Shown here: positions 1-8,593 of the stretch, piece after piece
Layout of the letters: every line of letters starts with the position of its first letter
How positions within the stretch are numbered: the stretch's first letter is position 1
Origin: a virus
Lineage: Duplodnaviria > Heunggongvirae > Uroviricota > Caudoviricetes
Virus record (IMG/VR): IMGVR_UViG_2713896777_000020
Strand: one strand, 5' to 3'
Length of the DNA: 8,593 nucleotides
Position numbers and translations under genes: made by a program
The notes under the pieces: model-generated
What the model saw: only the letters and a program-made list of their open reading frames with translations
What the model was told of the DNA's origin: nothing
Database searches by the model: none

Positions 1-945
1 CTCGTTGTGATGCTCCCGACACAGCGGTAGCGTGAAAATATCGTGAGATTTTGTCCCCATTCCCCCCTGACCATGACCAATCAGGTGATGCGGATCGTCA
101 GCAGGCTTACCACAACACGCACACGGCTGTGTCTTCACCCAGTGCGTGTATTTCTCGTTAACCCAGCGGCGACGTTTAGGTCGTTTCATGAAAGATTCCG
201 GAGACTCAGGATCAACGGCAATGCTGACCACCGTCTTTTCCTGTGGCGGTTTTTGCTGGTGAGCGTGAGGCAGCGGCGCAAGATTTTTTGTGCGCTGCTT
301 CAGTATGCTGGTGGCGGTCTGCTCTCCCGGTACGATGTCGCTTTCACGGTACATTGAGCGGATTTTTTCCGCACGCAACCCCAGCGAACGACGTAATACC
401 GCTTCCGGTAGCGCGTCCGCCACCTGATTGCGGACCGCCCACCAGGATAATTCAGCCAGAGATAATTCCCGTTCCTGTGCACCACTTATTGCGTGACGTA
501 TGACGTCAATCATCCAGGCTGTCAGATTTTGTTGAGCAAGCTGCCCGAGTGATTCGGATGTCTGGTCGCGCAGCTGGTTGTCGCAGTGCCAGCACAACAC
601 CATTGCGCCGGTACCATAACGGTGAATGACGGTTTCGCTGTGATGATAATCGCCGTGTGGCCACTGGCAGGATTTAATATGGCGCAACAGCCAGTCAGAC
701 AATGCACCAGCACCACCAGCAGCACGAATCACCCGTGCGTTACTGAAAAACGGCAGCAATGTTTTGTCTTCCACTAGCGGCTGGTGAACGGCAGGAACAA
801 CCCCGGACGGCAGATTACGCATGCTTTTCGGTTCCGGCTCCACCAGTACCCGGGTATTGTGGAATACCGGCATGGATTCACGACCCGGCTTAACGATCAC
901 CAGCCCGAGTTCCGGTACCAGAACAGGTCGAAGTAATACCCGCAC
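1..945 (-). CDS. NinG/YdfU-like (DUF968-type) phage protein, second copy; 3' end runs off window start
   Basis: Manual translation: minus-strand frame open from 945 to 1 with no stop (absent from track because there is no in-window stop). GTG at 945-943 preceded by GGAGG. N-terminal part matches ORF 947..1414 (GNVRYLRPV..., ...HGDYHHSETVIHRYGTGAMVLCWHCDNQLRD). C-terminal part reads ...KTSPCACCGKPADDPHHLIGHGQGGMGTKSHDIFTLRLCREHHNE, an HNH-like Cys/His motif as remembered for YdfU/NinG proteins. Confidence 0.6.
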   Translation of the reverse strand, partial: MRVLLRPVLVPELGLVIVKPGRESMPVFHNTRVLVEPEPKSMRNLPSGVVPAVHQPLVEDKTLLPFFSNARVIRAAGGAGALSDWLLRHIKSCQWPHGDYHHSETVIHRYGTGAMVLCWHCDNQLRDQTSESLGQLAQQNLTAWMIDVIRHAISGAQERELSLAELSWWAVRNQVADALPEAVLRRSLGLRAEKIRSMYRESDIVPGEQTATSILKQRTKNLAPLPHAHQQKPPQEKTVVSIAVDPESPESFMKRPKRRRWVNEKYTHWVKTQPCACCGKPADDPHHLIGHGQGGMGTKSHDIFTLPLCREHHNE

Positions 946-983
946 GTTACCTCCAGATGCGTTGCTGGAATGTGCGGGACGGA

Positions 984-1033
984 NNNNNNNNNNNNNNNNN
1001 NNNNNNNNNNNNNNNNNNNNNNNNNNNNNNNNN
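984..1033. other. assembly gap (50 N)
   Basis: Run of N characters. Confidence 0.99.
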
Positions 1034-1414
1034 GTCACGCAGCTGGTTGTCGCAGTGCCAGCACAACACCATTGCGCCGGTACCATAACGGTGAATAACG
1101 GTTTCACTGTGATGATAGTCACCATGAGGCCACTGGCAGGATTTGACATGACGCAACAGCCAGTCAGACAGTGCACCAGCGCCACCAACAGCACGAATCA
1201 CACGCTCATTGCTGAAAAACGGCAGTAATGATTTATCCTCCGCCAGCGGCTGGCGAACGGCAGGGACGATGCCGGACGGCAGACCGCGCATGCTTTTCGG
1301 TTCCGGCTCCACAAGCACTCGAGGGTTATGGAATACCTGCATGGATTCACGGCCTGGTTTAAGGACCACCAACCCAAGTTCCGGTACCGGAACAGGTCGA
1401 AGTAATACCCGCAC
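1034..1414 (-). CDS. NinG/YdfU-like protein, N-terminal half, first copy, truncated by the gap
   Basis: Track ORF 947..1414. GTG start at 1414-1412 one nt after the stop of the upstream ORF, with GGAGG 4-5 nt upstream. About 90 percent identical by eye to 565-945. Confidence 0.5.
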
Positions 1415-1415
1415 G

Positions 1416-1694
1416 TTACCTCCAGATGCGTTGCTGGAATGTGCGGGACGGACGCGGTGGGCGCTCGGAGTACGGCAGCCTGACGTAGATTATCCAGTGA
1501 CGATAATCGAGGCTGAGGGCTTTCCTAAACTCATACCCACGTCTGCGGTAGTTCTGAATCAGCCATTCGGCCTGTTCTTCAGTGCATGGGGCGTGCCGGA
1601 ACCAGTCAGATTTGAATGCATGAGAACGCCGCCCGTGCCTGCTGGCAAAGACGGCTGAATTATCAGAATTGTGTAGTCTGGAATTTTGCGCCAT
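1416..1694 (-). CDS. hypothetical phage protein (92 aa)
   Basis: Track ORF; ATG at 1694 with GGAGA about 6 nt upstream; ends ...PSRTFQQRIWR. The same C-terminal peptide is encoded again at 980-947. Confidence 0.5.
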   Translation of the reverse strand: MAQNSRLHNSDNSAVFASRHGRRSHAFKSDWFRHAPCTEEQAEWLIQNYRRRGYEFRKALSLDYRHWIIYVRLPYSERPPRPSRTFQQRIWR

Positions 1695-1763
1695 CGGCTT
1701 TCTCCGGTGGCACAGTGTTACTCAACAGGGGTTCAGCCCTGCGCTGAATTGTAGATGAATTCA

Positions 1764-2021
1764 CTAATCTTCAAAAGCAGAAAAACCAGCCTTAATCCCA
1801 GCTTCTTTCAGAGACGGCAACGATGTGACAAATTCATTTGCACGCAAAATAAAACCATCCGTCACAAGCCCATCCACAAAATGAATTAACGCAGCTCCAC
1901 TCTTCCTTTGTTGAGACTGTAAACATTTAATACGGCAGTGGCTGACAATAGCGCCCTTCTCAACGCGCACAGTATAGAGGCCATCTTCACTAAAAATTTC
2001 ACGTAATTCTTCGATTCTCAT
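1764..2021 (-). CDS. small phage protein (85 aa), in the position of rem between hok and ydfU in Qin
   Basis: Track ORF 1764..2024; likely true start is the ATG at 2021-2019 with GGAAGGA about 9 nt upstream. Naming is by position only. Confidence 0.5.
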   Translation of the reverse strand: MRIEELREIFSEDGLYTVRVEKGAIVSHCRIKCLQSQQRKSGAALIHFVDGLVTDGFILRANEFVTSLPSLKEAGIKAGFSAFED

Positions 2022-2146
2022 CAACAGAATCCTTCCAGATAAATAGCACTCCCCTGTTCGGGGTCCATCCCTCTTCTCCCTGCGCGCTACTTAAGTATTT
2101 TTGATTCTATTCCGGCGCCGTCCGGAACTTCAAACGCGTTGAAAAT

Positions 2147-2171
2147 AAAAACAAAAACCCGCCGAAGCGGG
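2147..2171 (-). terminator. Rho-independent terminator downstream of hok
   Basis: Plus strand aaaacaaaaa-cccgc-cgaa-gcggg; on the minus strand this is a GC stem-loop followed by a T-run. Confidence 0.6.
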
Positions 2172-2313
2172 TTAAGTGCGGGTGCGTNNNNNNNNNNNNN
2201 NNNNNNNNNNNNNNNNNNNNNNNNNNNNNNNNNNNNNNNNNNNNNNNNNNNNNNNNNNNNNNNNNNAAACAGATGACGATCAGGGCGATTAACATCGCCT
2301 TTTGCTGCTTCAT
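2172..2313 (-). CDS. hokD: Hok-family membrane toxin, interrupted by the N-gap (3' end not determinable)
   Basis: Minus-strand 2313-2267 translates MKQQKAMLIALIVIC, matching the remembered N-terminus of HokD/RelF (Gef/HokC is MKQHKAMIVALIVIC). AAGGAG 9 nt upstream of the ATG. Paralog assignment rests on 15 residues plus Qin-like neighbours. Confidence 0.6.
2188..2266. other. assembly gap (79 N) inside the hok CDS
   Basis: Run of N characters. Confidence 0.99.
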
Positions 2314-2505
2314 AGCCTGCTTCTCCTTGACCTTTCGGTCCGTAAGAGGCAATCTATATGTGACGAGCATATAGGGGCCTCACTTCGATTTATAGTCGGG
2401 TGGGGCTTTTATCTATCTGCCGTTGGTGTTCATGCCCGAGGCAGATAGCCTCAAGCACCCGCAGCAATCCTACTTAACTCTGCCGTTACAGCAAACCGTT
2501 TTCGC

Positions 2506-2529
2506 CCGATATGGGAATTCCCATATCGG
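2506..2529. repeat. perfect 24-bp palindrome CCGATATGGGAATTCCCATATCGG
   Basis: Checked base by base; identical to its reverse complement; centred on GAATTC; lies between the moron terminator and the hok start. Confidence 0.9.
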
Positions 2530-2614
2530 AATGAATTCAGTTCACCTGGCGAGGCTTAGCGTACAATTTTTTCCGTTTTGTGAGCTGCCCCTACATGCCG
2601 CTGGCGCGGCATCC

Positions 2615-2645
2615 GGAAAAAGAATCCACGTCCTGAAGGACGAGG
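2615..2645 (-). terminator. candidate intrinsic terminator downstream of the moron CDS
   Basis: Minus strand: cctcgtcc-ttca-ggacgtgg (7 of 8 bp paired) then attcttttt, immediately after the stop at 2649-2651. Confidence 0.45.
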
Positions 2646-2648
2646 ATG

Positions 2649-3407
2649 TCAAGTGCCTTTCCTGGTCCAGCCATATTTTTTGAATGCAGGCGCCGCTTCA
2701 TCGGTTTGTAGCCATTCTGCAAATCGACGGGTTTCATCATTTGCATCCTGACGTACTGTAATGTTCATATCACGCCATATCACGTAGTCTGGCGCTATTT
2801 CCACGACATCACCAATTTCTGGATTACTGGCTGCCCAGTCAGCCCAGGTTATCCAGACATCTGCTCCAGGCTGATTCTCAAGAGCCTTACGTGCAGTTCC
2901 GCTATTGGGCGCATATAAAATAATATTTTTTCGGATTGCGGCGACAGTTTCTATATTCCCTTTACGTCCGGCAATATCTTCCCAGACGCCAGTGCCTGAT
3001 GTATTACTGGTACCACCACCATCATTAACAATTACGCCAATCCCAGGTCTGGTCAGGTCGTCAATACTCCGGATATTTTTAGGATTACCTTTCTTTACCA
3101 GTAAAATACTTTTTCGCAGATAAAGAGGCTGAATATCTTTTTCACTGAAGCTGTCTTTATGGTCCCGAATGATAGCCAGAGCAGATTGTTCTGATGCGCC
3201 AAACAAGATATCTGCATTTTTTTTGGCATCTTCATTCCATTTGTTCTGTGGGCCGTAATGAACGTTCACTATAATACCTGTTTTTTCGGCATAAAGTTTG
3301 GCTGCATCAAGCAAGGCTGTATGCGGGCCACCAGGACCATACAGATTGATATCAGCATAAGCAGCAGAAGACAGGAATATTAAAAAACCTGCCATTATGT
3401 TCCTCAT
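2649..3407 (-). CDS. secreted ModA-like (molybdate/tungstate-type) periplasmic binding protein; orphan moron
   Basis: Track ORF, 252 aa. ATG at 3407 with AAGGAG about 7 nt upstream. N-terminus MRNIMAGFLIFLSSAAYA looks like a Sec signal peptide (AYA then D). ADILFGASEQ resembles ModA ADLFISADQ and the C-terminal FKKYGWT resembles ModA FKRYGFT. Region is AT-rich relative to the flanking phage genes. Confidence 0.8.
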   Translation of the reverse strand: MRNIMAGFLIFLSSAAYADINLYGPGGPHTALLDAAKLYAEKTGIIVNVHYGPQNKWNEDAKKNADILFGASEQSALAIIRDHKDSFSEKDIQPLYLRKSILLVKKGNPKNIRSIDDLTRPGIGVIVNDGGGTSNTSGTGVWEDIAGRKGNIETVAAIRKNIILYAPNSGTARKALENQPGADVWITWADWAASNPEIGDVVEIAPDYVIWRDMNITVRQDANDETRRFAEWLQTDEAAPAFKKYGWTRKGT

Positions 3408-3571
3408 AAAAAACTCCTTTTATTGGTTATCATGAAATAAAGTTATAAACACTACAAATAATATATATTACATCCAGATAAACTTATCCGACTTTACCTC
3501 GTGCATAGCTTGTTATTTAAAGTCAACAAAATAAGGAAAATTATACGCATATTGAAGAGTATAAACCTTAC

Positions 3572-3599
3572 ATGTTGATTACATTTTTGTAATCAACAT
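3572..3599. repeat. inverted repeat, 12-bp perfect arms ATGTTGATTACA / TGTAATCAACAT around TTTT
   Basis: Checked base by base; lies in the AT-rich region about 165-190 bp upstream of the moron start codon. Confidence 0.85.
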
Positions 3600-3662
3600 C
3601 CTGTTTGGAATAGCCAGCCTTTAATGGATAACTATTTCTGACAATGCAATGAGTATAATCAA

Positions 3663-4137
3663 GTCCATCTTCCACTGAGAATTAGAGGCGGCATGCTTTT
3701 TCCGGCTCTTGCCGGATATCCGTAATTGTCCATAATCTGCAGATTTATACCTTCTGCATGACCTGTCAGCGAAAATTTGTCCGGTGTTTCTACGGGAATG
3801 ACATCAAAAGTTACACGCACTCGCGTTACCGTGTAGACCTACTTTCCTGCACTTGCAAGATCACAGTGGTGTAACCGTAACAGGAATTTATTCTCTGGAC
3901 CGGCAGTAAATCCCTGAGTGGCGTGGTTCCCATATCAATTTCCCGCCAGGCAGCCTCCATTGCCAGCGTACAGGCTGGAGCCATGACCTGCCCTTTAAAT
4001 CTGGCCCGACCATCCCACCGGACGTGTTCTTCTCCCCTGAACTTAGGTACAGTCATCTCCAGTGGCACAAAAGTGTCAGCGCCATAATTTTTGACCATTA
4101 TCGCGCTACGGATATTTTGTTGACTGGTGAAAATCAC
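3663..4137 (-). pseudogene. possible degraded fimbrial-subunit-like remnant (two frames)
   Basis: Track ORF 3826..4137 contains RFKGQVMAPACTLAMEAAWREIDMG, with the same Cys-to-Gly spacing as FimA [24 protein letters not shown]. The next frame (3838-3663) reads ...TGHAEGINLQIMDNYG, compare FimA NVGVQILDRTG. No start or RBS; frames broken. Weak, motif-level only. Confidence 0.2.
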
Positions 4138-4412
4138 CCCGCAGAATCAGGCTTATTCCCTTAACCTGGGCTTTCATCCTGACCGCCGCCTCACTACGAC
4201 CAATCAGACTGCCGATGCATTTTACCTTCATTGTTAGTATCATGATTTCAGGCCTGCACCATCCGCTCATTGCCCGGACTTCCGACAAATCCCGGCAACC
4301 ATATCCCGGTGCTTGTTCAGCTCCCGCAGCGCGGCGCAGACTCGCTCCCACTTCTGGACATGATTCTTCGCCCTACGCAGTTCGCGATTTGCCATATGCA
4401 GCGATGGCAAAA

Positions 4413-5000
4413 TCAAATCATCTTCTCGCGTTGCAGTAAACGATGGCAGCGACTGCACAATGTCCGCCACAGTTTCTGTTTTAATATCTTCCTGTGTTGC
4501 ATCTTTCTGTACCGGTAACGAACACCGGCTGGCTGAGGAAAGGCTTTACCATCGGTTTCCGCTACCGATTCAACTTTCGGCTCTGCTGGTAAATTATCAC
4601 CTGGTATGCAGTAACGAATTTTACCGTTCTGGTTTACGCGAATCAGACGACCTTTGCTGATTGCCATTGCCAGCGTTGAAGCAACTTTGCGGGATGTTGT
4701 ACCGAACAGCGTAGCCAGTTCATCCGCCGTTTGTGGTCCGCGTTGTTCAATCGTCGCGGTTAAATCGCACTCTGAGATTTTCGCTTCTGTTGCCGTGGTG
4801 GTTTCTTCTGGCGCTGGCTGTTCCTGCTGAACGTTGTTATCAGCCACACGCCAGGTGTATACGCTTTTATCAACGAAGCCAGCCTTTTTCAGTTCCCACA
4901 GCTCGTTCAGTACTTCTTCACGACTGATATCAAGTCGCGCAGCCAGCTCTACCGACGTGGCTTTTCCCATCGCTTTCAGTGCGTCAAAAACAGTCTCCAT
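4413..5000 (-). CDS. phage protein with two winged-helix-like segments, in the ren position after P
   Basis: Track ORF; ATG at 5000 with GGAGG 7-8 nt upstream, 33 nt after the P-like stop. N-terminal [30 protein letters not shown] resembles a wHTH. The last 50 or so residues look low-quality, so the 3' end may be wrong. Confidence 0.55.
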
Positions 5001-5033
5001 AAATTTCCTCCCGGTAAAAAATCACTTCTCAAC

Positions 5034-5699
5034 TCAAACAAAACCAGCCGCTTTCCGGCGTTCATATTCCTGTTTCAGCAACTCAATTGGCGTTGGCCCC
5101 GACGGGCGTTTGGGGGCCGCCAGTTGTCGCCGGACTGGCGGAACGCTCAGGCCGTTACTAACATGCTTTGCCCATTTCGTCAGTTGCCGTTCTGCAAGCC
5201 GTTTTAATTCCCCTTCGGTCATCTGGCGCTCAATCCCCTTTGAACGCATCTCGAGGCAAATGTGATACAGCACAGGCTGAGACCACGGGTACTTATCACT
5301 TCCGTCGTATCGCCAGGACTCATTGCGCCAGCGGCGGTACTCCTCCATCACAGCATCCACCGTCAGACCGAATGGATTGGCTCCGCTTTTCGAAATCAGT
5401 GCCACAAACTCAGCCAGGTCCGGAGGCCATGTTTCACCCGCCCGGCAGCGGTCCATGCACTGGCGGCAGACCTGCCGGATTTGCTGCTCAGTCATCGCGC
5501 CAATCTGTGCAATCCAGAGCTTCGAAGGTGCGGCCCCGTTCTTCTGGATCCAGCGGTTCGAATAAACCACCCCCATGAGTTCCCACAGCTTCCAGGCCGT
5601 TTCCGTCGCTGATAAATCCGTTTTCACGTTCCCACTGCTCACGTGCTGCCCGAATTTCCTGAACTGCCCGTGATGCGGTGCCACCTGGTGCTGCTGCAT
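5034..5699 (-). CDS. lambda P-like replication protein (helicase loader)
   Basis: Track ORF, 221 aa. Blocks align with remembered lambda P: MTEQQ (P: TTMEQ), PDLAEFVAL (P: PGQFVAW), YPWSQPVLYHICLEMR (P: YPWKSNAHYWLVTNLY), TEGELKRLAERQL (P: TDAELRRKAADEL). Start uncertain because of overlap with the upstream ORF. Confidence 0.8.
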   Translation of the reverse strand: MQQHQVAPHHGQFRKFGQHVSSGNVKTDLSATETAWKLWELMGVVYSNRWIQKNGAAPSKLWIAQIGAMTEQQIRQVCRQCMDRCRAGETWPPDLAEFVALISKSGANPFGLTVDAVMEEYRRWRNESWRYDGSDKYPWSQPVLYHICLEMRSKGIERQMTEGELKRLAERQLTKWAKHVSNGLSVPPVRRQLAAPKRPSGPTPIELLKQEYERRKAAGFV

Positions 5700-6528
5700 G
5701 GTTTACCCCTTTGCTGACTGGTTTAACCTGCGCCCTGACGTGATTTACGTGACGGGCGAATTTCTGCTCCCACTGAATCTGCGTAAACACTTTCCCCTCC
5801 GCTGCCCAGTAGTCCCGGAAGGCGGCAAGTTCAGCAGGTGTAAATTCTGTCTCCGGCAAAGCCATCCCCCACAACGCAGCCCGTCGTCGAAAATCCCGTG
5901 ACGGATACCAGCTATCGCTCATCGGGAATTTTCCGATGGGTTCGCTCAGGCCATACAGGAATACAGGGGGGGCTGCCTGTAACGACAAAACTTCCTGCTC
6001 ACTGGTCGGAGCACTCTCGCGTGCGTTATGTGTGGGGTTTAGATCTTTGGGTTCCTTTGGGTTCCGTGATCCGTTTTTGGGTGTCTTTGATGGAAAATTT
6101 GGGTGTCTTTGGTTATTTTCCATGCAGCTAAGAGTTCTGTTTTTGGGTCTGTTTTGTGCTGAAACATAACCATTTTCGGTACTGTTTTTATTAACAGCAC
6201 CAATTTTACCCACCTTTAAAGACTCCCGTTTTTGGGTGTATTCAGGCTCGGCAACACTTTCTTCTACACCGATAAGTCGGTACACCACAATTTGCTTTGT
6301 TCTGCCTTTTCTCTCACCGGTATCAACAATTAACCCAATCTCCATCAGGTGTCGTAAGCTGTCCTGCACAGTCTTTTTGTTCAGTTCCGTTACTTCTGCC
6401 AGTGCAGATACAGACGGGTATGCACACAAATCGGCACCGCACATATCAGCAAGCCAGGTCAATACTGACTTACTGGATGAACTGCCGGTTTTCACCTTTT
6501 TAGCCCATCGTAGTGCATCGATACTCAT
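5488..6528 (-). CDS. lambda O-like replication initiator (N-terminal wHTH domain, Pro/Lys-rich linker, C-terminal domain)
   Basis: Track ORF 5488..6603; start more likely the internal ATG at 6528 (MSIDALRWAKK...) with AGGGG about 6 nt upstream. Position immediately upstream of the P-like gene; linker is encoded by the iteron repeats. Confidence 0.7.
   Translation of the reverse strand: MSIDALRWAKKVKTGSSSSKSVLTWLADMCGADLCAYPSVSALAEVTELNKKTVQDSLRHLMEIGLIVDTGERKGRTKQIVVYRLIGVEESVAEPEYTQKRESLKVGKIGAVNKNSTENGYVSAQNRPKNRTLSCMENNQRHPNFPSKTPKNGSRNPKEPKDLNPTHNARESAPTSEQEVLSLQAAPPVFLYGLSEPIGKFPMSDSWYPSRDFRRRAALWGMALPETEFTPAELAAFRDYWAAEGKVFTQIQWEQKFARHVNHVRAQVKPVSKGVNHAAAPGGTASRAVQEIRAAREQWERENGFISDGNGLEAVGTHGGGLFEPLDPEERGRTFEALDCTDWRDD
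6042..6240. repeat. iteron-like direct repeats plus AT-rich stretch: candidate phage replication origin inside the O-like gene
   Basis: Six copies of core TTTGGGT at 6046, 6056, 6076, 6098, 6142 and 6231 (the extended form GTTTTTGGGTGTCTTTG is seen at 6071-6089); AT-rich stretch about 6155-6225. Confidence 0.6.
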
Positions 6529-7051
6529 ACGAACCCCTGGCAGACATTTGTTTATCTGCAAAGTAATATTGGTATTGCTGACGATACGCGTGCTTGAAAG
6601 CAATAGCTTTTTCTATAAGCTCGTCAGTCTCACGTTCCACAACAACTGGATCCGCAAAAAGCAGCCCGGACTCCACCACATCGCCATATTCTTTGTTTAA
6701 CCCGGCGATCATGTACGTAATGCTTTTTCCGTCAGTAATTTCACAATACAATCTGAAATCGCTGATCCGGATAGCCTCCATAATTGCCGGAATCAGCGCC
6801 GTGAATTTGTCACGCTTATCTCTGGTGTCGATAGCTTTCCAGCGTTCGAATATCTTCACCCGGTTAACGCCCAGCGCCCGTTGATCAACCTCGCCATCAT
6901 TAAACGTGACGCGTTGAACATCGATGTTCGGGCGTTCTTTCAGAGCCCAGAATGCTTCCGTGATTAATATCGTCGCCTGCTCCTGTGTCATTCCTGGTCG
7001 GCATACACAGGTATCCAGAGCCTCACAAACCTGTTCAGTGGTGATTTTCAT
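6500..7051 (-). CDS. hypothetical early protein (183 aa), in the cII position after the cro-like gene
   Basis: Track ORF; ATG at 7051 overlaps the dicC stop by 17 nt. No family recognised. Confidence 0.6.
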   Translation of the reverse strand: MKITTEQVCEALDTCVCRPGMTQEQATILITEAFWALKERPNIDVQRVTFNDGEVDQRALGVNRVKIFERWKAIDTRDKRDKFTALIPAIMEAIRISDFRLYCEITDGKSITYMIAGLNKEYGDVVESGLLFADPVVVERETDELIEKAIAFKHAYRQQYQYYFADKQMSARGSYEYRCTTMG

Positions 7052-7262
7052 TGTTCAACCGCCCCGCCCGCTTTGCCTTACGATATTCGTCATAAACTTT
7101 GGGGTCGTACTGAAGTTCCCCGCCGGATGCCTCTTGCAGGCGCATCGCGCGACCTTCAGGAACCAGTTCCCCCCATGCAGCAACGCTTGCCAGCCTAACT
7201 CCTGCGACATTGGCAAGCTTTGTTTTGCTGCCAAAAAACGCTATAGCATCAATTTTCAACAT
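7035..7262 (-). CDS. dicC: DicC-like Cro-type regulator
   Basis: Track ORF, 75 aa. MLKIDAIAFFGSKTKLA...PEGRAMRLQEASGGELQYDPKVYDEYRK matches remembered DicC. Divergent from dicA. AAGGGG before the ATG. Confidence 0.85.
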   Translation of the reverse strand: MLKIDAIAFFGSKTKLANVAGVRLASVAAWGELVPEGRAMRLQEASGGELQYDPKVYDEYRKAKRAGRLNNENHH

Positions 7263-7338
7263 ATCGAACCCCTTAGATTTTCCTAAGGAAACTAGATCGT
7301 AGAGAAACCTAAGTCAAGAAAAATTAGAATTACCTAAT
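7263..7338. promoter_or_regulatory. divergent dicC/dicA promoter-operator region
   Basis: 76-bp intergenic region. Inverted CCTTAG-n6-CTAAGG at 7271-7288 and CCTAAG at 7308-7313. Minus-strand TTGACT (-35, plus 7312-7317) and weak -10. Plus-strand TAGAAT at 7325-7330, 8 nt before the dicA ATG, with no Shine-Dalgarno. Confidence 0.5.
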
Positions 7339-7746
7339 ATGAAAAACGAAACCTTCGGTGCTCGCCTCTTATACAGGCGAAAAAAATTAAAACTGTCTCA
7401 GGCCGCATTAGGTAAGCTGGTCAAAGTGGCTCACGTAACAATTTCTCAATGGGAAAGAGATGAAACACAGCCAGCGGGGAAGAGATTATTCGCACTGAGC
7501 CAGGCGCTTCAGTGCTCGCCGACTTGGCTTCTTTTTGGAGATGAAGATAAGCAACCAGGCGAACCGATCCCAGATAATCAGCCAGTCAATCTGACAGAAG
7601 ATCAAAAAGAGTTGCTTCAACTGTTCGACGCACTGCCTGAGTCAGAGCAAAAGGCTCTGTTGTCAGAGATGCGTGCTCGAGTTGAGAATTTCAACAAACT
7701 TTTTGAAGAACTACTCAAAGCTCGCAAAAGAAGCGCAAATAAATAA
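7339..7746 (+). CDS. dicA: DicA-like HTH (XRE-family) repressor, the cI analogue
   Basis: Track ORF, 135 aa. HVTISQWER, LFALSQALQCSPTWLLFGDEDKQP and NFNKLFEELLKARKR match remembered E. coli DicA. Confidence 0.9.
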   Translation: MKNETFGARLLYRRKKLKLSQAALGKLVKVAHVTISQWERDETQPAGKRLFALSQALQCSPTWLLFGDEDKQPGEPIPDNQPVNLTEDQKELLQLFDALPESEQKALLSEMRARVENFNKLFEELLKARKRSANK

Positions 7747-7844
7747 CCCCCCTTTTTTTCGCAACTCTCTGTAATAAAAAGCACAAACTTTCAAATACTT
7801 GTGTTTTTTACATCAAGAAGCTTAGGTTTTTCTACACAAAAAGC

Positions 7845-7874
7845 TTGACCATAACTCTTAGGCTATTCTAAATT
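7845..7874 (+). promoter_or_regulatory. candidate early-left (P_L-like) promoter downstream of dicA
   Basis: TTGACC at 7845-7850, then TAAATT at 7869-7874 after an 18-bp spacer. CTTAGG at 7821-7826 and 7857-7862, the same hexamer as in the dicA/dicC intergenic region. Weak. Confidence 0.3.
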
Positions 7875-8088
7875 CTACTCATCAAGACACCGCACGGTGT
7901 TCTCAGCAAACAGTTCCGCTACCCGGCGTTAAGGGGAAGCAGAGGATTTCTCAGTGGGCGAAGTCAAACATCAGAATGGAAGGCGTCCAGGGATCAGCAA
8001 AGAAACAGCGATGGCGCTTTATATTGATATCAGCGCCATTGCCGGACAGGTAAGAGTTATCAGAGCGGTAACTAAGCGGTATGCGCCT

Positions 8089-8289
8089 TTACTTCAGAAA
8101 GTCTCTGGTGAGTGCACCGAAGATATTGTCAACGATTTCGTCATCGAACTGCGAGGACTCATCTTCAGTTACAAGGTGACCACAATTTTTGCAGATGGCT
8201 CCCGCGAAACTGTCAGAGCCATGCGGTTTAAAGGATGTGTCAAAGACTTCGCCACCACATTCTGGGCAAGAAAACTTGATTGTATTCAT
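8089..8289 (-). CDS. small zinc-ribbon protein (66 aa)
   Basis: Track ORF 8089..8295; likely start is the ATG at 8289-8287 with AGAGGA 8 nt upstream. Contains CPECG and CKNCG 20 residues apart, and an acidic tail. Competes with plus ORF 7954..8310. Confidence 0.5.
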   Translation of the reverse strand: MNTIKFSCPECGGEVFDTSFKPHGSDSFAGAICKNCGHLVTEDESSQFDDEIVDNIFGALTRDFLK

Positions 8290-8382
8290 AACCAATTTCC
8301 TCTCGAGTAACAGACCCCTCAGAGGATACCACCTCGCCTGACGTGGTTAAAAGCAGGCAGCGCTAACCACAAGGAGCCGACA

Positions 8383-8593
8383 TGCAGAAACGAGAACCCG
8401 TCATCATCGCGCCAGACTATACCGATGATGAACTTTATGAGTGGATGCACCAGAAAATTAAGGCAGCGCAGGACCTGAAATGGGCCAATGAAGCCAGGGC
8501 TAAGCAGGCTGAAAATCTGTCCGCTCTGGAGCAGGATATCACCAATCTGGAAAAAGCAGCGGCATTAAGCATTGCCAGAATGATTACATACCC
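8383..8593 (+). CDS. hypothetical protein, 5' partial; runs off window end
   Basis: Manual translation: ATG at 8383 with AAGGAG 5 nt upstream; MQKREPVIIAPDYTDDELYEWMHQKIKAAQDLKWANEARAKQAENLSALEQDITNLEKAAALSIARMITY with no stop before the window end. Confidence 0.55.

Follow-up and report, generated by a model that had tools for sequence, protein, structure and literature searches.

Does a hok-family toxin gene that is cut short by a scaffold gap, and that lacks the relBE partner found beside hokD in Escherichia coli K-12, represent a stray toxin or part of a complete toxin-antitoxin system? The question arises from a stretch of 8,593 nucleotides of tailed-virus DNA (IMG/VR record IMGVR_UViG_2713896777_000020), referred to here as the window. 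An earlier note placed the gene at 2147-2420; the whole hok locus extends slightly wider, from about 2143 to 2494. As we describe here, the locus is very probably a hok/mok/sok type I toxin-antitoxin cassette of complete and canonical form, located in the early part of a PPompW-type, lambda-like prophage of pathogenic E. coli, and the gap within it an assembly break.

The gap lies in a locus conserved in complete genomes

The segment 1750-2700 of the window corresponds to one locus in 547 complete E. coli genomes, in which both flanks of the gap are collinear and 99.9-100% identical to the window. These genomes belong to O157 (including O157:H7), O26, O111, O103, O145 and other strains, and carry 'PPompW', a widespread prophage of lambda-like type that occupies the ompW site and is usually defective (PMC8112680). 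A further 10 records, titled 'Enterobacteria phage PPompW', contain the same locus and annotate the gene 'gef: phage maintenance protein' and its neighbour 'rem'; in the bacterial genomes the annotation reads paa (AcfC family adhesin), hokD, hypothetical protein, the name hokD coming from PGAP. In the annotated reference locus the gene order is P, DUF1627, a fimbrial pseudogene, paa, hok, a rem-like ORF and DUF968. It is therefore paa that lies upstream of hok and, as the earlier note had recognized, there is no relBE partner. The same note had raised the prospect that the contigs on either side of the gap might come from different loci, and the collinearity of the flanks in all 547 genomes indicates that they belong to one. 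Direct comparison with a single reference, the locus of the O157:H7 strain PV15-279 (L001), gave the same picture, with 2267-5699 and 1034-2187 of the window each collinear with it at 99.9% identity.

The N run comprises exactly 79 bases (2188-2266), and in complete genomes 163 nt separate the identical flanks (L001 3435-3597), so that the matched span is 1035 nt in the references and 951 nt in the window. A mask of the same length as the sequence that it covers was considered as the origin of the N run and rejected, since the references hold 163 nt, not 79, between identical flanks. In the reference, the 163-nt piece supplies the rest of hok (codons 16-51 with the stop codon), together with a GC-rich hairpin and the 5' half of fbi, an element of the mRNA 3' end. 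Hidden in the window assembly, then, are 36 of the 51 hok codons and half of fbi, in accord with the proposal of the earlier note that most of the coding sequence, including its end, falls inside the gap. The intact locus would contain AATCGTCATAGTG...CATCCTCA and an ORF of 156 nt, and would be 84 bp longer than the scaffold. The locus is found at at least 99% identity in 545 records, and every copy listed or inspected in detail has an intact annotated hokD/gef; by extension from these other, collinear complete genomes, hok is probably intact in the strain from which the window derives.

Why the assembly should have broken at this point is suggested by the distribution of the missing sequence. 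The 163-nt piece is present in 4707 of 5426 complete E. coli genomes and, in the enterohaemorrhagic strains listed, occupies 4-8 places per genome; for O157 Sakai the reported number of Hok/Gef genes is 14 (PMC2887945). The contig ends, moreover, coincide with the points at which the window copy begins to diverge from its paralogues: the left edge of the gap reads TTTAATCG in the window locus and TTTAACCG in both hokW and K-12 hokD, and the right edge GCACCCGCAC in the window locus against GCACCCGCGC in hokW. Because the missing piece is multi-copy and the breaks fall where the paralogues part, the gap most likely reflects collapse of the repeated hok sequence in a short-read assembly, and insertion of an IS element is an unlikely cause. 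In practical terms, hok genes present in several copies are points at which short-read assemblies of pathogenic E. coli break.

The hok coding sequence and its product

The visible 5' part of hok (2267-2313, minus strand) amounts to 15 codons plus 2 nt. Translation would begin at the ATG at 2313-2311, upstream of which the strand reads AAGGAGAAG/AAGGAGAAGCAGGCT, with the Shine-Dalgarno sequence AAGGAG just ahead of the start codon; the N-terminus, MKQQKAMLIALIVIC, can be read down to 2267, where the N run begins. The 15 visible residues are identical to the N-termini of K-12 HokD and HokW, and the earlier assignment of a Hok-family N-terminus behind a strong ribosome-binding site is thus upheld. 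Within the window, the sequence 3' of the gap shows no Hok C-terminus, again as had been noted before.

In the gap-closed reference the ORF encodes a protein of 51 amino acids, MKQQKAMLIALIVICLIVIVTALVTRKDLCEVRIRTGQTEVAVFTAYEPEE, which matches the Hok/Gef family of Pfam (PF01848, HOK_GEF) with 77.2 bits against a cutoff of 22. The protein displays 98% identity with K-12 HokD (50 of 51 residues, the exception being T17I), 90% with HokW of phage 933W, 80% with HokC and 33% with HokB. The NCBIfam Hok models gave only sub-threshold matches (44 bits against a curated cut-off of 73), and the name HokD consequently rests on the 98% identity with the K-12 protein. The coding sequence of K-12 HokD is toxic on overexpression (bioRxiv 10.1101/2025.08.07.668861).

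In the reference Hok the codon for Tyr47 is UAC followed by G, a UACG context located at L001 3526-3529 and so inside the gap of the window. Low to moderate A-to-I editing is reported for the K-12 mRNAs of hokC, hokD and hokE, and it is to editing that the three encoded proteins owe the cysteine conserved at position 46 (HokB numbering) (PMC12214031). If HokB is taken as the model, editing of the Tyr47 codon could add a second periplasmic cysteine to the Hok described here, a presumed partner of Cys30.

The hok mRNA: putative promoter, leader, mok and folding elements

Scans of the window and of the gap-closed reference for strict sigma-70 consensus sites reported neither the hok nor the sok promoter, and both were placed by alignment to annotated loci. 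For hok we used an alignment of four loci, comprising the gap-closed window locus, hokW, hokC and hokB. The putative -35 box, TTGCTG (2489-2494, minus strand), is weak, fitting three of six consensus positions, and 933W has TTGCGG at the equivalent site. It is followed, after a 16-nt spacer, by a putative -10 box, TAGGAT (2467-2472, minus strand), that lies 6 nt ahead of the conserved 5' end of the mRNA. The -10 column of the alignment reads TAGGAT in the window locus, TAGAAT in hokW, TATAAT in hokC and TAGGAT in hokB. This conservation is consistent with the suggestion in the earlier note that hok, in this setting, has a promoter of its own. The promoter boxes are accompanied in the four-locus alignment by conservation of tac, the mok start, GCCUCUUAC, the Shine-Dalgarno region CAAGGAGAAG and a 3' GCACCC motif.

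An Rfam scan of the whole window returned a single hit, to RF01794 ('sok'), at 2311-2460 on the minus strand; it spans the full model (1-157), and its score of 103.9 bits (gathering score 59; E = 2.3e-23) is far beyond chance. The match lies on the sense strand of hok and ends at the hok AUG. It should be emphasized that the RF01794 model, with its 157 positions ending in AUG, describes the leader of the hok mRNA with the Sok target, and not the antisense Sok of about 55-70 nt itself, so that the strand calls of this family need care. The region 2311-2460 accordingly comprises the hok mRNA leader with the Sok target and the mok start region. Its first nucleotides, GGGUGCUUGAGG (2449-2460, minus strand), constitute the tac element at the mRNA 5' end; the Rfam model starts at 2460, and the motif is nearly invariant in the four hok loci.

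The visible part of mok runs from 2370 to 2267 on the minus strand, with its ATG at 2370-2368 and a GAGG 7 nt upstream, at 2381-2378. The reading frame encodes MLVTYRLPLTDRKVKEKQA and then continues into Hok, in frame, having started 19 codons ahead of hok. This in-frame layout equals that of the annotated mokW/hokW of 933W and mokC/hokC of K-12.

At the other end of the transcript the fbi element, CCUCAACGCACCC, straddles the edge of the gap just before the terminator, and its visible 3' half, ACGCACCC (2180-2187, minus strand), pairs with the mRNA 5' end. The gap-closed mRNA (L001 3241-3637, 397 nt) has a predicted fold of -163.8 kcal/mol (z = -6.8), and in this minimum-energy structure the first 12 nt of the RNA pair with CCUCAACGCACCC. 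The pairing corresponds to the tac-fbi closure of R1 hok mRNA, the type of structure that the earlier note had proposed to look for by folding the leader. The predicted energy of the tac-fbi duplex is -21.5 kcal/mol in both the window locus and hokW, and -21.8 kcal/mol in hokB, where two changes in tac are matched by compensatory changes in fbi. Among the four loci the duplex is absent only from K-12 hokC, the 3' end of which has been cut off by IS186.

Beyond the gap the minus strand reads ACGCACCCGCACTTAACCCGCTTCGGCGGGTTTTTGTTTTT and contains an intrinsic terminator (2143-2173), in which the hairpin AACCCGCTTCGGCGGGTT at 2173-2156, with seven pairs (five of them G-C) and a loop of four, is followed by the T-run TTTGTTTTTA. 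A terminator at this position had been pointed out in the earlier note and is borne out. The only site in the region that resembles the sigma-70 consensus, TTGAAG-18-TAGAAT (2104-2133, minus strand), is located downstream of the hok terminator. It points at the rem-like ORF (1764-2024, minus strand), which aligns with K-12 rem, and may be the promoter of that ORF.

A putative sok gene opposite the mok start

A sok-like antisense RNA on the plus strand around 2320-2450 had been proposed previously, with the reservation that no convincing promoter could be located. The proposal itself agrees with our alignments, in which the promoter boxes, +1, 5' tail and hairpin of the candidate gene line up with those of sokC and sokW. 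The reservation is true of a strict consensus scan, which misses the promoter likewise, but does not hold for alignment, by which a putative sok promoter was found at 2327-2355 (plus strand). The region searched before was the right one, but the match of the promoter to the consensus is weak. It consists of a -35 box TTGACC (2327-2332), a 17-nt spacer and a -10 box CAATCT (2350-2355). The corresponding arrangements are TTGACC-17-CACTCT in sokC and TTGCCT-17-TAACCT in sokW. Although CAATCT fits the consensus at only two of six positions (A at position 2 and T at position 6), the window sok, sokC and sokW all retain these same two bases in the -10 box, together with TTG in the -35 box.

The ends of the RNA were transferred from the annotated genes. 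The annotated start of sokC is 8 nt inside mokC on the opposite strand, and that of sokW has the same relation to mokW; in the window this position is G2362 (plus strand), 6 nt from the -10 box. The predicted Sok RNA, GACGAGCAUAUAGGGGCCUCACUUCGAUUUAUAGUCGGGUGGGGCUUUUAUCUAU, would therefore occupy 2362-2416 (plus strand), with a length of about 50-55 nt and a 3' end formed by a hairpin and a U-tract that reaches to about 2410-2416. Its predicted fold (-22.6 kcal/mol, z = -4.1) comprises a single-stranded 5' tail of about 12 nt, one long GGGGCC...GGGGC hairpin and the U-tract, and a fold of this tail-hairpin-U-tract type is also predicted for the annotated SokC, SokW and SokB. The RNA is antisense to the Shine-Dalgarno sequence and start codon of mok. 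Judged by these sequence features, a sok gene with its own promoter appears to be present at 2327-2416 (plus strand), and Sok is probably transcribed from that strand. The equivalent promoter of sokW is functionally required to suppress the toxicity of HokW (PMC8621323).

Relationship to other hok loci

The closest characterized counterpart is hokW/mokW/sokW of the Stx2 phage 933W and the Sakai prophage Sp5 (AF125520), which is likewise a cassette of a lambda-like prophage. Experiments have shown it to be a type I toxin-antitoxin system, in which SokW neutralises the toxic HokW and which hastens lysis once the prophage is induced (Takada et al. 2021, PMC8621323). The two loci, about 82% identical in DNA sequence, have in common the in-frame mok, the 5' end GGGUGCUUGAGG, fbi and the position of Sok relative to the mok ATG. 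They differ in the Sok hairpin region, which is 21 nt shorter in the window locus than in 933W (Sok being about 50-55 nt rather than 71 nt), and in the boxes of the sok promoter (TTGACC/CAATCT against TTGCCT/TAACCT). The genomic setting also differs: the window cassette belongs to the early region, where paa and the rem-like ORF flank it, whereas that of 933W is near the end of the genome with hypothetical genes on either side, and PPompW prophages, in contrast with the source of hokW/sokW, have been reported to be defective (PMC8112680).

The absence of relBE can be set against the arrangement of K-12 hokD (relF) in the Qin cryptic prophage. In Qin the order is relB-relE-hokD-rem, with relBE directly upstream of the toxin gene and hokD third in the operon, as the earlier note had stated; upstream of hok in the window there is no relBE but the native leader, a unique spacer and paa. 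The homology between the two loci spans the hok Shine-Dalgarno sequence, the coding sequence, fbi, the terminator and rem, and amounts to 87% overall with near identity across hok. It starts at AGGAGAAGCAGGCTATG, K-12 lacking everything 5' of AGGAGAAG, and the breakpoint falls inside the sok -35 box. K-12 hokD is consequently without tac, the Sok target, the mok start and the sok gene, and has relBE in their place. A loss of canonical toxin-antitoxin parts from K-12 hokD through rearrangement has been described (PMC12214031). By this sequence comparison the window cassette is the complete form, of which K-12 relBE-hokD keeps only the 3' part. The earlier note had treated hok without relBE as an oddity, which overrated it: hok without relBE is the normal state and the K-12 arrangement the rearranged one.

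K-12 hokC/mokC/sokC (gef) resembles the window locus in its Hok protein (80% identity), in-frame mok, identical sok -35 box (TTGACC) and 17-nt spacer, and SokC, at 59 nt, is of similar design and length. The K-12 locus, however, has a non-prophage chromosomal context, and IS186 has removed the fbi element that is retained in the window.

The mok and hok genes of plasmid R1 hok/sok are read in different frames. The R1 system (parB) shares with the window locus its regulatory logic, the order of elements (tac, Sok target, mok, hok, fbi, terminator) and a similar mRNA length (PMC8621323, PMC9841398), but is plasmid-borne and has a proven role in post-segregational killing. A DNA-level search of a plasmid collection did not retrieve R1 hok/sok, which is too divergent, HokW being only 44% identical to R1 Hok (PMC8621323). 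The search returned mostly non-mobilizable plasmids of about 84-100 kb with copies that are about 81% identical and annotated hokD.

Alternatives to an intact cassette

It could be argued that hok in this strain has been disrupted by an IS element, a frameshift or a deletion concealed by the gap, and is a dead remnant comparable to K-12 hokA, hokC and hokE. Most of the coding sequence does lie under the N run, IS insertions into K-12 hok loci are documented (IS186 is found 20 nt after hokC; PMC12214031), an IS element would break an assembly too, and one PPompW record, H36, has IS629 near the locus. The H36 match, however, extends no further than query position 816, so that the break, like the nearby IS629, falls within the rem-like ORF and outside hok. 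In addition, among the 545 records with at least 99% identity the copies listed or inspected carry an intact hokD/gef, the missing piece recurs 4-8 times per genome in the strains listed, and the breaks sit where paralogues diverge (TTTAATCG against TTTAACCG, GCACCCGCAC against GCACCCGCGC), as repeat collapse would yield. Disruption of the gene is thus very unlikely. The multi-copy nature of hok also invites the suspicion that the scaffold is chimeric at the gap, with the paa-side and rem-side flanks derived from two hok-bearing prophages and joined via the shared hok repeat. This scaffold is not fully trustworthy, as its other N run (984-1033) does join non-adjacent DNA: positions 1-983 are only 92% identical to the reference locus, duplicate the 1034-1452 stretch and have a 99.9% match in O26 that is separated by about 516 kb from hok/paa in that genome. 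At the gap in hok, by contrast, both flanks are collinear with a single locus at 99.9-100% identity in the 547 genomes, which include the O26 strain E2865, also the best match to 1-983. The paa-side spacer (2498-2600) is single-copy, and the rem-like flank is 100% identical to the reference locus compared with about 87% for the Qin copy of K-12. A chimera at this gap is, in our judgement, the least probable of the alternatives.

The remaining alternative denies the toxin gene a working antitoxin; hok would be an orphan, with nothing but the folding of its mRNA or weak transcription to silence it, in the manner of K-12 hokD, which persists without Sok. The weak -10 box of sok (CAATCT) and the failure of the strict scan to report a promoter are compatible with this proposal. 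Against it, the leader, Sok target and Sok hairpin are all conserved, the leader being well above the Rfam threshold; the sok -35 box does not differ from the one in the annotated sokC, and A2 and T6 of the -10 box are kept, as in sokC and sokW; the predicted RNA folds like known Sok RNAs; and the equivalent sokW promoter is needed to suppress HokW toxicity (PMC8621323). We regard an orphan hok as rather less probable than a disrupted one, though not quite so improbable as a chimera.

Proposed mode of action

If the locus is a complete hok/mok/sok cassette, as we favour, its mode of action would probably resemble that of the characterized systems. The anatomy, homology and predicted folds are those of the locus itself, and the dynamics, toxicity and role set out here are modelled on R1 hok/sok and hokW/sokW. 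The weak promoter at about 2494-2467 (minus strand) would direct synthesis of a stable mRNA of about 397 nt that starts near 2460, and in the full-length molecule the tac-fbi pairing would deny access to ribosomes and to Sok alike. Trimming of the 3' end would allow the RNA to refold such that mok (ATG 2370) becomes translatable, and translation of hok (ATG 2313) would be coupled to that of mok. Sok, abundant but short-lived, would be produced from the plus strand and, by covering the ribosome-binding site and start codon of mok, would stop translation, with the duplex of hok mRNA and Sok then being cleaved by RNase III. A fall in Sok, through loss of the element or induction of the prophage, would release synthesis of the 51-residue Hok, which would enter the inner membrane and cause depolarisation or cell death.

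What such a cassette contributes to a defective prophage may be sought among several candidate roles, namely stabilisation of the element, assistance with lysis after induction and exclusion of other phages. Assistance with lysis has been demonstrated for hokW in Sp5 (PMC8621323), and chromosomal hok loci tested earlier gave no post-segregational killing (bioRxiv 10.1101/2025.08.07.668861). A more speculative possibility, and one to which we attach little credence, is that the cassette might be wired to the state of the prophage. A palindrome at 2506-2529 (described below) might serve as the operator for a phage or host regulator and, in combination with the weak sok promoter and editing of the Tyr47 codon (UACG) by TadA, might make Hok an induction-timed lysis helper or an abortive-infection effector, even in a defective prophage.

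Much about the locus is already known. The gene bears the name hokD or gef in the annotation of hundreds of complete genomes, its relatives hokW/sokW and hokC/sokC are characterized, and the enrichment of hok genes in prophages has been described (bioRxiv 10.1101/2025.08.07.668861). The result has little importance beyond annotation hygiene; it is of modest interest in that the cassette is the complete counterpart of the truncated K-12 hokD, and marks the point at which relBE replaced the leader and sok.

Neighbouring sequences

Elsewhere in the window, the 50-N join at 984-1033 is not collinear with the reference. It appears to link two different lambda-like prophages through paralogous DUF968 regions, since 1-983 duplicates 1034-1452 and matches a position about 516 kb away in O26 genomes. 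Neither the gap sizes nor the joins of the scaffold in this record can be relied upon.

Just upstream of the hok cassette, paa (2649-3407, minus strand) encodes an AcfC-family adhesin with the Pfam domain SBP_bac_11, and is an inserted accessory gene with its own terminator (2642-2629). The region beyond it (3568-4137, minus strand) is a frameshifted fimbrial protein pseudogene in the reference annotation. The spacer between paa and hok contains a perfect 24-bp palindrome, CCGATATGGGAA/TTCCCATATCGG (2506-2529), which has an EcoRI site at its centre and lies upstream of the putative -35 box of hok at a distance of 12 bp; in 8.6 kb, chance alone would give about 5e-4 palindromes of this kind. 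In 580 genomes this spacer is single-copy, and it is specific to the junction of paa and hok; the homology with the hok module of 933W starts right after the palindrome. The palindrome might act as an operator, mark a module boundary or form a hairpin against read-through from paa.

What the first reader, a model, noticed from the sequence alone, without database searches (positions are those of the whole stretch)
2506..2529. Perfect 24-bp palindrome CCGATATGGGAATTCCCATATCGG between the moron and hok
A 24-bp perfect palindrome is very unlikely by chance in 8.6 kb (about 4^-12 per position). It sits in the roughly 330-bp non-coding stretch that should contain the hok promoter and leader. It could be an operator for a dimeric regulator, a cruciform or RNA hairpin affecting hok mRNA, or a recombination scar marking the cassette boundary.
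Basis: seen in the sequence. Interest (0 to 1): 0.5.

Follow-up and report, generated by a model that had tools for sequence, protein, structure and literature searches.

The report
Orphan KilA-N/BstA gene palindrome beside hok
The 24-bp palindrome is real, has no evident link to hok, and is a stranded piece of a phage-defence gene (KilA-N/BstA-like) whose members across many bacterial phyla carry this palindrome in their coding sequence, so it may be a DNA decoy against that defence.

Summary
In detail: CCGATATGGGAATTCCCATATCGG is a perfect 24-bp palindrome at 2506-2529, between paa and hok in an E. coli O157:H7 PPompW-type prophage. It lies 46-69 nt upstream of the inferred hok mRNA start, so it is not part of hok RNA.

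The same 22-mer normally sits inside KilA-N genes, most of which carry a BstA-type C-terminal domain. There it encodes the helix-turn-helix turn (..S-x-DMGIPIS-E-L..). Homologues carry different perfect palindromes at this spot, with consensus CG-N5-GGAATTCC-N5'-CG. The arms co-vary, even at the synonymous third base of the Pro codon, and Bacteroidota genes read the same 22-mer in another frame. The constraint is therefore on the DNA, not the protein.

The window copy is an orphan. About 41 nt of such a gene (DMGIPISE*) survive, and the prophage has no KilA-N gene. Orphans also occur beside hok in about 730 of 5,426 E. coli genomes and as a 0/1/2-copy indel in virulent Dhillonvirus phages.

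My best reading is inferred, not shown: the palindrome is a duplex binding site for dimeric KilA-N/BstA-like proteins, analogous to the published anti-BstA (aba) self-immunity DNA, and is kept as a decoy. The main rival is an inert relic kept symmetric by template-switch mutation.

The parts
2506..2529 (.). Perfect 24-bp palindrome CCGATATGGGAATTCCCATATCGG. Its 22-bp core CGATATGGGAATTCCCATATCG is the unit shared with KilA-N/BstA-like genes and with other orphan copies.
   Evidence: presence and rarity; the same core elsewhere
2499..2545 (+). Remnant of a KilA-N/BstA-like gene. It reads ..F S P D M G I P I S E * on the + strand. The right flank GAATGAATTCAGTTCA matches GA(A/G)TTAATTCAATCA of intact genes. 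Homology with other hok-adjacent haplotypes ends at about 2545.
   Evidence: BLAST query 4-44 = window 2499-2539, 88% identity to KilA-N genes
2311..2460 (-). hok mRNA leader / sok region. Its 5' end at 2460 is taken as the hok transcription start.
   Evidence: Rfam RF01794, 103.9 bits, full-length match
2467..2495 (-). Inferred weak hok promoter: -35 TTTGCT at 2495-2490, a 17-nt spacer, and -10 TAGGAT at 2472-2467. The palindrome is 10 nt upstream of the -35 and is centred at -57.5.
   Evidence: Read from the sequence relative to the Rfam 5' end. The consensus scan did not call it, so this is inference only.
2158..2313 (-). hokD-like toxin CDS, partly N-masked in the window.
   Evidence: RefSeq annotation of the identical O157:H7 locus, mapped onto the window
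2649..3407 (-). paa, an AcfC-family adhesin gene. This is the moron upstream of the palindrome.
2619..2642 (-). Terminator-like hairpin CGTCCTTCAGGACG plus a T tract, just after paa. paa transcripts probably end here, about 90 nt before the palindrome.

Best explanation
Origin (well supported). The palindrome is an orphan copy of a conserved palindrome that normally lies inside the coding sequence of KilA-N-domain genes, most of which carry a BstA-type C-terminal domain. A gene of this kind sits divergently next to hok in related prophages. In the PPompW lineage it was deleted down to about 41 nt centred on the palindrome, and the paa cassette now abuts the remnant.

Mechanism (inferred, not shown). 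In the intact genes the palindrome encodes the end of helix A, the turn, and the start of helix B of the winged helix-turn-helix. I propose that it is also the duplex DNA site bound by a dimer of that same KilA-N domain. The invariant outer CG steps and the GGAATTCC centre would be read by the protein, and the N5 arms would set variant specificity. By analogy with the published anti-BstA (aba) element, many copies of the site on a replicating phage genome would neutralise the abortive-infection protein.

On this view an orphan copy lets a phage without the gene escape BstA-like proteins made by resident prophages. That would apply to PPompW on induction and to virulent Dhillonviruses. Its position next to hok is a historical accident, not a functional link.
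For: (1) The host gene is BstA-like. It matches PHROG 6287 'BstA abortive infection system' (E 2.7e-89, full length), PADLOC BstA (E 3e-21) and Pfam KilA-N. Its C-terminal domain is 32% identical to BstA of BTP1 (E 3e-16).

(2) The constraint is at the DNA level. In 100 diverse homologues the arms pair in 83% of cells. There are 203 double-sided changes against 86 +/- 13 in shuffles (0 of 500 shuffles reach the observed value). The covariation score is 0.35, against 0.05-0.08 when the partner columns are slid. The synonymous third base of the Pro codon pairs with the third base of the x2 codon in 99 of 100 sequences. Mirror-symmetric peptides such as DMGIPIS, DTGIPVS, VTGIPVT, SMGIPID and SAGIPAD follow the predicted rule. 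Bacteroidota genes read the same 22-mer in another frame, as RYGNSHI.

(3) The evidence points to duplex symmetry rather than an RNA helix. G.T wobble is not enriched: it makes up about 14% of non-Watson-Crick cells. The two free central third positions are always purine and pyrimidine: GGA or GGG, never GGY, and ATT or ATC, never ATA, in 35 of 35 unbiased sequences.

(4) Between enterobacterial gene variants that are 70-75% identical overall, the roughly 60 nt around the palindrome are 91-100% identical. This is the most conserved stretch of the gene.

(5) Orphans occur in phages that lack the gene. PPompW and Dhillonvirus Gluttony have no KilA-N homologue. In Dhillonviruses the 21-bp palindrome is present in 0, 1 or 2 copies. 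Hafnia phage Pocitis76 has one in its nin region. In E. coli, orphans (about 732 genomes) outnumber the gene (137 genomes), and they carry the exact variants of the E. coli genes.

(6) There is a precedent. aba is a short, DNA-based, variant-specific, copy-number-dependent immunity element inside bstA (PMC8585504).

(7) The predicted fold matches the Mbp1/PCG2 DNA-binding domain. The palindrome codons cover residues 58-65 at the helix A - turn - helix B junction. In PCG2 the wing glutamines read CG steps (PMC4333399), and the wing motif QGTW is conserved here.
Against: No binding or immunity has been tested.

The published aba of BTP1 is a different sequence. It is 63 bp with CCCGCC direct repeats and lies at the 5' start of bstA. 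BstA-BTP1 has neither the GIP motif nor the palindrome.

The palindrome follows the KilA-N domain rather than the BstA C-terminal domain. Nostoc-type and Bacteroidota-type proteins with other C-termini also have it. Whether those proteins, or even the E. coli one, are abortive-infection proteins is unknown.

Extra copies near the gene's own promoter are rare, 3 of 111.

Perfect arm symmetry could arise by mutation alone, through template switching at quasipalindromes.

My palindrome-based searches can only find gene fragments that contain the palindrome. 'The palindrome is always retained' is therefore partly an ascertainment effect.

A few hok-adjacent copies are decaying, with a 1-nt deletion or a loop change.
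Confidence: 0.45

Rival explanations
1. Inert relic. The palindrome is only a leftover of a decayed KilA-N/BstA-like gene and has no present function. Inside the genes, the symmetry is a mutational by-product. G-I-P codons seeded GGAATTCC, and template switching at quasipalindromes keeps re-symmetrising and extending the arms. The protein loop tolerates the resulting mirror-image residues.
For: The window copy still carries about 17 nt of non-palindromic gene sequence and an in-frame stop, as expected of a pseudogene fragment. Some hok-adjacent copies are decaying. Non-Watson-Crick cells show no wobble enrichment, which fits a DNA-copying process. Orphans elsewhere have grown into 30-36-bp perfect palindromes with unrelated outer arms, as template switching predicts. 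Template-switch correction of quasipalindromes is an established mutational mechanism (my own knowledge of work by Ripley and by Lovett and colleagues).
Against: The outer CG..CG and the central purine/pyrimidine third positions are conserved in sequence, not merely symmetric. The roughly 60-nt block around the palindrome is the most conserved part of the gene, including its non-palindromic flanks. The element was gained or lost as a precise 21-bp unit, in 0, 1 or 2 copies, in virulent phages that have no such gene. Among hok-adjacent haplotypes the 22-mer varies less than its immediate flanks, about 2 of 22 sites against about 8 of 27. That difference is only weakly significant.
Confidence: 0.33
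2. Regulatory site for hok. The palindrome is an operator or activator site, centred at -57.5, that controls the hok promoter.
For: The palindrome lies 10 nt upstream of the inferred -35 in haplotypes A-D. It is a perfect dyad of operator size.
Against: Many hok loci with the same promoter lack it, for example VT2-Sakai and most Stx2 phages. In haplotype E it lies 18 nt further away. The same sequence is found in phages and phyla that have no hok. The hok promoter assignment is itself only inferred.
Confidence: 0.06
3. RNA hairpin on read-through transcripts from paa or pR. It would act as a 3' stabiliser, an RNase III site, or an insulator that protects the hok 5' end.
For: The predicted RNA hairpin is stable. 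The 200-nt region folds with z = -4.3 and the palindrome forms a clean stem-loop.
Against: Neither strand has a U tract. A terminator-like hairpin already follows paa about 90 nt upstream. Family-wide covariation shows no G.U enrichment, and the constraint on the two central bases would leave only a 2-nt loop.
Confidence: 0.05
4. Recombination site or micro-mobile element. The palindrome is a crossover site or an insertion unit that shuffles phage modules.
For: Different cargo follows it in different prophages, and one haplotype is recombinant exactly across it. In Dhillonviruses it appears as a 54-bp unit made of the 21-bp palindrome plus a 33-bp duplication.
Against: No recombinase or nuclease gene is consistently nearby. 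KilA-N is the only protein family shared among the neighbourhoods. Copy number per genome is low. The recombinant haplotype is equally explained by ordinary homologous exchange in the shared 40 nt.
Confidence: 0.08

Closest known systems
aba (anti-BstA) self-immunity element of prophage BTP1 (Owen et al. 2021, PMC8585504)
   Same: Both are short DNA stretches inside the ORF of a BstA-family gene. aba acts as DNA and is specific to each protein variant. It needs many copies, and it protects any phage that carries it. The palindrome likewise varies between gene variants, and it occurs on phages that would benefit from such protection.
   Different: The sequence, architecture and position differ. 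aba is 63 bp with terminal CCCGCC direct repeats and spans the start codon. The element here is a 22-24-bp perfect dyad about 170-250 nt into the gene, in the KilA-N coding part. BstA-BTP1 lacks it. Function is untested here. Natural orphan copies were not reported for aba.
DNA sites embedded in the gene of the protein that binds them (lambda ori iterons inside gene O; lacO2 in lacZ and galOI in galE as intragenic operators)
   Same: A protein-binding DNA site lies within coding sequence, so the codons serve two purposes.
   Different: Here the site would be encoded by the very codons of the DNA-binding motif, so that site and reader change together. This has not been demonstrated. The comparison rests on my own knowledge of those systems.
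Quasipalindrome template-switch mutagenesis
   Same: It explains perfect arm symmetry, coordinated double changes and outward growth of palindromes without any selection.
   Different: It does not explain the conserved outer CG, the purine/pyrimidine centre, the conserved non-palindromic flanks, or precise gain of the unit in unrelated phages.
Orphan immunity determinants (orphan antitoxins, bacteriocin immunity genes, solitary methyltransferases)
   Same: The killing or defence gene has been lost while the protective part is retained.
   Different: Here the retained part would be a 22-bp DNA site, not a gene.
APSES/KilA-N winged helix-turn-helix bound to DNA (Mbp1, PCG2; PMC4333399)
   Same: The predicted fold of the carrier protein's N-terminal domain matches. 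The conserved wing Q-G-T-W aligns with the wing whose glutamines read CG steps.
   Different: The fungal sites are short ACGCGT boxes, not 22-bp dyads. The phage proteins have a 7-residue longer turn, and it is this turn that the palindrome encodes.

Membership tests
aba (anti-BstA) element | Lies within the bstA locus of the prophage it protects | tested here: not met
   The window copy is an orphan. PPompW has no KilA-N/BstA homologue (six-frame hmmsearch). The family-wide palindrome does lie inside BstA-like ORFs.
aba (anti-BstA) element | Sequence and architecture of the mapped aba: 63 bp, terminal CCCGCC direct repeats, spanning the start codon | tested here: not met
   There is no similarity. 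The palindrome is a dyad about 170 nt or more inside the gene, and BTP1 bstA has no such palindrome.
aba (anti-BstA) element | Suppresses the cognate BstA as DNA, at high copy number | not testable with these tools
   This needs plaque and induction assays. The only indirect hints are the 0/1/2-copy polymorphism in Dhillonviruses and the excess of orphans in E. coli.
aba (anti-BstA) element | Variant-specific (cognate) pairing with its protein | tested here: inconclusive
   The N5 arms differ between gene variants and co-vary with the encoded turn residues. E. coli orphans carry the E. coli gene variants. Functional specificity has not been shown.
BstA abortive-infection protein family (for the genes that carry the palindrome) | Homology to BstA over the C-terminal domain, plus an N-terminal KilA-N(-like) DNA-binding domain | tested here: met
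   PHROG 6287 E 2.7e-89; PADLOC BstA E 3e-21; Pfam KilA-N E 4e-27; BLASTP against BstA-BTP1 gives 32% identity and E 3e-16, in the C-terminal half only. Some palindrome-bearing KilA-N genes have other C-termini.
hok/sok locus component | Part of the hok mRNA or sok RNA, and conserved among hok loci | tested here: not met
   It lies upstream of the Rfam-defined 5' end. It is absent from many hok loci and its spacing varies.
Intrinsic (rho-independent) terminator | G+C-rich stem-loop followed by a U tract | tested here: not met
   Neither strand has a T run after the stem, and the scan did not call it.
Dispersed chromosomal repeat (REP/BIME/MITE-like) | Many copies per genome in unrelated intergenic sites | tested here: not met
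   There is one copy in the window. E. coli genomes give 1-6 BLAST places, with each site counted on both strands, and all are in prophage contexts.
Known RNA family | Match to an Rfam covariance model | tested here: not met
   No Rfam hit overlaps the palindrome in the window or in 18 other loci.

The most novel reading that the evidence does not exclude
Canonical KilA-N/BstA-like defence proteins may carry their own cognate DNA ligand inside the codons of their helix-turn-helix turn. The ligand would be the 22-24-bp dyad CG-N5-GGAATTCC-N5'-CG. Any change in an arm would then change both the site and the adjacent reading residues, which would generate new cognate protein-site pairs automatically. 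Phages that lack the gene (PPompW-type prophages, Dhillonviruses, a Hafnia lambdoid phage) would have captured the bare dyad as a DNA decoy against this defence. That would make it a natural, non-coding anti-defence element of only about 22 bp.
Probability: 0.3. Interest if true: 0.85.

Novelty: new variant of a known kind. Interest (0 to 1): 0.62.

Why it matters
If the reading is right, this would extend the single described case of DNA-based self-immunity in a prophage defence system (BstA-aba) to a much larger KilA-N family that spans many phyla.

It would give that family a defined, testable 22-bp site. It would also show that phages can evade an abortive-infection system by carrying a tiny non-coding decoy rather than an anti-defence protein.

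It would matter for phage therapy and host-range prediction, because Dhillonviruses differ by 0, 1 or 2 copies. It would also help in annotating the many 'KilA-N domain-containing' genes.

Even if the element turns out to be inert, it is an unusually clear example of a coding-sequence palindrome whose two arms evolve in concert across phyla and impose mirror-symmetric amino-acid changes.

For the hok locus itself the result is deflationary. The palindrome is a neighbour by history and is not part of hok/sok control.

Tried and rejected
- **Rfam:** scans of the window and of 18 other palindrome loci found nothing overlapping the palindrome.
- **Literature:** searching for the sequence itself found no relevant paper. 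Searching 'KilA-N' with 'palindrome' found nothing relevant either.
- **Promoter/terminator scan:** it found no terminator at the palindrome and no consensus promoter.
- **Partner gene:** I clustered all ORFs within 3 kb of non-hok copies to look for a consistently neighbouring recombinase, nuclease or regulator. Only the KilA-N gene itself recurs.
- **Operator pair:** I looked for a second copy in the gene's own promoter. It is rare, 3 of 111 genes.
- **Local binder:** I tested whether PPompW or a Dhillonvirus encodes the presumed KilA-N binding protein. Neither does.
- **Identity with aba:** I first recalled that the published aba element was a hairpin inside bstA. Reading the paper showed that this was wrong. 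aba is a different 63-bp sequence at the gene start, and BstA-BTP1 lacks the palindrome. I therefore dropped the claim 'it is aba'.
- **RNA-helix reading:** rejected because wobble pairs are not enriched and the centre is constrained.
- **Over-inclusion:** not every GGAATTCC palindrome is homologous. ATAAAAACGGGAATTCCCGTTTTTAT in L008 looks like an ordinary bidirectional terminator.
- **Cloning-linker artefact:** the central EcoRI site raised this possibility. I dismissed it because the sequence is present in hundreds of independent complete genomes.

Full report
**1. Observation**

Window 2506-2529 reads CCGATATGGGAATTCCCATATCGG. It is a perfect palindrome with 12-nt arms and no spacer. It is the longest palindrome in the window. 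Only 1 of 2000 first-order Markov simulations of the window reached 24 bp.

The window is identical to a lambdoid prophage of E. coli O157:H7, deposited as 'PPompW' phages. All relevant genes are on the minus strand: paa (AcfC-family adhesin, 2649-3407) and a hokD-like toxin gene (2158-2313, partly N-masked). The palindrome lies in the 335-nt gap between them.

**2. Relation to hok**

The Rfam hok/sok leader model (RF01794) matches 2460 to 2311 on the minus strand over its full length (103.9 bits). I therefore take about 2460 as the hok mRNA 5' end. The palindrome then spans -46 to -69.

A weak promoter can be read just upstream: TTTGCT, a 17-nt spacer, then TAGGAT. This is inference only, because the consensus scan did not call it. 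The palindrome is not part of hok RNA.

hok loci in VT2-Sakai and most Stx2 phages share the promoter region but diverge where the palindrome would begin. I then sampled hok loci without reference to the palindrome. Many alternative upstream sequences appear. Several palindrome-bearing haplotypes exist. In one group the palindrome lies 18 nt further from the promoter. These facts argue against a role in hok control.

Neither strand has a U tract after the stem. A terminator-like hairpin already follows paa at 2642-2629.

**3. Where else the sequence occurs**

A 55-nt query around the palindrome hit 877 of 5,426 complete E. coli genomes. In 732 of them the match covers at least 80% of the query, which identifies hok-adjacent copies.

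Unexpectedly, the bare 23-mer is also present at 100% identity in many virulent Dhillonvirus coliphages. It lies inside 'KilA-N domain-containing' genes of other prophages as well.

The hits fall into about 29 different flank contexts, in loci whose G+C content ranges from 27% to 66%. A scan for the 20-mer in one genome per species found 82 loci, where about 0.5 would be expected by chance. They come from Cyanobacteria, Bacteroidota, Chloroflexota, Patescibacteria, Spirochaetota, Bacillota, Verrucomicrobiota, Deinococcota and Alpha-, Beta- and Gammaproteobacteria. About half lie inside KilA-N genes, in frame as ..L-S-x-D-M-G-I-P-I-S-x-L.., about 16 codons before the conserved QGTWVHP.

**4. 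The constraint is on the DNA**

Four observations show this.

- In Bacteroidota KilA-N genes the same 22-mer sits at the homologous place but is read in another frame (..EERYGNSHIA..).
- I sampled homologues without conditioning on the arms, using a metagenome scan for GGAATTCC followed by QGTWVHP codons. The 99 unique sequences carry many different arm sequences. The arms are still Watson-Crick complementary at 83-99% of positions 1-7 beyond the centre. Complementarity falls to background by position 9-11. The consensus is CG-N5-GGAATTCC-N5'-CG.
- On 100 sequences the formal count gives 203 double-sided changes, against 86 +/- 13 in shuffles (0 of 500 reach the observed value). The covariation score is 0.35, against 0.05-0.08 for slid partners. 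The pair formed by the third base of the x2 codon and the synonymous third base of the Pro codon is complementary in 99 of 100 sequences. Protein selection cannot produce that.
- The symmetry shows through in the proteins as mirror peptides, exactly as the codon geometry predicts: DMGIPIS, DTGIPVS, DVGIPTS, VTGIPVT, SMGIPID, SAGIPAD and ATGIPVA. A second clade (QTGLPEQ and similar) has no palindrome.

**5. Duplex DNA or RNA helix?**

Non-Watson-Crick cells are mostly true mismatches. G.T makes up only about 14% of them, which is what chance gives.

In a sample not conditioned on the centre, the Gly codon is GGA or GGG and never GGC or GGT. The Ile codon is ATT or ATC and never ATA. This holds in 35 of 35 sequences. 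The two central 'free' bases therefore stay purine and pyrimidine, although they would lie in the loop of any hairpin.

Both results favour symmetry of the duplex, through either a dimeric protein site or a DNA-copying process, over an RNA stem-loop.

**6. What the carrier gene is**

The 257-aa E. coli protein has a Pfam KilA-N domain at residues 14-112. It matches PHROG 6287, 'BstA abortive infection system, replication inhibitor', over its full length (E 2.7e-89) and PADLOC BstA. Its C-terminal half is 32% identical to BstA of prophage BTP1 (E 3e-16).

An AlphaFold model (mean pLDDT 90.6) places helix A at residues 47-60, a turn at 61-63 (G-I-P), a short helix B at 64-67, and a beta-hairpin wing at 68-83. 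The N-terminal domain resembles the Mbp1 and PCG2 DNA-binding domains. The palindrome thus encodes the end of helix A, the turn and the start of helix B.

In the PCG2-DNA structure, helix A, helix B and the wing contact DNA, and the wing glutamines read the CGCG core (PMC4333399). The wing motif QGTW is nearly invariant in the phage proteins, and the palindrome has nearly invariant outer CG steps. This is suggestive only.

**7. Relation to the published aba element**

Owen et al. (PMC8585504) showed that a BstA-encoding prophage escapes its own abortive-infection protein through aba. aba is a short DNA element within bstA. It acts as DNA, works in trans only at high copy number, is specific to each BstA variant, and protects any phage engineered to carry it.

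I first recalled aba as a hairpin, and reading the paper corrected this. In BTP1 aba is a 63-bp sequence with CCCGCC direct repeats spanning the start codon. BstA-BTP1 has a divergent N-terminal domain with neither the GIP motif nor the palindrome. The aba elements of the other two tested homologues were not finely mapped.

The palindrome is therefore not the published aba. It is at most an analogous element in the canonical-KilA-N branch. The paper does not mention palindromes or inverted repeats. No paper in the library contains the sequence.

**8. The window copy is an orphan remnant**

On the + strand, 2499-2545 reads ..F-S-P-D-M-G-I-P-I-S-E-stop. The 17 nt after the palindrome (GAATGAATTCAGTTCA) still resemble GA(A/G)TTAATTCAATCA of intact genes.

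In a common prophage type (phage 666R9 and 34 IMG/VR loci) an intact bstA-like gene lies divergently about 350 nt from hok, in the same relative orientation as the remnant. Other hok-adjacent haplotypes keep about 65 nt of the gene (DMGIPISGLI*PVKAPL), about 41 nt (the window type and the FORC_043 type), or only the palindrome (L096). One haplotype is recombinant across the palindrome (L082).

A few copies are decaying, with a 1-nt deletion or a loop change. PPompW has no KilA-N homologue anywhere in its 44 kb.

**9. Orphans in other phages**

In Dhillonviruses the stop codon of the primase/helicase gene is followed by a 33-bp sequence. A unit made of the 21-bp palindrome plus a repeat of that 33-bp sequence is present 0 times (HK578, SO-1), once (Gluttony, SECphi18) or twice (PNS1). 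Gluttony has no KilA-N homologue.

Hafnia phage Pocitis76 carries an orphan in a 56-nt gap of its nin region: CGATATGGGAATTCCCATAACGGAAT.

In E. coli the gene is present in 137 genomes: 117 with the exact palindrome and 20 with a 78%-identical type. Relatives of that second type in IMG/VR carry GGGGATTCCC, and orphans of both variants exist.

**10. Further sign of constraint**

Between enterobacterial gene variants that are 70-75% identical overall, the windows covering the palindrome and about 20 nt on each side are 91-100% identical. This is the most conserved stretch of the gene. The block is about 60 nt long, similar to aba and to the longest orphan remnants.

**11. Interpretation**

The origin as a bstA-like gene remnant is well supported; I put it at about 0.85.

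For function, I favour a duplex binding site for a dimeric KilA-N domain that acts as an aba-like immunity or decoy element, at 0.45 for the whole statement. This reading accounts for several observations at once:

- conservation at the DNA level;
- the conserved centre and ends;
- variant-specific arms;
- conserved flanks;
- repeated capture of the bare element by phages that lack the gene.

It also has a direct experimental precedent.

The main rival, at about 0.33, is that the window copy is inert and that the symmetry in the genes is maintained by template switching at quasipalindromes. That mechanism is real and explains the symmetry. It does not explain the conserved sequence features or the precise gains in virulent phages.

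hok regulation, an RNA hairpin, and a recombination or mobile element each get less than 0.1.

**12. Caveats**

- Searches seeded with the palindrome cannot find gene fragments that lack it.
- Sequences in the covariation set are related by descent, so cell counts are not counts of independent events.
- The abortive-infection activity of the canonical-KilA-N branch is inferred from homology only.
- The hok promoter is inferred.
- Nothing here tests binding or immunity.

Noticed in passing
window 3572-3599: A second perfect inverted repeat, ATGTTGATTACA - 4 nt - TGTAATCAACAT, lies between paa and the frameshifted fimbrial gene.
   Followed up: no
window ~2188-2266 and ~985-1035: Runs of N mask part of the hok coding sequence and part of an upstream ORF. 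The hok toxin therefore cannot be read in full from the window.
   Followed up: no
window ~586-777 and ~1080-1228: Near-duplicate ORF pieces (..VPAQHHCAGTITVN(D/N)GF..VM..) suggest an internal tandem repeat in the DUF968/ydfU-like region.
   Followed up: no
L005 2480-2745 (Dhillonvirus Gluttony); L362, L363, L364: The intergenic region after the primase/helicase gene holds repeats of TGCGCGCATTGGTTGCC and a run of GCGGGACA iteron-like repeats. The SO-1 record calls it 'region B, direct, inverted and palindromic repeats'. The palindrome unit varies between 0, 1 and 2 copies here.
   Followed up: partly
L224 7740-7775 and L235 7662-7697: A Nomurabacteria contig and a Saccharibacteria contig share an identical 36-bp perfect palindrome, actcccggGATATGGGAATTCCCATATCccgggagt, in homologous non-KilA-N flanks.
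   Followed up: no
L060 13856-13920; L203 2609-3070: A 435-aa ORF in a 66% G+C locus has two adjacent GIP motifs (DMGIPIS..VTGIPVS). A Calothrix KilA-N gene has two further GGAATTCC palindromes 156 and 288 nt upstream of its start.
   Followed up: partly
L677 1495-1530 (Hafnia phage Pocitis76): An orphan, CGATATGGGAATTCCCATAACGGAAT (the DMGIPIT-type variant), lies in a 56-nt intergenic gap of the nin region of a lambdoid Hafnia phage.
   Followed up: partly
L082 5440-5530: This hok-upstream haplotype is the window type to the left of the palindrome and the FORC_043 type to its right. It is a recombinant with the crossover in or next to the palindrome.
   Followed up: partly
L008 5709-5734: ATAAAAACGGGAATTCCCGTTTTTAT lies 335 nt from a copy of the 22-mer and looks like an ordinary bidirectional terminator. 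Not every GGAATTCC palindrome should be counted as the same element.
   Followed up: partly
L001 7548-8421 (O157:H7 PV15-279, same prophage): In this strain an IS1203 (IS3-family) element interrupts the replication gene region of the prophage, which points to ongoing decay of PPompW-type prophages.
   Followed up: no

Follow-up and report, generated by a model that had tools for sequence, protein, structure and literature searches.

The window, by which we mean the whole 8,593-nucleotide stretch analysed here, carries on its minus strand an ORF (2649..3407) with a 252-aa product that homology and modelling assign to the AcfC/PEB3 family of secreted proteins with a substrate-binding fold. The product was 100 % identical to RefSeq entry WP_001449026.1 ('AcfC family adhesin Paa'), and the exact protein cluster bears the same name. 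At the DNA level, hundreds of complete EHEC genomes were 100 % identical over 1.5–2.2 kb; their annotation reads 'paa: AcfC family adhesin Paa', and the gene adjoins hokD there. Phage records label it, in prophage PPompW, 'porcine attaching-effacing associated protein Paa/adherence factor'. Published adfO primers matched the window exactly at 3316-3333 (minus strand) and 2832-2851 (plus strand) and delimit a product of 502 bp in the window, compared with the published 501 bp. The published ckf forward primer matched exactly at 2350-2370. The window gene is paa (also called adfO or z2053), the gene of the 'porcine attaching-and-effacing associated' factor and an already-known virulence-associated gene of E. 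coli; no finding spoke against this identity. The initial annotation had stated that no characterised example of such a prophage-borne protein was known. This was wrong, as paa/adfO is a named adherence factor that has been studied experimentally.

The same gene has been described as Paa of porcine EPEC O45 and as AdfO (Z2053) on O-island 57 (CP-933O) of O157:H7 strain EDL933. The cassette shows no differences between these and the window, and the locus has the same neighbours, with hokD/ckf downstream and a fimbrial pseudogene upstream. Elsewhere in the prophage, the window copy is without the IS1203 insertion of strain PV15-279, and its DUF1627 gene carries a 1-bp deletion.

Following the RefSeq annotation of the identical locus, the type I toxin locus hokD ('ckf', z2054) and a sok-like region occupy 2107..2503 on the minus strand. 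The hokD ORF is partly replaced by a run of Ns (2188-2266); homology to K-12 hokD reaches 2327, and 2401-2503 matches the sokW region of phage 933W at 93 % identity. Directly upstream of paa lies the frameshifted remnant of a chaperone-usher fimbrial subunit (3659..4137, minus strand), which RefSeq describes as 'fimbrial protein, frameshifted; internal stop'. The remnant has 86 % DNA identity to an intact fimbrial subunit of strain A37 that matches Pfam Fimbrial. A Pfam search with the two fimbrial fragment ORFs gave no match, and their identity comes from DNA homology and the RefSeq annotation. In strain A37, the intact homologue adjoins pgtABC, which regulates phosphoglycerate transport. A connection of pgtABC with 3-phosphoglycerate, a ligand of PEB3, was considered and rejected: there is no paa gene at that A37 locus, and the proximity is therefore treated as coincidence.

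Among complete E. coli genomes, paa was present in 577 of 5426. It is an accessory gene in E. coli and, as the initial annotation had supposed, not part of the ordinary chromosomal core. Its host element, variously called O-island 57, CP-933O or the ompW-integrated prophage, is a lambdoid prophage that occurs in O157:H7 and in further E. coli of the attaching-and-effacing or Shiga-toxin type. Work on the gene under its name goes back to about 1999–2003; it carries this name in RefSeq and is used as a routine PCR virulence marker and as an OI-57 marker for risk typing of Shiga-toxin E. coli. Since the cassette is the well-known paa/adfO, it is not a new find and has little weight as a discovery.

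The mobile paa cassette was delimited at 2589..3601 (minus strand), the DNA common to the prophage copy and a copy on IncF plasmids (88.7 % identity). This shared E. coli segment measures ~1.0 kb and ends at a statistically unusual inverted repeat. The G+C content is 41.6 % in the cassette and 43.9 % in the CDS (GC3 0.35), compared with ~51 % in the flanking phage DNA. The slot has hokD on one side and the replication genes on the other, in a Qin-like lambdoid prophage. Homology to K-12 Qin extends up to position 2327, just upstream of where hokD starts, and begins again at 6772 on the dicC/dicA side. The break falls at the relE-relB slot, and paa therefore sits where Qin has relE-relB, upstream of hokD, which had been proposed before. 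In related prophages, the same slot holds relBE (K-12), QueH together with DUF977, or an ORF6N gene. These contents and the composition also sustain the earlier view of the gene as a moron: paa is a single-gene, compositionally distinct prophage moron in the early region. The cassette is found on non-phage replicons as well, and in other genera the gene occupies chromosomal, non-prophage sites.

The features that had originally been read from the cassette (ribosome-binding site, signal peptide, hairpin, AT-rich upstream region and 28-bp repeat) are all present, at or within about 30–50 bp of where they had been placed. A Shine-Dalgarno motif, AAGGAG, read from the sequence (3414..3419, minus strand), lies 6 nt before the ATG at 3407; in the upstream alignment, the copies from the IncF plasmid, from E. 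albertii and from Salmonella all keep AGGAG. At the other end of the gene, an intrinsic terminator (2617..2650, minus strand) has a core stem at 2642-2629, as located by the scan, which extends to 2650-2622 and overlaps the stop codon, with U5 directly after it at 2621-2617. Just past the terminator and near the downstream edge of the cassette, folding gave a second G+C hairpin of 7 bp (AUGCCGC gcca GCGGCAU; 2595..2612, minus strand). The stretch comprising both structures folds with −29.7 kcal/mol (z = −3.75), and both are kept in the plasmid copy of paa.

The AT-rich intergenic region upstream of the gene (3408..3658, minus strand; 27.9 % G+C) presumably holds the promoter and regulatory sites. 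A promoter consensus scan returned two sites, with 4.0 expected by chance. The sole minus-strand match (3681-3652) was rejected, as it falls within the terminal part of the fimbrial pseudogene and is no better than chance. On the minus strand, a perfect TATAAT near 3543-3548 was also rejected, as it has no acceptable −35 hexamer. Because the scan matches were no more than those expected by chance, we can only infer that paa has its own promoter; with its own ribosome-binding site and terminator, the gene is otherwise transcriptionally self-contained.

The inverted repeat of 28 bp (ATGTTGATTACA tttt TGTAATCAACAT; 3572..3599) is perfect, with 12-nt arms at 3572-3583 and 3588-3599 separated by 4 nt. 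Perfect arms of at least 12 were obtained in 0.2–0.4 % of first-order Markov simulations (chance probability ~0.002–0.004), and as RNA the repeat folds with −14.3 kcal/mol (z = −6.3). It lies at the upstream border of the DNA that the prophage cassette has in common with the plasmid-borne variant of paa, and the IncF copy keeps a 10-bp core of the arm. In the upstream alignment of seven homologues, only the two E. coli cassettes had the repeat; the regions upstream of the E. albertii, Salmonella, Yersinia, Enterobacter and Edwardsiella homologues lacked it. The repeat therefore belongs specifically to the E. coli cassette, and we rejected the idea of a conserved operator because it is missing from E. 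albertii and from the homologues of other genera. It may be an operator, a leader hairpin or a recombination scar.

The first 18 residues of Paa (3354..3407, minus strand) form a predicted Sec-type (type I) signal peptide, MRNIMAGFLIFLSSAAYA followed by D, with residues 3-12 as its hydrophobic core and an A-x-A motif for cleavage between AYA and D. Hydropathy and composition checks showed zero cysteines in the protein, which consequently has no lipobox. Crystallised mature PEB3 chains start at the residue aligned with Paa D19/I20, and residues 2-15 of the AlphaFold model of Paa (pLDDT 92.1) are a low-confidence helix. The mature protein would comprise 234 aa (25.8 kDa). Paa is thus predicted to be soluble and exported, to have a type I signal peptide and to lack a lipid or membrane anchor, in agreement with its original description as secreted.

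A Pfam profile search with Paa matched SBP_bac_11 (E = 5.5e-34), and the PDB sequence matches over residues 11-248 were PEB3 (E = 1.2e-81) and AcfC (E = 3.5e-81); Paa shares ~52 % identity with C. jejuni PEB3 and with V. cholerae AcfC, both of which have solved structures. With Foldseek, the best structural match of the model was AcfC (4jb7; TM 0.90/0.97, rmsd 1.2 Å), and PEB3 aligned with TM 0.87-0.88/0.96 (3fj7: 0.88/0.96) and rmsd 1.4 Å. The periplasmic-binding fold that had been proposed from the sequence was borne out by the Pfam match and by AlphaFold/Foldseek, which point to class II. The model and the homology searches place Paa in the AcfC/PEB3/Paa family, with a class II periplasmic-binding-protein fold.

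Across 34 aligned diverse family members, the loop S134-N135-T136-S137-G138-T139-G140 was invariant. It aligns with S136-G142 of PEB3, T136/S137 standing opposite PEB3 T138/S139. T136 and S137 are putative ligand-binding residues, by analogy with the T138A/S139A PEB3 reported by Min et al. 2009. PDB entry 3fir is the K135E mutant of PEB3, which agrees with that PEB3 numbering. The binding cleft in the family is sized for small molecules, the AcfC crystal containing D-aspartate and the PEB3 crystal phospholactate.

PEB3 of C. jejuni (2hxw, 3fir, 3fj7, 3fjg) resembles Paa in sequence (52 % identity), fold, signal-peptide architecture and the SNTSGTG loop, and it is likewise encoded without an adjoining ABC partner. 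Unlike Paa, it is the product of a chromosomal core gene and is N-glycosylated; PEB3 K135 corresponds to Paa T133. The ligand assigned to PEB3 is a phosphorylated C3 acid, whereas the literature searched gave no ligand for Paa. AcfC of V. cholerae (4jb7; ~52 % identity) is a periplasmic colonisation factor and, like Paa, is encoded on a mobile pathogenicity element. However, acfC belongs to the ToxT-regulated TCP island, where it lies downstream of the chemoreceptor gene acfB, and AcfC affects chemotaxis and not cell adhesion. In contrast, paa is a stand-alone prophage moron, and at the annotated locus of the identical genome there is no chemoreceptor gene nearby.

The description of paa as an orphan gene was upheld. 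The ORF list of the window contained no permease or ATPase partner. In a complete genome that is essentially identical, the 8 kb flanking the matched 1.5-kb stretch on each side had none either. A cognate permease/ATPase was also not evident in the contexts of 10 relatives across 9 genera, nor at the IncF plasmid copy. These contexts were from Edwardsiella, Francisella, Campylobacter, V. cholerae (TCP island), Aeromonas, Helicobacter, E. albertii, Salmonella (IncFII plasmid), Yersinia and Enterobacter. An ABC system in Enterobacter was dismissed as a partner, being ~690 bp away and having its own binding protein, as was an ABC operon in Edwardsiella, since a phosphatase gene and a traT gene in opposite orientation lie between it and the homologue. 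In the contexts surveyed, on prophage, plasmid and island, the orphan state is typical of the AcfC/PEB3/Paa family.

Mutant phenotypes link the gene to adherence. An adfO mutant was less adherent to HeLa cells and altered in the secretion of several proteins (PMC8565820), and paa mutants are also reported in the literature to adhere less to host cells. Induction of paa has been seen in the contents of the bovine rumen and rectum (PMC8524897). AcfC resides in the periplasm, has heparin, chondroitin sulfate and mucin as binding partners, and influences gut localisation as well as chemotaxis toward mucin; it has no effect on adhesion to cultured cells and has been proposed to act together with the adjoining chemoreceptor AcfB (PMC5976639). 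As AcfC does not influence adhesion to cultured cells, members of the family may differ in role. PEB3 binds phosphates of the 3-phosphoglycerate type and is described as a transporter component for such metabolites. The initial guess that the protein is a lysogenic-conversion factor fits this literature.

The name 'ModA-like', which the protein had first been given, is appropriate for the fold and not for the family. ModA proteins and sulfate-binding proteins were the next structural neighbours after PEB3 and AcfC. ModA structures 1wod and 6nio aligned with the Paa model at TM 0.71/0.77, rmsd 3.8 Å and 16–17 % identity; for ModA and Sbp/CysP overall, the values were TM ~0.7, rmsd ~4 Å and 14–18 % identity (ModA 14–17 %). 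Paa shares with them the class II periplasmic-binding-protein superfold and the general theme of oxyanion binding, but, unlike paa, their genes are accompanied by their own permease and ATPase genes. The modA model TIGR01256 reached 18.3 bits with a cut-off of 62.5, and models PRK03537 and PRK10677 reached 11.7–17.7 bits with cut-offs of 253–470. The sulfate/thiosulfate models also scored below their cut-offs (NF008022, 22.6 vs 288; TIGR00971, 21.5 vs 155.5; NF008106, 19 vs 308), and their matches to Paa were local, covering residues 93-146 only. With these scores below the NCBIfam cut-offs, membership in ModA or Sbp was rejected. Receptor masking or superinfection exclusion had also been suggested, and paa does lie in a part of the prophage that often harbours exclusion genes. 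However, no PADLOC family matched Paa at E <= 0.01, a search that an undescribed activity could still escape, and no supporting literature was found, so we rejected a defence or superinfection-exclusion function. The occurrence of the cassette on non-phage replicons and of the gene at chromosomal non-prophage sites implies that its role is not phage-specific. Taken together, it is very improbable that Paa is a molybdate/tungstate scavenger of the ModA type or serves the phage itself.

Three further routes from ligand binding to adherence were weighed. We favour, with a probability of about 0.5, indirect periplasmic sensing or signalling by Paa in a manner similar to AcfC. A direct adhesin, with Paa at the surface binding sulfated host glycans (heparan/chondroitin sulfate, mucin) and tethering the bacteria early in attaching-and-effacing adhesion, is possible and clearly the less probable of these two. 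It would account for the lower HeLa adherence of adfO mutants, although their phenotype is pleiotropic (PMC8565820). Purified AcfC bound sulfated glycosaminoglycans and mucin in ELISA; however, AcfC fractionates to the periplasm and mediates no cultured-cell adhesion (PMC5976639). RefSeq and the literature still name Paa and PEB3 adhesins. Anti-Paa antibodies reportedly lowered A/E lesions in explants, in work of Batisson from 2003. Against direct binding, the sequence of Paa has a Sec signal only and no lipobox, cysteine, beta-barrel, autotransporter or fimbrial features for retention at the surface, and the family cleft is of small-molecule size. The pleiotropic phenotype and the lack of a surface anchor both count against a simple adhesin. 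Still less likely is nutrient capture, in which Paa would hand a phosphorylated or sulfated metabolite (e.g. 3-phosphoglycerate, the ligand proposed for PEB3) to a transporter with genes at another chromosomal site and so confer a metabolic benefit in colonisation. The description of PEB3 as a transporter component, the invariant ligand loop and the fold of ABC-type binding proteins are in its favour. The surveyed contexts with no adjoining permease/ATPase argue against it, and dependence on a specific partner is hard to square with a single-gene cassette that moves between prophage and plasmids. What is left of the probability after sensing and direct adhesion falls to nutrient capture or other roles.

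In the mechanism that we propose overall, Paa would be exported via Sec, and its inter-domain cleft would bind a small anionic (sulfated or phosphorylated) ligand. Paa would feed no cognate ABC importer and would promote the intestinal adherence and colonisation of the lysogen. A more specific and rather doubtful version of the sensing route is that Paa, instead of being an adhesin, is a phage-delivered periplasmic sensor that binds an anion from the gut, for instance a phosphorylated C3 acid or a sulfated piece of mucin. Paa would then dock on a chemoreceptor or sensor kinase of the host and redirect the chemotaxis or secretion of the lysogen toward the epithelium, and the 28-bp repeat would be the operator of a yet-unknown regulator.

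The AcfC/PEB3/Paa family presents a puzzle: its members have a small-molecule binding fold and no evident transporter partner in the surveyed contexts, yet they are associated with adherence and colonisation phenotypes. If the specific sensor model were true, paa would exemplify a prophage moron by which a signalling pathway of the host gains a new input, and the long-standing ambiguity between adhesin and binding protein in this family would be settled.

With positions 2400-3900 of the window as a megablast query against the complete E. coli genomes (n=5426), 100%-identical matches were obtained in hundreds of O157:H7, O26, O103 and O111 strains, and the matching genomes annotate the gene as 'paa: AcfC family adhesin Paa'. 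At least 80% of the query was present in 577 of the 5426 genomes, so paa is accessory and not a core gene. The exact Paa protein represents a 616-member cluster also named AcfC family adhesin Paa, and among phage records the same DNA was found in prophage PPompW. According to a review of O-islands, adfO (z2053) of OI-57 is the O157:H7 homologue of Paa and is always accompanied by ckf (z2054), a phage killer-protein gene (PMC8565820). Published adfO primers (PMC4366395) matched perfectly at 3316-3333 (minus strand) and 2832-2851 (plus strand), with a product of 502 bp in the window compared with 501 bp as published, and the ckf forward primer from that study matched 2350-2370 (minus strand). 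We identify the gene as paa/adfO, an assignment that could hardly be firmer. The initial annotation had known of no characterised example; this claim of novelty fails because the gene is the long-known, named and studied paa/adfO.

The 252-aa ORF (2649-3407, minus strand) carries its own signals. An AAGGAG ribosome-binding site (3419-3414, minus strand) lies six bases 5' of the ATG. A terminator stem (2650-2622, minus strand) overlaps the stop codon and is directly followed by five U residues; 3' of it is a second G+C hairpin (2612-2595, minus strand), and the joint fold has -29.7 kcal/mol (z = -3.75). The N-terminus, MRNIMAGFLIFLSSAAYA followed by D, has a type I signal peptide layout (a single basic residue, a hydrophobic stretch and an A-x-A site), and since Paa contains no cysteine it is not a lipoprotein. 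These features agree with the export proposed previously, and Paa is predicted to be an exported, soluble protein of binding-protein fold that lacks an anchor. Upstream of paa, the region 3408-3658 has a G+C content of 27.9% and contains a perfect inverted repeat of 12 + 4 + 12 nt (3572-3599). A perfect arm of 12 nt occurred in 0.2-0.4% of Markov simulations; the cassette feature exceeds chance. All elements that the initial annotation had described at 2615-3650 (ORF, ribosome-binding site, signal peptide, hairpin, AT-rich upstream region and inverted repeat) were found. We also observed a 24-bp perfect palindrome, CCGATATGGGAATTCCCATATCGG, at 2506-2529, with the paa terminator on one side and the hok/sok regulatory region on the other; the folding energy of its RNA is -18.3 kcal/mol (z = -5.1), and no T-run follows the palindrome.

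In the reference strain PV15-279, the locus order is a DUF968 gene, two small genes, hokD, paa, a frameshifted fimbrial gene and a DUF1627 gene, beyond which lie P and O-like replication genes, ydaT, cro-like and dicA-like repressor genes, ydfC and dicB. The paa-bearing prophage is a lambdoid one of the Qin type. Homology to K-12 Qin spans the DUF968 gene, rem and hokD up to position 2327 and returns at 6772 on the dicC/dicA side. Directly upstream of hokD, Qin carries relE-relB, and the earlier statement that paa sits in the relBE position was therefore right. The same slot in related prophages holds QueH and a DUF977 gene, or an ORF6N gene.

A diverged paa copy (DNA 86-89% identical, protein 92%) was found on IncF plasmids, most of which come from porcine E. 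coli, with unrelated genes on both sides. The DNA common to the prophage and plasmid copies (2589-3601) nearly equals the interval chosen in the initial annotation. At its upstream edge lies the inverted repeat, of which a 10-bp core is kept in the plasmid copy. In an alignment of upstream regions, this repeat was not found 5' of the homologues in E. albertii, Salmonella, Yersinia, Enterobacter and Edwardsiella; it may be an operator, a leader hairpin or a recombination scar. The E. albertii, Salmonella and Yersinia homologues (loci L015, L016 and L018; 83-87% identity) occupy very different locations and have a common upstream motif that is distinct from the E. coli cassette. With a coding sequence of 43.9% G+C (GC3 0.35) compared with ~51% in the flanking phage genes, and other cargo in its slot elsewhere, paa is a self-contained moron, an autonomous cargo gene, as had been proposed.

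Directly 5' of paa in the prophage, a chaperone-usher fimbrial subunit gene survives as a frameshifted remnant (3659-4137, minus strand), which is 86% identical to the intact subunit in a chromosomal fimbrial operon of strain A37 that adjoins pgtABC. The Yersinia homologue, which adjoins a Peptidase_M91 (NleD-like) gene, likewise has a fimbrial operon alongside. Such surroundings are a possible hint at a fimbrial or adhesion island as the source from which paa was captured.

Other observations concern the remainder of the window. A 50-N run (984-1033) separates 565-983 and 1034-1452, which are copies of each other (88.5% identical), both from the DUF968 gene; identity to the reference prophage is only 92% for the former and 99.9% for the latter. 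The segment 565-1452 looks like a scaffold join, in which two paralogous copies of the prophage meet, and not like a true tandem duplication. A 79-N run (2188-2266) stands for 163 bp of hokD/ckf in the identical reference locus, so that the hok ORF is only partly readable. Compared with PV15-279, the DUF1627 gene (4267-5000, minus strand) has a 1-bp deletion at ~4520 that yields two ORFs (4413-5000 and 4267-4470); the frameshift is either genuine or an artefact of sequencing. IS1203, inserted in the O-like (DnaT-domain) replication gene of the reference strain, is absent from the window (junction 5769-5771), where the ORF (5488-6603, minus strand; 371 aa) is intact; this prophage copy is thus less decayed at that site. 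Two overlapping antisense ORFs each match a phage protein family: the annotated 8011-8310 (plus strand; phrog_21318, 2.4e-67) and 8089-8295 (minus strand; 68 aa with two CxxC motifs, zinc-ribbon-like; phrog_4852, 5.5e-10).

Pfam assigned Paa to SBP_bac_11 (5.5e-34). Among solved structures, C. jejuni PEB3 (1.2e-81) and V. cholerae AcfC (3.5e-81) matched over almost its full length, and sulfate-binding proteins at ~1e-4 only. An AlphaFold model built from an alignment of 34 diverse homologues (mean pLDDT 92.1) superposed on AcfC (4jb7) at 1.2 Å (TM 0.90/0.97) and on PEB3 at 1.4-1.7 Å. ModA proteins were the next structural matches (TM ~0.7, rmsd ~4 Å, identity 14-17%), ahead of sulfate-binding proteins. 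Sequence and model together place Paa in the AcfC/PEB3/Paa family and not in ModA. The 'ModA-like fold' of the initial annotation holds at the superfold level but not as a family, since the NCBIfam molybdate- and sulfate-binding models gave 12-23 bits against cut-offs of 62-470. The loop S134-N135-T136-S137-G138-T139-G140 was invariant in 34/34 aligned family members and aligns with PEB3 S136-G142, including the T138/S139 pair. In work by Min et al. in 2009, this pair is said to have been required for binding of 3-phosphoglycerate and PEP; the PEB3 K135E mutant entry (3fir) is consistent with this numbering. The putative small-molecule pocket of Paa is conserved.

The gene had also been described as an orphan. 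We examined the surroundings of family members in Edwardsiella, Francisella, Campylobacter (adjoining cdtABC), V. cholerae (following toxT within the TCP island), Aeromonas (an island that also carries alpA and faeA), Enterobacter, Helicobacter, E. albertii (within the N-acetylgalactosamine PTS (aga) cluster), Salmonella (on an IncFII plasmid, with hok and a pyocin_S-domain gene in the vicinity) and Yersinia. No cognate permease or ATPase gene was found beside the family member in any of these 10 contexts, and no transporter partner at the IncF plasmid copy; the sole nearby ABC operon (Enterobacter) lies ~690 bp away and has its own binding protein. Orphan status holds, but as a trait usual for the family.

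HeLa adherence is poor in an O157:H7 adfO mutant, which also produces and secretes several proteins differently (PMC8565820), in line with the earlier suggestion of a lysogenic-conversion factor. Bovine rumen and rectal contents induce EHEC paa (PMC8524897). AcfC was periplasmic on fractionation, binds sulfated glycosaminoglycans and mucin, has no part in adhesion to cultured cells, and influences mucin chemotaxis and distribution in the rabbit gut (PMC5976639). For peb3, a role as transporter component for 3-phosphoglycerate-type metabolites has been described, and chick colonisation requires it (PMC12469816).

We infer that Paa, once exported, binds a sulfated or phosphorylated anion and that this binding promotes colonisation. 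As the protein lacks any feature that would keep it on the surface, and as the mutant is affected pleiotropically, we favour indirect periplasmic sensing as the role of Paa (probability about 0.5) over direct adhesion and nutrient capture. The same two points count against Paa being itself the adhesin that its name and the HeLa phenotype suggest, a reading we hold to be possible but less likely. A nutrient-capture binding protein, as described for peb3, appears improbable. Molybdate scavenging, with the molybdate models so far under their cut-offs, and phage exclusion, with no PADLOC defence match for Paa, are both very unlikely.

Follow-up and report, generated by a model that had tools for sequence, protein, structure and literature searches.

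A candidate replication origin made of repeats within the O-like initiator gene of a lambdoid prophage

An origin of replication inside the initiator gene is the textbook arrangement for lambda, P22 and L, and lambda functions with four iterons. The annotated iterons of lambda are ATCCCTCAAAACGAGGGA, with an AAATT variant, and begin one codon after the wing of lambda O. Lambda, P22 and L each have their own iterons inside the initiator gene (PMC8022706; PMC7466680), and gene 18 of phage L holds six imprecise copies of an 11-bp word (PMC8022706). The Rac prophage is also reported to have an active origin, oriJ (PMC3945230).

Here we analysed a window of 8593 bp, meaning the whole stretch of DNA, in which an earlier note had seen a candidate prophage origin inside an O-like gene. 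Sequence comparison supports this reading, through conservation, repeats across the whole family, gene context, and a lambda-like N-domain and word. The array at 6046-6245 probably consists of the binding sites (iterons) of the protein that its own gene encodes, and would then be the replication origin of a lambdoid E. coli prophage that is itself defective. As a kind, the lambda-type origin within an initiator gene is already known. This version is apparently undescribed, and no description of the array was found in the literature on this module, its iterons, ydaU/ydaV or the mapping of oriJ.

The initiator gene and its surroundings

The gene that hosts the array, its domains and its neighbourhood are as follows.

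5488..6528, minus strand: O-like replication initiator gene, 346 aa, ATG at 6528, from the ORF list
6262..6528, minus strand: N-terminal winged-helix DNA-binding domain (aa 1-89), AlphaFold pLDDT 91.5, H-H-H-H-beta-hairpin
5947..6261, minus strand: predicted disordered linker (aa 90-194), host of the array, pLDDT <50 and no secondary structure in the full-length model
5728..5940, minus strand: DnaT-like ssDNA-binding domain (aa 197-267), Pfam PF17948, E 9e-17
5034..5699, minus strand: P-like helicase-loader gene, annotated as 5034-5456, homology reaching upstream to ~5534
6040..6050: mosaic junction; DNA homology to Rac-SA53 ydaU/ydaV (92.7%) spans 5001-6048 and ends at the array edge

The O-like protein matches phrog_1032, "replication initiation protein", over residues 1-298 (E 8.8e-91). 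In PPompW records the gene is labelled "phage replication protein"; its database label is merely "DnaT-like ssDNA-binding domain-containing protein". The domain behind this label scores 61 bits for PF17948 against a cut-off of 25, and residues 194-270 match the DnaT PDB chains 6aep, 4ou6 and 9zbt with E 1e-18 to 1e-19.

As for the N-domain, Foldseek matches are MarR/ArsR-type winged helices in the PDB and phage "replication protein O"/HTH proteins in BFVD. Pfam HTH_36 reaches 20.9 bits in this part, under the 25-bit cut-off, and 30-35 bits in close homologues. No match to Pfam Phage_rep_O (PF04492) was found in the O-like protein at E <= 0.01, while lambda O scores 123 bits; phrog_678 and phrog_345 are matched by both proteins. 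An hhalign comparison of the N-domain with the profile of the lambda O N-domain gave a probability of 69% (E 4.6e-5, 52 columns), which suggests a remote profile link of only moderate strength; this and the lack of a Phage_rep_O match weigh against the origin reading. Direct BLASTP of the N-half against lambda O returned trivial matches only, within the iteron-encoded peptides.

The P-like gene that had been placed downstream is indeed the next one after the O-like gene in the direction of transcription. It matches Pfam Phage_lambda_P (E 1.3e-16), phrog_109 "P-like helicase loader" and, by BLASTP, a 252-aa P-like protein. Cro-like, cII/YdaT-like and cI-like genes make up a control region at 6500-7746. 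Since the homology to Rac-SA53 breaks at the array edge, the N-domain and the array move together, with the C-domain and P as a separate module.

Composition of the repeat array

The heptamer TTTGGGT occurs exactly six times in the window, always on the plus strand, with starts at 6046, 6056, 6076, 6098, 6142 and 6231. Chance would give 1.46 copies over both strands of the whole window, and none of 200 shuffles reached six. Every copy falls within the part of the gene that encodes the linker, and the first four are offset by 10, 20 and 22 bp, exactly as the earlier note had described. The heptamer is clustered, and it is just part of a longer unit of ~18-22 nt, read on the coding (minus) strand, with the core ACCCAAAAACGG, the consensus (A)AAGACACCCAAAAACGG and a short internal dyad symmetry, ACCC..GGGT. 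Between the DNA-binding N-domain and the C-domain, 7-8 copies or relics of this unit are found at 6046-6245 (codons 96-162). Two of them have a perfect core and a third departs from it at one base; the others are a conserved variant (CCCAAATTTTCC), two copies that have decayed and two half-sites specific to this lineage.

6224..6245, minus strand: iteron 1, TGAATACACCCAAAAACGGGAG; perfect core at 6226-6237, read Y-T-Q-K-R-E, core invariant in five genera
6199..6217 (approximate), minus strand: decayed iteron copy, AAAGGTGGGTAAAATTGGT, aligning column by column with the intact EPP-1 iteron AAAGACACCCAAAAACGGT
6170..6180, minus strand: weak, decayed iteron, ACCGAAAATGG, read T-E-N-G, aligning with CCCAAAAACGG/CCCGAAAACGG of other genera
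6137..6148, minus strand: iteron 3, ACCCAAAAACAG; one mismatch, read R-P-K-N-R, site conserved across genera
6092..6104, minus strand: variant site, ACCCAAATTTTCC, read R-H-P-N-F-P, 22 bp before the last full iteron
6071..6082, minus strand: iteron 5, perfect core ACCCAAAAACGG, read K-T-P-K-N-G
6056-6062 and 6046-6052, minus strand: two half-sites ACCCAAA, lineage-specific, function doubtful
6160..6224: AT-rich stretch, weak candidate DNA-unwinding region, GC 0.32-0.37 in 60-bp windows

Taken as sites, the six heptamers are thus unequal. Three belong to the full 12-mer core (one with a mismatch) and one to the variant site, but the other two are the doubtful half-sites at 6046-6062, for which no conservation was found in Edwardsiella, Klebsiella or Yersinia. 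The two decayed copies, at 6170-6180 and ~6199-6217, had been overlooked. The mismatch in iteron 3 is the A at 6138; G is the base of most E. coli variants at this position (corresponding to CGG, with NRPKNG encoded). A homologous variant site stands at the same 22-bp offset in EPP-1, Achromobacter and other homologues. In iteron 5, CCCAAAAACGG is invariant in five genera, and EPP-1 reads the site as K-D-P-Q-K-R. The full 12-mer core is confined to the array, and elsewhere in the window there is a single match with 2 mismatches. Lastly, the proposed helical phasing is near-integral in the window but is not a trait of the family. Well-preserved relatives have a 24-bp period, and phasing was dropped as an argument for an origin.

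With only two perfect cores, the array is degenerate relative to those of relatives, which counts against the origin reading. It could be the relic of an ancestral phage origin that site decay has made nonfunctional in a defective prophage, a reading that we judge unlikely though quite conceivable. All PPompWs appear defective (PMC8112680), two iteron positions of EPP-1 are decayed in the window, the G-to-A change in iteron 3 is private and the AT-rich region is weak. Furthermore, the cores have no excess conservation within E. coli, where their polymorphism is not significantly lower than that of the rest of the linker (7/57 vs 28/153, p = 0.41). On the other side, the initiator ORF has kept its full 346 aa here and in most of 80 related loci. 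Of 5426 complete E. coli genomes, 908 (17%) carry the module with at least 95% conservation, O157:H7, O145:H28 and O111:H8 among them, and the distal cluster (gene nt 421-495) is nearly invariant among 45 haplotypes. Lambda, moreover, gets by with four iterons. The PPompW prophages, described as defective, yet excise and circularise (PMC8112680).

The AT-rich stretch of the earlier note is present, but it is modest, and instead of separating the iterons from P it sits inside the array, points that count against the origin reading. Made of decayed iterons, it falls between iterons 1 and 3, N-terminal to the main cluster. At 6180-6219, the 40-mer of lowest stability in the O-like gene has GC 0.30 and a dG of -47 vs a window mean of -55 (z = 1.8, top 4% of the window), and no strong unwinding element adjoins the main cluster in the window. 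This last point would suit real protein-binding DNA sites that serve another role, with the origin elsewhere. The sites might autoregulate the early operon, act as a roadblock to transcription, control copy number by handcuffing or bind a different factor; plasmid iterons, too, mediate autoregulation and handcuffing. We consider such a role improbable. The position after the DNA-binding domain, the P-like gene and the lambda-like word match the known arrangement of an origin within O. In homologues from Acinetobacter, Vibrio and Providencia a strongly AT-rich 40-mer (GC 0.12-0.22) comes directly after the array, as in lambda. In the window itself we found no other repeat array and no DnaA box (zero matches to TTWTNCACA).

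Conservation of the repeats as DNA

The six copies of TTTGGGT fall in codon frames 0, 2, 1, 2, 1 and 2. The Pro/Lys-rich peptides reported before, PKN, PKNG and PKEPK, are all encoded, but so are TQKR and HPNF, and all three frames are used. The spread of frames bears on the idea of words of the C-CCA-AAA type as slippery sites, at which programmed frameshifting or slippage of transcription would take place in the initiator gene. CCCAAAA formally fits X-XXY-YYZ in one frame, but with the word in all three frames most copies are out of the slippery register, and we rejected this reading on that ground. It also opens no long alternative ORF, the other-frame ORFs on the strand being short, and the family-wide consensus is far longer than a heptamer and has dyad symmetry. 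Slippage is the least credible of the readings considered, with next to no chance of being right.

A disordered linker of low complexity, rich in Pro, Lys and Asn, might also produce such repeats as a by-product, in which case they would have no role as DNA. In favour of this are the predicted disorder of the linker and the recurrence of PKNG-like peptides in many homologues. However, relatives in Edwardsiella, Klebsiella and Yersinia keep the word as DNA at the homologous positions, and the frame and the peptide differ. Between E. coli and EPP-1, for instance, TPKNGSR becomes DPQKRDP and RHPNFPS becomes TPNFGGK. The viable Edwardsiella phage EPP-1, whose N-domain is 58% identical, repeats this unit six times, in two frames. 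In the DNA alignment of five genera the cores are invariant, and the spacers have diverged, with the indels that mark the linker region in cross-genus alignments. Invariant columns amount to 36/44 in the core vs 23/152 outside it, in a test that is partly circular, the cores being defined by a pattern present in at least three of the five sequences. When the cores are defined from the window alone, identity is 30-34/42 vs 70-91/150 elsewhere, with p from 0.07 to 0.0002. Conservation at the DNA level, beyond what the linker peptide requires, is thus found across five genera; its absence was what the earlier note had named as refuting an origin.

The earlier note had also pointed to related prophages as a place to look for matching iterons, and the repeated word extends across the family. 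Homologue loci were retrieved with a degenerate DNA pattern for DTGERKGxT. A repeated word (at least three exact copies) is present in the linkers of 58 of 63 homologues, from many Proteobacteria, and among these 58 distant homologues 51 have it in at least two frames. Enterics, Vibrio and Burkholderiales share the word CCCAAAAACGG, Acinetobacter has CCCAACAATGG, and some homologues also have the word inverted, as CCGTTTT. Between the clades of these two words no clear-cut distinguishing N-domain residues were found, in a comparison where the CCCAAAAACGG group is too diverse and many homologues are unclassifiable. A scan of viral contigs returned near-identical E. coli-type N-domains only, and no deeper relatives.

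The use of several frames, the change of peptide at conserved sites and the inverted copies all go against a by-product of the linker, which is strongly disfavoured and in our view very improbable. What is maintained, the alignments indicate, are DNA elements and not a repetitive peptide. The linker peptide would be largely a passenger of selection on the DNA, which would account for the reading of one word in three frames.

Proposed mechanism, distribution and comparison with known origins

If the array is an origin, as seems probable to us, transcription from the cro-side early promoter would supply the initiator. The N-terminal winged helix would bind the ~18-22-bp sites, through the core CCCAAAAACGG with its internal dyad ACCC..GGGT. 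Several bound initiators may then form an O-some-like nucleoprotein complex on DNA that contains A-tracts and is probably bent, and this complex would destabilise nearby easily melted DNA, the best candidate being 6160-6224. Recruitment of the host DnaB helicase for loading at the predicted origin would fall to the DnaT-like domain and tail at the C-terminus, acting with the product of the adjacent downstream P-like gene.

These results place a probable origin for a very common replication module of E. coli prophages. They also give an iteron consensus for a wide initiator family, found in enterics, Vibrio, Burkholderiales, Acinetobacter and viable phages such as EPP-1. While the principle is not new, the locus shows cleanly how a cis-element can overprint coding sequence in each of the three frames. 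In STEC, several prophages of one cell share initiator/iteron specificity and are predicted to cross-activate or compete, which is relevant to the induction of Stx phages.

On a more speculative note, lambda O/ori and the present initiator-iteron pair could be divergent descendants of one ancient cassette found across Gamma- and Betaproteobacteria, and there might be cross-firing between prophages. We regard this as rather unlikely. Such a cassette may have kept the recognition word TCCC..AAAAC..GGGA, the linker peptide being merely its translation in any frame. Identical N-domain-plus-array modules reach up to four copies per E. coli genome. With the module in 17% of genomes and in such numbers, the initiator of one induced prophage could thus set off origins in defective prophages of the same cell. 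If true, the Stx2a phage nested inside PPompW would also be amplified in situ by such cross-firing.

In terms of known systems, plasmid replicons of the RepA/pi/RepE type share with this locus the direct ~20-bp repeats, a winged-helix initiator and AT-rich DNA alongside. Their iterons are intergenic, usually with DnaA boxes, whereas the sites of this locus lie inside the initiator ORF and the window lacks a DnaA box. A plasmid-type iteron origin was rejected on these two grounds. In Rac-SA53, the C-terminal DnaT-like half of ydaU and the P-like ydaV are 87-93% identical to those here, but the N-terminal DNA-binding module of YdaU is unrelated, the homology ending at 6048, and no comparable array was found in the ydaU linker.

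Gene 18 of P22 and of L follows the same principle, that of divergent lambdoid initiators with their own intragenic iterons. The word of L, TGTCCAACGGA, is unlike the one here, and the partner in P22 and L is a DnaB-type helicase (gp12), not a P-like loader. The Stx phages 933W and P27 are lambdoid prophages of STEC with the origin inside O and six iterons, more than four as here (PMC7466680). They have a true lambda O/P and lambda-type 19-bp iterons, in contrast to the different initiator family and word of this locus.

Finally, the likeness to the lambda origin that had been proposed holds for the iteron word, the N-domain and the gene order. It does not hold as a mirrored layout, the AT-rich tract being weak and inside the array here and placed after the iterons, before P, in lambda. 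The copies are less regular than those of lambda, the spacer between the dyad arms is ~3 bp shorter, and the C-terminal part is a DnaT-like ssDNA-binding domain instead of the P-binding domain of lambda O. Nevertheless, both arrays lie in the linker-coding part just after the wing (codon 116 in lambda, codon 98 here) and both include an AAATT-type variant copy. The words are similar in length, ATCCC-TCAAAACGA-GGGA in lambda and (A/T)CCC-AAAAAC-GGG(A/T) here. As in lambda, a P-like gene follows directly downstream, and the N-domain and the array are swapped as one module.

The early region and its repeats

The window matches PPompW at 99.8% identity; this lambdoid prophage is integrated at ompW in STEC O145:H28, and in some strains a Stx2a phage is nested within it. 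PPompW prophages excise and circularise with mitomycin C, and all were judged defective on account of deletions and pseudogenes among their late and lysis genes (PMC8112680). The O-like gene belongs to an early-right operon of classical type on the - strand.

Table. Genes of the early region
7339-7746, + strand: cI/DicA-like repressor gene
7035-7262, - strand: Cro-like gene
6500-7051, - strand: cII/YdaT-like gene
5488-6528, - strand: O-like gene
5034-5456 as annotated, homology reaching further upstream, - strand: Phage_lambda_P-like gene
4413-5000, - strand: DUF1627 gene

At 5456-5699 (- strand), the Pfam Phage_lambda_P match and the BLASTP similarity to a P-like protein of 252 aa run upstream of the annotated start at 5456 to about 5534, inside a 221-aa ORF (5034-5699), so the true P-like start may overlap the 3' end of the O-like gene (stop 5488-5490) in another frame. 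A single profile, phrog_15931, covers the C-terminal half of O together with P. Elsewhere, a sok antitoxin RNA (2311-2460, - strand; Rfam RF01794, 103.9 bits) adjoins a hok/gef-type ORF (2107-2370, - strand), named "gef, phage maintenance protein" in PPompW and partly masked by an N run. An SBP_bac_11 periplasmic solute-binding-type gene (2649-3407, - strand), which the PPompW annotation calls Paa/AdfO adherence factor, is cargo within the early region. A 300-nt direct repeat (565-864 and 1034-1333; 87% identity, 469-bp period) gives paralogous small ORFs on both strands, with no Pfam match for those tested, and an N run (about 985-1035) precedes its second copy.

In terms of repeats in the O-like gene, the window contains six copies of TTTGGGT, all on the + strand (starts 6046, 6056, 6076, 6098, 6142 and 6231), against 1.46 expected, and none of 200 shuffles reached six. 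The cluster is therefore real and not due to chance, and the offsets of 10, 20 and 22 bp agree with the earlier note. The word, read on the coding strand as ACCCAAA, is only the most exact stretch of a longer unit.

Table. Repeat copies on the coding strand
Site 1: TGAATACACCCAAAAACGGGAG, ACCCAAA start 6237, perfect core
Site 3: CAAAACAGACCCAAAAACAGAA, ACCCAAA start 6148, one mismatch
Site 4: CCAAAGACACCCAAATTTTCCA, ACCCAAA start 6104, conserved variant
Site 5: TCAAAGACACCCAAAAACGGAT, ACCCAAA start 6082, perfect core
Half-sites: ACCCAAA only, starts 6062 and 6052, not conserved elsewhere

The 12-mer core ACCCAAAAACGG is perfect at 6226-6237 and 6071-6082 and has one mismatch at 6137-6148. Comparison with relatives adds two decayed copies, ACCGAAAATGG (6170-6180) and AAAGGTGGGTAAAATTGGT (6199-6217), which were not visible to the earlier note. 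Spacings of 32, 44, 22, 20 and 10 bp are close to integral helical phasing; the phasing noted before thus holds in the window but is peculiar to its lineage, relatives often having an exact 24-bp period. Two GATC (Dam) sites, 6068-6071 and 6042-6045, flank site 5 and the half-sites; the homologues from Edwardsiella, Klebsiella and Yersinia likewise have a GATC immediately behind the last iteron.

Codon frames and conservation of the sites

The predicted structure of the initiator has a confident winged helix at residues 1-89 (pLDDT 91.5); its structural neighbours are MarR/ArsR-like in the PDB and, in BFVD, phage "replication protein O"/HTH proteins. Residues 197-267 form a DnaT-type ssDNA-binding domain (Pfam 61 bits; PDB DnaT chains, E about 1e-19). 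Between them, residues 90-194 are predicted to be disordered (pLDDT below 50, without secondary structure), and the whole array falls in codons 96-162. The repeats are therefore in the predicted linker just past the winged-helix domain, followed by the DnaT-like domain and the P-like loader.

The six ACCCAAA copies are read in codon frames 0, 2, 1, 2, 1 and 2, giving YTQKRE, RPKNR, RHPNFP, TPKNG, NPK and EPK. A repeat at the protein level would keep one frame, so the array as its by-product is highly improbable and is ruled out by the frames. The same data rule out C-CCA-AAA-type words as slippery sites, which was the least probable reading of all.

Edwardsiella phage EPP-1, obtained by plaque assay, has an N-domain 58% identical to that of the window and carries six copies of the same unit, AAAGACACCCAAAAACGG, in two frames, spaced 26, 33, 33, 33 and 22 bp. 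The last full site encodes K-T-P-K-N-G in E. coli and K-D-P-Q-K-R in EPP-1, and the variant site R-H-P-N-F-P and T-P-N-F-G-G, both through a frame change. Between genera, the DNA of homologous sites is kept whereas the peptide is not.

We aligned the DNA of five genes, from E. coli, Edwardsiella, Klebsiella, Yersinia and an assembly of a sequencing run (P0017), whose N-domains are 39-67% identical. Invariant blocks (ACCCAAAAAC-GG and CCCAAAAACGG) mark the cores at homologous positions, whereas the spacers differ in sequence and contain indels. Invariant columns make up 36/44 of the core and 23/152 of the non-core linker, with cores defined, in part circularly, as the pattern present in at least three of the five sequences. 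With cores taken from the six 7-mers of the window alone, identity to the window is 30-34/42, against 70-91/150 outside (p from 0.0002 to 0.07, depending on the species). Position is conserved for four of the six copies but not for the two half-sites (6046-6062). Frames and cross-genus alignment together uphold conservation beyond what the linker needs, the decisive test of the lambda-like origin proposed earlier. At the level of sequence, the repeats are DNA elements tied to this initiator family.

Homologue family and cassettes

The wing motif DTGERKGxT, written as a degenerate DNA pattern and searched in one genome per species, gave 109 stretches. True homologues numbered 69, of which 61 were long enough; with the window and EPP-1, 63 sequences were analysed. 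In the 375 nt after the wing, 58/63 have a word repeated in at least three exact copies, in 51 of these 58 in at least two reading frames. The array is a clean demonstration, in a very wide family, of a cis-element dictating a linker peptide in three frames.

The unit is close to GAAyAGTCCCAAAAACGGnAC in enterics, Vibrio, Marinobacterium and Burkholderiales, often repeated every 24 bp exactly (Providencia, for example, has four or five copies). In Acinetobacter it is GAAACAGTCCCAACAATGGAAC, the last copy being a perfect 16-bp palindrome, GTCCCAACGTTGGGAC, and the arrays (loci L156, L159 and L126) lie about 75-240 nt after the DTGERKG motif. The word therefore differs from clade to clade, which is what co-evolution of initiators with their sites would produce. 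We sought the N-domain residues responsible and identified none.

The ydaU/ydaV genes of the Rac-type prophage Rac-SA53 are 92.7% identical in DNA from 5001 to 6048, ending at the last repeat. Its YdaU has the DnaT-like half in common with the O-like protein, but the N-terminal half is unrelated and its linker yielded no comparable array. The mosaic breakpoint falls at 6040-6050, and both kinds of initiator have the conserved peptide K(D/E)LNPTH at this junction. In EPP-1 the same N-domain with its array precedes a Phg_2220_C domain, in Yersinia an uncharacterised C-domain. Breakpoint and differing C-domains argue that N-domain and array move as one cassette, with the C-domain and P-like gene as another; such an arrangement has long been known for lambdoid O genes.

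N-domain plus array (query 6030-6530, at least 95% identity) is found in 908/5426 complete E. coli genomes, almost always chromosomal, despite which RefSeq annotates the O-like gene as DnaT-like protein only. With up to four copies per genome, several co-resident prophages share one initiator/iteron specificity, and we predict that these can cross-fire.

The candidate origin compared with lambda

That an origin lies within the initiator gene is a textbook principle, so the array, as a probable new instance of it, will not surprise a specialist. No description of the array or its consensus was found in the searchable literature. By analogy with lambda (PMC7466680; PMC8022706), the N-domain would bind the sites, probably as dimers since these have an internal dyad. 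Several bound initiators would wrap the A-tract DNA into an O-some and nearby AT-rich DNA would open; the DnaT-like domain would bind the exposed single strand, DnaB or both, and the P-like protein would deliver DnaB. A non-origin role of the sites, in autoregulation or handcuffing, is unlikely and would in any case be compatible with an origin.

As for the AT-rich stretch of the earlier note, it is real (GC 0.32-0.37 in 60-bp windows) but weak. Its least stable 40-mer, also that of the O-like gene (6180-6219), exceeds the window mean by 1.8 SD, and AT content is far higher in the intergenic regions of the window. The stretch lies between sites 1 and 3, N-terminal to the main cluster, and no such tract follows the last site because the Rac-type module begins there.

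The stretch consists largely of the two decayed iterons, which fits an ancestral origin no longer working in this defective prophage. Such a relic would also agree with a G-to-A change at 6138 (A on the - strand) in site 3 of the window haplotype, giving CAG and NRPKNR (Arg), whereas the consensus CGG and NRPKNG (Gly) persist in most of 80 related E. coli-type loci. Similarly, across 45 E. coli haplotypes polymorphism in the cores does not fall significantly below that elsewhere in the linker (p = 0.41). However, the distal 75 nt are almost invariant among these haplotypes, and we consider a relic possible but clearly less probable than a working origin.

In Acinetobacter, Vibrio and Providencia homologues a strongly AT-rich 40-mer (GC 0.12-0.22) directly follows the last iteron, as in lambda, and the Acinetobacter layout is much more lambda-like than that of the window. 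The four iterons annotated in the lambda reference record (ATCCCTCAAAACGAGGGA, ATCCCCTAAAACGAGGGA, ATCCCTCAAATTGGGGGA and ATCCCTCAAAACAGGGGG) start at codon 116, one codon past the end of the N-domain. By eye, the word of the window family, (A/T)CCC-AAAAAC-GGG(A/T), has the same arms and AAAAC centre, with a spacer about 3 bp shorter, and the family also has an AAATT-type variant copy. The initiator is not a member of Pfam Phage_rep_O, but both it and lambda O match phrog_678 and phrog_345 through their N-terminal 160-170 residues. Aligned with hhalign, the two N-domain profiles give 69% probability (E 4.6e-5) over HTH and wing. Both results lend moderate, independent support to remote homology of the N-domains. 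Judged from these sequence likenesses, a deep kinship of the array with ori-lambda is likely.

Follow-up and report, generated by a model that had tools for sequence, protein, structure and literature searches.

A Qin-type YdaT-family gene in the cII position after dicC, encoding a probable transcription factor in place of lambda CII

The gene that follows dicC in the 8,593-nucleotide stretch of viral DNA analysed here (IMGVR_UViG_2713896777_000020; hereafter the window) encodes, by profile matches and predicted fold, a 183-aa member of the YdaT family, from a divergent Qin-type branch that is longer than the characterised members. The protein is probably (at about 0.72) a transcription factor that replaces lambda CII in phages of the Rac, Qin and CP-933P type and activates a leftward, PRE-like promoter directed towards dicA. 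As a kind, the gene is ordinary: the family is known, annotated and already catalogued. The gene and its immediate neighbours lie as follows.

6500..7051, minus strand: ydaT-family gene, presumed functional analogue of cII; ATG start, 183 aa, TAA stop at 6500-6502
7035..7262, minus strand: dicC (cro-like), first gene of the rightward operon; 75 aa (NCBIfam NF007282, 5e-50; Pfam P22_Cro, 3e-13)
7339..7746, plus strand: dicA (cI-like repressor), presumed target of the PRE-like transcript (NCBIfam NF007257, 1.6e-72; Pfam HTH_3)
5488..6528, minus strand: O-like replication initiator carrying a DnaT-like domain; follows the ydaT-like gene in the operon (Pfam DnaT, 1e-16; PHROG 1032; RefSeq start)

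An earlier note, made from the DNA alone, had placed the gene correctly: our listing of open reading frames returns it next after dicC on the minus strand, the two genes share the 17 nt from 7035 to 7051, and the neighbour beyond it is an O-like/DnaT-like replication initiator by both Pfam and PHROG. Lambda CII has 97 residues, and the description of the protein as about twice that size also holds. With the RefSeq start of the O-like gene (window 6528), the ydaT-like gene and the O-like gene overlap by 29 nt, and a lambda-P-like loader gene (Pfam, PHROG) lies further downstream, also on the minus strand. The 183-codon frame is a genuine coding gene and not a chance one, because in comparisons with copies about 11-12% divergent at the nucleotide level dN/dS is low (0.11-0.13) and the differences are concentrated at third codon positions (38-42 of 55-58). 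Lack of a coding signal in relatives had been named as an observation that would count against the gene; purifying selection was found instead. Among 5426 complete E. coli genomes, megablast detects the gene in 2522, with 525 records at least 99% identical to the window copy.

Gene order is conserved well beyond the window. The arrangement here (a divergent dicA, then dicC, the ydaT-like gene and the O-like and P-like genes) is the one characteristic of the YdaT family, and a divergent HTH_3 repressor, a YdaS/Cro-like gene, a YdaT-like gene and replication genes follow one another in every related locus examined, in Salmonella, Serratia, Rahnella, Citrobacter, Enterobacter, Klebsiella and several phages. 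The comparison with Rac and other lambdoid prophages that had been proposed earlier thus gives a matching slot and order throughout the related loci examined.

Several features of the surrounding DNA were recorded along the way. The longest frame of the P-like loader (5034-5699, minus strand) has 221 aa against 153 aa in RefSeq, with a start well upstream, and this longer reading would overlap the end of the O-like gene. A DUF1627 gene (4413-5000, minus strand) is annotated as frameshifted in the closest genome. The adhesin Paa, of the AcfC family, is encoded as cargo at 2649-3407 (minus strand; Pfam SBP_bac_11, 5.5e-34), in the late-early region of the prophage; in the closest genome a degraded fimbrial gene lies beside it. 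Bases are masked or unknown (runs of N) at 984-1033 and 2188-2266; the second run breaks a Hok-like small frame that corresponds to hokD of the closest genome, and the first is bracketed by a 300-nt direct repeat (565-864 and 1034-1333, 87% identical, 469 nt apart) that apparently lies within the DUF968 gene region of that genome.

The protein had been called unrecognised, a description that does not survive database searches: Pfam, PHROGs, RefSeq and phage annotators all recognise the gene. The profile search that the earlier note had recommended gives a match to Pfam PF06254 (YdaT_toxin) at 24.8 bits, above the gathering score of 21 (E 2.9e-5), and, for residues 1-170, to PHROG 163 ('CII-like transcriptional activator'; 4.4e-37). 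One residue separates the protein from WP_000705622.1 of RefSeq ('toxin YdaT family protein'), which an ompW-adjacent prophage of E. coli E2865 encodes. A profile built from an alignment of 41 family sequences finds the CP-933P YdaT structure 8bt1 in the PDB at 3.3e-21 and 3c4r at 2.3e-20, and hhalign pairs the family with Rac YdaT at 99.3% probability (E 1.2e-20). Homology to a characterised phage protein, which had been named as a finding that would overturn the earlier claim, is therefore clear.

Identity to the characterised proteins (CP-933P and Rac YdaT) is only 21-26%, and single-sequence searches are correspondingly weak. A phmmer search of PDB sequences with the window protein gave nothing significant (8bt1 at E 0.48, AcrIIA4 at 0.36), and a phmmer search of 1.84 billion representatives returned only 58 proteins, mostly fragments of close relatives; intermediate sequences were therefore required to reach Rac and CP-933P YdaT. 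The match to AcrIIA4 disappeared once family profiles replaced the single sequence, and we rejected a relationship with that protein. No NCBIfam model matches the 183-aa protein, and the Pfam search gave no match to Phage_CII up to E 0.1. The K-12 remnant YdfX was already termed 'the Qin prophage YdaT homolog' in 2025 (PMC11879457).

The structure prediction that the earlier note had also called for leads to the same family. The AlphaFold2 model (monomer prediction) has a mean pLDDT of 85.4, and its four best Foldseek matches in the PDB are to the YdaT structures 8bt1 and 3c4r. The parts of the protein that we distinguish are listed with their coding positions.

6761..7051, minus strand: predicted POU-like helix-turn-helix DNA-binding domain, residues 1-97 (AlphaFold2 pLDDT 83-96; CP-933P YdaT structure; hhalign with Rac YdaT)
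6839..6883, minus strand: predicted recognition helix, residues 57-71, with Arg70-Trp71 invariant in 41 sequences
6566..6757, minus strand: predicted C-terminal helical region, residues 99-162, with helices 99-106, 111-130 and 135-about 162 (AlphaFold2)
6503..6565, minus strand: variant-specific, low-confidence C-terminal tail, residues 163-183, where pLDDT falls to 68, 51 and 46

[quoted passage not shown] Within the predicted domain the helices span residues 5-17, 23-35, 57-71 and 77-97, and the loop of 21 residues (36-56) sits inside the helix-turn-helix itself. A POU-like helix-turn-helix domain has been described for YdaT, with a loop of 9-23 residues across the family (PMC9986795), a range into which the loop of 21 falls. 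The statement that the protein has no obvious helix-turn-helix is thus wrong at the level of the fold, where the motif is predicted at residues 23-35 and 57-71; it is hard to see by eye because the loop splits its two helices. Arg70 and Trp71 align with Arg57 and Trp58 of Rac YdaT (hhalign), giving the Arg-then-Trp pair of the family (Arg60 in CP-933P, Arg57 in Rac), and a Rac YdaT H56A/R57A double mutant has lost DNA binding (PMC11879457). Helix 111-130 aligns with alpha6, the tetramerisation helix of YdaT; alpha6 and the disordered tail of CP-933P YdaT have been described (PMC9986795), and the conserved helix 135-about 162 has no ordered counterpart in 8bt1.

The DNA at the start of the gene carries a candidate binding site for the protein.

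7041..7058, no strand assigned: predicted binding site of the protein, a YdaT-box-like inverted repeat TTGAAC-AATGAA-AATCAC (minus-strand reading) that spans the start codon ATG

Rac YdaT footprints the box ATGATTCATGAAAATCAA, with the ydaT ATG within the spacer (PMC11879457), and CP-933P YdaT footprints TTGATT-N6-AATCAA at the ydaS/ydaT junction (PMC9986795). The window box is in the same register as the footprinted Rac box. Aligned on the start codon, all 17 family loci carry the pattern NTGAWY-N6-RWTCAN in the start-codon register, in one case with the register shifted by the loss of one codon. The 17 comprise 11 non-redundant loci from a first comparison and six fetched afterwards as a held-out test; a twelfth locus of the first comparison, phage PhiR42_1, was left out because it duplicates the window box and flank. 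Three phages with more distant CII-like proteins (mEp237, HK639 and a Stenotrophomonas phage) were also kept out of the set, and in these the box is absent at the start codon. The left half-site lies outside the ydaT coding sequence, and none of the 17 loci lacks its TGA core; the right one runs into conserved Met-x-Ile codons, and its conservation is partly confounded by coding constraint.

The window contains a single match to the family pattern, where by our own estimate chance alone would give about 0.13. As an inverted repeat at the cro/ydaT junction the box is nevertheless a poor palindrome, with 3 of 6 positions symmetric (the least among the 17 compared) and 3 mismatches to the canonical TTGATT-N6-AATCAA. 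A window-wide count of the canonical box at up to 3 mismatches gave 8 against 5.5 expected, which is non-significant, and the box at 7041-7058 was not among the repeats returned by a generic repeat search. We considered a second operator at 4120-4137 (TTGACTGGTGAAAATCAC, 2 mismatches) and rejected it: the site is without the TAnnnT geometry described below and fails the family pattern. This site has GAAAATCAC in common with the main box, and near it, on the minus strand, is a GATAAT hexamer that stands 3 nt nearer the box than in the family pattern.

Beyond the box, on the strand antisense to the ydaT-like gene, is a candidate promoter element.

7079..7084, plus strand: -10-like hexamer TACGAT of a predicted YdaT-dependent, PRE-like promoter

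On that strand, each of the 17 loci (Rac, a CP-933P-like phage and 15 others) has a TAnnnT hexamer 29-30 nt away from the box centre; in the flanks, which are otherwise unalignable, the frequency of TAnnnT is 1.2% per position. If the hexamer is a -10 element, the transcript would start at about 7091 and the box centre would lie near -41.5 (-41.5 or -42.5 across loci). Class II activators occupy this position. As a -35 region, CAACCG is poor, in keeping with a promoter that would depend on an activator. Scanning for generic sigma-70 promoters gave no leftward candidate near the gene, a result that is not decisive because an activator-dependent promoter is expected to escape such a scan.

Published accounts place the promoter elsewhere, and the box-adjacent geometry suggested here agrees with neither of them. 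In Rac, the effect was credited to a BProm-predicted promoter about 190 bp from the box (PMC11879457), and in CP-933P the putative PRE start was placed under the operator itself (PMC9986795); the reporter fragments of both studies would also include the box-adjacent hexamer. Our tentative proposal, to which we give slightly less than even odds, is that YdaT-type CII analogues, the Qin type included, are class II activators of a box-adjacent PRE whose start lies about 40 nt inside the 3' end of the cro-like gene. If so, the Qin-type subfamily would also differ in half-site preference (TGAAC vs TGATT) and in its extra C-terminal helix. This operator/-10 geometry is the only modestly new element of the analysis, and the comparison across the family points to an arrangement of the promoter that is simpler than the published Rac model.

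Taken together with work on the relatives, these features suggest the following circuit. Upon infection, or on derepression from DicA, the rightward early operon (dicC, the ydaT-like gene and the O-like and P-like genes) would be expressed, and the YdaT-like protein would, by homology, form a tetramer through its C-terminal helices. Its N-terminal POU-like domain would bind the inverted repeat at 7041-7058 over its own start codon and switch on the weak leftward promoter (TACGAT at 7079-7084, start about 7091). This leftward transcript would pass through dicC in antisense and continue into dicA, so that DicA would rise, DicC (Cro-like) would fall, and lysogeny or maintained repression would be favoured, following the logic of lambda CII and PRE. 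CP-933P YdaT is a tetramer (PMC9986795); it turned on an otherwise silent PRE-like reporter and had no effect on a PRM-like promoter (PMC8630535). Assembly through an antiparallel four-helix bundle and a need of oligomerisation for DNA binding are taken as typical of the family. Rac YdaT raised racR expression 29-fold in a box-dependent manner (PMC11879457). For the phage of the window we infer tetramerisation, box binding, promoter activation and the biological outcome by analogy with these relatives. The earlier guess from position, that genes in this slot often govern the lysis-lysogeny decision or act as toxins or host-takeover factors, stands in its first part, given the cII slot and characterised relatives that belong to the lysis-lysogeny circuit; a role as toxin or host-takeover factor finds no direct support here.

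The same box would also suit a protein that acts mainly as a repressor or roadblock, shutting off its own synthesis and blocking rightward transcription of the O and P genes, with no promoter activation. In every family locus the box overlaps the ATG and the ribosome-binding region, the structural study terms YdaT a repressor and puts the proposed PRE start under the main operator (PMC9986795), and Rac YdaT binds the PR-like promoter region too (PMC11879457). However, induction of Rac YdaT left a ydaT reporter unchanged while racR rose steeply and in dependence on the box (PMC11879457), the silent PRE reporter was activated by CP-933P YdaT (PMC8630535), and a pure roadblock would leave without a function the antisense TAnnnT that is strictly conserved at a constant 29-30 nt. 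We therefore regard roadblock action as the main function as unlikely; the two roles are not exclusive of one another.

A 99.5% identical protein is found in PPompW prophages of Shiga-toxin-producing strains, and the EDL933 gene is 99.5% identical at the nucleotide level. The viable phages mEp460, HannyBb and PhiR42_1 carry an 88-89% identical form of 173 aa, always between Cro/DicC and O, which is annotated as 'CII-like transcriptional activator' in HannyBb and as 'cII' in PhiR42_1. A mosaic junction with the DnaT-like replication module lies at about window 6569 (codon 161), inside the 3' end of the gene, and the mosaic segment continues to 6500. The 173-aa variants (PhiR42_1, E. ruysiae, E. 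albertii), which are linked to another O gene, diverge from residue 162 onward, and megablast matches to them end at query nt 70. Since the tail differs with the attached O gene, the C-terminal tail depends on the attached replication module.

The window copy differs from its nearest RefSeq copy, in E. coli E2865, by a single base (A here, C there, at window 7007), which changes Trp15 to Cys. Trp15 is conserved in at least 90% of the 41 family sequences; the change looks rare, with no 100% identity among the best E. coli matches listed, and it could weaken the DNA-binding domain. This raises the alternative that, within a cryptic prophage, the window copy is decaying and has lost its function while keeping a family-typical sequence. 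Besides the substitution, which is the sole difference from the nearest RefSeq copies, such decay would fit the frameshifted or interrupted DUF1627, fimbrial and TerB genes of the closest genome, the truncation already seen in the K-12 relative ydfX, and a box that is the least symmetric of 17. Against it, the open reading frame is intact, copies one base different occur in hundreds of genomes (the 525 records above), the lineage is under purifying selection, the dicA, dicC, O and P neighbours are intact, and the viable phage PhiR42_1 has an identical box sequence. The prophage in the window may be defective, yet we think decay of the gene itself quite improbable, somewhat more so than the roadblock.

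The reading least likely to hold, and one already largely refuted, sees in the protein the toxin partner of a toxin-antitoxin pair of the YdaS/YdaT type, in which cro-like DicC would be the antitoxin: the database names ('YdaT_toxin', 'toxin YdaT family protein'), two small, overlapping, co-transcribed genes and the killing or filamentation of cells on over-expression of Rac YdaT (PMC11879457) favour it, but the toxin-antitoxin prediction to which the family owes its name did not hold in experiments on CP-933P, where YdaT is non-toxic (PMC8630535) and both YdaS and YdaT regulate promoters (PMC8630535; PMC9986795), Rac toxicity acts through host promoters and comes with raised expression of host rcsA, as a transcription-factor effect would (PMC11879457), the predicted fold is a DNA-binding helix-turn-helix plus an oligomerisation helix, and the cII slot of viable phages is occupied by a YdaT-like gene. 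No PADLOC defence model matches the 183-aa protein, and there is no toxin fold among its structure matches. By analogy with Rac, over-expression of the window protein could possibly still be toxic as a side effect of a transcription factor.

The discovery value of assigning a transcription factor of the YdaT family to this position is small, since the family's structure, operator and CII-like role are published and standard annotation names the gene. For the full-length Qin-type gene the analysis does offer a concrete putative role, in place of 'toxin', a label that misleads, and of the 'unknown function' given to K-12 YdfX, and it gives exact coordinates for the predicted operator and promoter. 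The Qin-type gene is present in about half of complete E. coli genomes, including the ompW-adjacent prophages of Shiga-toxin-producing strains.

Among named systems, one characterised relative is CP-933P YdaT of E. coli O157:H7 (PDB 8bt1; close relative 3c4r), to which the window protein is about 23-26% identical. The window protein is longer (183 vs 141 aa), has a longer helix-turn-helix loop (21 vs 14 residues) and has an extra conserved helix after the tetramerisation helix as well as its variant-specific tail. The half-sites differ (TTGAAC/GTGATT in the window, TTGATT in CP-933P), as do the immunity partners (DicA/DicC vs PaaR2/YdaS).

Rac YdaT of E. coli K-12 (P76064) is alike at 99.3% hhalign probability. 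Its box lies over its own ATG in identical register, a TAnnnT stands at +29 past the box on the antisense strand, and the protein activates transcription of the repressor gene. Identity to the window protein is 21%, and Rac His56 is Glu69 in the window protein. For Rac YdaT, binding to the racR-ydaS intergenic region and to the promoter of host rcsA has been described as well, and so has toxicity on over-expression.

[quoted passage not shown] The equivalent K-12 gene (positions 1202-1480 of our K-12-type Qin locus, L032) retains the 17-nt overlap with dicC and is 88% identical at the nucleotide level over codons 1-93, which correspond to the DNA-binding domain and are all that remains of it. 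YdfX is thus a C-terminally truncated pseudogene without the oligomerisation helices, whereas the window gene is full-length. CP-933P YdaT cut to residues 1-96 loses DNA binding (PMC9986795).

Lambda CII shares with the window protein the slot between cro and O and, presumably, a role as activator of a leftward promoter that lies where cro and cII meet and transcribes the repressor gene. Like the YdaT relatives it is a tetramer, but one of different architecture, and it binds a direct repeat (TTGC-N6-TTGC), the target of YdaT being an inverted one. According to the literature, YdaT and lambda CII have no detectable similarity (PMC9986795). The window protein stands outside the CII family and is, we presume by analogy, a functional counterpart of lambda CII.
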